64,000 bases of DNA from Nitrospirota bacterium (lineage in GTDB: Bacteria > Nitrospirota > UBA9217), in contig DASPSR010000007.1 in the NCBI GenBank assembly GCA_035623825.1, positions 224,603-288,602 of the forward strand, read 5' to 3'. The translations under genes and the position numbers were made by a program. Of this stretch, positions 1 through 64,000 are shown piece by piece. Below the pieces are notes generated by a model. It had not been told where the DNA came from. It was given only the letters and a program-made list of their open reading frames with translations, and made no database searches. Numbering within the stretch: position 1 is the stretch's first letter; each line of letters begins with the position of its first letter.

Positions 1-567
1 ACCGGCTGCTCAGCCATGGCGTCGGCCAAGGCGGGTTACATGACACCTGAGAATGCTATGGAGAACGCCGGCCAGGGCCTTCGTGAGGTCTGCGAAGCCA
101 TCGGTATTCCACCGATACTCCACATGGGATCCTGTGTGGATAACTCGCGCATTTTGACCGTAGCTACGGCGATTGCCGAGGAAGGCGGTCTCGGCGATGA
201 TATCGGCGGACTACCGGCAGTCGGTATCGCGCCCGAGTGGATGAGCGAGAAAGCAATCGCTATCGGCACCTACCTCGTGGCGTCCGGTGTCCCGATCATA
301 TTCGGCGCAGGGTCCCCCGTGAGTGCAAGCAAGACGTTGAAAGATCTAATGGAGAACAAGTGGTGGGACATGGTGAATGCCGGATTCTACTTCGAAGAAG
401 ATCCGGGCAAGATCCTTGAGCTGGCGCTGAAGCTCATCGACACCGCTCGGGAGAAACTGAAGCTCCGCAGGTACGAACCGGGGCGGTTCGGTACGGAACG
501 CGTACTGCTCGATATGGCAGCAAGACGTGCGGGTACGTTTGCCACACCACACGGTGTGGACATCTAA
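1..567 (+). CDS. cooS: Ni-Fe carbon monoxide dehydrogenase catalytic subunit, C-terminal part (5' truncated by window)
   Basis: Motifs HMGSCVDNSR and APEWMSEKA typical of the CooS/AcsA C-terminus; frame open from position 1. Confidence 0.9.
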   Translation, partial: TGCSAMASAKAGYMTPENAMENAGQGLREVCEAIGIPPILHMGSCVDNSRILTVATAIAEEGGLGDDIGGLPAVGIAPEWMSEKAIAIGTYLVASGVPIIFGAGSPVSASKTLKDLMENKWWDMVNAGFYFEEDPGKILELALKLIDTAREKLKLRRYEPGRFGTERVLLDMAARRAGTFATPHGVDI

Positions 568-590
568 GGAGAACGATAAGCATTGTCTCA

Positions 591-619
591 AGGAGAGGCC
601 TTCGCGCCTCTCTTTTTTT
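591..619 (+). terminator. Rho-independent terminator after cooS
   Basis: GAGAGGC-cttcgc-GCCTCTC followed by a 7-T run. Confidence 0.85.
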
Positions 620-680
620 ATGGTGCGCGCTTCTGGAAAGATAATTTTTTTATCACGAGAGCGCCCATATTACCGTATTG

Positions 681-702
681 ATTTGTGACGCACATCACAA
701 TT
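681..702. promoter_or_regulatory. CRP-family binding site
   Basis: ATT-TGTGA-cgcaca-TCACA-ATT; exact TGTGA-N6-TCACA at 684-699. Confidence 0.6.
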
Positions 703-828
703 CCCGGACCCCTCTCCCTGCAATGCAAGGGAGGAGCTTCCGGCCTCCCCCATATTTAGTGCCTTTCCCTCCAGCCGAGCACAACATCTCGTGGGCCTTA
801 AGTTTACTGTAAAAGAGCCGAAAAAAAC

Positions 829-856
829 TTGACAAGCAAGTCTTTTTAAGTATCAT
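829..856 (+). promoter_or_regulatory. sigma70-type promoter of MerR-HTH/pilMNOPQ operon
   Basis: TTGACA (829-834), 16 bp, TATCAT (851-856). Confidence 0.55.
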
Positions 857-908
857 CATAACTATACTTAGTATATCTATTATGCATAAAATATCCAGTG
901 AGGGCATA

Positions 909-1109
909 ATGGTTACACGCAAAAGTCTTAAAAAATACAAAACCAAAGAGATATGCGATCGATTCGATATTTCCCGCGCGACACTCTTCAGATGGGAGAG
1001 CGAAGGTCTCCTTGTGGGTGTCGGACGTGACTGGCGGGGATGGCGCGTGTACGATGACAGAAACCTGAAGAGCATCGAAAGAATTATGAAGAGCAAGAAC
1101 GCCACGTAA
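909..1109 (+). CDS. Small MerR-family HTH DNA-binding protein
   Basis: EICDRFDISRATLFRWESEGLL..RDWRGWRVY MerR winged-HTH pattern; no effector domain. Confidence 0.8.
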   Translation: MVTRKSLKKYKTKEICDRFDISRATLFRWESEGLLVGVGRDWRGWRVYDDRNLKSIERIMKSKNAT

Positions 1110-1136
1110 TGCAGTTTGGGTATTGCCGGAGCAAGA

Positions 1137-2189
1137 ATGCTTTTCTCAAGAAAAATAGAACCGATTGCACTTGACATAGGGTCCTCCTTCATCAAGCTGG
1201 TGCAGTTGAAAGGCTCCAAAGGGGCCTATCAACTCGTCAAGTTCGGCATGGTGCCTCTGCCGCCTGAGGTGATCGTCGAGGGGGCGGTCATGGACGCCGG
1301 CCGCGTCGTTGATGCGATCAAAGAGCTCCTCGCAACGCAGAACGTGAAAACGAAGGAAGTGGTGATATCCGTTTCCGGAAGCTCCGTCATCATCAAGCGC
1401 ATCGCAGTGTCCGATGCTACTGAAGAAGAGCTTGCCGAATCCATCAAATGGGAAGCGGAACAGTACATTCCATTCTCTATCGATGACGTGAACGTGGATT
1501 TCCAGAAACTTGGCCCGGGCGCTGCCGAGGGACAGGCGGACATCCTCCTTGTTGCCGTGAAAAAGGACAAGATAAACGACTATATCAACCTCGTGAAGGA
1601 GGCTGGTCTGGAGCCCGTTGTCATGGATGTTGACGCCTTTGCGCTGGCTAACATGTATGAGCTCAACTATGAAATGAGCGCGGGTATCACCGCGCTTCTT
1701 AATATTGGCGCCTCGGTCATGAATATCAGTATCCTGAAAGACGGTGTGTCAATCTTCACGCGCGACATCACAGTCGGCGGCAACCGCTACACCGAGGCGC
1801 TCCAGAAAGAGTGTGGACTCAGTTATGAGGATGCGGAAAGGGTCAAGCAGGGAGAGGCCGTTGAGGGCGCGGATGCCGAGAACGCCTCGAGCGTGATGTC
1901 ATCGGTGACAGAGGACATAGTGGGTGAGACGCAGCGGTCTTTCGATTTTTTCCGGTCCACAACGGGAAGCGACAGCGTTGCGCGGGTGCTGGTATCAGGC
2001 GGATGCGCGCGAATCAAAAATTTTACGAACGCACTTTCCGAGCGAATAGGAATCCCCGTGGAGATCACGAACCCATTCAAGAACGTCAAGGTCGACCCTA
2101 AGCGGTTTAATCCGGCAGCCCTACAGGAGGCAGGACCCCAGTGCGCCGTGGCGGTAGGACTTGCGATAAGGAGGCCTGGAGACCGATGA
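1137..2189 (+). CDS. pilM: Type IV pilus assembly protein PilM
   Basis: LDIGSSFIK actin-like fold, WEAEQYIPF, C-terminal AVAVGLAIR; operon order. Confidence 0.95.
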   Translation: MLFSRKIEPIALDIGSSFIKLVQLKGSKGAYQLVKFGMVPLPPEVIVEGAVMDAGRVVDAIKELLATQNVKTKEVVISVSGSSVIIKRIAVSDATEEELAESIKWEAEQYIPFSIDDVNVDFQKLGPGAAEGQADILLVAVKKDKINDYINLVKEAGLEPVVMDVDAFALANMYELNYEMSAGITALLNIGASVMNISILKDGVSIFTRDITVGGNRYTEALQKECGLSYEDAERVKQGEAVEGADAENASSVMSSVTEDIVGETQRSFDFFRSTTGSDSVARVLVSGGCARIKNFTNALSERIGIPVEITNPFKNVKVDPKRFNPAALQEAGPQCAVAVGLAIRRPGDR

Positions 2190-2734
2190 TCACGATTAAT
2201 CTCCTACCCACCAAACGCAAACCGCCAAAAAAAATAACCGAGCTTCAGCAGCAAATTGTTCTCGGCATGCTGATTTTGGTCCTCACGGGGATCGGCTTTT
2301 TGTACTTCTGGACCCAGCTGAACAGCCGTATTGAGAGGCTGCAGCGGGACAATGAAGCCGCGGAGGCCCGGGTTCGCGAACAGGACAACATGCTCAAGGA
2401 AGTACAAACCGTCGAGGAAGAAAGGAAAAAGGTTGCTGACAAGATCGGGGTCATCGAACAGCTGAAAAAAAACCAGAGCAGTCTTGTCCGGCTTCTAGAC
2501 GAGGTTAGCAAGGCACTGCCGCTGGGCGTGAACCTGACATCGCTGTCTGAGTCGAGCGGTCAAGTAAACGTTGAAGGCACAGCTTTCACAAATAACGATA
2601 TCGTCAGATTTGTAGATAACCTGAAGGCGTCACCGCTATTGACGGACGTCTTCTTGCTGGAATCAGCACAGGCCGCACAAGAGGGAGTTGAAATCTATAA
2701 ATATAAGCTGAAGTTAGTTTTCAAGGGAGCGTAA
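2186..2734 (+). CDS. pilN: Type IV pilus assembly protein PilN
   Basis: INLLP motif, TM, coiled coil; ATGA overlap with pilM. Confidence 0.95.
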   Translation: MITINLLPTKRKPPKKITELQQQIVLGMLILVLTGIGFLYFWTQLNSRIERLQRDNEAAEARVREQDNMLKEVQTVEEERKKVADKIGVIEQLKKNQSSLVRLLDEVSKALPLGVNLTSLSESSGQVNVEGTAFTNNDIVRFVDNLKASPLLTDVFLLESAQAAQEGVEIYKYKLKLVFKGA

Positions 2735-3372
2735 TGGCGCAGGCTATAGCCATAGACAAAATCGCGGTTCAGATACAGAAAATCCCGTCGAAGACGAGAG
2801 TGGTGGGATTTTTTGCTTTTTTGGGCGTTCTCGTGATCCTCTTTATCTGGCAGGTCCACATCCCCAAGAAGACGCAGATCAGGCAGCTCGAGAAGGATAT
2901 CGCCGTAGTCCAGGCAAAGATAAATGACAACGACGCGAAGATCAGGAGACTCGATGAGCTCAAGGCTGAAGTGAAGTCGCTCGAGAGGAAGCTGCAGGTG
3001 CTAACGGAACAACTCCCTCCGGGAACCGAGGTTTCCGGATTGCTGCGGCAGATACAGAACCTCGTGAGCCAGTCGGGCCTCTCGCTCAAACTTTGGAGGC
3101 CGGAAACACGGAAGGTGCATCCAAGCGGGTTATACGAAGAAATTCCCATCACCATGGAGCTTGACGGCGGGTACCATAATTTGGCATCATTCTTCGACCA
3201 AGTGAGCAAACTGACGAGGATCGTAAACATGCTGAACCTCAAAATGGGTTCTGCGACGATCAGTAAATCGGGGAACACGGCGATAAAGATAAACTGTACA
3301 GCCATGACCTTTGCGGCAGTGGAGAAAAAACCTGATGTGGCATCGGGACCAGCAACCCAGAAAGCAAAATAG
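2734..3372 (+). CDS. pilO: Type IV pilus assembly protein PilO
   Basis: TM + coiled coil, LP..TEVSGLL, YEEIPI...GGYH..F..V.KL.RIVN. Confidence 0.93.
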   Translation: MAQAIAIDKIAVQIQKIPSKTRVVGFFAFLGVLVILFIWQVHIPKKTQIRQLEKDIAVVQAKINDNDAKIRRLDELKAEVKSLERKLQVLTEQLPPGTEVSGLLRQIQNLVSQSGLSLKLWRPETRKVHPSGLYEEIPITMELDGGYHNLASFFDQVSKLTRIVNMLNLKMGSATISKSGNTAIKINCTAMTFAAVEKKPDVASGPATQKAK

Positions 3373-3901
3373 CGGGCGTCTTGCCCGTGCTGCAGTGCTC
3401 CTGGCAGGGGCAATGATCGCGCTCGCCGGCTGTCCCGAGACGCAAAAGGCTCCGACAAAGCCTGCGACCCAGCCGGTGCAGAAGCAGCCCATCGTCTCAG
3501 CCCCGACCAGGACGGAGATTGCAAAGACTGAAGAAAGGCCCGAGCGGGCATATACCTATAATCCGACCGGCAGGAGTGACCCCTTTGCGCCCATTATCGT
3601 TAAGGAAGGCAGTAAAGGGAAAGGGGGAGACCGTCCACCTCTGGAGCGGTACAACCTGAGCGAGTTCAAGCTTACGGGGATCGTCTGGGGCGGTTTTGGT
3701 TACAATGCGATGCTTGAAGGTCCGGATGGAAAAGGCTATTTTGTCCGAGTCGGCACCATTGTCGGTCCCAATCGCGGGGTTGTGAAGAAAATTACGCAGA
3801 ACACCATGGTTGTCGAGGAAAAGTACAAAACATACACGGGAGAAACCGAACGCAAGGAGATTGTAGTCGAACTCCGGAAAAAACAGGAGGAGACCCCATG
3901 A
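3335..3901 (+). CDS. pilP: Type IV pilus assembly lipoprotein PilP (start uncertain)
   Basis: Lipobox LAGC, Y.P.GRSDPF, PLERY.L...KL.GI. Confidence 0.9.
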   Translation: MWHRDQQPRKQNSGRLARAAVLLAGAMIALAGCPETQKAPTKPATQPVQKQPIVSAPTRTEIAKTEERPERAYTYNPTGRSDPFAPIIVKEGSKGKGGDRPPLERYNLSEFKLTGIVWGGFGYNAMLEGPDGKGYFVRVGTIVGPNRGVVKKITQNTMVVEEKYKTYTGETERKEIVVELRKKQEETP

Positions 3902-6216
3902 AGTATTCTCAACCACGCAGCATTATCTGGTTGATGATCCTCATTTTGCCCATACTGCTGATGCACGGCTGCGCCGCAAAATCGCCGACTGCAGGGGTGC
4001 AACAGGGTCCGTCGGTTGTCATTAACAGTATTGAACCCCGCGATGAGGGCGGCAAGACCGAGATCGACATCGAAGGGGCCGAGCCCATCCAGCAATACAC
4101 ATCGTTCCAGCTTACCGAGCCGCTCAGACTGGTGGTGGACATTTCGGACGCCGACATCAAAAAATTCCATGAAAAGATAAGCGTGAACAAAGGGGCGATT
4201 TTGGACATCACTCCGAGCCAAGTGGACAATATCGCGCGGCTCGAAATCGCGCTCACTCAGACAGTCGACACGAAGCTCTATCAAGCGGGCGGAAAGTTGA
4301 TTATCGAAATCGCCAAGCCCTCCGAGGTCGTTAAGGCCGAGCCTGGAGCGGTCAAACCGGCACCTCTGACTGCTGAACAGGCCACGCCGACGCCAGAGAA
4401 GCCCACGGAAGAAAAACCTGTTGTTGAGAAACCGGAGAAGGGCACAGCAACGATCGTTACCGCGGTCAAGGCGACTGCGGGCAAAGACGGGGTCAAGGTG
4501 GTCATTTCCGCGAACGGCACGATCGTGCCGAGCACATTCATGGTAGAGGGGAAGAAGCTCGTCATCGACATCCCTGGGACCATGAGCAAGGTCAAACCAA
4601 GTGTCGTCCCCGTACGGAAAGGAGGACTCGACAGGGTCCGCATAGGCCAGCACGCTGCGCCCGACCAGAAGGTACGCGTGGTGCTCGACCTGACCAAGCC
4701 GATGGACTACACGACGAAGTCTGAGGGAAATACCATCATCATTGCCATGACCCCCGCGCCCAAAACCGAAGAAAAAGCCCCGCAGGAGAAGGCGGCCCCC
4801 ATGGAGCCTGAAAAAGCACCATCAGCGGAAAAGGAAGTAATGCCACCCGCGCTGGAAGCGGAGGCGGTACCTGCACCACCGGCTAAGAACGCAGAGGTCA
4901 GGCGGACCGAACCCGCAGAAGCAGGCGCTTCTTCCCTTATTGGCGGGGGGGCTTACTCCGGACGGAGGATCTCCCTCGACCTGCAGGACGCAGATCTGGT
5001 GAATGTGTTGAGGCTCTTTGCCGAGGTAGCGAACATCAACATGATCCTCTCTCCCGATGTCAAGGGAAAGGTGACCGTACGTATGGTCAATATCCCTTGG
5101 GACCAGGCCATGGATATCATTCTCAAGATGAACGGCCTGGGATATGCGCTTGAGGACAACGTTCTGCGGATCGCTTCTGTCGCGTCCCTGACCAAGGAGG
5201 CCGAGGACGAGTCGAAGGCCAAGGAAGCCAAGAAGAGGGCGGAAGACCTTGTTACCCGCATCGTTTCGATCAATTACGCAAAGGCGAGGGAGGTCGATCC
5301 CACTCTCAAAAAATCCCTCTCACCCCGCGGTGAAACCGTGGTCGATGAGCGGACTAATACTATAATTATCAAGGACATTCCGCGAAACGTGGATGAAATC
5401 GTGACCCTGGTAAAAATCCTGGACAAACCCATTGCCCAAGTCATGATCGAGTCGAGGATCGTTCAGGCCTCGACCAACTTCACCCGCGATATCGGCGTCC
5501 AGTGGGGAGGGACCTCGTTCCACGACGCTGCGCACGGAAATCCGACCGGCTTGAGCTTCCCCAACTCAGTCAACGTGACCGGCGGGCCTACTATGGGGAC
5601 GACGCCGTCAGGTTCCGGCAACTTTCTCGTGAACCTCCCTGCTGCGGTATCTCAGGGATCAGGCGGAGCAGTAGGATTCACCTTAGGCTCTCTCAATAAG
5701 GCCTTGAATCTCGACCTTATCCTCTCAGCCATGGAATCTCAAGGTGAAGGCAAAGTCATTTCATCGCCGCGCGTGAGCGCTCTCGACAACAAAGAGGCGA
5801 AGATCGAGCAGGGTCAGTCGATCCCCTACCAGACAACATCGGCTACAGGAACCCAGGTGCAGTTCATTGACGCCGTTGTTCGCTTGACTGTTACACCCCA
5901 TGTCACACCAGATAACAAGATCTTCATGAAGATCGTCGCCACCCGAAACGCACCTGACACATCGCTCCTCGGGGCAGGTGGACAGCCGTCAATCTCCAAG
6001 AACGAGGCCACAACAGAGATTCTCCTCTCCGACGGCGAGACTGCGGTGATCGGCGGTATCCTTGTCATCGACCGCGGCTATACGATCCAAAAGGTCCCAT
6101 TCTTTGGTGATCTTCCGCTCATCGGATGGCTCTTTAGAGAGAAGAGTTCGAGGGACAACAAGACGGAGCTGCTTATCTTTATAACCCCGAAGATCATCAA
6201 GCAGGAGGCTATTTAA
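3898..6216 (+). CDS. pilQ: Type IV pilus secretin PilQ with two AMIN-like domains
   Basis: YSGRRISLDLQDAD, secretin C-terminus KVPFFGDLPLIGWLF...ELLIFITPKI. Confidence 0.95.
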   Translation: MKYSQPRSIIWLMILILPILLMHGCAAKSPTAGVQQGPSVVINSIEPRDEGGKTEIDIEGAEPIQQYTSFQLTEPLRLVVDISDADIKKFHEKISVNKGAILDITPSQVDNIARLEIALTQTVDTKLYQAGGKLIIEIAKPSEVVKAEPGAVKPAPLTAEQATPTPEKPTEEKPVVEKPEKGTATIVTAVKATAGKDGVKVVISANGTIVPSTFMVEGKKLVIDIPGTMSKVKPSVVPVRKGGLDRVRIGQHAAPDQKVRVVLDLTKPMDYTTKSEGNTIIIAMTPAPKTEEKAPQEKAAPMEPEKAPSAEKEVMPPALEAEAVPAPPAKNAEVRRTEPAEAGASSLIGGGAYSGRRISLDLQDADLVNVLRLFAEVANINMILSPDVKGKVTVRMVNIPWDQAMDIILKMNGLGYALEDNVLRIASVASLTKEAEDESKAKEAKKRAEDLVTRIVSINYAKAREVDPTLKKSLSPRGETVVDERTNTIIIKDIPRNVDEIVTLVKILDKPIAQVMIESRIVQASTNFTRDIGVQWGGTSFHDAAHGNPTGLSFPNSVNVTGGPTMGTTPSGSGNFLVNLPAAVSQGSGGAVGFTLGSLNKALNLDLILSAMESQGEGKVISSPRVSALDNKEAKIEQGQSIPYQTTSATGTQVQFIDAVVRLTVTPHVTPDNKIFMKIVATRNAPDTSLLGAGGQPSISKNEATTEILLSDGETAVIGGILVIDRGYTIQKVPFFGDLPLIGWLFREKSSRDNKTELLIFITPKIIKQEAI

Positions 6217-6422
6217 CAGGATTTGCTCGCTTCAGTGTGCATTGGTGAAAAATGCTGCGATTTGCCGTAGCAAGGCTAGCACTATGTAAACAAGGAACTC
6301 AGGCGGTTTGCACAAACCGCAGGCATATTGGTAGCCGATACTGTAAAAATCATGGTGTTATGACGGTGGTGGTGCTTCACGTAATTTGATTTCTTGAGAG
6401 ATGTTGCGAGGAGGTTGGATCG

Positions 6423-6908
6423 ATGAAACTGACCATAAAACAGAAGCAGACCGTGATTCTTACCCTGCTTTTCGTCCTGATTTTGATAACTCTGGCACAG
6501 GGATGCGGAAGTGAAAGTAATTCTAATAACTGTACCGCCCCGGCCGGGTCAAAAATAACAATATCTCCCGCAAGCTCGACGATTAGCACAGGTGGTGTTG
6601 GTCTTTTCCAGCCAACAAACCTTAATTGGCTAGTCACTGTGGATTACCCTGACGGCACGGTTATGCCAAAAGCATGCATCACGGTAATTGGAACATTTGC
6701 GGTCCCGAACGGGTATGGGCTCTACCAGTTTTTCACCGGACCCAACAGCACTGGCGTAGCTGTCAATTCGGGGTTTAGCGCCCAGTCGGATGACTTCGGC
6801 CAATACACGTTTTCAACACTACTCACCGCTGGAACTGGTACGTGGACTGACACTCTTTATGTTCAATCCGGTACGAATCAAGGAAGTGCGACAATAACAG
6901 TAAATTAG
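6423..6908 (+). CDS. Hypothetical beta-rich (Ig-like) lipoprotein
   Basis: SD GAGGAGG, signal peptide ending LAQGC, Thr/Gly/Ser-rich beta-strand pattern. Confidence 0.7.
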   Translation: MKLTIKQKQTVILTLLFVLILITLAQGCGSESNSNNCTAPAGSKITISPASSTISTGGVGLFQPTNLNWLVTVDYPDGTVMPKACITVIGTFAVPNGYGLYQFFTGPNSTGVAVNSGFSAQSDDFGQYTFSTLLTAGTGTWTDTLYVQSGTNQGSATITVN

Positions 6909-7121
6909 GATTGTTCGTTTGTCCATCATTTTGCATCAGGGGTATGTAATAATTCTGGTATTTAAGAAGTTTCTGTAAACACTGCCGGCATATTGCGGTT
7001 AAACCATTTTTTGCAACAGTGCAGATCGGCACATGTTCTGTACAAGATACGTAAGCCATATCGCTGTGATTCATGCCAGCACCTTCCATATAACAACGTA
7101 CTTTTTGTAAACCCGCAACTG

Positions 7122-7811
7122 ATGCATAGCCTTAAACAACGCATATTACACGCCCTCGAGTCGAACGATCTGGATGCCGTTGTCTCGCTGGTAAAGAATG
7201 AGAGAAGGTCGCTGAGCATACTTGTGCGCATCTCGTACGATAAGGAAACTCTTGCTGCATGGCGAGCGATCAAGGCAGTCGGACTAGCGGCGAAGGAGAT
7301 CATAAAAACGGATGACGGATTTCTGCGCGAGGCGGTGCGCAAGCTCCTCTGGTCTCTTTCGGACGAGTCCGGCGGCATCGGCTGGTCCGCGCCCGAGCTG
7401 CTCGGCGAGATCGTGAGCGCCGACCCGAAAAGGTTTAGCGACATTATCCCGCTCATTGCGCAGGTCTATGAGATCGAAGAAGAGGTGTTCAGGCCAGGTG
7501 TGGTGTACGCCCTCGCCCGGATCGCGGAGGCCGATCCTGAGCAAATCGCAGTCTATCAGGAAATAGTTGTGAAGTCGTTGGCTGATAAGAATCCTCTGCT
7601 CAATTTATACGGGCTTCAGCTTGTGGAAAGGTTGTGGCAGCCGGCAATCCGCGAAAACTTATGGAATCCTGAATATATCGGAATGGTGATGAACCTTATT
7701 GAAAAAATAACCACATATAAAGAAGTGGAATGGATATATAAAAATGAAGGATTTATTAGCTGTCAAGTGGGAGACATGGCAAAAAAAATACATAAATATA
7801 TATCTCAATAA
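7122..7811 (+). CDS. ARM/HEAT-like protein (DVU0298-like family)
   Basis: Motif LLWSLSDESGGIGWSAPELLGEI; helical repeats; start uncertain. Confidence 0.65.
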   Translation: MHSLKQRILHALESNDLDAVVSLVKNERRSLSILVRISYDKETLAAWRAIKAVGLAAKEIIKTDDGFLREAVRKLLWSLSDESGGIGWSAPELLGEIVSADPKRFSDIIPLIAQVYEIEEEVFRPGVVYALARIAEADPEQIAVYQEIVVKSLADKNPLLNLYGLQLVERLWQPAIRENLWNPEYIGMVMNLIEKITTYKEVEWIYKNEGFISCQVGDMAKKIHKYISQ

Positions 7812-7848
7812 GATAAAATAGGGCTACTTATTATTTTTTTGCAATAAA

Positions 7849-7878
7849 CTTGACAATGACTGACTAATATTATATAAT
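7849..7878 (+). promoter_or_regulatory. sigma70 promoter overlapped by HAIR-like HspR operator
   Basis: TTGACA (7850-55), 17 bp, TATAAT (7873-78); CTTGACA-N7-ACTAATA resembles HAIR CTTGAGT-N7-ACTCAAG. Confidence 0.7.
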
Positions 7879-7906
7879 ACGCTCACTATAATATTATGGA
7901 GATGCT

Positions 7907-9043
7907 ATGGGGGCGACAACGAAGAGAGATTATTACGAGGTTCTTGGTGTCGGCAGGGGCGCTTCTGAAGCAGACATTAAAAAGGCATTTAGAAAACTTG
8001 CACGGAAGCATCATCCCGATGTCAATCCTGGCGATAAGACCGCAGAACAAAAATTCAAGGAGATAAATGAAGCCTACGAGGTCCTGTCTGACGCCAAGAA
8101 AAGGCAGCAGTACGACCAGTTTGGCCACGCAGCTTTTGAAGCTGGCTTCGGACAAGGTCCTAGTGGCTCCGGACCTGGATTCGAGGGCTTCGCGCAGGGT
8201 CCGGAATCCTTCAGAGGCGGCGGTTTTGAGGACATCTTTGGCAACATATTCGGCGAACGGGGGGCGAGACAGCGAGGGCCGCGCAGGGGCGAGGATATCA
8301 CCTATACTGTTGAGATCGATCTCGAAGACGCTATATTCGGCAAGACCATGCAGGTTGATCTCCGACGCGATATAACCTGTTCAACGTGCAACGGCACGGG
8401 TTCTCAGCCGGGAACATCTTCCCGCACCTGCCCGACCTGCAAGGGCAGCGGGAGCGTATCGCAGGGCCGGGGGTACTTCTCATTCGAACAACCCTGTCCG
8501 ACCTGCCATGGCGAGGGGAAGATCAATCCGAATCCCTGCAGGGTATGCGGTGGCAGCGGCGTTATTCCAAGATCCGAACGCATAAACGTCAAGATCCCGC
8601 CCGGAGTGGACAACGGGTCAAAGGTTAGGGTTGCGGGCATGGGCGAACCAGGCGAGCGGGGCGGGCCTGCGGGAGACGTCTATATCATAACGAGGGTGAG
8701 GCCGCACTTCTACTTTGAGCGCAAGGGCGATAATCTCTATTCCGAAGCGAACGTGACAGCAAAGGAGGCCGCGCTCGGCGACAAAATAGAAATTCCCACC
8801 GTAGACGGCATGGTGGCACTCACCATCCCTCCAGGCACGCAGTGCGGGCAGCAGCTTAAGCTCAAGGGTAAGGGTGTCCCCCACCTCGGCGGAGGGGGCG
8901 TCGGCGACCACTATGTAACGATAAAGGTGGCCACTCCGACTGGTCTGTCCGAACGGGGCAAAGAGCTGCTTCGCGAGCTAGACCGGCTTCATCCCTCGAA
9001 TCCGAGGTCGGGAACGACGTTCAGAGGGTTCAGAAAGCGATGA
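7907..9043 (+). CDS. dnaJ: Chaperone DnaJ
   Basis: J-domain with HPD, G/F-rich region, four CxxCxGxG repeats. Confidence 0.95.
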
Positions 9044-9109
9044 GTCAGGCTCCTGGGGCGAGGAACAAGTGTCCAGCATCCGGAGATATCGTACGTAACG
9101 GGGTGAATT

Positions 9110-9487
9110 ATGGCTGCACGTGAACACAGACTGTTTATGATCAGCGTGGTTTCCGAAATGCTCGGCATCCATCCGCAGACGCTGAGGCTCTATGAGCGCG
9201 AAGGTTTCATCAAGCCCAAGCGGAGCGTTGGGAACACTCGCCTCTATTCCGAGGAGGACGTGGAAAAGCTCGAGATGATCCTTCGGCTTACACGCGACCT
9301 CGGCGTGAACCTGGCTGGCGTCGAAGTGATCCTCTCGATGCGAAAGAAGATGGAGCAGATGCAGAAGGAGATGGATGAGACCATCATGCAGTTGCATGAG
9401 GATCTCGCACGAGAGATCCGTCGGCGGGAAGAGATAAAGAACGCCCTCGTGCCCGTGAGGAGGATTGTCGTAAGACGAGGAGAATAA
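9110..9487 (+). CDS. hspR: Heat-shock repressor HspR (MerR family)
   Basis: ISVVSEMLGIHPQTLRLYEREG, RLYS..D, LGVNLAGVE; between dnaJ and clpB. Confidence 0.9.
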   Translation: MAAREHRLFMISVVSEMLGIHPQTLRLYEREGFIKPKRSVGNTRLYSEEDVEKLEMILRLTRDLGVNLAGVEVILSMRKKMEQMQKEMDETIMQLHEDLAREIRRREEIKNALVPVRRIVVRRGE

Positions 9488-9567
9488 GGGCGCGGCGCCT
9501 GCAGCATTGAACATCGAATATCGTAGGGGTTTCCCTCGTGCCCTACGCGTGGTTTGAGGAGGTTGCA

Positions 9568-12168
9568 ATGGTACGGTTTGATAAACTTACACTAAAAGCG
9601 CAAGAAGCGTTGCAGGCGGCTCAGGACATCGCCGGGAAGCGACACCATCAACAGATGGAACCCGAACACCTGCTGCTTGCACTCGTCGCTCAGACAGACG
9701 GCGTCGTACTCCCGCTGCTCAAGAAACTCGGCGCAGATCCCGCCAGGCTCAAGGACGAAATCGAGGAAGCCCTGAACAGGCTCCCCCAGGTCGAGGGGCT
9801 GGTGCAGACCTATCTTTCGCCGAGGCTTGGCAGGCTATTCGACAAAGCTGAGCAGGAGGCCGATCGGTTCAAGGATGAGTATGTCAGCACCGAGCATCTA
9901 CTGATCGCCGCAGCTGACGGCGACGGCGCGGTACATGACATTCTCGCCCGGCACGGAATGACAAAGGACCGGATTTTCACAGCCCTCATGGACATCAGAG
10001 GGTCCCAGCGAGTGACGGATCAGAATCCGGAGGACAAGTACCAGGCCCTTACCCGTTACGGCAGGGACCTGACTGATTTGGCGCGACGAGGGAAGCTCGA
10101 TCCCGTAATAGGCCGCGACGAGGAGATCCGACGCGTGGTTCAGGTGCTATCCCGCCGTACCAAGAACAATCCCGTGCTCATCGGCGAGCCGGGGGTGGGC
10201 AAGACAGCAATTGCCGAAGGGCTTGCACAGCGCGTCGTGAGCGGCGATGTGCCTGAAGGGTTGAAGAACAAGCGCGTGGTCGCGCTCGACATGGGCGCGC
10301 TCATCGCCGGTGCAAAGTACAGAGGCGAGTTCGAGGATCGTCTGAAGGCCGTGCTCAAGGAAGTGACGGAAGCCAACGGCGAAGTGATCCTCTTCATCGA
10401 CGAACTGCATACCGTCGTCGGAGCAGGCGCCGCAGAGGGTGCCATGGACGCTTCGAACATGCTCAAGCCCGCGCTTGCCCGTGGCGAGCTGCGGTGTGTT
10501 GGGGCCACCACGCTGAACGAGTATCGGAAGCACATCGAGAAGGACCCCGCGCTCGAGCGCCGGTTCCAACCGGTCATGGTGAGTGAGCCCTCGGTGGAGG
10601 ACACGATATCGATCCTCCGAGGCCTCAAGGAGCGATACGAGGTGCATCACGGAGTGAAGATCAAGGACTCGGCTCTCGTGAGCGCCGCGGTTCTCTCGCA
10701 CCGCTACATCGCAGACCGGTTCCTGCCTGACAAGGCCATCGATCTGATCGATGAGGCTGCATCGCGCCTCCGGATGGAGATTGACAGCATGCCGATTGAG
10801 CTTGACGAGGTGGAGCGCAGGATCAGGCAACTCGAGATTGAGCGGGAGGCCGTGAAAAAGGAGCAGGACCTCGCATCGCGGGAGAGGCTCACGAAGATAG
10901 ACAAGGAAATTTCCGAACTTTCCGAGAGGCGGAGCGGCCTCAAGGCACAGTGGCAAGCTGAGAAAGAGGGAATTCAGAAGATACGAAGCATCAAGGAACA
11001 GACCGAGCAGGCCAAGGTCGATGCAGAGAAGGCTGAGCGAGAAGGCAATCTGGGACGTGCGGCTGAGCTGAGGTACGGTAAGCTGCTTGAACTCCAGAAA
11101 CAGCTCGATCAGGAGTCGTCCAAGCTTGCAAAAGTGCAGTCCCAGAAGAAGATCCTGAAGGAAGAGGTGGATGATGAGGATGTGGCCGAGATCGTATCCA
11201 AGTGGACCGGTATTCCTGTGAGCAGGATGCTCGAGGGCGAGGTCAAGAAACTGCTGCATATGGAGGAGAAGTTGCGGATGCGCGTCGTAGGCCAGGACGA
11301 GGCTATTGAGGCGGTTTCCGATGCGGTGCGACGGGCGCGCGCAGGCATCCAGGACCCGAACCGTCCGATCGGGAGCTTCATCTTCATGGGTCCCACGGGC
11401 GTGGGCAAGACGGAGCTCGCCCGGGCGCTCGCCGAGTTCCTCTTCGATGATGAGCAGGCTATGATCCGTATCGACATGTCTGAGTACCAGGAGCGACACA
11501 CGGTTTCACGCCTTATCGGGGCCCCCCCGGGGTATGTGGGGTATGAGGAGGGAGGTCAGCTGACCGAAGCAGTACGGAGGAGGCCGTACTCTGTCATCCT
11601 ATTCGATGAGATCGAGAAGGCGCACCCTGAGGTCTTCAACGTGCTGCTTCAGCTTCTCGACGACGGCAGGCTCACCGATGGCAAGGGTAGGACCGTGGAT
11701 TTCAAGAACACGGTAGTCATCATGACTTCGAACATAGGTAGCCAGTACATCCAAGACCTCCACAACAATGAGCAAGAGATGCGTCGGAGAGTGACAGAGA
11801 CGATGCGTCAATACTTCAAGCCGGAGTTCCTGAACCGAGTTGACGACATAATCATCTTCCATCCTCTAGATGCCGAAATGCTGAAACAAATCGTTTCCAT
11901 CCAGGTCGGGCGCTTGCAGAAGCGGCTGACTGACAAGAAGATCGAGGTAGAGCTTACTGACGGCGCCAAGGAGCTCATGGCCGAGGAAGGCTTTGACATG
12001 GTCTACGGCGCGCGGCCGCTCAAACGAGTGATCCAGCGGGACGTGCTGAATCCGCTCGCGTCAAAGATACTTTCCGGAGAAGTCAAGGAAGGCTCGAAAG
12101 TCGTGGTGGATCGGGAAGACCGCCGGCTTGTTTTCAGGTCGGCAGCGCAGGCGATGGCCTCCAGGTAG
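9568..12168 (+). CDS. clpB: ATP-dependent disaggregase ClpB
   Basis: Two AAA+ modules ([16 protein letters not shown]) and coiled-coil M domain; SD GAGGAGG before ATG 9568. Confidence 0.97.
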
Positions 12169-12304
12169 GGATAGTACGGAGGTCCTTCGCAGCTGCGCCA
12201 CAAAAAAAGACAGCAAGACAAATTATTTATGGTTGACAAAAGAATAATGGTGGTATATTATTACAGTTAGATCGCTGCGGTTCCGGGATGAGGGCACGTA
12301 GGGA

Positions 12305-13441
12305 ATGTCTAAAAAAAGTACTGCCAAGAAGAAGTCAGACGATAAAATGGGTGCAAAGCGGGACTATAAAAACCTTTTTTATCGAAAGCTTACCGAAACT
12401 CACCTGTTCTACGAAGTCGGCAGGATAATCGCGTCAGAGTTAGAGCCATCCGATCTTGTTGAAAAAATCGTGTCGTCAATCAGAAAAGCGATAACCTTTG
12501 AGGGTGCCTCTGTTTATGTCGTGAAAAAGGACATGACAGGCCTTGACCCGCTGTCTGTGCATGCGCCGTCGGCTCAGGATAAGACATTCGGCGCGGTCTA
12601 CTTTGATGTCGGTGCACCCGGTGAGATCGCGGCAAGCGGCGAACCGCTTTTCTTGGAAGATGCGACCCTCTTCGAGGGTTTTATCCACCATCCCGATGAG
12701 GAGATCAAGACCGGCAGCTACATCGGTGTCCCGCTGAAAAATGAGAACCGCATTGTCGGAGTGATGGGCTTCAGCCACAGCAGGAAGGCTGCGTTCAGGG
12801 TCGAGGACTTTGATCTGCTCCGGACCCTTTCCCACCTGATTTCCGCCGGCATCGAGAAGGCTGAGCTCTTCAAGAAAACGTTAGAGCTCTCGCGGGTCGA
12901 TGAACTGACCGGCTTGCTCAACTATCGGGTCCTCCTGGAGAAGCTGGAAGAGGAAATCCACAGACAGGCTCGTACTGCCAGAGAGTTCTCATTCATCATG
13001 ATTGATATCGACGACTTCAAGCGGATCAACGACCGCTACGGACACCTTGAAGGGAGCAGGCTGATAGCGCAAATGGGGCCACTTCTGAAATCTGCATGCA
13101 GGACGGCAAGCACTGACATCTGTTTCCGCTACGGCGGAGAGGAATTTTCGATCCTCCTGGCAGAGACGGATCTGCAGGAGGCCTTGGGCGTTGCCGAACG
13201 GGTGCGGAAGACCGTTGAGGAGTATCCGTTCTCTGTTAAAGTCATCCACCCGTTTGAACAGGTAACGGTAAGCCTCGGTGTTTCCATCGTGTCCCGGGGC
13301 GGAAAAACTGTCCCCGAGATCATGAACGAGGCTGACGTTGCGCTCTACCGGTCAAAGGCCACGGGCAAAAACCGTGTCACTCCGTACAGTGAGACGTATA
13401 CAATGCCCGGTCCTGCCCCAGAGCCGATGTCGGGGCATTAA
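12305..13441 (+). CDS. GAF-GGDEF diguanylate cyclase
   Basis: GAF domain, DELTGL, DID.FK.IND.YGH, RYGGEEF. Confidence 0.92.
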   Translation: MSKKSTAKKKSDDKMGAKRDYKNLFYRKLTETHLFYEVGRIIASELEPSDLVEKIVSSIRKAITFEGASVYVVKKDMTGLDPLSVHAPSAQDKTFGAVYFDVGAPGEIAASGEPLFLEDATLFEGFIHHPDEEIKTGSYIGVPLKNENRIVGVMGFSHSRKAAFRVEDFDLLRTLSHLISAGIEKAELFKKTLELSRVDELTGLLNYRVLLEKLEEEIHRQARTAREFSFIMIDIDDFKRINDRYGHLEGSRLIAQMGPLLKSACRTASTDICFRYGGEEFSILLAETDLQEALGVAERVRKTVEEYPFSVKVIHPFEQVTVSLGVSIVSRGGKTVPEIMNEADVALYRSKATGKNRVTPYSETYTMPGPAPEPMSGH

Positions 13442-13443
13442 CC

Positions 13444-13620
13444 CTAAAAACACCCAAGCTGGCACGCCGAAATCTTGATCTTGATCTCATTGCAGATCGA
13501 TCCAATCTCCTTTAAGGGGACCTTCAGCTCACGGGCCAGTGAATGGGCCTTTCCGCACGTTAGCCTGTCCTTTACCGATGCATTCCGTATTGCTTCCATG
13601 ATGATCTTCTTGCGGGTCAT
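13444..13620 (-). CDS. 58-aa small Cys-containing protein ending CQLGCF (not in ORF track)
   Basis: SD AGGAGG; MTRKKIIMEAIRNASVKDRLTCGKAHSLARELKVPLKEIGSICNEIKIKISACQLGCF. Confidence 0.8.
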   Translation of the reverse strand: MTRKKIIMEAIRNASVKDRLTCGKAHSLARELKVPLKEIGSICNEIKIKISACQLGCF

Positions 13621-13838
13621 ACTTCCTCCTCTGTTACCATCCTGGCGAGGTCAACCCAGAATCGGGATTCTCTGAGACAAACAACGCCGGGAGCCACTAT
13701 AATACACGATGCGCAATGTAGGATGCAAGAAAAGAACGTTCTCCCTTGGCTTAAGCCCGACAATATCCGTTTCCGGGGTTGACTTGTCACCATCACTCAG
13801 ATAAAATACGGAATACCCGACAGAGAGGAGGAGCAGGA

Positions 13839-14771
13839 ATGGCGCAATCGTTCGACGCAATTATCATTGGATCAGGACCAGCCGGACTTACGGCAGCGAT
13901 CTATCTCGGGCGTGCTGGCCAAAAGGCCGTTGTTCTGGAAAAAGATTTTACCGGCGGGTACACGGCAAAGATCGCGCATATCGAGAATTACCCGGGATAT
14001 GAAACCATCAGCGGCATGGATCTCACCATGATCATGGCAAAACAGGCGGAAAAGTTCGGTGCCACGATTGTTTTCCCAGTTGAGGTGATCGACCTGGAGC
14101 TCAAAGGAGAGGTCAAACGGGTCCGCACGCGCGAGGAGATTTACGAGGCGCCCGCCGTGATTATTGCAATCGGTGTGGCCAGAAAGAAACTGGAAGTTCC
14201 CGGGGCGAAGGAATTCCTCGGCAAGGGCGTCTCCTACTGCGCTACCTGCGACGGGGCGTTCTTCAAAGGGAGGACGGTAGCTGTGGTCGGATCGGACGAC
14301 GAGGCTGCAGAAGAAGCTCTTCACCTTGCCGATCTTGCCGACAAAGTATCTCTGGTGCCGCACAAGGAACTCGATGTTGTCGTGGCAGTCATGGCAAGGA
14401 TGAAATCCAAAACGAATCTGGAAATCCATCCTGTATCGCACATCAAGGAGATTATCGGTGATGAGTTGGTAACCGGCCTCAAGATCTTGCGGGACAACAC
14501 GGAAAAAGTGCTGCCCTTCGAAGGCGTGTTCATCGCCATGGGCTCAACCCCCATTTCTTCACTCATCCTTAAGGCGGGCGGGCTCGCCGACGACCGTGGC
14601 TGCCTGATCGTGGACAAGCACCAGCGGATGAACATCGACGGCGTCTTCGCCGCCGGCGACTGCACCTGCGGCGGAATGCAGATCGTGTCCGCAGCGGGCG
14701 AAGGAGCCGTTGCGGGCATGCGGGCTGCCTCGTACGTACGGAAGATTAAAGCCAAGACATCGGGAAAATGA
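13839..14771 (+). CDS. trxB: Thioredoxin reductase family flavoprotein
   Basis: GSGPAGLTAA, GKGVSYCATCDG, GVFAAGD; second nucleotide motif degenerate. Confidence 0.85.
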   Translation: MAQSFDAIIIGSGPAGLTAAIYLGRAGQKAVVLEKDFTGGYTAKIAHIENYPGYETISGMDLTMIMAKQAEKFGATIVFPVEVIDLELKGEVKRVRTREEIYEAPAVIIAIGVARKKLEVPGAKEFLGKGVSYCATCDGAFFKGRTVAVVGSDDEAAEEALHLADLADKVSLVPHKELDVVVAVMARMKSKTNLEIHPVSHIKEIIGDELVTGLKILRDNTEKVLPFEGVFIAMGSTPISSLILKAGGLADDRGCLIVDKHQRMNIDGVFAAGDCTCGGMQIVSAAGEGAVAGMRAASYVRKIKAKTSGK

Positions 14772-14906
14772 AAGGCAAGCGCCAAGTCCCATGCGCCCGA
14801 ATCCAACTACAGTTTAAGTTCCCATTTATGAAGACTTCGCTTCTGTTCATTGGTAGTTGTTTGTAATTTTGATATTGGTATTTGATATTTTCCATTTGGG
14901 GTATCG

Positions 14907-16193
14907 ATGACCGTCAAAGATATGCTTGGCCGCTCCGGTGTGGTAACGAAAGAAGAGGCGCTCAGGATGATTGCAGAGCGTTACAGGCCGCCCGTTATCC
15001 CTTCAGAAGAGATCTCCATCGGGCTTTCCCTCGGAAGAATAATGGCACGGGATATCACGTCGCCAGTTGATCTGCCTGAATTTGACCGGTCGACAATGGA
15101 TGGGTACGCCGTCCGCAGTGCGGACACCTTTGGCGCCGCCGAAGGCCGGGCAGCTTATCTTCGCATCGTTGGAGATATCCCCATGGGGAAACTGCCCGAT
15201 CGGGGTGTCACCACGGGTCAGGCAATGAGGATCGCCACTGGTGGCGCGCTCCCACCGGGTGCGGACGCTGTAGTGATGTTCGAACACACCCAGCCCGTCG
15301 ACGTGGAAGGCGTCGAGGTCGTGAAAGCTGTTGCGCCCAGGGAAAACGTCACCCTGGCAGGGGAAGACATCCGGAAGGGTGAGCCGGTGCTCTCGAAAGG
15401 TCATGTAATCCGTCCGCAGGACATGGCGGCGCTTGCCGGCATGGGTATCATGCACGTACCGGTGTTCGAGAGACCGCGTGTTGCGATTATATCCACGGGC
15501 AACGAGATCGTTTCCGCCGATACCGTTCCTGGACCAGGCCAGATACGGGACAGCAATTCCTATAGCTTAGAAGGTCTCATCACACAGGTAGGCGGAGTTC
15601 CCGTGAAAATGGGGATCATCCCCGATGATTACGGCCGCCTGCGGAGAACCCTGGAGGACGCCATGCAGCATTGCAATCTTGTCCTGTTCACCGGCGGAAG
15701 CTCCGTTGGAACGGCGGATTTTACGGCGAATGTGATCAACGATATGGGACCACCGGGTGTGCTTGTGCACGGAGTTTCGATTAAGCCCGGAAAGCCGCTC
15801 ATCATCGGCTTGGCGAAAAGGAAAGACAGAAACGAACAGGTTCCGGTGTTCGGCCTGCCGGGACATCAGGCGGCGGTTGCCATCTGCTTTGAGGTGTTTG
15901 TGAAACCCGTTCTTGCGAAGCTGACCGGCGCTGTGCCGCATCCCGCCTTGGAGGGAATTTCCCCCAGTCGATTGGTAAAGGCTAAGCTCGCTCGAAGCAT
16001 CTCCTCCTCCCCGGGTCGCGAAGATCACGTCCGCGTAACGCTCGAAAAACGTGATGATGGCCTCTGGGCTAGGCCCGTCTTCGGCGCTTCCGGACTCATC
16101 AGCACACTCGTCAGGGCCGTGGGTACGGTAGTTGTGCCCGTGAACAAGATAGGGATCGAGGCGGGCGAAGAAGTGGAAGTGAGGCTATTTTAA
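14907..16193 (+). CDS. moeA: Molybdopterin molybdotransferase MoeA
   Basis: RSTMDGYAV, IATGG.LP.GADAV, STGNE, GGSSVG, IKPGKP. Confidence 0.93.
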   Translation: MTVKDMLGRSGVVTKEEALRMIAERYRPPVIPSEEISIGLSLGRIMARDITSPVDLPEFDRSTMDGYAVRSADTFGAAEGRAAYLRIVGDIPMGKLPDRGVTTGQAMRIATGGALPPGADAVVMFEHTQPVDVEGVEVVKAVAPRENVTLAGEDIRKGEPVLSKGHVIRPQDMAALAGMGIMHVPVFERPRVAIISTGNEIVSADTVPGPGQIRDSNSYSLEGLITQVGGVPVKMGIIPDDYGRLRRTLEDAMQHCNLVLFTGGSSVGTADFTANVINDMGPPGVLVHGVSIKPGKPLIIGLAKRKDRNEQVPVFGLPGHQAAVAICFEVFVKPVLAKLTGAVPHPALEGISPSRLVKAKLARSISSSPGREDHVRVTLEKRDDGLWARPVFGASGLISTLVRAVGTVVVPVNKIGIEAGEEVEVRLF

Positions 16194-16355
16194 CGTGAGA
16201 AGAGCAACCCTTCGGGACACAAACAACACGGTAAGAAATTCGGAATATGAACTGGATAAATTATCGAATGACTCGGAGAAGACGGGATTCATCAATTGTT
16301 TACTCGGATTCGTGAGAAGCGTCCAGGCGTGATATTCGCGCTAAAATCTTTGATC

Positions 16356-18284
16356 ATGTATAAGCAGAAAAAATATATTGAGAACCAACCACTCAATGAG
16401 GCGATTCAGAAATATCATGATGCACTCAAGGCTGAGGATATTGGCAAGCCTCTATCGGGTGAGCGTGTCCCTGTGGGCGATGTCCTGGGACGAGTGACAT
16501 CTGAGGCCGTGATCGCGAAGCTCTCCTCTCCTTTTTATCATTCCGCAGCCATGGACGGCTATGCCGTCCGCTTCATGGACACATTCGGCGCGGCAGAGAC
16601 GACGCCGAGGCGTCTCACGGTACCGACAATGGCTGTTGCCGTGGATACCGGTGACCCCATGCCGGACGGCTACGATGCCGTCATAATGATCGAAGACGTT
16701 GAAAGGGTCTCGGAGGCCGAGATCGAAATCTTAAAGCCGGCAACACCATGGCAACATGTGCGGCTTGTGGGCGAGGACATCGTCGCGACGGAGCTTATCA
16801 TCCCCGAGAACCACGTTGTCCGTCCAGTAGACATGGCGGCGATGATCGCGAGCGGCCATGCCTCGGTCATGGTGCGGCGCAGACCGGTCGTCTCAATCAT
16901 CCCCACGGGCTCAGAGCTCGTAGAACCAGGCAGCAAGCTCAAGAAGGGCGTCATCATCGATTTCAACTCGACCATGCTTGCGGCCATGACAACGGAGTGT
17001 GGAGCACATGCGGTTCGGCAGCATATCGTAAAAGACGATGCCGTCCTTCTTCGCAAGGCCATTCTCGAAGCGATTGCCGACACGGACGTCGTTGTCATCA
17101 ACGCAGGATCTTCAGCAGGCAGGGAAGACTTCACCGCGGACGTGATCGCAGAACTCGGCAAGGTTATTGTCCATGGCGTGAACATCAAACCCGGTAAGCC
17201 CGTGATTCTTGGCATTGTGAACGGGAAACCGGTAATCGGTATTCCGGGCTATCCGGTCTCTGCGGCGCTCACCTTCGCTCTCTTCGTTAAGCCCCGTATT
17301 CACGCACTGCTGGGGCTCGCGCCGCCTAAGCCAGAGACGATCACGGCCAAACTCAGCAGGCAAGTGGCATCCTCCCTCGGACAGGAAGAATTCATCCGCG
17401 TAAAGCTCGGAGACGTTTCCGGCAACCTGATCGCAACACCTGTGACCAGGGGAGCCGGGTCGCTCATGTCGCTGGTCAGAGCGGATGGTATTATCCGTGT
17501 TCCAGCGCAGAGCGAAGGGATTGCTGCCGGGCATGATGTGACTGTGGAACTTCTGCGGTCAGCCCGCGATATCGGAAATACCATCGTCTGTATTGGTTCC
17601 CACGATAACGCCCTTGATGTCCTCGCCAACTATCTGAAGAAGAAGCATCCGGAACTTTCCCTCTCCTCGGCCCATGTTGGCAGTATGGGAGGGCTTCTTG
17701 CGCTCAAACGTGGCGAGGCGCATCTTTCAGGTACCCATTTACTCGACGAGGAGACCGGCGAATATAATGTCAGCTTCATCAAAAAGATGCTCCCTGGCAG
17801 CAAGACGGTCCTCGTGAACCTTGTGTATCGGACGCAGGGATTCATCGTTCCCAAAGGGAATCCTAAAGGCATAAAGGGATTCGAAGACCTGGCGCGCGGG
17901 GGTGTGGTATTCGTGAACCGTCAGGCAGGTGCAGGAACGCGTCTCCTGACGGACCTGCATCTTAAGAAATTGAAGATTGACCCGAAGAACGTAAAAGGGT
18001 ATCATCACGAGGAATTCACGCACATGGCTGTGGCCGCTGCCGTACTGTCAGGAGCAGCGGACACGGGCCTTGCAGTGCTGTCCGCAGCACAGGCGTTGGA
18101 CCTGGACTTCATCGCGGTGGCGCAGGAACGGTACGATTTGGCAATCCCGAAGGAATTCTATGATACGCCTATGCTCCAGGAGTTGCTTGGGATCATTCGT
18201 AACGACAGGGATTTCCGTGACAAGATCGTCGGTATGGGGGGGTATGAGGTGACCGATATGGGCAAAGTTCTCGGTGTTTTTTAA
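16356..18284 (+). CDS. MoeA fused to C-terminal PBP-like oxyanion-binding domain
   Basis: MoeA motifs (AMDGYAV, IKPGKP, PGYPVSA) then GSHD, HVGSMGGL.AL..GEAH..G.HL, FVNRQ.G.GTR. Confidence 0.9.
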   Translation: MYKQKKYIENQPLNEAIQKYHDALKAEDIGKPLSGERVPVGDVLGRVTSEAVIAKLSSPFYHSAAMDGYAVRFMDTFGAAETTPRRLTVPTMAVAVDTGDPMPDGYDAVIMIEDVERVSEAEIEILKPATPWQHVRLVGEDIVATELIIPENHVVRPVDMAAMIASGHASVMVRRRPVVSIIPTGSELVEPGSKLKKGVIIDFNSTMLAAMTTECGAHAVRQHIVKDDAVLLRKAILEAIADTDVVVINAGSSAGREDFTADVIAELGKVIVHGVNIKPGKPVILGIVNGKPVIGIPGYPVSAALTFALFVKPRIHALLGLAPPKPETITAKLSRQVASSLGQEEFIRVKLGDVSGNLIATPVTRGAGSLMSLVRADGIIRVPAQSEGIAAGHDVTVELLRSARDIGNTIVCIGSHDNALDVLANYLKKKHPELSLSSAHVGSMGGLLALKRGEAHLSGTHLLDEETGEYNVSFIKKMLPGSKTVLVNLVYRTQGFIVPKGNPKGIKGFEDLARGGVVFVNRQAGAGTRLLTDLHLKKLKIDPKNVKGYHHEEFTHMAVAAAVLSGAADTGLAVLSAAQALDLDFIAVAQERYDLAIPKEFYDTPMLQELLGIIRNDRDFRDKIVGMGGYEVTDMGKVLGVF

Positions 18285-18300
18285 CTCTGGTTTAAAAATC

Positions 18301-18329
18301 AAAAAGGCGGAACAGTGCCTCTTTTTTTC
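18301..18329 (+). terminator. Probable terminator
   Basis: AAAAAGGC-loop-GCCTCTTTTTTT. Confidence 0.55.
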
Positions 18330-18368
18330 ATTGTGCGTTTTACATTTTAAATTTTATCGGAGGTAACA

Positions 18369-19082
18369 ATGCTCGCAATCAGCGCGGTGCCTGGATTGGG
18401 GACGGGAGTAATCGGTCTCTTTGGGGAAACAGGGTGGGTCGGTAAAGGGATCGTGATCATTCTCTTGGGATTTTCCATCGTATCCTGGGCCATGATCCTT
18501 CTTAAATACCAGTTTCTGAGAAAGGCTGAGAGAGAATCCCATGATTTCCTGTCTACGTTCCGGAAGACCAAGAACATCGACGAGCTCTTCAGGCATGCGG
18601 AGAGAACGAAATACAGCCCGCTTGCCACCCTCTTCATCGAGGGCTACCGGGAGACCGAGTCGATCATGAAGACCTTTCCGGACGGGAAGGCGCCCGAGGA
18701 AGAACGACCGCTCATAGCCCAGGAGATCGAGCGTTCTCTAAAGATCACAACGCAGGACGAAATCGTATACATGGAGCGTTACCTAGCGTTCCTCGGCACG
18801 ACCGGCACGGTAGGACCGCTCCTGGGCCTCTTTGGCACGGTTTGGGGCATCATGGACGCGTTCTACGGCATCGGCCTGAAAGGCGCCGGAGACATCGGCT
18901 CACTGGCGCCGGGGCTCGCGGCCGCACTGATCAACACCATATCCGGCCTGTTCGTAGCCATTCCTGCGGTAATCGCCTATAACTATTTCGCTGACAAGAT
19001 CCGGGACATCGCCATCCGTTGTGATTCGTTCTCCATGGAGTTCTTGAGTTTCCTCGAGAGAAATCTGAGGAGGCGGTCATGA
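18369..19082 (+). CDS. tolQ: TolQ (MotA/TolQ/ExbB family)
   Basis: FSIVSWA, PLLGLFGTVWGIM.AF, GLFVAIPAVIAYN; tolRAB context. Confidence 0.9.
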   Translation: MLAISAVPGLGTGVIGLFGETGWVGKGIVIILLGFSIVSWAMILLKYQFLRKAERESHDFLSTFRKTKNIDELFRHAERTKYSPLATLFIEGYRETESIMKTFPDGKAPEEERPLIAQEIERSLKITTQDEIVYMERYLAFLGTTGTVGPLLGLFGTVWGIMDAFYGIGLKGAGDIGSLAPGLAAALINTISGLFVAIPAVIAYNYFADKIRDIAIRCDSFSMEFLSFLERNLRRRS

Positions 19083-19498
19083 GCTTCGAGCGAAGAGAGA
19101 GGCACATCATCCGGGAGATCAACCTCGTACCGCTTATCGACGTGCTTCTGACGGTGCTGTTCTTCTACATGATCGTTTCTCCGATGATGAGCAGGGGCCT
19201 CGATGTAAACCTGCCCAAGTCCGAGGCGAACACCGTAAAGTCCGAAGACCGTATCGTACTCACGGTCACCCGGGCGCAGGAACTGTTTGTGGAGAAGGAG
19301 CGGGTGGACATTTCAAAGCTAAAAGGAGTGCTCGATTCCATACGGAAATCGAAGCCGCAGATCAACGTTTACCTCAGGGCCGACCGTGATGCTCCATACG
19401 GCGCGGTGGTGCAGGTTATGGATGTCGTAAAGCGCGCGGGTATCGACCGGTTGGGCATGGTGACCGAACCTGCATCGGGAGGCGAGACCGGAAAATGA
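19079..19498 (+). CDS. tolR: TolR (ExbD/TolR family)
   Basis: EINLVPLIDVLL, LRADR..PYG.VV.VMD. Confidence 0.9.
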   Translation: MSFERRERHIIREINLVPLIDVLLTVLFFYMIVSPMMSRGLDVNLPKSEANTVKSEDRIVLTVTRAQELFVEKERVDISKLKGVLDSIRKSKPQINVYLRADRDAPYGAVVQVMDVVKRAGIDRLGMVTEPASGGETGK

Positions 19499-20250
19499 GG
19501 CTGCTCTCCGGGAAGAGGATCGGGCAGTCGCGACCGGAACTGGCATACGCGGTTCTCTTTTCTTTTTTCCTCCATGGTATTATCCTATTTACCGCGCTCT
19601 TCTTGTACACGAGTGCCACGCCGAAGACATACGTTCCCCCCGCTTATCAGGTCAAGCTGGTTGGTCAACCCGCAGAAATCCCAAGGGAGCCATCGGAAAG
19701 ACCCGCGGGAAGCGTTACGCCTCCCCTGCCGAAGCACGAGGAGAAGGCCGCTCCGAAGAAGAGTACGATTCCACAAAGGGTCGCAAAGACAGCTCCCGCG
19801 AAAGGAGCCATGCCAGAGCTTGCGCAGCCAAAGCATCGGCCAATAAATGAGGAAGTGGCAAAGCCGGAAGAAACCGCGAAGGAACAGCACGCTGGGCCGG
19901 TCGGAGGCCCGTCCGTGTCGGGCGGCGGGGCGGCATCCGGCGTAAGTGTAGCTACAGCCCAGCCGGACTTCAAGTTCCAGTACTATATCGACAGAGTTCG
20001 GGACAAGATAGGTCAAAACTGGAGACCGCCACCGGATGCTAAAGACGCAAAGGCCAGAGTCATATTTACCATCAACAGGTCGGGCTGGATAGGGGAAGTC
20101 AACCTGGATACTGGACACTCGAGCGGTACCTTCGGCTTTAAGCAGGCAGCAGTAAGAGCAATACAGTCGTCAAATCCGTTTCCGCCCTTGCCCGATGATT
20201 TTGCAAAACAGTCGCTGGAGTTCAGTGTGGATCTGATGGAGAAAGAATAA
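19495..20250 (+). CDS. tolA: TolA/TonB-family energy transducer
   Basis: N-terminal TM with S-x3-H, Pro/Lys-rich linker, TonB_C-like C-terminus (NW.PP, SSG..F..AA.RAI...PFPPLP). Confidence 0.75.
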   Translation: MRLLSGKRIGQSRPELAYAVLFSFFLHGIILFTALFLYTSATPKTYVPPAYQVKLVGQPAEIPREPSERPAGSVTPPLPKHEEKAAPKKSTIPQRVAKTAPAKGAMPELAQPKHRPINEEVAKPEETAKEQHAGPVGGPSVSGGGAASGVSVATAQPDFKFQYYIDRVRDKIGQNWRPPPDAKDAKARVIFTINRSGWIGEVNLDTGHSSGTFGFKQAAVRAIQSSNPFPPLPDDFAKQSLEFSVDLMEKE

Positions 20251-20325
20251 AGTCAGGAACCGGAGCCGGGGCAGGGCGAAGAAAAAAATATTCCCTTGAC
20301 CCTTGACTCTTTATCATCGCGAGTC

Positions 20326-21612
20326 ATGAAACGAAAAATAACAATCGCAATATTGATTCTGCTTTTGGCAAATCCCGCCGTTGTCCGTTCCCAGTACTAT
20401 CTTGGCGTGATACAGGGGGAGGCGAAGAAGATCCCGATCTCTGTGCTGAATGTCTATGATGACGCCGGCTCTCCGCAGCTTCGTGAAATGGCTATCGAGG
20501 TCCTGGAGGCGGACCTGCGCCGCTCACAGATATTCGATGTTATGGACCCGAAGAAGCTTGACCTAGCATATTCGGCAAGGACAGAGCCACCGGAGGATGT
20601 CGTCAAACGGGCGGGAACCTTCGGCCTTACCGGAGTTGTCTGGGCGTCTCTGCAGAGGAAGGGAACGGAACTTGTTCTGTCCGGCAAATTGTACGATGCG
20701 GCGACCGGAATGAAGATGACCGCCAAAGAGTATTTTGGCAATAACGATACGGTGCGGCGCATGGTTCATACCTTCGCCGATGAGATCGTAACCCGGTACA
20801 CGGGCGAGAAGGGCATCGCGAGGTCCCGAATCGCGTACGTATCGGACAAGACAAAATACAAAGAACTGTACGTCATGGATTATGACGGCAAGAATGCATT
20901 GAAGATCTCGGCAGACCGCTCTATCTGCATGTCCCCATCTTGGAGCCCGGACGGCAAGACGCTTGCCTACGTATCATACCGCGACAGGAATCCCGATCTT
21001 TACGGGTTGGATATGGACACAGGCAAGCGCTGGAAGATATCGGGACACGAGGGCCTGAACATTTCGCCCGCATGGTCCCCAAACGGCAGAAACTTGGCCG
21101 TTGCCTTGAGCAAGGACGGGAGCGCTGAGATCTATCTTATGGACCGAAGCGGGAACGACCTCGATCGGCTGACCTACGGAGTGTATGACAACGTTTCGCC
21201 CTCCTGGGCTCCGAACGGAAGGGAGATCGTTTTTACCTCGGGTCGGGCGGGAACGCCGCAGCTGTATATCATGAGTGCCGACGGAACCGACGTACGCAGG
21301 GTAACGTTCGAAGGGCCATATAACGCCTCGCCAAATTGGTCACCGCGAGGAGACCGGATCGTTTTCGTTTCGCAGGTCAGTGGGTTGTTCAAGATCGCCA
21401 CGATCAATCCCGATGGCTCCGATTTCCGGCTGCTCACAAATGGGCCGGGAAACGACGAGAATCCCATGTGGTCTCCTTCCGGACGCCAAATCGTATTCAG
21501 TTCAAACCGCGAGGGGAAATTCAATATCTACATCATGAATGCCGACGGCTCCGATATCGAACGCATGACGTCGAACGACGCAAATTACACTTCGCCAGCA
21601 TGGTCGCCCTGA
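20326..21612 (+). CDS. tolB: Tol-Pal beta-propeller protein TolB
   Basis: Signal peptide, TolB_N, repeated SP.WSPdG (PD40) repeats. Confidence 0.93.
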   Translation: MKRKITIAILILLLANPAVVRSQYYLGVIQGEAKKIPISVLNVYDDAGSPQLREMAIEVLEADLRRSQIFDVMDPKKLDLAYSARTEPPEDVVKRAGTFGLTGVVWASLQRKGTELVLSGKLYDAATGMKMTAKEYFGNNDTVRRMVHTFADEIVTRYTGEKGIARSRIAYVSDKTKYKELYVMDYDGKNALKISADRSICMSPSWSPDGKTLAYVSYRDRNPDLYGLDMDTGKRWKISGHEGLNISPAWSPNGRNLAVALSKDGSAEIYLMDRSGNDLDRLTYGVYDNVSPSWAPNGREIVFTSGRAGTPQLYIMSADGTDVRRVTFEGPYNASPNWSPRGDRIVFVSQVSGLFKIATINPDGSDFRLLTNGPGNDENPMWSPSGRQIVFSSNREGKFNIYIMNADGSDIERMTSNDANYTSPAWSP

Positions 21613-21945
21613 GTCGCTATGGACAGAGAGATTCTCGTTTAAGGCGCCATTACAGCTGCGGCAACGAAGCAGAGCATTCGTCAATAGGGACGATAAGGCA
21701 ATCATCCACATCACGGGAACAGGAAGAGCTTGCCCACAGTTATTCAATGACATCGTGCATTCTCCTTTCGCTTACTTCAAGCAACCGTCGTTCTCCGCTT
21801 AAGCATCACTCTCACCCGGTAAACGATAAAAAAGAGCCTATCTGGTAATGTGATATAATAAGAATATCAGGCCCTTGAAGAGTTTTTCTGTCCTTTATCA
21901 TACTTTATGACCTGAGATATCAGCCGTGCTCTGGGAGGTGATGCC

Positions 21946-22476
21946 ATGAAGGCCTTGATAATCAGTGCCGATAATTTTGAAGATACGGAACTCCTTGTTC
22001 CTTATTACAGGCTCAAGGAAGAGGGCATCGATGTGGATATCGCATCGATGCAGAAAGGCAAAATCAAGGGGAAGCACGGGTATGAGGCGGTGGTGACCAA
22101 AACACTCGCCGAAGTGAAACCCGAAGAGTACGGAATCCTGGTGCTCCCCGGCGGCAGAGCACCAGAAGTCGTGCGGAAACAGCCGAAAGCAGTCGAAATC
22201 GCGAAATACTTTTTTCAGGCGAACAAACCGGTCTCCGCTATCTGCCACGGTCCGCAGACCCTGATCACAGGGGGGCTACTCAAGGGCAGGCGGGCGACCT
22301 GTTACCGAAGTGTCGCCGCGGAGATAAAGGCAGCGGGTGCTTTCTATGAGGACAGTGAAGTTGTCATCGACGGCAATCTGGTGACCTCACGCCAGCCATC
22401 TGACCTTCCGGCGTTCATGCGAGAGACCATGAAGATGATCAAGCGGGCGAAAGCGGAACGGTCTGCAGCAGCATAA
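21946..22476 (+). CDS. PfpI/DJ-1 family protease/deglycase
   Basis: FEDTELLVP, LPGG, AICHGP, LVTSRQP.DLPAF. Confidence 0.92.
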   Translation: MKALIISADNFEDTELLVPYYRLKEEGIDVDIASMQKGKIKGKHGYEAVVTKTLAEVKPEEYGILVLPGGRAPEVVRKQPKAVEIAKYFFQANKPVSAICHGPQTLITGGLLKGRRATCYRSVAAEIKAAGAFYEDSEVVIDGNLVTSRQPSDLPAFMRETMKMIKRAKAERSAAA

Positions 22477-22585
22477 GGAATTTCTCTTAAGGAGAGAAAG
22501 GCATTTTTCGGTTATGTCGTTGAACTGCCGTCGCATGCCGTTACTGCGGAGTTCGACGAGTGATTGTTGTTCCTGAGGTGTTCTT

Positions 22586-23032
22586 ATGCCACATTTCGGA
22601 TTAATGGACGAAAAAGCTCTGGGCTCGGTAAAGGGCCCGTTCCAGCGGGCGCGGCTTCATATGCGCAGCGGGAAGCGAAGGCTCCGGGAGGGAAAGATAT
22701 CCGCAGGAATCGTAACGCTCTATGACGCGCTGCTCGGTGCAATGGAGTCGTATGTCAATTCGCCTGAAAACCGGCGGCACATCGTAATCACAGCGGGTGA
22801 CGACCTGAGAAGCGATAAGACCCTTTATGCCGTCCTGGTCCGTTCTGGCATACTTGACGGTGCCTTCGATTTCGAGGCGTTCAGCAGGCTGACGGAAACA
22901 GCGCTCGAGGAGGAAATGCCCTCCTATGATTACCACGATGTCCTGAATGGTATTGAGCAGATTATGGCCCAGTTGGGGGTCATGCCGTTTGATGAATCAA
23001 AACTCCCGCCCGAAGACCCGTCCACATTCTGA
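22586..23032 (+). CDS. Hypothetical protein
   Basis: SD GAGGTG, 148-aa ORF; no motif recognised. Confidence 0.7.
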   Translation: MPHFGLMDEKALGSVKGPFQRARLHMRSGKRRLREGKISAGIVTLYDALLGAMESYVNSPENRRHIVITAGDDLRSDKTLYAVLVRSGILDGAFDFEAFSRLTETALEEEMPSYDYHDVLNGIEQIMAQLGVMPFDESKLPPEDPSTF

Positions 23033-23235
23033 CTGACATCCCGACACCGGGGCGCCGCGACGAAATATTGGCCCTAGAATTTGCCTGCCGATGGTCAGGT
23101 AGTCAGAGGATGGATAACGATCATGCGACACCGACGGGTTTTGGTACCGTTCAGCATCAATAGAAGACAGCAAGAATCGGGTTGCCCCTGTTTTCATGCA
23201 GTGCTATGATTGCTGATACGGGAAGCGAAGGCACA

Positions 23236-24126
23236 ATGAGGATGCTGACATCAGCGAAAGATTATAAGCGTATCGAGAAGGCTATTCTTTTTTTGGAAAA
23301 GAATATTCGCCTGCAGCCCGGTCTGAAGGAGCTCTCCAGGATAATGAATCTGAGCGAATACCATTTTCAGCGTCTTTTCAGGCGCTGGGCGGGCATCAGT
23401 CCTAAGCGCTTTTTGCAGGTTTTGACTATCGAACACGCTAAAAGGGTCATGAAGAATTCCGGCAGTCTGCTCGATGTCTCGTATGAAACCGGTCTGTCCG
23501 GTACGGGCCGTCTTCATGACCTATTTGTGAGCGTTGAAGCAATGACCCCGGATGAATTCAGAAAACAAGGCAGGCAATTGCGGATTCGCTACGGATTTCA
23601 CCCAAGCCCGTTCGGAGAATGTCTCGTGGCCGTTACCAGCAAAGGAATCTGCAATCTTGCTTTTGTGCCGCAGAGCGGAAGAACCGAGGCTGTGAGCGAA
23701 TTGAGGAGGCAGTGGAAAAACGCCGAAATTATTGAGGATGCATCTGTCGCCGGACCATATGTGGATACGATATTCGGTGCGTCTGCATCGAACACGGCAC
23801 TGCCGTTAATCATCAAGGGAACGAATTTTCAGGTCAAGGTTTGGCAGGCACTCCTGAAGATCCCAGCCGGGAAGATCGCTTCTTACGAAGACATCGCCCG
23901 CCAGATTGAGAGGCCGAAGGCTGTCCGCGCCGTTGCGAATGCCGTGGCGCACAACCCGATAGCGTTTCTGATTCCCTGCCACCGTATTATCCGGAAAACC
24001 GGCGCGGTTGGAGGATACCGCTGGGGCAGCGCACGGAAGAAAGCAATGCTCATCTGGGAGGCAGGAAGAATGGCAGAATTTGAAAACAGGGGTAAAGAGA
24101 AAGAGGATAACCCTGGCACACCGTAA
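23236..24126 (+). CDS. AraC-HTH / O6-methylguanine-DNA methyltransferase (Ada-like, lacking N-terminal Zn domain)
   Basis: SEYHFQRLF..WAGISPK, GTNFQ.KVW..L..IP, IPCHR. Confidence 0.9.
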   Translation: MRMLTSAKDYKRIEKAILFLEKNIRLQPGLKELSRIMNLSEYHFQRLFRRWAGISPKRFLQVLTIEHAKRVMKNSGSLLDVSYETGLSGTGRLHDLFVSVEAMTPDEFRKQGRQLRIRYGFHPSPFGECLVAVTSKGICNLAFVPQSGRTEAVSELRRQWKNAEIIEDASVAGPYVDTIFGASASNTALPLIIKGTNFQVKVWQALLKIPAGKIASYEDIARQIERPKAVRAVANAVAHNPIAFLIPCHRIIRKTGAVGGYRWGSARKKAMLIWEAGRMAEFENRGKEKEDNPGTP

Positions 24127-24228
24127 GGGCCGGAGGTGGATTCCTCTCAGCACTGCATTCGGGTCTCAAGTTATAAAGGTGGCACTTTTGCTGTCTGCTG
24201 AATGCCCTTTGTGTTGCATGGAGGCAAG

Positions 24229-26187
24229 ATGAACAGACTTGCAAACGAAAAATCCGCATACCTCCGACACGCCGCGCACCAGAAGATCGATTGGCATCCA
24301 TGGTCCGAAGAGGCGTTCGAACGGGCACGCAGCGAGGACAAGCCGCTGTTCCTCAGCACGGGCGCAGTATGGTGCCACTGGTGCCATGTGATGGCTCAGG
24401 AAAGCTTTGAGGACGATGAGACGGCGCGGTTGCTGAACGAGCTGTTTATCAACATTAAACTCGACCGTGATGAGCGGCCTGACATCGACCGGCGGTACCA
24501 GCAGGCAGTGGCGGCCATGGGAGCTGGTAGCGGATGGCCGCTCTCCGTCTTCCTGACGCCCGAAAAAAAGCCTTTCTTCGGGGGCACCTATTTTCCGCTG
24601 CAGGACATGCAGGGCAGGCCGGGATTTAAGAATGTGCTCAGGGCGGTGAGTAATTTCTATAAAACCAAGCGATTGAATGCTGTGAAGTACTCTGACCAGG
24701 TTATGGATACGCTGAAGCCCGATGCCCTGCTTCCCAACGGTCTCAGCAGGGGTGCTCTGGACATAGCGACTCATGGCATCGTCTCAGATTTTGACCCTCG
24801 TCATGGCGGCTTCGGAACAGCGCCAAAGTTTCCCATGCCGGGGGCCTTGGAATTCCTGCTCCGGCGGTCCTTTGCGGGCCAGGACCCGTCCATTCGGCGT
24901 GTCTGCCAAGCGACTCTTGATGCCATGGCGCTGGGCGGGTTTCATGACCAGATTGGCGGGGGGTTCCATCGGTATTCCGTCGATGAGGCATGGATCGTTC
25001 CACACTTCGAAAAGATGGCCGACGACAATGCCTGGCTCCTCAGAAATTATATCGACGGATATGCCATCTTCGGCGACGAACGATATAAGAACGTAGCACT
25101 GGGAATCATCGATTTCACGAGGGGCGTGCTGTCCGATCCCAAAGGCGGATTCTACGCCAGCCAGGATGCAGATGTGACGCCTGATGACGAGGGCGGATAC
25201 TTCACTTGGACAGATGATGATTTCAAAAAAATTCTGACCGATGAGGAATACACAGTGCTCACCCCGCATCTTTTCCACGAACGTGGTCACCTGCACCATG
25301 ATCCATCGAAGTCAGTTCTCGCCGTTGCCGAAGAAGCAGAAACGATCGCACAAAAGCTTGGAAAGCCCGTTGCCGAGGTGCTCGAAATCATAAGACGAGG
25401 CAAGATGAAGCTTCTTCGCGAGAGAAACCATCGGGAGACGCCGTTTATCGACCGGACGCTGTACACCTCGCTGAACGGCATGCTCATTACCTCTTATCTT
25501 CGGGCGTTCCGTGTCCTGGGAGACACCTCGCTCAAATATTTTGCGCTCTTGAGCCTGAGCCGGATTCTTCGAGAGCGCCGCAGCGGAAACATTCTCTACC
25601 ACTCGGAAAGCGTCCCCGCTGTGCTCGATGACTTCATTTATCTCGTCGCCGCCCTCATAGCCGCCTATGAGGGAACCGGAGCACGGAACCACCTTGATTA
25701 TGCCGATGCGTTCATGGCGGAGTGTGTGGAGAAGTTCGGTGATAGCGAAGGAGGTTTTTTTGATACCGAGGGAGAAGTGCTTGGAACTCGTCTCAAACGT
25801 GTGGAGGACATTCCTCACCCCTCGGCAAACGCCGTTGCCATCATGATGCTTTTGAAGCTTTTTTCGCTGACTGGAAAGGAGTTGTACCGCGCTGCAGCGG
25901 AGAAAGCGCTCAGTGTTTTTTCCCGGACTGCTGGAGAAATGGGGGTCCACGCAGGCGCTTACTTCTGTGCCCTTGATGAATATTATAACACGCTGAAGGT
26001 TACGGTGGAGGCTGATCCCGAAAGCGTCCTCAGCCGGGCAGCTCTGGCACTGAGCGGCCCATATTCCACAATCGTGTTCGGCGAGAACAATGGTCGTGTG
26101 ATTCCGTGCGTCAATGAAACCTGCTTTGACCCAATAACGGATGCGACAATGCTCAAAGATTTCTTTCGACAGCTTCCAATACGATGA
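24229..26187 (+). CDS. YyaL/SSP411-family thioredoxin-domain protein
   Basis: MNRLANEKS.YL.HA, WCHWCHVM..ESF, GWPLSVFLTP, PHFEKM. Confidence 0.92.
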   Translation: MNRLANEKSAYLRHAAHQKIDWHPWSEEAFERARSEDKPLFLSTGAVWCHWCHVMAQESFEDDETARLLNELFINIKLDRDERPDIDRRYQQAVAAMGAGSGWPLSVFLTPEKKPFFGGTYFPLQDMQGRPGFKNVLRAVSNFYKTKRLNAVKYSDQVMDTLKPDALLPNGLSRGALDIATHGIVSDFDPRHGGFGTAPKFPMPGALEFLLRRSFAGQDPSIRRVCQATLDAMALGGFHDQIGGGFHRYSVDEAWIVPHFEKMADDNAWLLRNYIDGYAIFGDERYKNVALGIIDFTRGVLSDPKGGFYASQDADVTPDDEGGYFTWTDDDFKKILTDEEYTVLTPHLFHERGHLHHDPSKSVLAVAEEAETIAQKLGKPVAEVLEIIRRGKMKLLRERNHRETPFIDRTLYTSLNGMLITSYLRAFRVLGDTSLKYFALLSLSRILRERRSGNILYHSESVPAVLDDFIYLVAALIAAYEGTGARNHLDYADAFMAECVEKFGDSEGGFFDTEGEVLGTRLKRVEDIPHPSANAVAIMMLLKLFSLTGKELYRAAAEKALSVFSRTAGEMGVHAGAYFCALDEYYNTLKVTVEADPESVLSRAALALSGPYSTIVFGENNGRVIPCVNETCFDPITDATMLKDFFRQLPIR

Positions 26188-26358
26188 TGAATATAGAACG
26201 CTTGCTCGAGTTCCTGCATCTTTCCCCCCAGAAAGCAACTGCCCCTTGACCTATCCGATGCATGGTAGTAAGATTATGCATATCCCGTTTTCTCATACAA
26301 AAGGATTCACGGTAAATCTCCTCCTGCGTCTGCTGCAGCTCCACTGAAGGGGGGAAGC

Positions 26359-28296
26359 ATGACGAAACAGACAGTCGTCCCTTCGTATTTTTTATATCTC
26401 CTCTCTGGTGCTGCGGTTCTGATCGGCCTCACCATCATCAGCATCCACAGCGCTGTCCTCACGCATATCCTAGTGGAAATTTTCAGCATCATCATAGCCT
26501 GCAGCATCTTTCTTGTCGCCTGGAACACACGAAGATTCATCACCAATAACTACATCCTATTCATCGGTATCTGCTTCTTGTTCGTGAGCTTCTTTGACCT
26601 GCTGCATACGCTGGCCTATAAGGGGATGAGTGTATTCCCCGGGTTCGACCCCAACCTTTCTGCCCAGCTCTGGATTACGGCACGCTATACGGGAAGCATC
26701 TCGCTCCTCATCGCACCTGTGGTCATGGACTGGAAACCGAGGCCGTTGCTCCTCTTCTGGCTCGCCACAGTCGCAACAGCCCTGCTGCTGGCGACGATCT
26801 TCATCTGGAGGATCTTTCCCGTATGTTATATTGAGGGTTTGGGGCTCACGAATTTCAATATTGGAAGCGAATATGCCATTATAGCGTTATTCACCGCTGC
26901 TCTTGCACTTCTAATCTGGAGGAGAACCGACTTCGATGGGAGCATTTTCCTTTTGTTGTCCGGCTCGATTCTTCTGCGGGTGGCATCCGAGATCACGTTC
27001 ATCCCGTATATAGCTGAGTCCGATGAGCCCAACATAGTTGGCAATTTCTTCAGGATCGCCGCATACTATCTGTTTTATAAGGCCCTTGTCGAATCCGCGC
27101 TTGTCAGGCCTTACGACCTCCTCTTCAGGAACCTGAAGATAAGAGAGGTATCGCTCCGCGAGGAGCGGGACCGGGCACAGCACTATCTTGATGTGGCCAA
27201 GACGCTCCTCGTGATAATCAACGCGGACCAGCGGGTAAGCCTGATCAACAGGAAAGGCTGTGATATTCTGGGATACCCCGAGAACGAGATCATAGGCAAG
27301 AACTGGTTCGACTTTTTTGTGCCTGCAAGAATGCGCGACGAGGTGAAAGCGGTATTCAATAAGCTGATGGCTGGAGAGATTCAGCCCGTGGAGCACTTTG
27401 AGAACCCTGTAATATCACGGCAGGGAGAGGAACGGCTCATTGCGTGGCACAATGCAGTATTGGAGAGCGATGAGGGGCAGATCATAGCTACCTTGAGTTC
27501 GGGCGAAGACGTCACCGAGCGCAAACAGGCAGAGGAACAACTCATACAGAAGACAGCTGAACTGGAACGCTCCAATGCCGAGCTTGAACAGTTTGCGGCC
27601 ATCGTTTCGCACGACCTCAAGGAACCCCTTGTTTCCATGGGGGGGTTTGCCCAGATCTTGCGGGAAAAGTATAAAGATAATCTGGATGACAAAGCGCAAG
27701 TCTTGCTCTCACATATCATCAATGGATCCTTCCGCATGGAGCGTCTGATAAGGGATCTTCTTGCTTACGCGAAGGTTAACGCCTCCGAGAAATCTTTCAT
27801 TCCCCTGTCGTGCAACGCCATCTTGGGCGTCGTGCTCTCTAACCTTGGAAGGGCCATTGAGGAGAGCGGCGCGGTCATCACGGTTGATGATCTCCCGACC
27901 GTGACAGGCGAGGAAATGCAGTTAATTCAACTGTTTCAGAACCTTATCAGTAATGCCATCAAGTATAGGAGCGACCAGACGCCGCACGTCCATGTCTCTG
28001 CCCGTTCTCTCAGGATTGATGGAATGAAAGCCGGAGATTCGATTCCTCTGTCGACACCACACGACTCTGACATTGGTGCCGGCTGGTTGTTTTCCGTATC
28101 AGACAACGGTATCGGCATCGATCCCGCCCATTCCGAGCGGATATTCCAGATATTCTATCGCTTGCATAACAACCGATATCCCGGTTCCGGCATCGGCCTT
28201 GCCGTATGCAAAAAGATCGTGGAACGGCACGGAGGGCGCATCTGGGTCGAGTCAGAGCCCGGCAAGGGGTCCACATTTTATTTTACAGTTCCCTGA
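26359..28296 (+). CDS. MASE3-PAS sensor histidine kinase
   Basis: Multi-TM N-terminus (DLLHTLAYKGM), PAS, SHDLKEP H-box, N/G boxes. Confidence 0.9.
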   Translation: MTKQTVVPSYFLYLLSGAAVLIGLTIISIHSAVLTHILVEIFSIIIACSIFLVAWNTRRFITNNYILFIGICFLFVSFFDLLHTLAYKGMSVFPGFDPNLSAQLWITARYTGSISLLIAPVVMDWKPRPLLLFWLATVATALLLATIFIWRIFPVCYIEGLGLTNFNIGSEYAIIALFTAALALLIWRRTDFDGSIFLLLSGSILLRVASEITFIPYIAESDEPNIVGNFFRIAAYYLFYKALVESALVRPYDLLFRNLKIREVSLREERDRAQHYLDVAKTLLVIINADQRVSLINRKGCDILGYPENEIIGKNWFDFFVPARMRDEVKAVFNKLMAGEIQPVEHFENPVISRQGEERLIAWHNAVLESDEGQIIATLSSGEDVTERKQAEEQLIQKTAELERSNAELEQFAAIVSHDLKEPLVSMGGFAQILREKYKDNLDDKAQVLLSHIINGSFRMERLIRDLLAYAKVNASEKSFIPLSCNAILGVVLSNLGRAIEESGAVITVDDLPTVTGEEMQLIQLFQNLISNAIKYRSDQTPHVHVSARSLRIDGMKAGDSIPLSTPHDSDIGAGWLFSVSDNGIGIDPAHSERIFQIFYRLHNNRYPGSGIGLAVCKKIVERHGGRIWVESEPGKGSTFYFTVP

Positions 28297-28385
28297 GCTA
28301 GTTGCTTGGCTAAGCTCCTCCGATCGCAGTCTGCTTGACACCGGAAGCAAACCTGCTATCCTTAAGTTGCAAATCAGGAAATGAT

Positions 28386-29906
28386 ATGAATCCACTTATA
28401 CTGCCGCAGGATGAGAATAATGCAACTCTCGTGAAGAATGTCCATCCTCCGGACTGGATGAATCCCGCCCCGGCCCCGCGTTACAACCTCGTGGTGATCG
28501 GCGCAGGGACTGCGGGTTTGGTCGCGGCCGCTGGGGCCGCTGGACTTGGTGCAAAGGTCGCACTTGTCGAACGCCATCTGCTGGGGGGCGACTGCCTGAA
28601 CGTGGGATGCGTTCCGTCCAAGGGGATCATCAGAGCGAGCCGCGCCGCCTATGATGCCAGAATGGCAGAGCAGTTCGGGGTTCAGATCGGAAAGGAGATA
28701 TTCGTCGATTTCGGCAAGGCCATGGAGAGGATGCGGCAGATCAGGGCCGCGATCAGCTTCCATGATTCCGTGGAGCGATTCAGCGGGGGGCTCGGTATTG
28801 ACGTATTTCTGGGCCAGGGGAAGTTCACCGGTCCCGACAGCGTTGAAGTTGACGGAAAACGCCTGCGATTCAAGAAGGCTGCGATTTGTACTGGCGCGCG
28901 GGCATCGTCCCCTTCCATTCCAGGAATCGAGGAGACGGGCTATCTCACCAACGAGAACGTTTTCTGGCTCACAGAGCTTCCTCGCAGGCTCGCAGTCATC
29001 GGTGGCGGGCCCGCCGGGTGTGAACTAGCGCAGACCTTTGCCCGGCTGGGGAGCGAGGTCACCATCATCGAATTTCATCCGCGCTTGCTGGCTCGGGAAG
29101 ACGATGATGCAGCAGAGATTGTTCGAAAGTCCCTTCTTCGTGACGGGGTGAAGCTGGCATTGAATGCAGTGATCATGAAGGCAGAAAAGCGCGGTCCCGA
29201 CAAGGTTATCACTACGGTGCAGCAGGGGAATACCATTGCAATAGCAGCCGATGAAATTCTAGTCAGCATCGGCCGTACGCCAAACGTGGACGGGTTGAAT
29301 CTCGAAGCTGCGAGAGTTCAGTATGATCCGCGCCTCGGCGTAAATGTGAATGCGCTCCTGCAGACCTCGAATCCCCGCGTCTATGCGGCAGGCGATATCT
29401 GCTTTCCGTACAAGTTCACCCATACAGCCGATGCGCTAGCCCGTGTCATGATCGGCAATGCCCTATTTATGAGGAAACAGCAGACCTCCGCACTCGTCAT
29501 CCCCTGGTGTACCTATACGGATCCCGAAGTCGCCCATGTGGGACTGAACGCAAAAGAGGCAAAGGATAAAGGCATCGACTCGCTCACCCTGACAGTCCAG
29601 CTCTCTGACGTGGACCGTGCGCTCTTGGACGGCGAGACCGAGGGTTTCGCGCGCGTCCACCTGAAAAAAGGGAGTGACCGAATGCTTGGCGCCACCATCG
29701 TTGCCCGCCATGCGGGCGAGATGATCAACGAATTCTCGCTCGCCATCACTGCCGGTCTGGGACTTTCCGCGATCGGGAAAACGATCCATCCCTATCCCAC
29801 CCAGGCCGAGGCGATCAAGAAAGTGGCCGACGCATATAACAGGACACGACTCACGTCCCTGGTGAAGAATATCCTGACCGCATGGCTAAAATGGCAGAGG
29901 TCCTAA
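28386..29906 (+). CDS. Mercuric-reductase-like pyridine nucleotide-disulfide oxidoreductase
   Basis: GAGTAG, GGDCLNVGCVPSK, HPYPT; lacks C-terminal Cys-Cys of true MerA. Confidence 0.85.
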   Translation: MNPLILPQDENNATLVKNVHPPDWMNPAPAPRYNLVVIGAGTAGLVAAAGAAGLGAKVALVERHLLGGDCLNVGCVPSKGIIRASRAAYDARMAEQFGVQIGKEIFVDFGKAMERMRQIRAAISFHDSVERFSGGLGIDVFLGQGKFTGPDSVEVDGKRLRFKKAAICTGARASSPSIPGIEETGYLTNENVFWLTELPRRLAVIGGGPAGCELAQTFARLGSEVTIIEFHPRLLAREDDDAAEIVRKSLLRDGVKLALNAVIMKAEKRGPDKVITTVQQGNTIAIAADEILVSIGRTPNVDGLNLEAARVQYDPRLGVNVNALLQTSNPRVYAAGDICFPYKFTHTADALARVMIGNALFMRKQQTSALVIPWCTYTDPEVAHVGLNAKEAKDKGIDSLTLTVQLSDVDRALLDGETEGFARVHLKKGSDRMLGATIVARHAGEMINEFSLAITAGLGLSAIGKTIHPYPTQAEAIKKVADAYNRTRLTSLVKNILTAWLKWQRS

Positions 29907-29917
29907 GAAAGGTCATC

Positions 29918-30589
29918 ATGAGCAGGAATAAAATCACAATCCTCATATCCATTGCGCTCCTGGTTGCGCTTTTCTTCTCCCTTGGCCTCGGGAGATACCT
30001 GACCCTTACGTCGTTAAAAGCTAACCGTGCAGCGCTTGTCGAGTTATACGCAAACCATCGGTTTGTCACGGCATCGGCTTTTATTGCGGTCTATATCGTG
30101 CAGACAGTTCTCTCTCTGCCCGGTGCCGGCATACTCTCGCTCGCGGCTGGAGCAGTATTCGGTGTTGTGAGGGGAGCCCTGTATGTTTGTATCGGCGCGA
30201 CCACGGGAGCCACCTTGGCGTTCCTGATCTCGCGATATCTGTTTCGTGATGCGATCCAGAAAAAGTTCAGTTCACGGCTGGAGACGATGAACCGGGAGCT
30301 CGAACACTCCGGTTTCAACTATCTTCTTTTTCTCCGGCTCGTGCCAATTTTCCCGTTCTTTCTGATCAATCTTGCAGCGGGACTGACGAAAATCCCGCTG
30401 CGTACGTTTTTCCTCGGGACCATAATCGGCATGATACCGGGCAACTTTGTTTTCTGCAACGCCGGAGCCAGTCTCGCCACGATTACGAAAATGAACGACA
30501 TAGCGTCTCCGCGAGTCCTCGGATCATTCGCCCTGCTGGGATTGTTCGCCCTTGTACCGGTGGCGTATAGGAAATTTGTCCGGAAGTAA
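29918..30589 (+). CDS. TVP38/TMEM64 (DedA/VTT) membrane protein
   Basis: LSLPGA..L..AAG.VFG, FLRLVPIFPF.LIN..AG. Confidence 0.9.
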   Translation: MSRNKITILISIALLVALFFSLGLGRYLTLTSLKANRAALVELYANHRFVTASAFIAVYIVQTVLSLPGAGILSLAAGAVFGVVRGALYVCIGATTGATLAFLISRYLFRDAIQKKFSSRLETMNRELEHSGFNYLLFLRLVPIFPFFLINLAAGLTKIPLRTFFLGTIIGMIPGNFVFCNAGASLATITKMNDIASPRVLGSFALLGLFALVPVAYRKFVRK

Positions 30590-30672
30590 GAGCGGAACAA
30601 ATCGATGTGCATCGGCAAAGGACGCCGGAAGGTGCTAAAATCTGAGTAAGAGAACTGGAGGCGAGGTATCGA

Positions 30673-31134
30673 ATGATTATCGCGATCGGCGCTGACCATG
30701 GAGGATTTCTTCTCAAGCAGCAGCTTGTGGGATTGCTTACAGAGATGGGGCACATCGTGAACGACCAGGGGACCTTTAGTGAAGAGGCCGTTGATTATCC
30801 CGATTATGCCCGGGCCGTTGCCCGTTACATACTCGAAAAAAAGGCCGAGCGGGGAATCCTGATCTGCGGCAGCGGAGTCGGGGCAGGCGTCGCCGCGAAT
30901 AAGTTCCCGGGCATCCGCGCGGCCGTCTGCCACGATACCTTCTCTGCGCACCAGGGCGTCGAGGACGATGATATGAATGTTCTCTGTCTCGGCGCGCGCG
31001 TCGTGGGGCCCGAGCTCGCAAAAGAGATCGTCCGTACGTTTTTAACCGCTGCCTTCTCGGGCGCCGAACGGCATTTGCGGCGTCTGAGAAAGATATCGGA
31101 GATCGAGAAAGAGCATGTGACAAGAAAGGAATAA
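30673..31134 (+). CDS. rpiB: Ribose-5-phosphate isomerase B
   Basis: GADHGG, DYPD, ICGSGVG, ANK.PGIRA, RH.RR. Confidence 0.95.
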   Translation: MIIAIGADHGGFLLKQQLVGLLTEMGHIVNDQGTFSEEAVDYPDYARAVARYILEKKAERGILICGSGVGAGVAANKFPGIRAAVCHDTFSAHQGVEDDDMNVLCLGARVVGPELAKEIVRTFLTAAFSGAERHLRRLRKISEIEKEHVTRKE

Positions 31135-31234
31135 CAATAGCGTCAACAGGAGTTACAGGATATACTGGATCGGGAAGATAACCATATGAATTTAATGCCC
31201 CAATCAAGCTGTAACGGAGATGAATGAGGTTACC

Positions 31235-32134
31235 ATGAAAATCGGCTATATCGGCTTGGGTAAGATGGGTTTCAATATGGTAGAGCTTCTCCTGGAGCGG
31301 GGGTACCAGGTAGCGGCGTATGACAGTAGTGTGGAGCCCGTTCAAAATATCGCAAAGCGAGGTGCAATACCTGCGGACTCGGTCCGTGCTCTCGTCACGG
31401 CTCTCGCGCCGCCGCGACTAGTATGGATCATGGTCCCGCACCAGGTCGTTGACGCCGTTTTGAAGGAACTCGCGCCGCTCCTCGCAAAGGGCGATACCGT
31501 GGTCGATGGCGGCAATTCTCCGTACAGGGAGTCGATGCGGCGGGCAGGGGAACTTGAAGGAAAGGGCCTTGAATTTCTTGATGCCGGCGTGAGCGGTGGC
31601 CCGGCTGGTGCACGGACCGGAGCATGCATCATGGTCGGCGGCAAAGTGGAAGTCTTCCAGAAGTACGAGCCGCTTTTTCGAGACCTGTCCGCAGAAAACG
31701 GCTATGGATATATGGGAAAATCAGGAGCAGGGCATTTCGTGAAGATGGTCCATAATGGAATCGAGTACGGAATGATGCAGGCGCTGGCGGAAGGGTTTGC
31801 TGTCCTGAAAGCCTCCGACTTCGAATTGAACCTTGTGAAGATAGCAGACCTCTATAATCATCGGAGCGTCATCGAATCGAGACTTGCAGGCTGGCTTAAG
31901 AGCGCCTTTGAGCAGTTCGGCTCCAATTTGAAGGACATTTCAGGGTCGATTGCGCAGAGTGGAGAAGGGTCGTGGACCGTCGAGGCTGCGAAGGAACTCG
32001 GCATTCCTGTGCCGATCATCAAGGGTGCCCTGGATTTTCGCCTCCAGTCGCAGAAGAACCCGAACTACACGGGAAAGATCGTTTCGGCTCTCCGGCATCA
32101 GTTCGGCGGCCACGAAGTGAAAGACAAAAAATAG
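31235..32134 (+). CDS. gnd: 6-phosphogluconate dehydrogenase, short (YqeC-like) form
   Basis: GLGKMG, DGGNS, GHFVKMVHNGIEYG, SGEG.W, R.QFGGH. Confidence 0.92.
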   Translation: MKIGYIGLGKMGFNMVELLLERGYQVAAYDSSVEPVQNIAKRGAIPADSVRALVTALAPPRLVWIMVPHQVVDAVLKELAPLLAKGDTVVDGGNSPYRESMRRAGELEGKGLEFLDAGVSGGPAGARTGACIMVGGKVEVFQKYEPLFRDLSAENGYGYMGKSGAGHFVKMVHNGIEYGMMQALAEGFAVLKASDFELNLVKIADLYNHRSVIESRLAGWLKSAFEQFGSNLKDISGSIAQSGEGSWTVEAAKELGIPVPIIKGALDFRLQSQKNPNYTGKIVSALRHQFGGHEVKDKK

Positions 32135-32143
32135 GGGGTTCCC

Positions 32144-33007
32144 ATGAGACCACAGAACCTGAAAACGAGAATATTCCTGGATGGCGGAAATCAAGAAGAG
32201 ACAAAGCAGATCATTAATCTGCTAGGCTTTCTCGACGGGCAGACCACCAACCCCACGCTTATATCCAAGAATCCCGAGGCTCGCAAACGCCTCGAAAAGG
32301 GAAGCAAATTTAGTGAAAAAGAGATCCTCGACTTTTACCGTAGCGTTGTCAAGACCCTCTCCGGCTTGATCCCAAAGGGGTCGGTGTCCGTTGAGGTCTA
32401 TGCCGATGCTTCCACTTCCGCCGACACTATGCTCAGGCAAGGTAGGGAGATGTTCTCCTGGATACCGAATGCCCATGTCAAGTTTCCCACATCGCGGGAA
32501 GGACTCAGGGCCGCAGAAAGGGCCGTGAAAGAGGGACTCCGTGTCAACATGACCCTGTGCTTTTCTCAGGAGCAGGCCGCTGCCGTCTATGCGGCGGCTC
32601 GGAACGCAAAAAAAGGACAGGTGTTCGTCTCTCCCTTCATTGGCAGGCTCGATGACCGCGGCGAAAACGGGATGGATGTGATTGCCAACATCCTCCGCAT
32701 GTACGCGCAGGGCGACGGCCATGTCGAAGTTCTGACGGCAAGCGTAAGGAACATCGACCACTTTCTCTATGCGCTCAAACTCGGATCGGATATCATTACC
32801 GCACCTTATGAAGTATTAAAGAGCTGGGCAGAGAAGAAGATGCCGATTCCCGGCGATGATTATGTATATAATGTAAAATCATTAAGGCCCATCCCCTACA
32901 GGAATATTGATCTCGGTAATAAGTGGGAAGGCTACGACATCCGTCACGAGTTGACAGATAAAGGCATGGAGCGGTTCTCCGCTGATTGGAACGCATTGAT
33001 AGCTTAA
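32144..33007 (+). CDS. tal: Transaldolase family protein
   Basis: FLD, TTNPTL, SVEV, VKFP, N.TLCFS, SPFIGRLDD, ASVR. Confidence 0.85.
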   Translation: MRPQNLKTRIFLDGGNQEETKQIINLLGFLDGQTTNPTLISKNPEARKRLEKGSKFSEKEILDFYRSVVKTLSGLIPKGSVSVEVYADASTSADTMLRQGREMFSWIPNAHVKFPTSREGLRAAERAVKEGLRVNMTLCFSQEQAAAVYAAARNAKKGQVFVSPFIGRLDDRGENGMDVIANILRMYAQGDGHVEVLTASVRNIDHFLYALKLGSDIITAPYEVLKSWAEKKMPIPGDDYVYNVKSLRPIPYRNIDLGNKWEGYDIRHELTDKGMERFSADWNALIA

Positions 33008-33024
33008 GGAGAGCATGAGAGGCA

Positions 33025-34596
33025 ATGGACAAACATTCAGTTGATATCGCCACAGAAGAGGACCTGTCGAAGACAGCCCTCGCTCCAGAATACCAGATGA
33101 TCGAAAATTGCGAGATCGAGATCCCGCGGCCGGCTGCTCTGATCATCTTTGGAGCGTCGGGAGATCTGACGAAGAGAAAACTGTTCCCGTCGCTGTACCG
33201 TCTCTTCAAAAACAGGATGCTCTCAGATCAGTTTTTCATACTCGGAACGAGCCGCGTCGAGATGACGACGGAGCAGTTTCGCGCGGCAATGCTCGATGCA
33301 ATCAAAATTGCGTTTCCACGCGATTTCGACCAGCGAACATGGGAGAAATTTGCACCACTTGTCTATTACTCCACCTTCGACTACGGGGTTCCGGCATCCT
33401 ACGCCGTCAACCTCAGGGACAAGCTTCCGGAGCTCGAGAAGAGGCACCAGACGGGGGGCAACCGGATCTATTACCTCGCGATCCCTCCCACGGTGTTCGA
33501 AGAGGTCATCCACAACCTGGGAGCTGCAGGTCTGTCGCGCGGAGACAAGGGTTGCAGCCACATCGTGATCGAAAAACCCTTCGGCCATGACCTGACCTCG
33601 GCGCGAAAGCTGAACCGGCTAGTCCATACCTATTACAAGGAAAGCCAGATCTTTCGCATCGATCACTATCTTGCGAAAGAAACGGTCCAGAACATCCTCA
33701 TGTTCCGCTTCGCGAATTCCATCTTTGAGCCGCTCTGGAACGAACGGTACGTCGATCACATCCAAATAACGGCTACCGAAACAATCGGCATTGAGCACCG
33801 GGCCGGATATTATGAGGAAGCGGGAGTGATCCGAGACATGTTCGGGAACCACGTATTGCAGCTGCTATGCCTCACTGCCATGGAACCACCTGCTGTATTC
33901 ATCGCTGACCGAGTGCAGGATGAAAAGGCCAAGGTCCTGCGGTCCATGAGGCGGTTCCACCTTGATGCACTGGGTGATCATCTCGTGATCGGACAATACG
34001 CAAAGGGGGAGGTCAATGGACAGGAGATTCCCGGATACCGCGAAGAGAAGGGGGTAGCCAAAGGGTCGATGACACCAACGTTTGCCGCCATGAAAATCTT
34101 CATCGACAACTGGCGCTGGCAGGGTGTTCCCTTTTACCTGCGCTCGGGCAAGCGGCTGACGAGCAGGAAGACAGAGATCTCAATTCATTTTAAGGAAGTA
34201 CCTCACTCGATGTTTCCCGATTCCGTCAGCGGTCCCATTGAGCCGAATGTCGTCGTGTTGAAGATTCAACCCGACGAAGGCATGAGCCTCACGTTCCAAA
34301 CCAAGCAGCCGGGGACAAAGGTCTGTTTGACGCCAGTACAGATGGCCTATTCCTACCCTCGGGGTGTGCTGCTTGATGCGTATGAATGGGTGCTGTTGGA
34401 CTGCATGCTCGGTGATCATATGCTGTTCATGAGGGAAGATAGCGTGGAGCTTGCGTGGTCGGCGTTCACCCCCGTTCTCGATGCGATCGAATCGAAAAAC
34501 CGTATGCCCCTTGCGGTATACGCCGCGGGGTCGAACGGACCCGATGAGGCCGTAAGCTTAATTGAAAAGGACGGGCGCGCGTGGAGGCCGCTGTGA
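33025..34596 (+). CDS. zwf: Glucose-6-phosphate dehydrogenase
   Basis: GASGDL, EKPFG, RIDHYLAKE, RW.GVPFYLRSGKRL. Confidence 0.96.
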   Translation: MDKHSVDIATEEDLSKTALAPEYQMIENCEIEIPRPAALIIFGASGDLTKRKLFPSLYRLFKNRMLSDQFFILGTSRVEMTTEQFRAAMLDAIKIAFPRDFDQRTWEKFAPLVYYSTFDYGVPASYAVNLRDKLPELEKRHQTGGNRIYYLAIPPTVFEEVIHNLGAAGLSRGDKGCSHIVIEKPFGHDLTSARKLNRLVHTYYKESQIFRIDHYLAKETVQNILMFRFANSIFEPLWNERYVDHIQITATETIGIEHRAGYYEEAGVIRDMFGNHVLQLLCLTAMEPPAVFIADRVQDEKAKVLRSMRRFHLDALGDHLVIGQYAKGEVNGQEIPGYREEKGVAKGSMTPTFAAMKIFIDNWRWQGVPFYLRSGKRLTSRKTEISIHFKEVPHSMFPDSVSGPIEPNVVVLKIQPDEGMSLTFQTKQPGTKVCLTPVQMAYSYPRGVLLDAYEWVLLDCMLGDHMLFMREDSVELAWSAFTPVLDAIESKNRMPLAVYAAGSNGPDEAVSLIEKDGRAWRPL

Positions 34597-35348
34597 CCGG
34601 AAGGCCGGAAGCAGGGGTCCGAGTATTCAAGGACGAGGAAGAGTTGAGCCGAGCTGCTGCAGAATTCTTTAGGGAGGTCGCACAGGAAAGCATCATCGCA
34701 CACGGAAGATTTGCTGTAGCCCTCTCGGGAGGATTTACACCTCGACGGTTCTATTCCCTTCTGGGGTCGCCCTCGTATCGCGATGTACTGGACTGGTCCC
34801 GAATACATATCTTCTGGGCAGACGAACGATGCGTCCCACAAGACCGGCCCGAAAGCAATTACAAGCTCGTCTATGACGCATTTTTGTCGAACGTCCCCCT
34901 CCCAGCTAAAAACATTCACCGCATACGGGGAGAGGAGGAACCCGCTTACGCTGCGCTAACGTACGAAAACGAACTGCGAAGTTTTATCGACGGTCCTGGA
35001 ATGGTGGTTTTCGATCTCGTCATCCTCGGAACTGGCGAAGACGGGCACACGGCCTCCCTTTTCCCCGGATCTGACGCACTGCTTGAGAGAACGCGGCTTG
35101 CCGTTCCGGTCTTTCTCGACCAACCGAAGATAAACCGTGTCACACTTACGCTGCAGGTCTTGAATCATGCTGCGCAGGTCCTCTTCCTGGTGTCGGGGCG
35201 TGCAAAGGCCGATATCGTCCGGGACATCCTTGAAGGCGGCGAAACACAACGCTATCCGGCCGGACAGGTGAGACCGGTGAGCGGGGAAGTTGCCTGGTTC
35301 ATTGACCAGCAAGCAGCAGGGAAATTGAGGGACTGCGGCTGCACATAA
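34593..35348 (+). CDS. pgl: 6-phosphogluconolactonase
   Basis: ALSGG.TP, DERCVP, SNY, G.DGHTASLFP; GTGA overlap with zwf. Confidence 0.93.
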   Translation: MTGRPEAGVRVFKDEEELSRAAAEFFREVAQESIIAHGRFAVALSGGFTPRRFYSLLGSPSYRDVLDWSRIHIFWADERCVPQDRPESNYKLVYDAFLSNVPLPAKNIHRIRGEEEPAYAALTYENELRSFIDGPGMVVFDLVILGTGEDGHTASLFPGSDALLERTRLAVPVFLDQPKINRVTLTLQVLNHAAQVLFLVSGRAKADIVRDILEGGETQRYPAGQVRPVSGEVAWFIDQQAAGKLRDCGCT

Positions 35349-35430
35349 GCCTTTAGCAGGAAGGGTCTTGGCGATGCCCGCACTAGCGGTGTTTTTGTGA
35401 TAAAATTGATGGAAAGGAGGTGAAAACAGG

Positions 35431-35595
35431 ATGAAAAAGACGATGAATAAGAAAGTTCTCGCCAAAGAGGCTGCCTACTGGAACGCCATGAAACAGGTGG
35501 CGAAGCAGAATCCTGGTACGGTATGCCACAAATGAAAGGGCTGAAAGAGCTGAAGTTGCTGGTCAGCAACGAAACGGTTGGTTGCCGGCAGGTAG
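35431..35595 (+). CDS. Putative multi-selenocysteine RiPP precursor (54 aa if all three TGA are read as Sec; 40 aa if the third is the stop)
   Basis: SD AAGGAGGTGA at 35414-35423; MKKTMNKKVLAKEAAYWNAMKQVAKQNPGTVCHK(U)KG(U)KS(U)SCWSATKRLVAGR; TGA at 35533, 35542, 35551; SECIS-like hairpin; next gene is rSAM/SPASM. Confidence 0.7.
35555..35570 (+). promoter_or_regulatory. SECIS-like hairpin
   Basis: GTTGCT-GGTC-AGCAAC; resembles E. coli fdhF SECIS core GTTGCA-GGTC-TGCACC. Confidence 0.65.
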
Positions 35596-35656
35596 GGTGA
35601 CGTCTACGGCATGGTGAAATACAGCGGCGTTCACCATACCTGCCCTTCTTTCATTT
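35587..35656 (+). terminator. Stem-loop/terminator between precursor and maturase
   Basis: GGCAGGTA (35587-94) pairs with TACCTGCC (35637-44); inner ATGGTGAA/TTCACCAT; followed by T-rich CTTCTTTCATTT. Confidence 0.5.
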
Positions 35657-35687
35657 AATTTCCTCCTGTTGTTATCATTTCATTGCT

Positions 35688-36737
35688 ATGTCTATTGCGG
35701 CCAATAAGCCTTTCGATTTTTTTATTCAATGGCATCTTACGGAGATGTGCAATCTCTGGTGCAAGCACTGCTACCAGGGCGAGCGTAGCAGCGAGGAGTT
35801 GTCTCTACCGGAGGCGAAAGGAATCATCTCCGAAGTGTCTGCCATGCTCCAAGAATGGTCGAAAGCCTACGACGTCGCCTTCTCTCCAAGTTTCAATATT
35901 ACTGGCGGCGAGCCGCTCTTGAGGCGAGATCTATTCGATATCCTTGGCGAGATCAACGGGAACGGCTTTGAAATATTTCTCCTGACAAACGGGACGCTGG
36001 TAGACTCGGTGCGGTCCCGGATGCTGGCTGAGTTGGGCGTCAAGGGTGTCCAGGTGAGCATCGAGGGTGGTGAAGAAGTTCACGACTCCATCCGGGGCGA
36101 AGGAAGTTTTGCCGCCTCTGCCGCAGGCATAGAACGTCTTGTCGATGCCGGTATCCCTGTCACGCTGAACGTCACGCTCTCCAATCTCAACGCAAGGCAA
36201 ATGAAAAAGGTCATAGCATTCGGCTCTCATGTCGGCGCCCGCAGAATCGGCTTTTCCCGCTTGGTACCTTACGGTAGGGGGAGGTCCCTGCTGCCACAGG
36301 CACTGGAGCCGGCACAGGTACGGGAGCTGTATGAGTCGCTCTGGTCTCTCGAAGTAAATAGTCTGGAGATTGTTACCGGAGATCCACTCGCATCACAGAT
36401 GAAGATACGATCCAACGGCGATGCGGGAAACATTGCAGTCTCGGGCTGCGCTGCGGGAGTGTCGGGACTGACGATTCTGCCTAATGGTAACGTCACGCCG
36501 TGCAGAAGGCTTCCTCTTTCCATCGGGAACGTGAGGAGGCACTCGCTTCGCAGGATCTGGGCCACGTCACCTGTGCTCGAAGCACTCAGGGACCGGAGCA
36601 GATACAAGGGAAAGTGCGGCGCCTGCAGCAGGTGGGCGCATTGCAGAGGCTGTAGGGCGATTGCATACGCTTTCTCCCGTTCCCGGGGATATGATGATTT
36701 TCTCTCTGACGATCCGCAGTGTTTCCTGGAACGGTGA
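35688..36737 (+). CDS. Radical SAM/SPASM domain protein (candidate peptide maturase)
   Basis: CNLWCKHC, TGGEPL, TNG; SPASM C-AAG...G.VTPC...CGACSRWAHCRGCRA...DPQC. Confidence 0.93.
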   Translation: MSIAANKPFDFFIQWHLTEMCNLWCKHCYQGERSSEELSLPEAKGIISEVSAMLQEWSKAYDVAFSPSFNITGGEPLLRRDLFDILGEINGNGFEIFLLTNGTLVDSVRSRMLAELGVKGVQVSIEGGEEVHDSIRGEGSFAASAAGIERLVDAGIPVTLNVTLSNLNARQMKKVIAFGSHVGARRIGFSRLVPYGRGRSLLPQALEPAQVRELYESLWSLEVNSLEIVTGDPLASQMKIRSNGDAGNIAVSGCAAGVSGLTILPNGNVTPCRRLPLSIGNVRRHSLRRIWATSPVLEALRDRSRYKGKCGACSRWAHCRGCRAIAYAFSRSRGYDDFLSDDPQCFLER

Positions 36738-36935
36738 AGGGCATGCAAATTTTGCCACAGTGATCGCAGAGGCCGTTCAGATGACCAATATAAAGGTTTT
36801 CTGAACGTCTAAATGAGAAACATAATAGTCTTGTGCCTCATTCACTAGGTAATTGAGTTTTCGATTACTGTTCTGGTTTTTGAGCTTATCCCCTCTACCC
36901 TTTGCCGTCCGCTGTTAATCGTCAGGAGGAGCCCT

Positions 36936-37901
36936 ATGGAAGCACTTGTCACCGGCGGCACCGGGTTTATCGGGAGCCATGTCATCGATCTCCTTCTCGC
37001 GCATGGTCATCGTGTGCGACTCTTTTCGCGCAGGACCGAACTTCCGGCAAGTCTCGCCGAGAAGGGTGTTTCTCTGTTCCCAGGCGATCTCAGGAAGCCG
37101 GACTCGCTTCAGGACGCTATGAACGGCATTGACGTGTTTTATCATGTCGGGGAAATCAGGAACACATCGCCCCGTGCCGCACAGCAGAATGTCCGTTTCG
37201 TGGAACAAGCGATCGACCATCTCGCGCTGTCAGGAGTCAAGCGATTTGTATTCATAAGCTCCATAGGCGTTGCCGGCGTTCCTTCCCGGACACCTGCCGA
37301 CGAGGAAACAGCGCCTAAGGTCACGCTCAAGGATCATTATACGCGGTACAAAGAAAAGTGCGAGAAGCTTCTGGCAGAGCACATCACTGGCGTGGAATAT
37401 GCTGTTGTCCGCCCCGGCGTGGTTTATGGCCCGGGTTCGCGGTATCTCGGCAGCCTGTTAGCTGCGATAGACCGGCTCGGATCTATTGGCATACCTTTTA
37501 TTGGAAAAGGGAACAACATCGCGCCGCTCGTTCACGTGAGAGATCTCTCGCAAGCTGTATATCTTGCGGGCATCGAGAAGGATGCCGCAGGCCAGATCTT
37601 CAACCTTACAGACGGGTTCCGCCACAGCTGGTCGGATTTTTTCAATGCTATTGCCCTAGCACTGAACAAAAAACCGCGAATCCTTTCTTTCCCTCCTCTC
37701 ATGCTTGGGGTTCCTGCCCGATTTCTTGATAACTTGTCCGGGCTATTCAGAATACAAATGAGCCTGAACGCCTATGTCCAGTATGTCACAACAGATCTGT
37801 TGTTCGACAATGGCAAGGCACAGCGCCTCCTAAAGTGGAAGCCGGAATACACCTTGGCACAGGGAATCGAAGAAATGGTTCGGGAGTACCGGGAGAGATG
37901 A
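36936..37901 (+). CDS. NAD-dependent epimerase/dehydratase (extended SDR)
   Basis: TGGTGFIG, Y-x3-K (YTRYK), RPGVVYGP. Confidence 0.88.
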   Translation: MEALVTGGTGFIGSHVIDLLLAHGHRVRLFSRRTELPASLAEKGVSLFPGDLRKPDSLQDAMNGIDVFYHVGEIRNTSPRAAQQNVRFVEQAIDHLALSGVKRFVFISSIGVAGVPSRTPADEETAPKVTLKDHYTRYKEKCEKLLAEHITGVEYAVVRPGVVYGPGSRYLGSLLAAIDRLGSIGIPFIGKGNNIAPLVHVRDLSQAVYLAGIEKDAAGQIFNLTDGFRHSWSDFFNAIALALNKKPRILSFPPLMLGVPARFLDNLSGLFRIQMSLNAYVQYVTTDLLFDNGKAQRLLKWKPEYTLAQGIEEMVREYRER

Positions 37902-38103
37902 AACTTGTGGAAACCGCAGCCGGCGCCGCTGGCGCAGCTTAGATACGGGACAGTATCCTCGCTATGATACAGAGCGGAGCGCTAAAGCCGCATGAACTTG
38001 GCATATGGTGCTAGAGAATATCCTTTGATATGTTCATCATATACTGAGTACCGAGATACAGGACGTCGCCGCGACTAACATGAAAGAAAGGCAGGTGCTG
38101 ACC

Positions 38104-38613
38104 ATGGATGCTTTAACGACGATTTTTTCCCGAAGGAGCATCCGGCTCTACACCACAAAATCCGTGTCCCGGGAGATGGTAGTGGAGATCTTAAAGGCCG
38201 CGATGAGCGCTCCGTCTGCAGGGAACGAGCGGCCTTGGCACTTCATAGTTCTCACCGACCGTGCTATCCTTGATGCAATCCCGAAATTCCATCCATATTC
38301 CGCGATGCTGAAACAAGCGCATGTGGCCATCCTGGTCTGCGGGGATATGACGCTTGAGAAGCACGAAGGTTACTGGACGCTGGACTGTGCCGCAGCCACA
38401 GAGAATATCCTCCTCGCGGCCCATGCCAAGGGACTTGGCGCGGTCTGGTGCGGAGTCTACCCCACCAAGGAACGAGTCGCGAATCTTAAGAAACTGTTAA
38501 ATCTGCCTGGGCATATCGTGCCTTTCTCGCTTATTCCGCTTGGCTTTCCCGCAGAAGAGAAGCAGACGCAGGACCGGTTCGACGGCTCTCGCGTGCACGA
38601 GAACCGGTGGTAG
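38104..38613 (+). CDS. Nitroreductase family protein
   Basis: RRSIR, APSAGN.RPW.F, N.LLAAHA.GLG.VW, LG.P. Confidence 0.92.
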   Translation: MDALTTIFSRRSIRLYTTKSVSREMVVEILKAAMSAPSAGNERPWHFIVLTDRAILDAIPKFHPYSAMLKQAHVAILVCGDMTLEKHEGYWTLDCAAATENILLAAHAKGLGAVWCGVYPTKERVANLKKLLNLPGHIVPFSLIPLGFPAEEKQTQDRFDGSRVHENRW

Positions 38614-38917
38614 CAAAAAACGGAACAGATAGACCTCGCGAAAGAGGCGGCCGGTGCGAACGAGATTTAGCGAGCGTATTCGGCCGGGCCTGGAATATAC
38701 TGCGGCATGCAACCCGGAACAGAGGCAAAAAACGGCAGGTCTGCCGTGTTGCGGAATTTGACGGAACAGTTTTCACCTGGTGACAGGATTTGTTTCCTCC
38801 AAAAGTTCTAAGAAGCCAGGAAGAGCCCGCAAGCTCGCCCGATTTTATTTTTATACGCATGACATTTTGGTTTTGTCCGCCACAGAAGCCTTGTGCGCAA
38901 CGAAAAACCAATTTCCG

Positions 38918-38946
38918 TTGACAACTTTTGGGTAGTGTGCTATCTT
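38918..38946 (+). promoter_or_regulatory. sigma70-type promoter of pal
   Basis: TTGACA, 17 bp, TG-c-TATCTT (extended -10). Confidence 0.6.
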
Positions 38947-39047
38947 AACATCAACAGCTCATACAGTCCAATATTCGCTTCGTTTCTTGTTTTTGCTTTT
39001 CCAGTGATTTATACAGAATTATCATACTACATATGGAGGAGGATTTC

Positions 39048-39593
39048 ATGAAGAACAGAAGCGCATTATTACTCGTATTAATCTTGTCAATCAGTGTGAT
39101 GGCACTCTGGGGCTGTCCTAAAAAAGCTGAAGTGACTGCGGCGCCGGAGGCTCCGAAGGAAGCACCCGCACCTGCACCGCAAGAAGAGGCTAAGCCGGAA
39201 GCGGCTCCCGCGCCTGCGCCGGCGAAGGAGGAAGTCAAGGAGCGCGCTCCTGCCGCGGCCGAGGCGCTTCAGCCGATTTACTTCGATTTCGACAAATCAT
39301 TCATTCGTGACGATGCAAAGTCGGTTATGAAAGCCAACGCGGCGTGGCTTAAAGCTAATCCAAAGGTCAAAATTAAGATCGAGGGCAACTGCGACGAACG
39401 CGGCACGATCGAGTACAACCAAGCGCTGGGCCAGCGTCGTGCTGTAAGCGCCAAGAAGTATCTGACCGATATGGGCATCGCGGCCAGTCGCATCTCGCTC
39501 ATCAGCTACGGCAAGGAGAAACCTATTTGCAAAGAGAGCAACGAGACGTGCTGGCAGAAAAATAGGCGTGACGAATTTGTTGTGAGCGAATAG
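39048..39593 (+). CDS. pal: Peptidoglycan-associated lipoprotein Pal
   Basis: Lipobox LWGC, IYFDFDKS, IEGNCDERGT.EYN.ALG.RRA, ISYGKEKP, NRR. Confidence 0.95.
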   Translation: MKNRSALLLVLILSISVMALWGCPKKAEVTAAPEAPKEAPAPAPQEEAKPEAAPAPAPAKEEVKERAPAAAEALQPIYFDFDKSFIRDDAKSVMKANAAWLKANPKVKIKIEGNCDERGTIEYNQALGQRRAVSAKKYLTDMGIAASRISLISYGKEKPICKESNETCWQKNRRDEFVVSE

Positions 39594-39742
39594 AACTCAC
39601 TAAACGGCGTGGGGAGAGGGACGTGGCCGCGTTCTATAACTCCACGCCGTGCATTTTTGAAAGTATCTGTACATCGCTGTGCCTCGCGTTGATCGGACGC
39701 GTCCCTATCGAGCAATACCTGTCGGTACCTGTGCGAATCGAT

Positions 39743-40582
39743 ATGAAACCCAAGACACTTTTCATTCTTTCACTCTTAGTTGTTCTCATGGCGTGCGCGC
39801 CGCAGGCCGAGCTCGTGAAGACCAAATCCGAGATGTCCGGTCTGCGAGAGGACACAAAGACCACCAATGCACGTGTTCAAGAACTTCAGAAGCGCATCGA
39901 GATACTTGAAGCGAACACCAAGGATACGGGCGACGTGCAAAGGGTTATGGCAGACTACGGCGCCAAAACGGACCAGCTCACTACGGATATCCAGATCCTC
40001 CAAGGGAAACTCGAGGAAAACAACTTCCGCATCCAGGAATTATCGCAGAAGCTTGACGACAAGAGCTTCAAAATATCAGAGCTCTCCTCCCGAGTAGACG
40101 AGCTTGAGGCAAAAATTAAAACTACTGCGACCGGCACATCGGGTGCGATCTCAGGAGCATCCGGGACCGCCGCTGATAAGGACAAGAAATCCGCGCCGAA
40201 GGCAGTGGAACCGTCGGAGGCCTATCGTCAGGCAATGAACGACTATAACAGCGGCAACTTCGACCTCGCACTTGCCGGATTTCTGAACTATCTCACTCTG
40301 TTTCCTGAGACGAGTCAGGCGGATAAGGCACAGTACTGGGTGGGCGAGTGCTATTATGCCAAGAAGGATTTCCCGAAGGCAGTCGATGCCTTTTCAAAAG
40401 TGATTAAGACCTTTCCCAAGAGCGATAAGGTAGCGGGAGCTAAGCTCAAAATCGGTTATTCCTACCTGAACGAAAGAAACACATCGAAAGCCAAGGAGTA
40501 TTTAAACAAGGTTGTCAAGGAACATCCAGGAACCAAAGAGGCCCAGCTTGCCAAGGAAAAGCTGCGCAAGATAGGGAAATGA
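39743..40582 (+). CDS. cpoB: Tol-Pal protein CpoB/YbgF
   Basis: Lipoprotein signal, coiled coil, C-terminal TPRs (AQYWVGE.YY); directly after pal. Confidence 0.88.
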   Translation: MKPKTLFILSLLVVLMACAPQAELVKTKSEMSGLREDTKTTNARVQELQKRIEILEANTKDTGDVQRVMADYGAKTDQLTTDIQILQGKLEENNFRIQELSQKLDDKSFKISELSSRVDELEAKIKTTATGTSGAISGASGTAADKDKKSAPKAVEPSEAYRQAMNDYNSGNFDLALAGFLNYLTLFPETSQADKAQYWVGECYYAKKDFPKAVDAFSKVIKTFPKSDKVAGAKLKIGYSYLNERNTSKAKEYLNKVVKEHPGTKEAQLAKEKLRKIGK

Positions 40583-40948
40583 TGCTGGATTGCGGATGAC
40601 AATGACATCATTGATTCGCATCCCGCGGCACTCTGGTTGTCTTCATAGGGAAGTATTCACACAGCCCATACAACCCCCTCACGTTTTTGTGCAATCCTTA
40701 TTATTATGTAGGAAATGCTACATCCGCTGACGCAGGTGCTCCATCCGGTCAATCAGCCGATGGAAGGCTGCAGGAAGGCCGAGATATCCGTAGCGATGTC
40801 TCGAAAATCCACTGTCACGGCAATATCCTATCTCGGATGCGCTGGTAATTTGGTACATCGGGACTCACATTACAAAAGTTGAGAGTAATAAGATTGAGCT
40901 TTCGGCGAGAACGCACAAGAGTACAATTCCGGCGGTAACCTCGTTTTT

Positions 40949-41080
40949 TGTATGCTATCCTAGACTGTAGGAAAAACTACATTCCTTTAAGCATCCGCTT
41001 CAGGATATGGTTTCCTCTTCCTCTAACAATCTGATTTTATTGCATGATTTGAAACAATCCGTTTTGGCCTGTGCATTGCA
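40949..41080 (+). promoter_or_regulatory. Putative sigma54 promoter with upstream TGT-N10-ACA activator sites
   Basis: TGGCCTGTGCATTGCA (GG-N10-GC) at 41065-41080; TGTAG-N6-CTACA at 40966-81 and 40707-22; variant at 40949-64. Confidence 0.55.
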
Positions 41081-41103
41081 TTTATCCATTCAGGAGGAAC
41101 ACC

Positions 41104-42351
41104 ATGCGCTCACTATTCATTGTTCTCTTGATCGCTCTGATCTCCTGTCCGGCGGTATCTTGGGCTGAAGAGGCCGTAATAACCCTCAAAGAACTGGAGC
41201 AGGAAGCCCTCAAGAACAACCCTGAGATAGCAATGGCCGATAAAAAGACGGAGTCCGCGAAGGAGAAGGAGAGCGCGGCCTCGGCCATGCCGGACCCCAT
41301 GATCGGGTACGAGATCCAGAACGTGGGAGCGCTTGGAACATCGACAGTCGGGATTGAGGAGATGAGCATGCAGGGGTTCGTGGTCTCCCAGGAGATCCCG
41401 TTCCCGGGCAAGCTTTCAACGAAAGGCAACGCGGCACACAAGCAGGCCGAGCGTGAACAGGAAAACAGCCGCGCGACTAAGTTCAGGATCTTGAGCAGTC
41501 TCAGGAGCGCCTATTTCGACTACCACCTTGCCTATCGTGCGGCCGATATCCTGGAGCAGAACAAGGAGATCATGAAAAACTTCCAGCATATCGCCGAGAC
41601 ACGCTTTGCAACGGGACAGGGGATCCAGCAGGACGTGCTTCGGGCGCAGCTGGAAGTTTCCATGCTGATCGAGAAGCTCACGATGCAGGAACAGAAAAGG
41701 GAGACGCAGCGCGCATTGATCAACGCCCTTCTCGGCCGCGACCCACGGGGCCCGCTCGGGAGGCCGGGAAACAGCCTCGACACGACGTATCCAGCCAGAC
41801 TCGATGATCTGAGCGCTAGGGCCCTTGAACACTCCCCGATGCTTGCCGGAAAGAGGAGAATGGTCGAGCAGAGTGAATATGAATTGTCCATGAGCAAACG
41901 GGAGTATTTGCCCGATATGACGGCTTCGGTCGGCAGGTTCGAACGGGGAGGGCTCAAAGACGTATGGCAGGCGAGCGTAATGTTCAAGGTCCCGCTTTAT
42001 TTCTGGAACAAGTCTGCCGCGGTAAGGGCCGCAGACGCGGACCTGCACTCCGCTCGTTATGAGTACGATGCCGACAAGATCGCCACGCTGTCCCGGGTCA
42101 ATGAGCTCTATACCATGGCAAAGACATCTGAACAGTTGTTGAATCTCTATGACGCCGGCATCCTGCCTCAGGCACGGCTCGCCCTAAAGTCCGCGACGAC
42201 CAATTATGAGGTCGGCAAAATAGACTTTTTGTCACTGCTTGAGAGCCAATCCGTGCTTTTTCAATATCAACTGCAATATGAGAATGAACTGGTGAACTTG
42301 AACAGGACCATTTCCATGATATCCGAGATAATCGGAGAGGATGAACAATGA
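41104..42351 (+). CDS. TolC-family outer membrane efflux protein (CusC-like)
   Basis: Signal peptide, ALKNNPEI, Q.IPFPGKL, Y..G.IDFL.LL. Confidence 0.88.
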   Translation: MRSLFIVLLIALISCPAVSWAEEAVITLKELEQEALKNNPEIAMADKKTESAKEKESAASAMPDPMIGYEIQNVGALGTSTVGIEEMSMQGFVVSQEIPFPGKLSTKGNAAHKQAEREQENSRATKFRILSSLRSAYFDYHLAYRAADILEQNKEIMKNFQHIAETRFATGQGIQQDVLRAQLEVSMLIEKLTMQEQKRETQRALINALLGRDPRGPLGRPGNSLDTTYPARLDDLSARALEHSPMLAGKRRMVEQSEYELSMSKREYLPDMTASVGRFERGGLKDVWQASVMFKVPLYFWNKSAAVRAADADLHSARYEYDADKIATLSRVNELYTMAKTSEQLLNLYDAGILPQARLALKSATTNYEVGKIDFLSLLESQSVLFQYQLQYENELVNLNRTISMISEIIGEDEQ

Positions 42352-43538
42352 AAAAGTCTATCATATATTTTCAAAGCTCGGTTGTCGTTCTGCTTGTTCT
42401 TCTTTTTCTCGCTGTGGCTTCCGCCCAGGATCATGCCGGTCATCAACAGACTGGGGAGGGCGCGACCCAGCCCAAGAATGAACAGCACGAGGCTCCGAAT
42501 CCGGGTGTGCAGGAGACGATGCCCACAGTTGTGCTCAGTCCCGATAGGGTGCAGCTGATCGGCGTGCGGACCGCGCCGGCTGAATATCATGTTGTAGACA
42601 GGCGCATCCGTACGGTAGGCAAGGTGGAGCCTGACGAGACGAGGCTTGCTTTTGTGAACACGAAGATAACCGGATGGGTCAAGAAGCTATATGTGAATTT
42701 CACGGGAGATCGTGTTGAGAAAGGCCAGCCTCTCCTCTCGATTTACAGCCCGGACCTGGTAACAGCGCAGGAGGAGTATCTGCTTGCCCTTCGTTCCCTC
42801 AAAAGTTCTCCGACTGTAACGGGCGGTTTCTCTGAATTGGAGGATGCCCGCAGGGAGCTGCTGGAATCCTCCAAAAGACGCCTGCTCCTGTGGGACATTA
42901 CCGAACAGCAGATAGATGATCTCGAGAAAACCGGGAAACCGAAGACGGAGATAACGCTGGAGGCGCCGCTGAGCGGCATCGTCCTGGAAAAGATGGTACT
43001 GGACGGCACATATATCACGCCAGGGATGAACCTGTACAGGATCGCTGACCTATCACGCGTCTGGATCATTGCGGATATTTACGAATTTGAGGCGCCGATC
43101 GTCAAGATCGGGCAGGAGGCCCTTGTCACATTCGCCTATGAGCCCGGAGTTTCTATCAGGGCTTCGGTGATCTATATCTATCCGGTGCTCGATCCCATGA
43201 CAAGGACCATCAAAGTCCGGCTGGCAGCCGAAAACCCCGAACTCAAGCTGAAACCGGAAATGTTCTCGAATGTGGAGATCATGGCTGCAACCGGGGCCCG
43301 GCTCACTATCCCGACCGAGGCCCTCATCGACTCCGGCCCGCGAAAGATCGTGTACGTGGAGAAAAAACCAGGTACCTACGAGATGCGCCAGGTGACGCTC
43401 GGCATCAGGGGAACGGACTACGTTGAAGTATTGAAAGGAATACGAAAAGGAGAGCGCGTGGTGACGTCAGGTAATTTCCTGATCGACTCCGAGAGCCAGC
43501 TCCGCGCGGGGCCAGGCGGGGGAGGGCATCAGCATTAA
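42348..43538 (+). CDS. cusB: CusB-like RND periplasmic adaptor
   Basis: YSPDLVTAQEEYL, LKPEMF, SGNFLIDSES, His-containing termini. Confidence 0.85.
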   Translation: MKKSIIYFQSSVVVLLVLLFLAVASAQDHAGHQQTGEGATQPKNEQHEAPNPGVQETMPTVVLSPDRVQLIGVRTAPAEYHVVDRRIRTVGKVEPDETRLAFVNTKITGWVKKLYVNFTGDRVEKGQPLLSIYSPDLVTAQEEYLLALRSLKSSPTVTGGFSELEDARRELLESSKRRLLLWDITEQQIDDLEKTGKPKTEITLEAPLSGIVLEKMVLDGTYITPGMNLYRIADLSRVWIIADIYEFEAPIVKIGQEALVTFAYEPGVSIRASVIYIYPVLDPMTRTIKVRLAAENPELKLKPEMFSNVEIMAATGARLTIPTEALIDSGPRKIVYVEKKPGTYEMRQVTLGIRGTDYVEVLKGIRKGERVVTSGNFLIDSESQLRAGPGGGGHQH

Positions 43539-43606
43539 CACCGGGAGGCACGAGATATGGGGGTGAGAGATATCCAGATTCTGACATTTGAACTTAAGGA
43601 TGAACC

Positions 43607-46600
43607 ATGTTAGCCAAAATCATTGACCTGTCGGCACGAAATAAATTCCTTGTTTTCCTGGTAGTGGTCTTTCTGATCGCGTGGGGAGTCTGGGCGATCT
43701 ACAGCACCCCCCTGGACGCCATCCCCGATCTTTCCGATGTGCAGGTGATCGTCTACACCGAGTGGACGGGCAGGAGCCCGGACCTGGTCGAGGACCAGAT
43801 CACCTACCCGATCGTGTCCACGCTGCTTGCCGCACCCAAGGTAAAGGTGGTGCGTGGAAAGTCCTTTCTCGGCGTATCCTTCGTATACGCTATATTTCAG
43901 GACGGCACCGACATTTACTGGGCCAGGAGCCGCGTATTGGAGTATTTGCAAGGGGTGGCCGGCCGGTTGCCTGCGGGCGTGACGCCTGTGCTTGGGCCGG
44001 ATGCCACGGGCGTAGGTTGGGGTTTCCAATATGCGCTGGTGGACGAAAACGGCACGCACGATCTTGCCCAGCTCCGCTCGCTCCAGGATTGGACCCTGAA
44101 ATATGCCCTTGCTTCCGTGCAGGGCGTCTCTGAAGTGGCGAGCGTCGGGGGGTTCGTGAAGCAGTATCAGGTCACCGTGGACCCGAACCGGACCCACGCC
44201 TACAAACTTTCCCTGATGAAGGTCATGGAGGCGATCCGCAGGAGCAACAGCGATGTCGAGGGCAGGGTGGTCGAGTGGTCGGGCCGGGAGTATATGATCC
44301 GCGGTCGCGGCTACATCAAGGACAAAACGGATATTGAAAAAATCGTTGTCAGCACCGACGGCAAGGGGACGCCCGTGCTCTTGCGCGACGTTGCGGATGT
44401 GCGCCTCGGGCCTGAAATGCGGCGAGGAGCGGGAGATCTCGACGGTAAAGGTGAAGCCGTGGGCGGCATCGTCGTCGTCCGTTTCGGTGAGAACGTGCTC
44501 GGAGTCATCGAGAGGGTGAAGCAAAAGATAAAGGAGATCGAGCCTTCCCTGCCTGCGGGAGTAAAGATCGTCACGACCTATGATCGCTCGGAACTGATAC
44601 ACAGCTCAGTTGATACGCTCAAGGAAGAGATCGTAAAGCTGGGTTTGGCCGTGAGCGTCGTCTGCCTTGTGTTCCTGTTCCATCTGCCCAGCGCCTTTGT
44701 GGTGATCCTGACGCTCCCGATTGCGATCCTGATGTCCTTTATTTGCATGTATTATCTGCGGATCAGCTCGAATATCATGAGCCTTTCAGGAATCGCGATC
44801 GCTATCGGCGCTATGGTGGACGCCTCGATCATCATGGTCGAGAACGCGCACAAGAAACTGGAGGACTGGGAGGCGAGCGGCAAGACGCACGGCTCGCGCG
44901 TGGATGTGATCATCCATGCTGCCCAAGAGGTCGGTCCATCGCTCTTCTTCTCGCTCTTGGTTATAACGGTCGGTTTTCTTCCCGTGTTCACGCTCGAGGA
45001 GCAGGCTGGGCGGCTCTTCAAACCGCTCGCCTACACCAAGACCTTCTCCATGCTCTTCGCGAGCTTCCTGGCCATCACGCTCACGCCGGTATTGATGACT
45101 CTCTTCATCAAGGGAAAGATCCGGCACGAGGACGACAACCCGGTCAGCCATTTTCTCATTAAGTTCTACCATCCCGTGGCTAAATTTTCGCTCCACTATC
45201 GGAAACTTGTCATCATTGTCGCCGTCTTGATCGTGATCATCACGGTTTTTCCCTTCTCGAAGCTCGGCTCGGAGTTCATGCCGCCCCTGTATGAGGGCAC
45301 CCTCCTGTTCATGCCCTCGGCGCTTCCCGGCGCTTCGATCACGACTATGACGGACATTCTCCAGGCTGAAGACCGGATACTGAAGCAGTTCCCGGAAGTG
45401 GAAAGGGTCTTCGGCAAGACAGGCCGCGCTGAGACTCCTACTGACCCCGCACCCCTTGAAATGGTTGAGACGAACGTGACCTTGAAGCCGATGAAAGAAT
45501 GGCGTCCCCAGTTCACCAGATGGGAGGACCTGCGGGACGAGATGGATAACGCCCTTACGATCCCCGGCGTGGCTAACACCTGGACCATGCCAATCATCGG
45601 CAGGATCGACATGCTCTCCACGGGGATCAGGACGCCCCTAGGCATCAAGATATTCGGCCCTCGGCTAGATGAGATCGAGCGGATAGGCCTCGATGTTGAG
45701 AAGACCATCCGTGAAGTGCCGGGCACCCGAGGGGTCTATGCGGAACGCGCGAACACAGGCTACTTCCTTGATTTCACCATAAACCGCGATGAAATTGCTC
45801 GATATGGTTTCACGGTGGACGACGTGCAGGAGATCATTCAATCGTCCATAGGCGGTATGAATCTCACCACCACGGTTGAGGGAAGGGAACGCTACCCCGT
45901 GAATGTCCGTTATCCCAGGGAACTGCGCGACGACATCGAAAAGTTAAGGCGTGTGCTCGTGCCTCTTATGGACGGTAACCACGTGCCGCTTGCGCAGCTT
46001 GCAGATATCAAGGTTGCCCGTGGCCCCGGCCTTGTGCAGAGCGAGGGCGGAAGGCTTACAGCCGCGGTGACTCTCAACATCGAAGGGAGCGACTTCGGCG
46101 GGTATGTGATGCGGGCCAATAAGGCAATTGCTGAAAAAGTGAAGCTGCTTCCCGGCTATAGCCTCAAATGGAGTGGCCAGTACGAGTACATGGAGAGCGT
46201 GAAGGCCAAGCTCTTCTATGTGATCCCCCTCACGCTGCTTATCATCATTGTGCTGATCTACTTGAATACGACGTCATGGCTTAAGACGGCCATTGTGCTC
46301 CTGGCCGTGCCGTTCTCGCTCGTGGGCACTGTGTGGCTCCTCTACTACCTCGGCTACCACATGAGCACCGCGGTCTGGGTCGGCGTGATCGCCCTTGCCG
46401 GGCTCGATGCCGAGACGGGCATCGTGATGCTTCTCTACCTCGACCTTTCGTATAACCGGTGGAACCAGGAAGGCAGGATCAACACCCTGCGCGACATTGA
46501 AGACGCGGTCATGGAAGGTGCGGTGAAGCGGATCCGGCCTAAGATCATGACCGCATCGGTGATCTTGGCGGGACTCGTGCCGATCATGTTCTCGACCGGA

Positions 46601-46759
46601 ACGGGCGCGGATGTGATGAAGCGCATCGCTGCGCCCATGGTTGGTGGCGTAGTCACATCAACCATACTAGAACTCATCATCTATCCAGCCATTTACGTTA
46701 TCTGGAAGGAACGGGTATTAAAAAGGGAAACATCGAGAAAAACAGAGATTTCGGATTGA
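43607..46759 (+). CDS. cusA: CusA-type heavy-metal RND permease
   Basis: DAIPDLSDVQVI, YWARSRVLEYL, GAMVDA, APLEMVET, RPKIMT. Confidence 0.93.
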   Translation: MLAKIIDLSARNKFLVFLVVVFLIAWGVWAIYSTPLDAIPDLSDVQVIVYTEWTGRSPDLVEDQITYPIVSTLLAAPKVKVVRGKSFLGVSFVYAIFQDGTDIYWARSRVLEYLQGVAGRLPAGVTPVLGPDATGVGWGFQYALVDENGTHDLAQLRSLQDWTLKYALASVQGVSEVASVGGFVKQYQVTVDPNRTHAYKLSLMKVMEAIRRSNSDVEGRVVEWSGREYMIRGRGYIKDKTDIEKIVVSTDGKGTPVLLRDVADVRLGPEMRRGAGDLDGKGEAVGGIVVVRFGENVLGVIERVKQKIKEIEPSLPAGVKIVTTYDRSELIHSSVDTLKEEIVKLGLAVSVVCLVFLFHLPSAFVVILTLPIAILMSFICMYYLRISSNIMSLSGIAIAIGAMVDASIIMVENAHKKLEDWEASGKTHGSRVDVIIHAAQEVGPSLFFSLLVITVGFLPVFTLEEQAGRLFKPLAYTKTFSMLFASFLAITLTPVLMTLFIKGKIRHEDDNPVSHFLIKFYHPVAKFSLHYRKLVIIVAVLIVIITVFPFSKLGSEFMPPLYEGTLLFMPSALPGASITTMTDILQAEDRILKQFPEVERVFGKTGRAETPTDPAPLEMVETNVTLKPMKEWRPQFTRWEDLRDEMDNALTIPGVANTWTMPIIGRIDMLSTGIRTPLGIKIFGPRLDEIERIGLDVEKTIREVPGTRGVYAERANTGYFLDFTINRDEIARYGFTVDDVQEIIQSSIGGMNLTTTVEGRERYPVNVRYPRELRDDIEKLRRVLVPLMDGNHVPLAQLADIKVARGPGLVQSEGGRLTAAVTLNIEGSDFGGYVMRANKAIAEKVKLLPGYSLKWSGQYEYMESVKAKLFYVIPLTLLIIIVLIYLNTTSWLKTAIVLLAVPFSLVGTVWLLYYLGYHMSTAVWVGVIALAGLDAETGIVMLLYLDLSYNRWNQEGRINTLRDIEDAVMEGAVKRIRPKIMTASVILAGLVPIMFSTGTGADVMKRIAAPMVGGVVTSTILELIIYPAIYVIWKERVLKRETSRKTEISD

Positions 46760-46930
46760 AGCGTGGTTAGGTTTCCTCTTCATATACACATACACCTCAC
46801 AGCATGCGGCAAACAAATCGCGTCTTACCACAATGGACATTGATGTTCTCATTCAAAAGCCGGTCAGATCTAACGGGAAAATTCAACGAGCGAGTGCAAT
46901 TTAGTAGAATCATCAACCTAACGACAACTT

Positions 46931-46970
46931 AAAGGGCAGCCGGATTTATATTCCGGCTGCCCTAAACTTT
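46931..46970. terminator. Hairpin/terminator between convergent cusA and J-like/HTH genes
   Basis: AGGGCAGCCGGA-tttatat-TCCGGCTGCCCT, 12-bp perfect stem. Confidence 0.75.
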
Positions 46971-47048
46971 GTAACCCGACCACTTCGATCTTCCCGTCGC
47001 TCCGTTGAGTAGTTTGAAGCAGACGTCGATCATTTTCTTTGCTCCGTA

Positions 47049-47747
47049 TCAGACCTCTTGCTTTTTACGAAGGGAATGAGGGAATCCGGTCGCTGCGTCG
47101 TATCGCTTGAGGTAATCGCTGGCCATCCGTTCAGGATCATATCCAATGGCCTTTGCGTAGAGCATGAGGAAGCCTCGAATATACGCCCGCGCTGGAAGCT
47201 TCTTAAAATTTTCTTCTTCAATGAGCTCCAAGTAACGAGCATTTACCTTGGTCATATCTGCGATATCCCGTATGCTCAGTTCCCGTTGTTCTCTTAAGAC
47301 TTTGATCACAGGGCCGGTAAATTCACCAATAAAGGGAGGAACCGGAGCGGCCTCTTCCTGCACAGGCCTGGGAGTGGCCGGCGCGTCGGGACTGGTAACC
47401 GCGAGCTGGTTTTCCTTCTGTACGGTGGCAGGCGTCCGGGCGGGCCGTGGCTGATATTTTAGGCCAGGCCGAGGGGGGGGAGGAATATCCGGCAATTCAT
47501 GCCGGTCTCTCAGCATTGCATCATACTTCTTCCGGTTATCCTCGTACACGAGGGTGCGATATGCCTCCTCAATCCGCTGGTTTATCACGACGGTCTCCTC
47601 GGGCGTGAAGAGCGAATAGAGCGCAATGGAGTTCGGATCATATACCCGTCGGACCCGTTCGTAAGCCTTGTGGATTTCCTGGGAGGTCGCCGCGGGGCTG
47701 ACTTCCAGCAGTTCATAAAAGTTCAGGTCTTCTATTTTCTTGATCAT
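47049..47747 (-). CDS. J-like domain (no HPD) fused to RodZ-like HTH
   Basis: FYELLEV...EIHKAY...IEEAY.TL...RKKYD; C-terminal LREQRELSI.DIA..TKV...YL..IEE..F..LP...Y.RGFL..YA. Confidence 0.8.
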   Translation of the reverse strand: MIKKIEDLNFYELLEVSPAATSQEIHKAYERVRRVYDPNSIALYSLFTPEETVVINQRIEEAYRTLVYEDNRKKYDAMLRDRHELPDIPPPPRPGLKYQPRPARTPATVQKENQLAVTSPDAPATPRPVQEEAAPVPPFIGEFTGPVIKVLREQRELSIRDIADMTKVNARYLELIEEENFKKLPARAYIRGFLMLYAKAIGYDPERMASDYLKRYDAATGFPHSLRKKQEV

Positions 47748-47758
47748 GATGCCACCGC

Positions 47759-48703
47759 CTAATAAAACGTGCTGAGAGTCAGCTGTTCTTTCCTGAGCAG
47801 ATTGTGGACGATACGTTCGATGCAGCGCGATGGCCGCGAGTAGGGGTATTCGATCGTAAGCGGCCGTTTGCTCCGGATGGACTGCCACACGCAATCGTCG
47901 TATTCCACATAACCCAGATACTCCAGGTTGATGCCGAAATACTTCTGACATGCGCTTTTCATCGAAAAGCCGATCTGTATGTCGTTCTTCGTCCGTACTT
48001 GGTTCACGATCAGCTTGGGTCTGAACTTGAGCACTTCGAGCTCTAGGATCTCTCCCACTTCCCGCTCCAACGTCCTTACGTGCTCGATGAGATCATAGGG
48101 CGTGCGGACACCCATGGTGTTCTTCTGGTCCATAGCGGCATCAATGAGGTCTTTGATCCCCTGGTGCGTCACGACCTTCTTGAACCGCCGATAGAAGGCG
48201 CTCTTGATGAACCGGTAGGCATTCTCGATGGCTGTGGGCTCTGGAAGAACCACGAGGATGCCGTGGTCAGAGAACAAGAAGAAGTCGATGATATTGAACG
48301 ATGTCCCCGCGCCGAGGTCGAGCAGAATATAGTCCGCATCGAGGGTCTCAAGGTGCCTGAGAAGCCGTGTTTTTTGTGCAAAATTGGGATTGGCCGCGTC
48401 AAGAAAGTCCTGAGCACCGCTGATGAGGCTCACGTTTGGGATGTTCGTCTTAATGACGATGTCTTGAATGTTTTCCGTGCGCCGGTTCAGAAAGTCGGAG
48501 AGCGTCATTTCCGGCACGCCGATACCGAGCGTCGTATGGAGGTTAGCTCCGCCCAGATCCGCGTCCACCAGCAGGACTTTTTGCTTGAGGCGAGAGAGGC
48601 AAATGCCTATATTGCCGGTGAGCAGGCTTTTGCCAATCCCGCCCTTGCCACCGCCAATGGCCCAGATTTCCTTCTTGCGAAGAGCATCTTGGAGGTCTAG
48701 CAT
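47759..48703 (-). CDS. MinD/FleN-like ParA-family ATPase
   Basis: GGKGGIGKS, VDADLGGANLH, DLGAG, PEPTAIENAY. Confidence 0.88.
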   Translation of the reverse strand: MLDLQDALRKKEIWAIGGGKGGIGKSLLTGNIGICLSRLKQKVLLVDADLGGANLHTTLGIGVPEMTLSDFLNRRTENIQDIVIKTNIPNVSLISGAQDFLDAANPNFAQKTRLLRHLETLDADYILLDLGAGTSFNIIDFFLFSDHGILVVLPEPTAIENAYRFIKSAFYRRFKKVVTHQGIKDLIDAAMDQKNTMGVRTPYDLIEHVRTLEREVGEILELEVLKFRPKLIVNQVRTKNDIQIGFSMKSACQKYFGINLEYLGYVEYDDCVWQSIRSKRPLTIEYPYSRPSRCIERIVHNLLRKEQLTLSTFY

Positions 48704-48705
48704 CG

Positions 48706-49362
48706 TTAAATGTTCTCCTTGAGCGCGATTTCTTCTTCAGTCGCCGATTCAGCTGCATCCATTGAGGAAGTTGCCTCTTCAGACGAGGCCGCGGCCGCGC
48801 CTTCAAGGGGAACCTCTTCCATGACCTCCTCGCCGGCATCGAGTTCCCGGAATTCTTTGAGCGTCGGCAAGGCCGAGAGGTCCTTTAACCCGAAGTACTG
48901 GAGGAATTCCGGCGTGGAGCCGTACATCATGGGCCTGCCCGGAACGTCTTTCTTGCCCACGATCTTTATGAGGCGACGCTCCATGAGGTTTCGGAGAATG
49001 CCGCCGACGTTGACCCCGCGGATAGCCTCCACCTCAGTACGAGTAATGGGCTGCTTATAGGCCACGATGGCAAGCGTCTCGAGTGCAGCCTTCGAGAGTT
49101 TGGTTGAGACTTTGACGGAGCGGAACTTCCGTATCCACGAGACGTAATCCGGTCTTGTCGCGAGTTGGTACCCGCCGGCTACTTCGGCCAGCATGACGCC
49201 CGCGCCGCGGTTGTCATACTCCTGTCGCAGCGCCTGAATCTGAGCCTCGATCTGCTCTGGCGCTGCCTCCTCGAAAAGGTCCTTCAGTCTGTCAAGGGAC
49301 AGAGGATTGCTCGAGATAAAAAGCAGCGCCTCGATTGCCGACTTCAATTGTTGATCTTCCAA
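48706..49362 (-). CDS. scpB: SMC partner ScpB
   Basis: IEALLF, GGYQL.T, LS.AALETLAIVAYKQPITR.E.EAIRGV, FL.YFGL..L. Confidence 0.95.
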   Translation of the reverse strand: MEDQQLKSAIEALLFISSNPLSLDRLKDLFEEAAPEQIEAQIQALRQEYDNRGAGVMLAEVAGGYQLATRPDYVSWIRKFRSVKVSTKLSKAALETLAIVAYKQPITRTEVEAIRGVNVGGILRNLMERRLIKIVGKKDVPGRPMMYGSTPEFLQYFGLKDLSALPTLKEFRELDAGEEVMEEVPLEGAAAASSEEATSSMDAAESATEEEIALKENI

Positions 49363-49491
49363 AAGTATGCTACCTCACAAAAAAGTCAAAAAGATGTCCT
49401 GGCGCTGGAAGAACGCAGAGAATAACCGAACAGACGATTTCATATTTTATCTGCATGCATCCGGAAGAATTGTCTTTCACGCGCTTCGATT

Positions 49492-50340
49492 TTACATCTC
49501 AGAGGGGTCACCGAGCTTCCCTAGGGCTACCTTAGCGTTCATCTTCACGTCGATATCCTTCGTGGTTTCAAGGATTTTTCGGACCTTCGGGATGGCGTCC
49601 TGTACGATTTCCGGGTTCGAGCCACCAATGTTCCCAAGTGCTGCGATGGCGTTCTTCACCGCGTTCGGGTGCTCGCTGTCCAGGTACTGCATCAGTCGTG
49701 GCACCAGGCTCGCTACTTCGTGAGGATAATGAAGGCCGATGGCGCCGAGAGCAAAGAGCACGCCGCCGCAGGTGGCTTCCTTTGAAAATTCCAAAACCTC
49801 GACAAGTTTAGGCAGGATGCCACGTATCAGCGCCGGCGCGTTGATGCCGACCTTTCCTAAGGCATGCGCTGCAGCCTCGCGTTCGTCGTCATCGCCCCGC
49901 TCTAGCATCTCGATCAAGCGCGGAACGGCGTCCTTCACGAGCTCCGTGTGGGCAAAGCCGATGTTTCCAAGAGCGTAGGCCGCCTCCCGGCGTACGAGGC
50001 TCTGCTCGTGGTTCAGGAGCTCCTTGAGCTTGGGTGCGGCCTTTGCTGCCGAGTCCTTGAAACTGAAGCCAAGGTTTCCGACAGCGTTAGCTGCATCGAT
50101 CTTGATGAACATGTCAGGGTCGTCCAAGAGCGCGATGAGTGTCGGGAGGTGTGGCCTTGTGTCGTTCGGGTAGTCGAAGCCCACACGCGCGAGCAGATTC
50201 AACGCGCCTGAACGCATGTCCCCGTTCTTTTCGGAAAGAAGCTTTACGATGTCGCCGATGAGCGAGCGGTCGGCGTAGACGGCGGTCTCGATATCGCCGA
50301 ATTTTTTCGCTTCTGCAAGCGTCTTGACGTCGGGTTTCAT
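49492..50340 (-). CDS. HEAT/PBS-lyase repeat protein
   Basis: Repeated P.L..LL......V...AA.ALG.IG units. Confidence 0.85.
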   Translation of the reverse strand: MKPDVKTLAEAKKFGDIETAVYADRSLIGDIVKLLSEKNGDMRSGALNLLARVGFDYPNDTRPHLPTLIALLDDPDMFIKIDAANAVGNLGFSFKDSAAKAAPKLKELLNHEQSLVRREAAYALGNIGFAHTELVKDAVPRLIEMLERGDDDEREAAAHALGKVGINAPALIRGILPKLVEVLEFSKEATCGGVLFALGAIGLHYPHEVASLVPRLMQYLDSEHPNAVKNAIAALGNIGGSNPEIVQDAIPKVRKILETTKDIDVKMNAKVALGKLGDPSEM

Positions 50341-50402
50341 AAGATTTTTTTAAGCCGCTACGAACTTGGAAAAAGATCGATTAAAGTGTCGTGCCGGCTT
50401 TC

Positions 50403-51161
50403 CTATCCGAAAAGATTGCCAGTAACCGTATCGCTATCCTGTGTTTCGGCCACGGCCTTCATGATCCGGATGGCTCCGAATTGCTCAATCTGAAACGCCT
50501 TCACCACCCGCGTCTTGATCAGTTCGAGGAGGGCAAGGAACGTCCCGATCACCTGAGCAGCGCTCGTGTTCCCCGCGAAGAGGTCAGCGAAAAGAATACT
50601 GTCGACGACCTCGAGCCGAGCCAGGATCTGGGAGATTTTTTCAGTGATCGAGACAGTCTCGGCCGTGATCTCGAACTTCTTGTCCGGGACTCGAGCCATT
50701 ACGTCTTTGAGCGCCGACAGCAGGTCGAACAGGTGAAAATCGAAGAGCAGAGGCTCGTCGTCTGCTGAAAGCTCAGGAGCGGCATCCACCGGGCGCGTGT
50801 ACACCCGCGACCATGCTTCCTCCTTTTCCTCGAGCGAGTTCGCAGCTTCCTTGAAACTCTTATACTCAAGTAGCCTCCGGATGAGTTCGGCCCTTGGGTC
50901 GATGCCGTCGTCCTCAGCATCGGGGTTTTCGGGGGGCGGCAGCAGCATTTTGGATTTGATGTGGGTGAGCGTCGATGCCATGACGAGGAATTCACCCGCA
51001 ATCTCCATGTCGAGGCTCTTCATGATGTCAATATATTCGAGGTACTGCTGGGTGATGAGTGCAATGGGAATATCGTATATGTCCAGTTCATGCTTCCTGA
51101 TGAGATGCAGGAGCAGATCCATTGGACCCTCAAAGATATCGAGTTTGATCTGGTACGCCAT
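50403..51161 (-). CDS. scpA: SMC kleisin ScpA
   Basis: FEGPMDLLLHLI, EFLVMA.TL..IKS.MLLP, FLALLEL. Confidence 0.95.
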   Translation of the reverse strand: MAYQIKLDIFEGPMDLLLHLIRKHELDIYDIPIALITQQYLEYIDIMKSLDMEIAGEFLVMASTLTHIKSKMLLPPPENPDAEDDGIDPRAELIRRLLEYKSFKEAANSLEEKEEAWSRVYTRPVDAAPELSADDEPLLFDFHLFDLLSALKDVMARVPDKKFEITAETVSITEKISQILARLEVVDSILFADLFAGNTSAAQVIGTFLALLELIKTRVVKAFQIEQFGAIRIMKAVAETQDSDTVTGNLFG

Positions 51162-51363
51162 GGATAGTTTGAGTCCCTTCGCGCATGGCCGTCGGGTAAC
51201 GGGCCATGGAGAGTAATTAAATAAAAATTAGCTTTATTTGCCCGAAAAGTCAAGAGGAAACATCATTCAAAGCATACAGCTCTTAACTTAAGGTTAGAGG
51301 AAAAGCCATTATTCAAGTCTCCAGTCTCTGGTATAATGAAGGTAACGAGATAGGAGATGATAG

Positions 51364-52344
51364 ATGCAGGCTGGTAACGGGGGTTACTCTGAGAAAGAAC
51401 TCTTGCGCATGATCCGGCGGTGGGTCCCGCGGGATCATGCGCCAAAGCGCGCACAGATAAAGGACACCTCCGACTTCTTCCGCGTAGACTACGATGATGT
51501 GGTGGTCCTGAACGATGTCCCCTATTTGATTCGGAACAATGAACGCGAGGGAAGGTTCGGGATTGACGACGAACAGAAGTTCTGGGTCAAGCGCGCACGC
51601 AATCTTCTCACAGGAGAGGTCAAGATTCTGAAGTGGGTTTTCAAAGAGCGGTTCAATGCAAGGATCGGCAACCTAGTGTTCGAATGTGTGCGCAGCCCAA
51701 ACAAGGAAGCACGGATTCTCGAGCTCGTCCGCGGCAGGCCGGACTTTATGCAGGGTGAGACCGTGTTCGATTCCGCCGGAAACCAGATCCGCATCCTGGA
51801 TTATATCCGTGGCAAGACACTCGGCCAGCTTACACTCGAGATGGGGAAGGATCATGAGGATTTCTTCTATCAGTACTATCCCGCGCTGCTCGACGAGTTC
51901 ATCGGGGTTGTCGAAGCTATCGGCTTCCTGCATGAAAACGGTGAAAAACATGGCGACATCAGGCGCGACCACATTATCAAGGACGATTCAACGCGGATGT
52001 TCCGCTGGATTGACTTCGATTTCAATTACCGCCATGGAGAGAGCCGTTTCGGATATGATCTCTTCGGTCTGGGCAACGTCCTCCTCTTCATCACCGGCCG
52101 GGGAGATGTGACCACGCACCGCCTCCTGCGCGAAAGGCCGGAGGCGTTCGATCGGCTCAGGTCAGACGACGTAAATATCGTGTTTCACAACCGTGTAAAC
52201 AACCTTAAGAAAATTTATCCCTACGTGCCGGAGAAGCTTAACAGCGTGCTGATGCACTTTGCCATGGGCTCGCCGGTGTACTATGAATTTACCAAGGAAC
52301 TGATAGAGGACCTAGGCGAGGCGCGGGGAGAATTGAACATGTGA
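51364..52344 (+). CDS. Protein-kinase-like (Hanks-type fold) protein
   Basis: ILK, E..IL, HGDIRRDHI, IDFD, DLFGLG. Confidence 0.75.
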   Translation: MQAGNGGYSEKELLRMIRRWVPRDHAPKRAQIKDTSDFFRVDYDDVVVLNDVPYLIRNNEREGRFGIDDEQKFWVKRARNLLTGEVKILKWVFKERFNARIGNLVFECVRSPNKEARILELVRGRPDFMQGETVFDSAGNQIRILDYIRGKTLGQLTLEMGKDHEDFFYQYYPALLDEFIGVVEAIGFLHENGEKHGDIRRDHIIKDDSTRMFRWIDFDFNYRHGESRFGYDLFGLGNVLLFITGRGDVTTHRLLRERPEAFDRLRSDDVNIVFHNRVNNLKKIYPYVPEKLNSVLMHFAMGSPVYYEFTKELIEDLGEARGELNM

Positions 52345-52467
52345 TGATTTGCCGTGGAGTGCGCAGACTGCGGTGTAGATTTCGGCATTGGATATTCAAA
52401 TTCAAATCTCTGCGGTTTAAGCGATTCTCGGTTAGAATATCTTCTGTATTTCGAAAGGAGCAAATCC

Positions 52468-52944
52468 ATGAGTGCTGAAGCCACCAGTCTGATGAAAGAT
52501 AAGCATCTCCTGATCGCAGTCGATGAAACGGAGAGCTCGCGCCGCGCCGTGCTTTACGTCGCCGACTTCCTCGGAGGATTCCCTGGCTTTCGGGTCACAC
52601 TCCTGAGCGTCATTGCTGAGCCTGAGGAAGATTTTTTCGATAACGACGAGGAGGTGAATACCTGGATCAGGGACAAGATTGACGTTACAAACAAGATGCT
52701 TGAAAACTACCGCCAGGTCTTGATACAATCCGGGTTCGCAGAGGACAAAGTCCGGCACCGCGCCTGTGTCGGCGAAGCTAAGGCGTTTTCCGAAGCCATT
52801 CTCGAAACCCGATGCGACCTTTCCTGCTGCACCATCGTCGTCGGGAGACACCACAAATCCAAGACCGAAGAGTTCCTCTTTGGCAGCACCTCAAGCAAGC
52901 TCATCCACGAGGCCAAGAGCTGCTCCGTATGGGTGGTGGAATAG
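52468..52944 (+). CDS. Universal stress protein
   Basis: LLIAVD..ESS.RA..Y, IVVGR...FGS.S..L..A....VWVV; SD AAGGAG. Confidence 0.9.
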   Translation: MSAEATSLMKDKHLLIAVDETESSRRAVLYVADFLGGFPGFRVTLLSVIAEPEEDFFDNDEEVNTWIRDKIDVTNKMLENYRQVLIQSGFAEDKVRHRACVGEAKAFSEAILETRCDLSCCTIVVGRHHKSKTEEFLFGSTSSKLIHEAKSCSVWVVE

Positions 52945-53178
52945 ATGAGTTAGAGAGTTGGATGTAGAAGAGTCCCGCCAAGGCGGCGAGTGAAATCGGG
53001 GACGGATTAGGATGACATCTTCTATCCAGACCCCTTCACTCCTCATTTTTTATGATACGTGCATCTGGCGCGGGGTTTTCAAACATGATTTTTTTTAATC
53101 CTGATTTCATGCCCACAAGATGAGCCAATCATCCTAAAACCTTCATAAATTCTGACTAAATATGGTATAAAAATCGCC

Positions 53179-53206
53179 TTGACAACACAACATGTTGTGG
53201 TATACT
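53179..53206 (+). promoter_or_regulatory. nrdJ promoter with NrdR box in the spacer
   Basis: TTGACA (53179-84), ACACAACATGTTGTGG (53185-200, palindromic, NrdR-like), TATACT (53201-06). Confidence 0.8.
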
Positions 53207-53465
53207 GCCTAACAGTTTTGTTTCTGGAGAATCGTTTCCTTCTGTTATATGCTTTTCCTAGCTTCACCCATGAATAAAGCACAATAGGCTTCACCCAGGA
53301 TCAATGCATCATAGGCAGGGCCGTATGGCAAATTCGTTAATATACTGTTTTAATCATCTAGCGAGCCAACTGACCAAGTAATAATACTAATGCCGGGGTG
53401 GTTATCAAGCCACCCCGGCTTTAATTTGGATTTATAATTTTTTAACGGCTTAGAGGAGGCGTCGT

Positions 53466-55826
53466 ATGAAGAGCGTGGCTTCTGTTTCGGCACCAGCACC
53501 CGGCAAGGGGCTCAATCTATCCGAGAATTGTCTTAAGGTTCTCGAAAAACGCTACCTTAAGCGGAACGAGGACGGGACAGTTGTCGAAACAGCAGTAGAC
53601 ATGTTCACGCGCGTGGCACGAACAATTGCCGAGGCAGACAGGGCATACGGAAAGTCCGATGCCGAGGTAGAGCGGACCGCGATCGAATTCTATCGACTCA
53701 TGACATCCCTCGAGTTCCTGCCGAACAGCCCCACGCTCATGAACGCCGGACGCGAGCTCGGACAGCTCTCGGCCTGCTTCGTGTTGCCCGTCGGTGACTC
53801 CATGGACGAGATCTTCGAGTCAGTGAAGCAGGCGGCACTTATCCACAAGTCCGGCGGCGGCACAGGCTTCTCGTTCTCCCGCATCCGACCGAAGAATGAC
53901 GTTGTCAAGTCCACCAAGGGTGTGTCATCGGGTCCCATATCATTCATGACCGTCTTCGACGCGGCCACGGAGACGGTGAAGCAGGGCGGCACGCGACGCG
54001 GAGCAAACATGGGCATTCTGCAGGTGGACCACCCGGACATCCTGGACTTCATCACCTGCAAGCAGCAAAGCGACCGGCTGAACAACTTCAACATCTCCGT
54101 TGCTATCACTGACTCCTTCATGGAGGCGATTGAGAAGGATGGCGAGTACGATCTGGTGTCGCCACGTAACAAGGGCGTGGTCAAGAGCCTGAATGCCCGC
54201 CGGGTTTTTGATACCGTGGTGAACATGGCCTGGAAGAACGGCGATCCCGGCATCATTTTCCTCGATCGCATCAATCAATACAATCCCACACCACACATGG
54301 GAAAAGTGGAATCCACCAACCCCTGCGGTGAGCAGCCGCTTCTGCCATACGAGTCCTGCAACCTGGGCTCAATCAATCTGGCCCGCATGCTGGCGAAGCA
54401 CGGCAAGGCTGTGGACTACGACAAGCTCCGGCACACGGTGCAGCAGGCGGTCCACTTCCTGGATAACGTCATCGATGTGAACCGCTATCCCATAGAAAAG
54501 ATCGGCCAGATGACCCGCGCAAACCGAAAGATCGGTCTCGGAGTCATGGGTTTCGCAGACATGCTCCTCGAGATGGGTGTTCCATACAACTCTGATGAGG
54601 CCGTCAAGCTCGGCGAGTCGCTTATGAAATTCATCACCGATGAAGGCCGGAAGATGAGCGAAGAGCTTGCCAGAGAGCGCGGGGCCTTCCCGAACTTCAA
54701 GGGCAGCATCTATGACAAACCGGGACAGCCCGCCGTGCGGAATGCGACGGTGACGACGATTGCGCCGACAGGCACGCTCTCGATAATCGCCGGTTGTTCA
54801 AGCGGCATCGAACCGCTCTTCGGCCTCACCTTTGTCCGAAAGGTGCTCGATGGGGCTGAACTCCTCGAAGTGAACCCTGTATTTGAGCGGGTTGCGAAGG
54901 AGCTAGGCTTCTATTCCGACAGACTTATGAAAGAAATCGCCGAACACGGGGGGTGCACGGGCGTCTCGACGATCCCTGCAGACGTACAGCGCGTGTTCGC
55001 CACTGCCCACGACATCACCCCCGAGTGGCACATCCGCATGCAGGCTGCATTCCAGAAATATACCGACAACGCGGTTTCCAAGACCGTGAATTTCCCATAC
55101 AGCGCCGCACAGGACGATGTCAAGAAGGTGTACATGCTGGCGTACAAGCTTGGCTGCAAAGGCGTGACCATCTACCGTGACGGATCGCGCGATGAGCAGG
55201 TGCTCTCCACCGGTGCCACGGAAAAGGCCCGCAAAGCCGCTGCCGCAGGCCATCCGGTTACGGTGGCATCGGCCTCACCGGAGCTGGCAGAGGAGAAAAA
55301 GCCGCGGAGCAGGCCCCTGTTCACTCACGGTGTCACACAGAAGATCCCGACGGGGTGTGGCAATCTCTACATTACGATCAACGAGGACGAGGAGGGCATC
55401 TGCGAGGTCTTCTCGACAATGGGCAAGTCAGGCGGATGTGCCGCAAGCCAATCAGAAGCAGTAAGCCGCATGGTCTCCCTCGCGCTTCGTTCCGGGGTAT
55501 CCATCGATTCGATCATCAAGCAGGTGAAAGGGATCCGCTGTCCGTCTCCGGCATGGGGAGAGGGCGGCTCGATCCTGTCCTGTCCCGATGCCATCGGCCG
55601 GGCGCTCGAACGCTATACCAAGGACGGCATGAGCCACCGGCACCTTCATAAACCCAAGGCTACAGCGGCACAGCAAACGGTCGCCTATGCATCGTCCGAC
55701 TGCGGTCAGGGAGGAAGTAAGAACCACCTTGGTCTCTGTCCGGAGTGCCCAGACTGTGGCGGACTGCTGGAGTTCGGCGAAGGGTGCGCCTTCTGCAGGG
55801 GGTGCGGATTCTCAAAGTGCGGATGA
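53466..55826 (+). CDS. nrdJ: Class II (AdoCbl-dependent) ribonucleotide reductase
   Basis: [41 protein letters not shown]; C-terminal TSCPD-like (SCPDAIG) and Zn-ribbon. Confidence 0.95.
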
Positions 55827-55970
55827 TTATAGTACGAAGTGCGGATTTGAGGATTTGGTATGGTGGACACAACACGATAAGATAAACTGCAGGCGGGCGG
55901 CATAAACTGGGATAAAGTGAGGCAGACGATTGCCATTAGCAGAATTGAAGTACAGGGCATCCTGAATAAT

Positions 55971-56001
55971 AAAAACCGGGAGAGTTTTCTCCCGTTTTTT
56001 T
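55971..56001 (+). terminator. Terminator after nrdJ
   Basis: CGGGAGA-gttt-TCTCCCG flanked by A and T runs. Confidence 0.8.
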
Positions 56002-56064
56002 ATATGCTGGAAGACCCCAAAAAAGCCATTATGGATCTAACAATATGAAATTTAAGGAGATTAT

Positions 56065-56262
56065 ATGACGCTAAATCTCGATGATGTCATCCTTGAGCTA
56101 TACCGGCTTGCCGAGACCAAACAATGGGATGGTGCAAAAACGGAAGAGGCACTTGCTGCCGCTATAGAGGGTATGGAGCAGATCTGGGAGCTCAGGCAGG
56201 CGGATAAGAGGAAGACCGCAATGGTGAAAGCGAACAAGAAACAGCCGCGGATGTGGTGTTAA
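56065..56262 (+). CDS. Small hypothetical protein
   Basis: SD TAAGGAG, 65-aa ORF. Confidence 0.65.
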   Translation: MTLNLDDVILELYRLAETKQWDGAKTEEALAAAIEGMEQIWELRQADKRKTAMVKANKKQPRMWC

Positions 56263-56448
56263 GTTTCCCTTCAGAAAAAAACTTGACATTTGGTCGGGAT
56301 GCTTCTACATTATTAATAATTAGGTATCGCAGCCATCAAAATGCTGCATGTGATCCGTCTAGTATATCCTGTACGCAGGTTATTTTATATACAGCCAGTA
56401 CCGCCATTCTTCCCGTGGAACACGGGTTATCAGCTGATAAGGAGGGGA

Positions 56449-56775
56449 ATGCCTATGGGTATGGAGAGAGTTTCGCAGTTTGAGTGCAGGGTATGCGGCA
56501 GAAAAATAGACGTCTCGAGAACGGGTGATGTATATGAAGAGCCTGTGTATTGCTGCGGCTTGGAAGCCCTGGAAATAAAGGCTCCGGAAACGACAGCTGC
56601 CCCGGCGGCGCCTGCGGTCAGGAAGAAGGTTGCAAAGAAAAAGGCCGCAAAAAAGAAGGCCGCCAAGAAGGCGAAGAAAAAAGCTGCCAAGAAGAAAGCA
56701 TCAAAGAAAAAAGCAACTAAGAAGAAAGCCGCGAAAAAGAAGGCACGGAAGAAGGCATCCAAGAAAAGAAGGTGA
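56449..56775 (+). CDS. Desulforedoxin-like CxxC...CCG domain fused to histone H1-like Lys/Ala tail
   Basis: FECRVCG-x15-CCG then repeated KKKAA; SD GGAGGGG; promoter TTGACA-17-TACATT (56283-56311). Confidence 0.8.
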   Translation: MPMGMERVSQFECRVCGRKIDVSRTGDVYEEPVYCCGLEALEIKAPETTAAPAAPAVRKKVAKKKAAKKKAAKKAKKKAAKKKASKKKATKKKAAKKKARKKASKKRR

Positions 56776-56797
56776 TCAGCATCCATCGAATTCCCAG

Positions 56798-56834
56798 GGG
56801 CTTCCGGAGCAGATGATTCCGGAAGCCCTTTTTG
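56798..56834 (+). terminator. Rho-independent terminator
   Basis: GGGCTTCCGGA-loop-TCCGGAAGCCC-TTTTT. Confidence 0.85.
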
Positions 56835-56894
56835 TTTTTACCCCATTCGATAAAACAGTTGACTTATCTTGTATCAGGCTTTAGGATTCTTCCC

Positions 56895-57671
56895 ATGCGG
56901 ACTACAGCGTATCTGGAGAGACGGATCAGGCGGTTTGCGGGTAGGGCCGTGGACGATTTCGGCCTGATACAGCGCAATGACCGAATCTTAGTGGCTCTGT
57001 CCGGCGGGAAAGACAGTTGGACGTTGCTCCATGTTCTGGACAACCTTAGACGACGGGCACCGGTGAATTTTTCCATCATCGCTGTTACGATCCACCCCGG
57101 TTTCCCGGGGTTTCAAACCCGCCCGATCGAGGCGTATTTGCGTGAACACGGACATGAATACCGCATCGTTTACGCCCCGATCCACGATATCATGCTCGAA
57201 AAACTGAAGCCTGAGGACACTCCCTGCGCTCTCTGCGCCCGGGTCCGCAGAGGCGTACTGTATACTCAGGCGATCGAGCACGGCTGCACGAAGGTCGCTC
57301 TAGGGCACCACCGTGACGATTTTATCGAGACGCTGCTGCTCAACCAGTTCTACAACGGCACCCTCAAAGCCATGGCCCCACTCATGCTAGCTGAGGACGG
57401 CAGGAACGTGGTGATTCGCCCGCTCGTGTATGTGCCCGAGGACGTAATCATCCGGTATGTCTCGACGGCCGCGTTTCCGGTTACCTGCTGTGCATGTCCC
57501 TCCTGCGGAGATCCGGACATGAAAAGGGCAAGGATAAAAAAACTGCTCCTTGACCTTGAGCAGGAACAGCCGGGAATAAAGTCAAGCTTGCTTGCAGCGA
57601 TGGGAAATATCCGACTCCGGCATTTACTGGTACGGGACTGGCAGAAACAAACAACCAAAAACGGTAGATGA
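56895..57671 (+). CDS. ttcA: tRNA 2-thiocytidine biosynthesis protein TtcA
   Basis: SGGKDS PP-loop, CALC.R.RRG.LY, ALGHH.DD..ET, IRPL, second Cys motif. Confidence 0.9.
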   Translation: MRTTAYLERRIRRFAGRAVDDFGLIQRNDRILVALSGGKDSWTLLHVLDNLRRRAPVNFSIIAVTIHPGFPGFQTRPIEAYLREHGHEYRIVYAPIHDIMLEKLKPEDTPCALCARVRRGVLYTQAIEHGCTKVALGHHRDDFIETLLLNQFYNGTLKAMAPLMLAEDGRNVVIRPLVYVPEDVIIRYVSTAAFPVTCCACPSCGDPDMKRARIKKLLLDLEQEQPGIKSSLLAAMGNIRLRHLLVRDWQKQTTKNGR

Positions 57672-57717
57672 TCCGCTCATCAGGCTTCGATAATGCGGTC
57701 GGAGGGAGACAAAAGGT

Positions 57718-57747
57718 TTGACATTTTATGCTTAAGAAGCATATAAT
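57718..57747 (+). promoter_or_regulatory. sigma70 promoter with palindrome in spacer
   Basis: TTGACA-18 bp-TATAAT; ATGCTT-aag-AAGCAT at 57728-57742. Confidence 0.6.
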
Positions 57748-57794
57748 TTAACGACGAAAGTCGCTTAGCAAAAGTCTGCCCCGCGGAGGCCATT

Positions 57795-58490
57795 ATGGCT
57801 GAAAGCAAGAAACTTGGCGAACTCTTGAAAGAAGCCGGACTCATCGATGACTTTCAACTCCAGACGGCTCTCTCATACCAGCGCAACTGGGGCGGAAAGC
57901 TGGGTGCCATCCTCATTGAACTTGAGTTCGTCCGCGAGGAGGATCTTGCCAAAATCATTGCAGACAAACTGCGCACGCAGTATGTAAACCTTTTTAATCC
58001 GGAGGTGCCCGCGGATATTATCAACTTGATCAAGGGCGATGTTGCGAAAAAATACAATGTGGTCCCCGCAAAAAAGGAGGGAGGGACGCTCGTGGTTGCG
58101 ATGGCCGATCCCATGGATTTCGAGGCTGTCGATGCGCTCAGGTTCATAATCAATCTGAAGATAAAACCGGCGCTGGCCCTGGAATCGGAAATCAAGGATG
58201 CCATCCGGAAATATTATGACGGTGAGGAGGTTGTCAGAAAGACCAAAACCACTTTCCGTGATATCACTGCAGCTGCGGGGAAAATGGAGATCATACGGGG
58301 AAGCGACCTCAAGATGGCCCCGGCAACAGAACAAGTCTCACCTATCCTGCCGCAGGAGGAAGCAGCGCGACAGGAACTGTCAGACAGCAGGGTACGCATC
58401 GATGCACTCATCAGCCTGCTGATCGAGAAAGACATTATAACACGTGACGAACTTACCAAAATGATTTATCAGAAGAAAATCGGGCTCTGA
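57795..58490 (+). CDS. Stand-alone MshEN/T2SSE-N domain protein (no ATPase)
   Basis: KLGELLKEAGLI...QLQTALSYQ...KLGAILIE, VAMADP.D, I.KYY. Confidence 0.85.
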   Translation: MAESKKLGELLKEAGLIDDFQLQTALSYQRNWGGKLGAILIELEFVREEDLAKIIADKLRTQYVNLFNPEVPADIINLIKGDVAKKYNVVPAKKEGGTLVVAMADPMDFEAVDALRFIINLKIKPALALESEIKDAIRKYYDGEEVVRKTKTTFRDITAAAGKMEIIRGSDLKMAPATEQVSPILPQEEAARQELSDSRVRIDALISLLIEKDIITRDELTKMIYQKKIGL

Positions 58491-58584
58491 AAGAGAGGAT
58501 CGGGATGCGCACTGGCTTATCTGAATTGATGGATGCAGTGTTGCAGAACTTCGTCAGAACGACATCGGCGAAAAGAGGAAAATC

Positions 58585-58983
58585 ATGAAGAGACTTGTTT
58601 TGGCAGTCATCGCGCTCGTAACGCTGGCGGGCAATGGGTCAGTCTCTCGGGCCCAGGAATACACGGGGCCCAAGCTGTCGGTTGACCAGCTCACATATCA
58701 TTTTGGCAAGGTTCTCCAGGGGGAGCAAGCTGAACATATCTTTGAAATCCACAATGTGGGCAAGGAAACCCTTGTGATCAATCGTATGCAGGCCGGCTGA
58801 GGCTGTACGGCAGCGGTGATTAGTTCTAATCGCCTAGAACCGGGAAGCGTAGGGCAGGTAAAGGTTACGGTCGATACCACGGGAAGAAAGGGATACACTG
58901 AAAAACATGTCACGGTATTTACGAATGATCGCATGATGCCCGCGGTGACGCTTACCGTTTCCCTGGATATTATACAAAAGTAA
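58585..58983 (+). CDS. Secreted DUF1573-like protein with in-frame TGA (putative selenoprotein, UGC motif), 132 aa
   Basis: Signal peptide, HFGKV..G....H.F.I.N.G...L.I; TGA at 58798-58800 then GCTAAVISSNRLEPGSVGQVKVTVDTTGRKGYTEKHVTVFTND... to TAA. Confidence 0.8.
58815..58834 (+). promoter_or_regulatory. SECIS-like hairpin
   Basis: GGTGATTA-GTTC-TAATCGCC; G-first loop 22 nt after the TGA. Confidence 0.65.
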
Positions 58984-59275
58984 CAACATGCACATATTTC
59001 ATGTCATTTCACGGCTGTCTGAACTATTTTCTTGACAATTTTCTACAGCTTATGCTACTGTTTGACGGTTTTGGCCGGAAATCATCAAAGCGAGGCAGTT
59101 TATTTTGAAACAACACAGACATCCGCAATATCCCAGCGATATGCCAACCCCGGGCATGGGTCCCGCCCCGGCGGGATTATAGTTTCTTCTATATTGCTAG
59201 AAATCATTGCGCTGCATCATTCAACTACAATACCAACTAAAACATTAACCAGATGTCTCTTTGGAGGATATCATC

Positions 59276-60412
59276 ATGCAGAAAAAATATCTTTTGGCGC
59301 CCGGACCGACGCCTGTCCCGCCCGAAGCGCTGCTAGCCATGGCCATGCCGATCATCCATCACCGGGCGCCGGACTTCCTTCCTGTGCTCGATGCAGCAAA
59401 GAAAGGCCTCCAGTGGCTCTACCAGACTAAAAATGATGTGCTTATCCTTTGCGCCACCGGCACCGGCGGCATGGTTGGCTCGGTGAACAATTTCCTGATC
59501 CCCAGCGACGAAGTGCTCGTGGTGAACGGCGGTAAGTTCGGCGAGCGCTGGGTCAAGATTTGCCAGGCCTACGGCATGAAGGTGGAGGAAATCGTCGTGG
59601 AATGGGGCTCTGCGGTCAAGCCTGAGCAGGTCGAGGCAGCACTCAAGAAGAACCCCAAGATCAAGGCCGTGTTCGTGCAGGCCAACGAAACGTCCACCGG
59701 CGTTTACCACGATATTAAGTCACTTGCAGCAATCGTGAGAAAGACGGATGCGATCTTCGTCGTTGACGCCATTTCCGCCCTCGTGGCACATGATCTTCGC
59801 GCTGACGAGTGGGGAATCGATGTAATGGTGGGAGGATCGCAGAAGGGCGTGATGCTGCCGCCGGGCCTCGCGTTCGTATCGGTGAGCGACAAGGCCTGGA
59901 AAATGGCCGATTCGGCTAAAACGCCGAAGTTCTATTTCAACTTCAAAAAGGAGCGGGAGAACCTGGCCAAGAATCAGACCAACTTCACCTCGGCAGTGAC
60001 GCTTATCATCGGGCTTAACTCCTGTCTCATGATGCTGAAGGAAGAGGGGCTCGAGAATATTTTTGCGCGTCATGAGAAGCTTGCCAAGGCCATGCGAGCG
60101 GCAGTCGGGGCACTCGGGCTAAAGCTCTTTCCAAAGGAAAGTCCGAGCAACGCGCTTACGGCGATCGAGGCACCGCCAGGCGTTGATGGCCAAGCAATCT
60201 ATAAGAACCTGAGAGAGAAGTACGGGATCACCGGGGCAGGCGGCCAGGACAAACTTAAGGGCAAAATCTTCCGAATCGCGCACTTGGGATATGCCGACAC
60301 CTTTGATGTGATAACGGCCGCAGCAGGAATTGAGATGGTGCTAAAAGGCCTCGGCCATCCGATCAAACTCGGCATGGGCGTAGCAGCAGCACAGGAAATA
60401 TTGATGAAGTAA
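59276..60412 (+). CDS. Class V PLP aminotransferase (serine-glyoxylate/phosphoserine-type)
   Basis: PGPTPVP, NETSTG, VDAIS, GSQKG..LPPGL, FRIAHLG; upstream of serA. Confidence 0.9.
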   Translation: MQKKYLLAPGPTPVPPEALLAMAMPIIHHRAPDFLPVLDAAKKGLQWLYQTKNDVLILCATGTGGMVGSVNNFLIPSDEVLVVNGGKFGERWVKICQAYGMKVEEIVVEWGSAVKPEQVEAALKKNPKIKAVFVQANETSTGVYHDIKSLAAIVRKTDAIFVVDAISALVAHDLRADEWGIDVMVGGSQKGVMLPPGLAFVSVSDKAWKMADSAKTPKFYFNFKKERENLAKNQTNFTSAVTLIIGLNSCLMMLKEEGLENIFARHEKLAKAMRAAVGALGLKLFPKESPSNALTAIEAPPGVDGQAIYKNLREKYGITGAGGQDKLKGKIFRIAHLGYADTFDVITAAAGIEMVLKGLGHPIKLGMGVAAAQEILMK

Positions 60413-60508
60413 GGCAATCACTGTTGCCACGAGGGCGCAAAGAAACGAAAAAATGAATGCCTTGCTTGGGCCTTAGCAACTTTGTGGCAAGCATTTTCGG
60501 AGGATTTC

Positions 60509-62086
60509 ATGAATGTTCTCATCAGCGATAACCTTTCACCTGTCGGGGTGGAGATTTTGAAAAAAGCGGGATTAGAAGTCGATGCCCGGAGCAAGACCGC
60601 ACCTGAAGAAATCGCGAAGATAATCGGCGGCTATGATGCCCTCATTATCCGCTCTGCAACGAAGGTCACGAAAGAGCTCCTCGATAAGGCAACGAAGCTC
60701 AAGGTCGTGGGACGCGCTGGGAGTGGCCTGGATAATGTGGACATCGGAGCTGCGACCAAAAAAGGCGTGGTCGTTATGAACACGCCCGGCGGGAATACCG
60801 TGACCACGGCGGAACACACTATCGGCATGCTGTTCGCCTGCGCCCGGATGATTCCGCAGGCCTATGCTTCGCTGAAGGGGGGCAAATGGGAGAAGAAGAG
60901 ATTCGAGGGCGTGGAACTTTACGACAAGACACTCGGTATCGTAGGGCTGGGCGCCATCGGTGGAGTGGTAGCGAACCGCGCCGTGGGGCTCGGCATGAAG
61001 GTCCTGGCTTACGATCCGTTCATATCAGCGGAGAAGGCAAAGAGCCTTGGGATCGAGCTCGTAGATCTGACCACGATCTACAAACAATCGGATTTCATCA
61101 CATTTCACACCCCAAAGACCAAGGAGACGGCCAACCTCATCAACAGGGATACGATTGCCCGAATGAAGGACGGCGTGCGCATCATCAACTGCGCCCGCGG
61201 CGGGATTGTGAACGAACAGGATCTGTATGAGGCACTCAAGAGCGGAAAAGTGGCGAGCGCGGCCTTTGATGTGTTCGAGAAAGAGCCGCCGGAGAATCAC
61301 CCACTGCTGACGCTCGACAATTTCATTGCGACCCCGCATTTAGGCGCGTCCACGCGGGAGGCGCAGGAGAACGTTGCCGTTGCGATTGCAGAGCAGGTTG
61401 TGGATTATCTCATTGCGGGGACCGTGCGGAATGCGGTAAACGTACCGTCTGTGCCGGCTGACCAGCTTCCGGCACTTAGTCCTTACATTAACCTTGCCGA
61501 GCGTATGGGCCTGTTCATCGCCCAGCTTTACGAGGGCGGCCTCACCCAGGTGACGGTGGAGTACAGCGGTGAGGTGGCGAACCTGAAGCAGGAACCGATC
61601 ACGCTCGCTGCCCTCAAGGGACTGCTTACCCCCACGCTCCAGGAGAATGTGAACTATGTGAACGCGCCTTTGATCGCCAAGGACCGCGGCATCGATGTGA
61701 AGGTGTCAAAGTCCAGCGAGGCAACGGAGTACACCAGCCTTGTTACTCTCAGGATCAGGGCGGGCGGCAAGGACGTGTCCGCGGCCGGAACGCTTAATAG
61801 CAAGAAGGAACCACGCATCATACAGGTGGACAACTTCCCGATGGAGACAGTGCCTGAGGGTGATATGCTTGTGCTCATGAACAACGACAAACCCGGCGTG
61901 ATTGGCGGCATTGGAACTCTACTCGGTCAGAACGGAATCAATATCGCGCGGATGCAGTTCGGCCGCGAGAAGCAGGGTGGTTTGGCCATGTCCGTGGTGA
62001 GCATCGATAGCGCCGTCTCCGACGAGTTGATGGGCAAGATCAGGAAGCTGCCGAACGTGCTGTCGGTGAAGCTCGTGAAAATATAG
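60509..62086 (+). CDS. serA: D-3-phosphoglycerate dehydrogenase
   Basis: GRAGSGLDNVD, GLGAIG, INCARGG, TPHLGAST; C-terminal ASB and ACT domains. Confidence 0.95.
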   Translation: MNVLISDNLSPVGVEILKKAGLEVDARSKTAPEEIAKIIGGYDALIIRSATKVTKELLDKATKLKVVGRAGSGLDNVDIGAATKKGVVVMNTPGGNTVTTAEHTIGMLFACARMIPQAYASLKGGKWEKKRFEGVELYDKTLGIVGLGAIGGVVANRAVGLGMKVLAYDPFISAEKAKSLGIELVDLTTIYKQSDFITFHTPKTKETANLINRDTIARMKDGVRIINCARGGIVNEQDLYEALKSGKVASAAFDVFEKEPPENHPLLTLDNFIATPHLGASTREAQENVAVAIAEQVVDYLIAGTVRNAVNVPSVPADQLPALSPYINLAERMGLFIAQLYEGGLTQVTVEYSGEVANLKQEPITLAALKGLLTPTLQENVNYVNAPLIAKDRGIDVKVSKSSEATEYTSLVTLRIRAGGKDVSAAGTLNSKKEPRIIQVDNFPMETVPEGDMLVLMNNDKPGVIGGIGTLLGQNGINIARMQFGREKQGGLAMSVVSIDSAVSDELMGKIRKLPNVLSVKLVKI

Positions 62087-62148
62087 CGTTACGCTCAAGA
62101 AGTAAAAGAACCGTAATGAAAAGCCGTCCGTCACGTCGGTTGTTTTAA

Positions 62149-63477
<1,329 letters not shown>

Positions 63478-63549
63478 GTATTTTCAGTTGACAAATACAG
63501 GGCTTCTTTGTTAATATACGGACTCTTTAAAAAGGGCAGATTAGTGCAT

Positions 63550-63625
63550 GGGCCGATAGCTCAGTAGGTAGAGCACCGCCCTTTTAAGGCGGGTGTCCTG
63601 GGTTCGAATCCCAGTCGGCTCACCA
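63550..63625 (+). tRNA. tRNA-Lys(TTT)
   Basis: Acceptor GGGCCGA/TCGGCTC, anticodon arm CCGCC-CTTTTAA-GGCGG, GGTTCGAATCC, 3' CCA. Confidence 0.95.
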
Positions 63626-63702
63626 TTTCATCACGGTGGCGAGTTTTTGGAGTTTTCTTCTGGACTCCTAACTCCGCACCAGACACCCAGAACTTACATA
63701 AT

Positions 63703-63780
63703 GTCCCCATCGTCTAGCCCGGCCCAGGACACCGCCCTTTCACGGCGATAACGGGGGTTCGAATCCCCCTGGGGACGCCA
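63703..63780 (+). tRNA. tRNA-Glu(TTC)
   Basis: Acceptor GTCCCCA/TGGGGAC, anticodon loop CTTTCAC, GGTTCGAATCC, 3' CCA. Confidence 0.95.
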
Positions 63781-63796
63781 TTTTTCTTTCATAAAA

Positions 63797-64000
63797 TCAA
63801 TTACTTCTATTGGACTTTTCATCGATGTGCACTACCAGTGCACCATCAACAATGTGTCTATACATCTCCACAGAACGTTTTACGTACTTTCTCGACATTC
63901 CTCGCGTAGTCTGACCTAAAATCGCCTCTATCTGTTCCTCCGTTGCACCCTGCTGAGCATAACTTGTCGCAGTAGTGTGTCTTGTCGCCGGATATAAACT
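63797..64000 (-). mobile_element. 3' end of tyrosine recombinase/integrase (partial; edge of an element integrated at tRNA-Glu)
   Basis: Minus strand translates SLYPATRHTTATSYAQQGATEEQIEAILGQTTRGMSRKYV...stop (Box II pattern); stop 16 nt past tRNA 3' end. Confidence 0.8.

What the first reader, a model, noticed from the sequence alone, without database searches (positions are those of the whole stretch)
35414..36737. Candidate multi-selenocysteine RiPP system: C-x2-U-x2-U-x2-U-x-C peptide plus radical SAM/SPASM enzyme
Seen: SD AAGGAGGTGA precedes an ORF with a basic, leader-like N-terminus (MKKTMNKKVLAKEAAYWNAMKQVAKQNPGTV). The core is TGC CAC AAA TGA AAG GGC TGA AAG AGC TGA AGT TGC TGG: three TGA codons exactly three codons apart, continuing the period of a Cys, with a SECIS-like hairpin and TAG at 35593. 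The next gene is an rSAM/SPASM enzyme with no separate RRE domain. Known: SPASM enzymes cross-link Cys-periodic peptides (sactipeptides, ranthipeptides), and a 'selenobiotic' precursor family has been proposed (TIGR04081/04082), though I do not recognise this leader as that family. Inference: selenoether-cross-linked or Se-storage peptide that gene callers would miss. No protease or exporter is adjacent.
Basis: partly seen in the sequence, partly recalled or inferred. Interest (0 to 1): 0.92.

Follow-up and report, generated by a model that had tools for sequence, protein, structure and literature searches.

The report
Two-selenocysteine peptide with radical SAM partner
A 40-residue peptide gene that gene callers cut short encodes two selenocysteines and travels with its own radical SAM/SPASM enzyme, which looks like a second, undescribed family of selenium-containing modified peptides in anaerobic bacteria.

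Summary
The reading needs one correction: the peptide has two selenocysteines, not three.

- **Stop codon.** In 76 related peptide genes the first two TGAs are always TGA. The third position is TAA or TAG in 41 genes and TGA in 24; 11 add one or two residues before the stop. It is therefore the stop.
- **Peptide.** 40 residues: a 31-residue leader plus the core C-H-K-U-K-G-U-K-S.
- **Translation past both TGAs.** Synonymous variation continues through the core.
- **SECIS.** A covarying GGUC-loop hairpin sits at a fixed distance from the two TGAs, just after the stop.
- **Link to the enzyme.** The 349-residue RRE-less radical SAM/SPASM gene is adjacent in 66 of 81 loci. In 10 of 10 tested exceptions the peptide gene lies elsewhere in the genome. 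In 201 genomes of the phylum, 34 of 36 with the enzyme have the peptide.
- **Binding model.** A complex model docks the leader on the enzyme: score 0.87, best control 0.02.
- **Known families.** No curated family matches the peptide, and no Cys-for-Sec homologue was found.
- **Open points.** The chemistry is unknown, and selA, selB and tRNA-Sec are missing from this 89.65%-complete genome.

The parts
35414..35423 (+). Shine-Dalgarno sequence AAGGAGGTGA, 7 nt before the start codon
   Evidence: Read directly. The GGAGGTGA stretch recurs before the start in most homologues (translations 'GGE..RM' and 'ERRU.RM').
35431..35553 (+). Selenopeptide gene: 40 codons plus the stop. Product: MKKTMNKKVLAKEAAYWNAMKQVAKQNPGTVCHKUKGUKS
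   Evidence: 60 of 76 family members have exactly 40 codons up to this point. Third-codon-position diversity is 0.448 against 0.244 and 0.226 at positions 1 and 2.
35431..35523 (+). Leader, residues 1-31. The conserved helix K12-E13-A14-A15-Y16-W17 and N27-P28-G29 lie here.
   Evidence: Alignment A4: E13 is invariant; A14, W17 and P28 are at least 90% conserved. The leader is predicted to dock on the enzyme.
35524..35550 (+). Core C32-H-K-U35-K-G-U38-K-S40
   Evidence: C32, K34, U35, U38 and K39 are invariant in 75 distinct peptides. Ser40 is coded by AGC 50, AGT 5, TCA 4 and TCT 3 in 66 loci.
35533..35535 (+). First Sec codon (UGA, residue 35)
   Evidence: TGA in 66 of 66 loci. The hairpin loop starts 28 nt after it.
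35542..35544 (+). Second Sec codon (UGA, residue 38)
   Evidence: TGA in 66 of 66 loci. The hairpin loop starts 19 nt after it.
35551..35553 (+). Third TGA: the stop codon, not Sec
   Evidence: In the 76 family genes the codon directly after residue 40 is TAA in 30, TGA in 24 and TAG in 11; nine genes add one residue and two add two before the stop.
35555..35570 (+). SECIS-type hairpin GUUGCU-GGUC-AGCAAC, loop at 35561-35564, starting 1 nt after the stop
   Evidence: All 66 loci have a hairpin of at least 5 bp here, in 22 stem variants with compensatory changes (U-A to C-G). The loop starts 27-30 nt after TGA1 in 60 of 66.
35587..35660 (+). Long imperfect hairpin (35587-35644, arms GGCAGGUA.../...UACCUGCC) with a U-rich tail: a terminator-like element between the peptide gene and the enzyme gene
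   Evidence: RNA fold. By my own loose criteria 70 of 76 family genes have such a stem plus a T-rich tail. The consensus terminator scan found none in the window.
35688..36737 (+). Radical SAM/SPASM enzyme, 349 residues. Radical SAM cluster motif C21-x3-C25-x2-C28; seven further invariant Cys (254, 272, 310, 313, 319, 322, 345); no RRE/PqqD domain.
   Evidence: Homologues of 345-349 residues cover 99-100% of it from this start.

Best explanation
This is a two-gene cassette.

Gene 1 encodes a 40-residue, lysine-rich selenopeptide: a 31-residue leader followed by the C-terminal core Cys32-His-Lys-Sec35-Lys-Gly-Sec38-Lys-Ser40. Both UGA codons are read as selenocysteine by SelB with the help of a single hairpin with a GGUC loop (recalled to resemble E. 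coli fdhF). A terminator-like hairpin follows it.

Gene 2 encodes a 349-residue radical SAM/SPASM enzyme without a separate peptide-recognition (RRE) domain. It binds the leader helix directly, partly through a family-specific insert around W57-Y61. It threads the Cys/Sec core into its active site beside the first auxiliary-cluster cysteines (C254, C272) and modifies the core by radical chemistry.

Shown: the gene structure, the two-Sec reading, the hairpin, and the genomic coupling.

Inferred: that the enzyme acts on the peptide, and what it does. My preferred chemistry is bonding of Sec/Cys to a carbon (selenoether or thioether cross-links), with the selenolate first bound to an open iron of the auxiliary cluster. 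Oxidation of Sec/Cys, as by SbtM or anSME, is the next choice.

The product stays in the cell or relies on general proteases and exporters, because no such gene is conserved nearby.
For: **Coding through both TGAs**
- TGA1 and TGA2 are TGA in 66 of 66 loci. The codons after them vary synonymously: Lys AAG/AAA, Gly GGC/GGT/GGG, Ser AGY and TCN.
- Third-position diversity in core codons 32-40 is 0.272 against 0.079 and 0.086 at positions 1 and 2.
- An in-frame stop follows within 0-2 codons in 76 of 76 genes.

**SECIS**
- All 66 loci have the hairpin, with compensatory changes and spacing fixed relative to the TGAs rather than to the stop.

**Sec use by the organism**
- selD of this genome has an in-frame TGA in the motif GAGUACK.
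- Of 35 genomes with a true peptide gene, 31 have SelB over the cut-off, against 92 of all 201 sampled.
- A same-genus genome has selA, selB and tRNA-Sec on one contig.

**Coupling to the enzyme**
- The genes are adjacent in 66 of 81 loci.
- In 10 of 10 tested loci without an adjacent peptide gene, exactly one complete peptide gene lies elsewhere in that genome; the control pattern found none.
- In 201 genomes the enzyme's orthologues score at least 409 bits and the next-best hit 238. 36 genomes have an orthologue and 34 of them have the peptide. Of the 165 without one, a single genome has a true peptide gene, at a contig end.
- No other gene is conserved around the pair.

**Binding model**
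- ipSAE was 0.87, 0.84 and 0.88 in three runs; the best of 3 controls was 0.02. That mark was reached by 58 of 80 solved complexes and 2 of 110 mismatched pairs. The runs share at least 61% of their contacts, and partner pLDDT is at least 72.
- The contacts join leader residues 12-17 to W57, K60, Y61, R288, W291 and A292, and the C-terminal part to G231-D232-P233, C254 and C272.
- Residues 49-70 are an insert relative to the AhbD-like paralogue.

**Precedent**
- SPASM maturases accept Sec, bind it to an auxiliary-cluster iron and form selenoethers (PMC10177961, passages).
- SbtM modifies a natural Sec peptide (PMC9204691, passages).

**Weak evidence of transcription**
- A 174-nt contig from an RNA library (run X9, record 13, 2 differing letters) covers 35414-35580, and exact pieces lie on the enzyme gene. 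DNA can be present in such libraries.
Against: - selA, selB over the cut-off and tRNA-Sec were not found in this genome, which is 89.65% complete. Sec decoding here rests on the Sec-type selD and on relatives.
- One hairpin would have to serve two UGAs whose distances to the loop are 28 and 19 nt. In E. coli the spacing is strict (recalled), so decoding of the first UGA is the weaker inference.
- No modification, mass or protein has been observed. The binding model used the 34-residue form without the Sec residues, my own alignments and ligands outside the calibration, and it is a model's confidence only.
- Two of the 36 genomes with the enzyme showed no peptide pattern: G034, and G137, whose enzyme gene carries an in-frame TAA.
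- About 15% of peptide genes are unlinked and have their own terminator, which also fits an independently working small selenoprotein.
- The consensus scan called no terminator and no promoter in the window.
Confidence: 0.7

Rival explanations
1. One reading: three selenocysteines. The third TGA is also read as Sec and the peptide runs on to TAG 35593, giving C-x2-U-x2-U-x2-U-x-C.
For: - In the window the frame stays open for 13 more codons after the third TGA and contains a Cys two residues on.
- 24 of 76 family genes have TGA at this position.
- Some low-level read-through cannot be excluded.
Against: - The same position is TAA or TAG in 41 of 76 genes, and 11 more stop one or two codons later.
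- Where it is TGA, the extension to the next stop ranges from 0 to more than 60 codons.
- The conserved bases downstream form the hairpin, whose 5' arm starts in all three frames across the family (42, 25 and 6 loci).
- The hairpin starts 1 nt after this TGA and its loop starts 10 nt after it, well inside the 16-37 nt range recalled for bacterial SECIS elements.
Confidence: 0.05
2. The peptide is a genuine two-Sec small selenoprotein but not a substrate. It works unmodified, for example as a Cys-Sec-Sec metal or metalloid ligand, a redox partner, or a selenium or electron donor for the radical SAM enzyme, which acts on something else.
For: - The gene has its own terminator-like hairpin in 70 of 76 cases and stands alone in 10 of 10 tested unlinked genomes.
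- No protease, exporter or further tailoring gene is conserved nearby.
- Other C-terminal 'UXX-star' selenoproteins are thought to bind metals (PMC13188914, passage).
- A predicted complex fits a partner as well as it fits a substrate.
Against: - The leader-plus-short-core layout matches the usual RiPP precursor logic.
- The strict genomic co-occurrence with one SPASM enzyme does too.
- So does the predicted placement of the core beside the auxiliary-cluster cysteines.
- No second candidate substrate gene is conserved near the enzyme.
Confidence: 0.17
3. There is no selenocysteine. The ORF ends at the first TGA, giving a 34-residue peptide as the gene callers report. The conserved sequence after it is an RNA element or part of the terminator.
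For: - Public predictions all stop there: 17 of 17 inspected.
- selA, selB and tRNA-Sec were not found in this assembly.
Against: - Codon-like variation continues after both TGAs, including Ser AGY to TCN switches.
- In-frame stops of all three kinds fall at one fixed position.
- The hairpin keeps its distance from the TGAs when the tail lengthens.
- The gene occurs almost only in SelB-positive genomes.
- selD of this genome needs Sec decoding.
Confidence: 0.05
4. The radical SAM gene is an AhbD/NirJ-type haem enzyme and has no functional link to the small ORF.
For: AhbD and NirJ2 are its best NCBIfam matches (190.9 and 175.2 bits). Some sources name homologues 'AdoMet-dependent heme synthase'.
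Against: - Both scores are far below the cut-offs of 500.
- Another paralogue in the same genome (G000:C48:89038-90309) scores 318.7 and 307.9 for these families.
- Orthologues track the peptide gene in 34 of 36 genomes.
- No haem-pathway gene is conserved nearby.
Confidence: 0.03

Closest known systems
SbtA/SbtM 'selenobiotic' (selenobacteriocin) system: TIGR04081 peptide and TIGR04082 thio(seleno)oxazole radical SAM maturase
   Same: A ribosomal peptide with in-frame UGA/Sec and a SECIS directly downstream, paired with a radical SAM/SPASM enzyme, found in anaerobic deltaproteobacterial-type lineages, and with probably two Sec (PMC9204691 passages; PMC13188914 Table 1).
   Different: - The peptide has no match to TIGR04081 at E up to 10.
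- The enzyme scores 143.1 bits against a cut-off of 350 and matches only positions 199-516 of the 516-position SbtM model, so the N-terminal third of about 200 residues is absent.
- Sec sits in K-U-K and G/S-U-K contexts, three and six residues from the C-terminus, not in GGUG/SGUG.
- The system occurs mainly in Nitrospirota.
'UXX-star' C-terminal selenoprotein families (NF041114, NF041211) and UxxU families (NF041115 metal-binding protein, TIGR02605 FmdB-type)
   Same: Sec lies three residues before the stop, so the SECIS must lie at or after the stop codon. The two Sec are spaced U-x-x-U (PMC13188914 Table 1).
   Different: None of these models matches the peptide. This is a 40-residue leader-plus-core peptide with a dedicated radical SAM/SPASM partner.
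Thioether-forming SPASM maturases of sactipeptides and ranthipeptides (for example PapB, Tte1186, CteB, SkfB, AlbA)
   Same: - A radical SAM core plus a seven-Cys SPASM domain.
- A Cys-periodic core.
- PapB and Tte1186 accept Sec, bind it to cluster iron and make selenoethers (PMC10177961).
- SkfB is the best solved-structure match by sequence (79.1 bits).
   Different: There is no RRE domain. The family scores are far below the cut-offs (PapB 73.4 against 340, AlbA 68.7 against 850). Sec is natural and obligatory here. The acceptor residues are unknown.
AhbD / NirJ2 haem-pathway radical SAM/SPASM enzymes
   Same: Similar size (about 340-350 residues), no RRE domain, and the best HMM scores.
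   Different: The scores are below the cut-offs. A closer AhbD/NirJ2-like paralogue exists elsewhere in the genome. This family has an insert at residues 49-70 that the complex model uses for the leader.

Membership tests
SbtA/SbtM selenobiotic system (TIGR04081/TIGR04082) | The peptide matches the TIGR04081 model | tested here: not met
   No NCBIfam family at E up to 1 for the 54-residue form or up to 10 for the 40-residue form.
SbtA/SbtM selenobiotic system (TIGR04081/TIGR04082) | The enzyme reaches the TIGR04082 cut-off (350 bits) over the full 516-position model | tested here: not met
   143.1 bits, matching model positions 199-516 only.
SbtA/SbtM selenobiotic system (TIGR04081/TIGR04082) | Sec embedded in a Gly-rich GGUG/SGUG motif | tested here: not met
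   The contexts are HK-U-KG and KG-U-KS. The residue before U38 is G, S, A or E across the family.
SelB/SECIS-dependent bacterial selenoprotein | In-frame UGA conserved across homologues, with coding constraint downstream | tested here: met
   TGA in 66 of 66 loci at both sites; synonymous variation and an in-frame stop after them.
SelB/SECIS-dependent bacterial selenoprotein | Stem-loop downstream of the UGA with G/U in the apical loop at a constrained distance (criteria recalled: about 16-37 nt to the loop) | tested here: met
   Hairpin in 66 of 66 loci. The loop is GGUC, GGUCA or GUC in 57 of 66. It starts 18-21 nt after UGA2 and 27-30 nt after UGA1 in 60 of 66. Compensatory pairs are present.
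SelB/SECIS-dependent bacterial selenoprotein | selA, selB, selC and selD in the same genome | tested here: inconclusive
   selD is present and itself has Sec (375.7 bits, 1 TGA). selA, selB and tRNA-Sec were not found in this 89.65%-complete assembly. In same-genus G186 (99% complete) all three lie within 8 kb on one contig.
SelB/SECIS-dependent bacterial selenoprotein | Cys-containing homologues (usual, not obligatory) | tested here: not met
   137 database hits to the peptide profile, of which 120 are listed, all covering at most 85% of the query. All 17 inspected end at C-[HRL]-K.
Radical SAM/SPASM enzymes | CxxxCxxC radical SAM motif and a seven-Cys SPASM domain | tested here: met
   PF04055 73.2 bits and PF13186 42.9 bits. 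C21, C25, C28, C254, C272, C310, C313, C319, C322 and C345 are invariant in 22 sequences.
RiPP precursor and maturase pair | Leader-plus-core peptide genetically coupled to the modifying enzyme | tested here: met
   Adjacent in 66 of 81 loci. 10 of 10 tested unlinked cases have the peptide gene elsewhere in the genome. 34 of 36 genomes with the enzyme have the peptide.
RiPP precursor and maturase pair | The enzyme recognises the leader | tested here: inconclusive
   Model only: ipSAE 0.87, best control 0.02. There is no RRE domain.
RiPP precursor and maturase pair | A post-translational modification of the core | not testable with these tools
   Needs mass spectrometry or an in vitro assay.
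AhbD / NirJ haem-pathway enzymes | Score over the curated cut-off (500 bits) | tested here: not met
   190.9 bits for AhbD and 175.2 for NirJ2. The paralogue at G000:C48 scores 307.9 and 318.7.
UXX-star / UxxU selenoprotein families (NF041114, NF041211, NF041115, TIGR02605) | Match to the family model | tested here: not met
   No NCBIfam hit. Only the position of Sec relative to the stop is shared.

The most novel reading that the evidence does not exclude
This would be a widespread, obligately selenium-dependent modified peptide or cofactor. Its two Sec and one Cys are processed by a leader-binding, RRE-less SPASM enzyme into a selenium-carbon cross-linked or selenium-heterocyclic product, or into a Cys-Sec-Sec metal site, that sulfur cannot replace, since no Cys form exists in public data. 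It would be translated by an unusual arrangement in which one hairpin in the 3' untranslated region recodes two UGA codons nine bases apart, while an identical third UGA one base before the hairpin terminates.
Probability: 0.45. Interest if true: 0.87.

Novelty: new variant of a known kind. Interest (0 to 1): 0.78.

Why it matters
- **A second natural case.** Only one natural selenocysteine-containing modified peptide system (SbtA/SbtM) appears in the literature I could read. The 2026 inventory of 119 prokaryotic selenoprotein families, as far as I saw it, lists it as the only peptide of this kind.
- **A tractable system.** This second, unrelated family has just two genes: a 40-residue substrate and a 349-residue enzyme. 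It is common in anaerobic Nitrospirota and some Desulfobacterota, and databases hold it only as truncated 31-37-residue 'hypothetical proteins'.
- **Questions it makes testable.**
  - Why would a peptide need selenium with no sulfur alternative?
  - How does a SPASM enzyme recognise a leader without an RRE?
  - How does one bacterial SECIS serve two UGAs and yet allow termination at a third?
- **Annotation.** Stop-codon interchange across homologues can separate Sec codons from a true TGA stop.

Tried and rejected
- **Three-Sec reading.** Rejected on the interchange of stop codons at the third position.
- **Cys-for-Sec homologues.** Two searches of the 5.8-billion-protein collection, one with the single peptide and one with a 75-sequence profile, found only forms truncated at the first TGA. 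The exhaustive profile search (search of protein representatives) was not accepting jobs, so more distant Cys forms are not excluded.
- **More distant paralogues of the enzyme.** Three 39-41%-identical paralogues (G116, G144, G096) and one 37%-identical paralogue (G200) have no such peptide next to them. In the first three the upstream gene is a membrane protein.
- **Other conserved neighbours.** All-against-all clustering of ORFs in 81 loci found nothing beyond the enzyme and, in close relatives only, the pentose-phosphate genes.
- **Chance pattern hits.** The hits in G013, G072, G090, G134 and G152 are look-alikes without a leader or a hairpin.
- **Rfam.** No family came near its threshold in 35300-35750.
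- **Promoter and terminator scan.** It found no promoter and no terminator in 35250-35750. 'Terminator-like' therefore rests on folds and on my own looser criteria.
- **Read laying.** All three runs are contigs, so depth cannot rank the genes. Stretches of the window without RNA-library cover say nothing. Most short pieces over 35507-35573 come from relatives' conserved cores. The DNA occurs in runs labelled peat metagenome. I did not try to identify any sample.
- **Loci not followed up.** L093, L098 and L099 have no adjacent peptide gene and were not searched genome-wide. L080 and L088 lack upstream sequence.
- **Literature searches.** The searches found no description of this system in the held library. 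(short peptide motifs) timed out and was not repeated.
- **Papers not held, so not read.** PMC3133131 (Haft and Basu 2011), PMC12013261 (Haft and Tolstoy 2025, also tried by its DOI) and PMC8935624 (Lewis et al. 2021). What I say about them is recalled or taken from reference lists. Their families are represented in NCBIfam, which I did scan.
- **PMC13188914, Table 1.** I read part 1 of section 7 in full and the rest of the table as passages. A short stretch was not seen.
- **Supplements.** I did not ask for any. They could list further families.
- **The search of earlier findings.** It was closed.
Full report
**Observation.**
- AAGGAGGTGA lies at 35414-35423 and an ATG at 35431.
- With TGA read as U, the frame gives MKKTMNKKVLAKEAAYWNAMKQVAKQNPGTVCHK-U-KG-U-KS-U-SCWSATKRLVAGR and ends at TAG 35593.
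- The TGA codons are at 35533, 35542 and 35551, continuing the three-codon period of Cys 35524.
- The gene at 35688-36737 encodes a 349-residue protein with Pfam Radical_SAM (73.2 bits) and SPASM (42.9 bits) and nothing else.
- The flanks are gnd, tal, zwf and pgl upstream and an epimerase and a nitroreductase downstream.
- The degenerate core pattern occurs once in the 3.24-Mb genome; the reversed control does not occur.

**A conserved peptide family.**
- The enzyme has thousands of relatives: 2664 at E ≤ 1e-30 among the 8000 candidates scored. The 120 listed are 64-100% identical, and the few that carry a source name are labelled Nitrospirota.
- A scan of one genome per species returned 303 loci that encode a relative, of which the best 80 were kept.
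- With the window, 66 of 81 loci carry the peptide gene directly upstream of the enzyme gene, with the core C-x-[KR]-U-x-x-U-K-x.
- Including ten unlinked copies there are 76 genes, and 60 of them have exactly 40 codons up to the residue after the last Lys.
- In 75 distinct peptides E13, C32, K34, U35, U38 and K39 are invariant. M1, A14, W17, P28, K36 and S40 are at least 90% conserved.

**Two Sec, then stop.**
- The first two TGAs are TGA in 66 of 66 loci.
- In the 76 genes the codon after residue 40 is TAA in 30, TGA in 24 and TAG in 11. Nine genes add one residue and two add two before the stop. A position where all three stop codons interchange is a stop codon.
- Where it is TGA, the frame beyond runs for anything from 0 to more than 60 codons.
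- The apparent conservation of 'SCWSATK' or 'SCRSATK' is the hairpin read as protein. The 5' arm of the hairpin starts in all three frames relative to the peptide (42, 25 and 6 loci).

**Translation continues past both TGAs.**
- The codons after them vary synonymously: K36 AAG 48 and AAA 12; G37 GGC, GGT and GGG; K39 AAG 53 and AAA 13; S40 AGC 50, AGT 5, TCA 4 and TCT 3. The last requires selection on serine, not on the bases.
- In the 60 equal-length genes, third-position diversity is 0.448 against 0.244 and 0.226 at positions 1 and 2. In core codons 32-40 it is 0.272 against 0.079 and 0.086.

**SECIS.**
- All 66 loci have a hairpin of at least 5 bp just after the stop. The common forms are GUUGCU-GGUC-AGCAAC (19 loci) and GUUGCC-GGUC-GGCAAC (15 loci), with 22 stem variants in all.
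- Compensatory changes include U-A to C-G at several pairs and a fully different GGCCGCCG/CGGCGGCC stem.
- The loop is GGUC in 33, GGUCA in 14 and GUC in 10.
- The loop starts 27-30 nt after UGA1, that is 18-21 nt after UGA2, in 60 of 66 loci.
- When the peptide has one or two extra residues the hairpin moves closer to the stop, so its distance is kept relative to the UGAs.
- From memory, not from a call: E. coli fdhF has a GGUC apical loop about 21 nt after its UGA, and surveys of bacterial SECIS elements allow 16-37 nt. UGA2 fits the canonical spacing and UGA1 lies at the long end. The third TGA, 10 nt before the loop, is too close.
- How one hairpin serves two codons nine bases apart is unexplained.

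**Second hairpin.**
- A second, long hairpin follows at 35587-35644, with a U-rich tail.
- By my loose criteria 70 of 76 genes have such a terminator-like element, and many share the arm GGCAGAUAUGGC.
- The consensus scan called no terminator in the window.
- Rfam has no match.

**Does the organism read Sec?**
- selD is present (375.7 bits) with one in-frame TGA, giving GAGUACK. That requires Sec decoding.
- selA, SelB over the cut-off and tRNA-Sec were not found. The assembly is 89.65% complete and also lacks several ordinary tRNAs.
- In the 99%-complete same-genus genome G186, selA (609.3 bits), selB (376.9 bits) and tRNA-Sec (64 bits) lie within 8 kb on one contig. Loss of one contig would remove all three.
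- Across 201 genomes of the phylum, SelB passes its cut-off in 92. Among the 35 genomes with a true peptide gene it does so in 31, one more has a partial copy at a contig end, and three show none: G000, G157 (86% complete) and G121 (96% complete).

**Coupling to the enzyme.**
- Of the 15 loci without an adjacent peptide gene, two sit at contig ends.
- I searched ten of the genomes concerned. All ten have exactly one pattern hit elsewhere (control 0), and each hit is a complete gene with leader, core, stop, hairpin and terminator-like stem, in varied surroundings.
- In the 201-genome sample the enzyme's orthologues form a separate class: 36 genomes at 409 bits or more, with the next-best hit at 238 bits.
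- The pattern hit 40 genomes. Five hits are chance look-alikes, and one (G189) is a true gene 90 bases from a contig end.
- So 34 of 36 genomes with the enzyme have the peptide. The exceptions are G034 and G137, whose enzyme gene has an in-frame TAA.
- Related genomes are not independent, so I give counts only.
- No other gene is conserved around the pair.

**What the enzyme is not.**
- Its best NCBIfam scores are AhbD 190.9 and NirJ2 175.2 (cut-offs 500), TIGR04053 160.9 (395), GeoRSP 159.1 (400), mycofactocin MftC 143.3 (265) and SbtM 143.1 (350, matching the C-terminal two-thirds of that model only).
- A second paralogue in the genome scores 318.7 for NirJ2 and 307.9 for AhbD.
- Paralogues with 39-41% identity in other genomes sit next to a membrane protein, not a peptide gene.
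- By sequence the nearest solved structures are SkfB (79.1 bits), PqqE (67.3 bits), anSME (52.7 bits) and a chain deposited as 'Radical SAM domain protein', 5wgg (44.2 bits), which I recall to be CteB.
- Ten Cys are invariant: three in CxxxCxxC and seven in the SPASM region. From established knowledge of SPASM domains (recalled), seven Cys for two auxiliary clusters leaves one iron open for a substrate thiolate or selenolate.

**Predicted binding.**
- I folded the enzyme (22-row alignment) with the 34-residue code-11 form of the peptide (8-row alignment), three 4Fe-4S clusters and SAM.
- ipSAE was 0.87, 0.84 and 0.88, and the best of three controls was 0.02. That mark was reached by 58 of 80 solved complexes and 2 of 110 mismatched pairs. 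The runs share at least 61% of their contacts, and partner pLDDT is at least 72.
- The tool warns that my alignments and the accompanying ligands lie outside its calibration.
- Leader residues 9-17 touch W57, K60, Y61, R288, W291, A292 and R301.
- Peptide residues 16-34, which include Cys32, all touch the enzyme; among the enzyme residues listed at the interface are F12, Q14, S190, T230-P233, G253, C254 and C272.
- Residues 49-70 of the enzyme are an insert relative to the AhbD-like paralogue and differ in the 40% paralogues.
- This supports direct, RRE-independent leader recognition. It does not show it.

**No sulfur version.**
- The single peptide found 8 database proteins and the 75-sequence profile found 137 (120 listed). 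All listed cover at most 85% of the query.
- The 17 I fetched, including all the longer ones, end at C-[HRL]-K.
- Public annotation therefore holds the family only as truncated 'hypothetical proteins'. No Cys-for-Sec form appeared within the reach of these searches.

**Transcription, weak evidence.**
- In a metatranscriptome library (run X9) a 174-nt contig with two differing letters covers 35414-35580, and exact pieces lie at 35747-35904 and 36233-36411.
- In run X15 an exact piece lies at 36074-36209.
- Such libraries can contain DNA, and contig depth cannot rank genes.

**Comparison with what is known.**
- The closest system is SbtA/SbtM: a Sec peptide with GGUG/SGUG motifs whose radical SAM/SPASM maturase forms a thio(seleno)oxazole (PMC9204691, passages; PMC13188914, Table 1). 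All three tested membership features fail here.
- C-terminal 'UXX-star' selenoproteins share the position of Sec relative to the stop, but none of their models matches.
- PapB and Tte1186 show that SPASM maturases bind Sec to cluster iron and form selenoethers (PMC10177961, passages). That makes this chemistry plausible but does not demonstrate it here.
- The searches found no description of this system in the held library. Three key papers were not held.

**Verdict.**
- This is a real, conserved, two-selenocysteine peptide gene with a SECIS just after its stop, coupled to a dedicated RRE-less radical SAM/SPASM enzyme.
- It is a new variant of the Sec-peptide-plus-maturase kind, not a member of the SbtA/SbtM family.
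- The modification itself, decoding of the first UGA, and the complete Sec machinery in this particular genome remain to be shown.

Noticed in passing
L008 (G000:C48:64082-67993), ORF at locus 1432-2520: selD of this genome is itself a selenoprotein, with Sec in GAGUACK. A 215-residue ORF follows it at locus 3235-3882; I did not identify it.
   Followed up: partly
window 35587-35660 and the equivalent place in L020-L109: The 5' arm of the terminator-like hairpin after the SECIS is conserved in sequence (consensus GGCAGAUAUGGC) across distant lineages, including the unlinked peptide genes. That is unusual for a plain terminator stem and is unexplained.
   Followed up: partly
window 35530-35538 with 35648-35656: In the minimum-energy fold, the bases spanning codons 34-36 (AAAUGAAAG, containing the first UGA) pair with the U-rich tail after the second hairpin (CUUUCAUUU). 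This may be chance; I did not test it across the family.
   Followed up: no
L120 (G000:C48:87500-91500), ORF at locus 1539-2810: A second radical SAM/SPASM paralogue of 423 residues scores 318.7 bits for NirJ2 and 307.9 for AhbD, both below the cut-offs, and has a C-terminal extension of about 75 residues.
   Followed up: partly
L121, L122, L123 (G116, G144, G096): A sister family of the enzyme (39-41% identity) lies directly after, and partly overlapping, a membrane-protein gene of about 300 residues whose 3' part is very GC-rich. This may be a different radical SAM system.
   Followed up: no
L041, L046, L053, L062, L078, L081 (upstream of the enzyme gene): Where the peptide gene is unlinked, the gene just before the enzyme is often a conserved four-helix membrane protein of about 130 residues (7 loci in cluster 24).
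   Followed up: no
L072 and L076: One metagenome-assembled contig carries two copies of the peptide-plus-enzyme cassette, near its two ends.
   Followed up: no
L107 (G007:C13:29562-32585), ORF at locus 1990-3027: About 450 nt downstream of one unlinked peptide gene there is another ORF with a CxxxCxC-type Cys motif (...GNKCNQSCCHCH...) that looks like a radical SAM protein. I did not identify it.
   Followed up: no
window 41071-46759: Three consecutive ORFs, about 4 kb downstream of the cassette. The first is an outer-membrane efflux protein (OEP, 151.3 bits). The 396- and 1050-residue ORFs after it look like an RND-type efflux set but were not scanned. They are not conserved with the cassette in other loci.
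   Followed up: partly
window 35688: The public gene call for the enzyme (P0003, 330 residues, 95% coverage) starts later than ATG 35688. Homologues conserve the N-terminal NKPF-FFIQWHLTE, so the longer start is the better one.
   Followed up: partly
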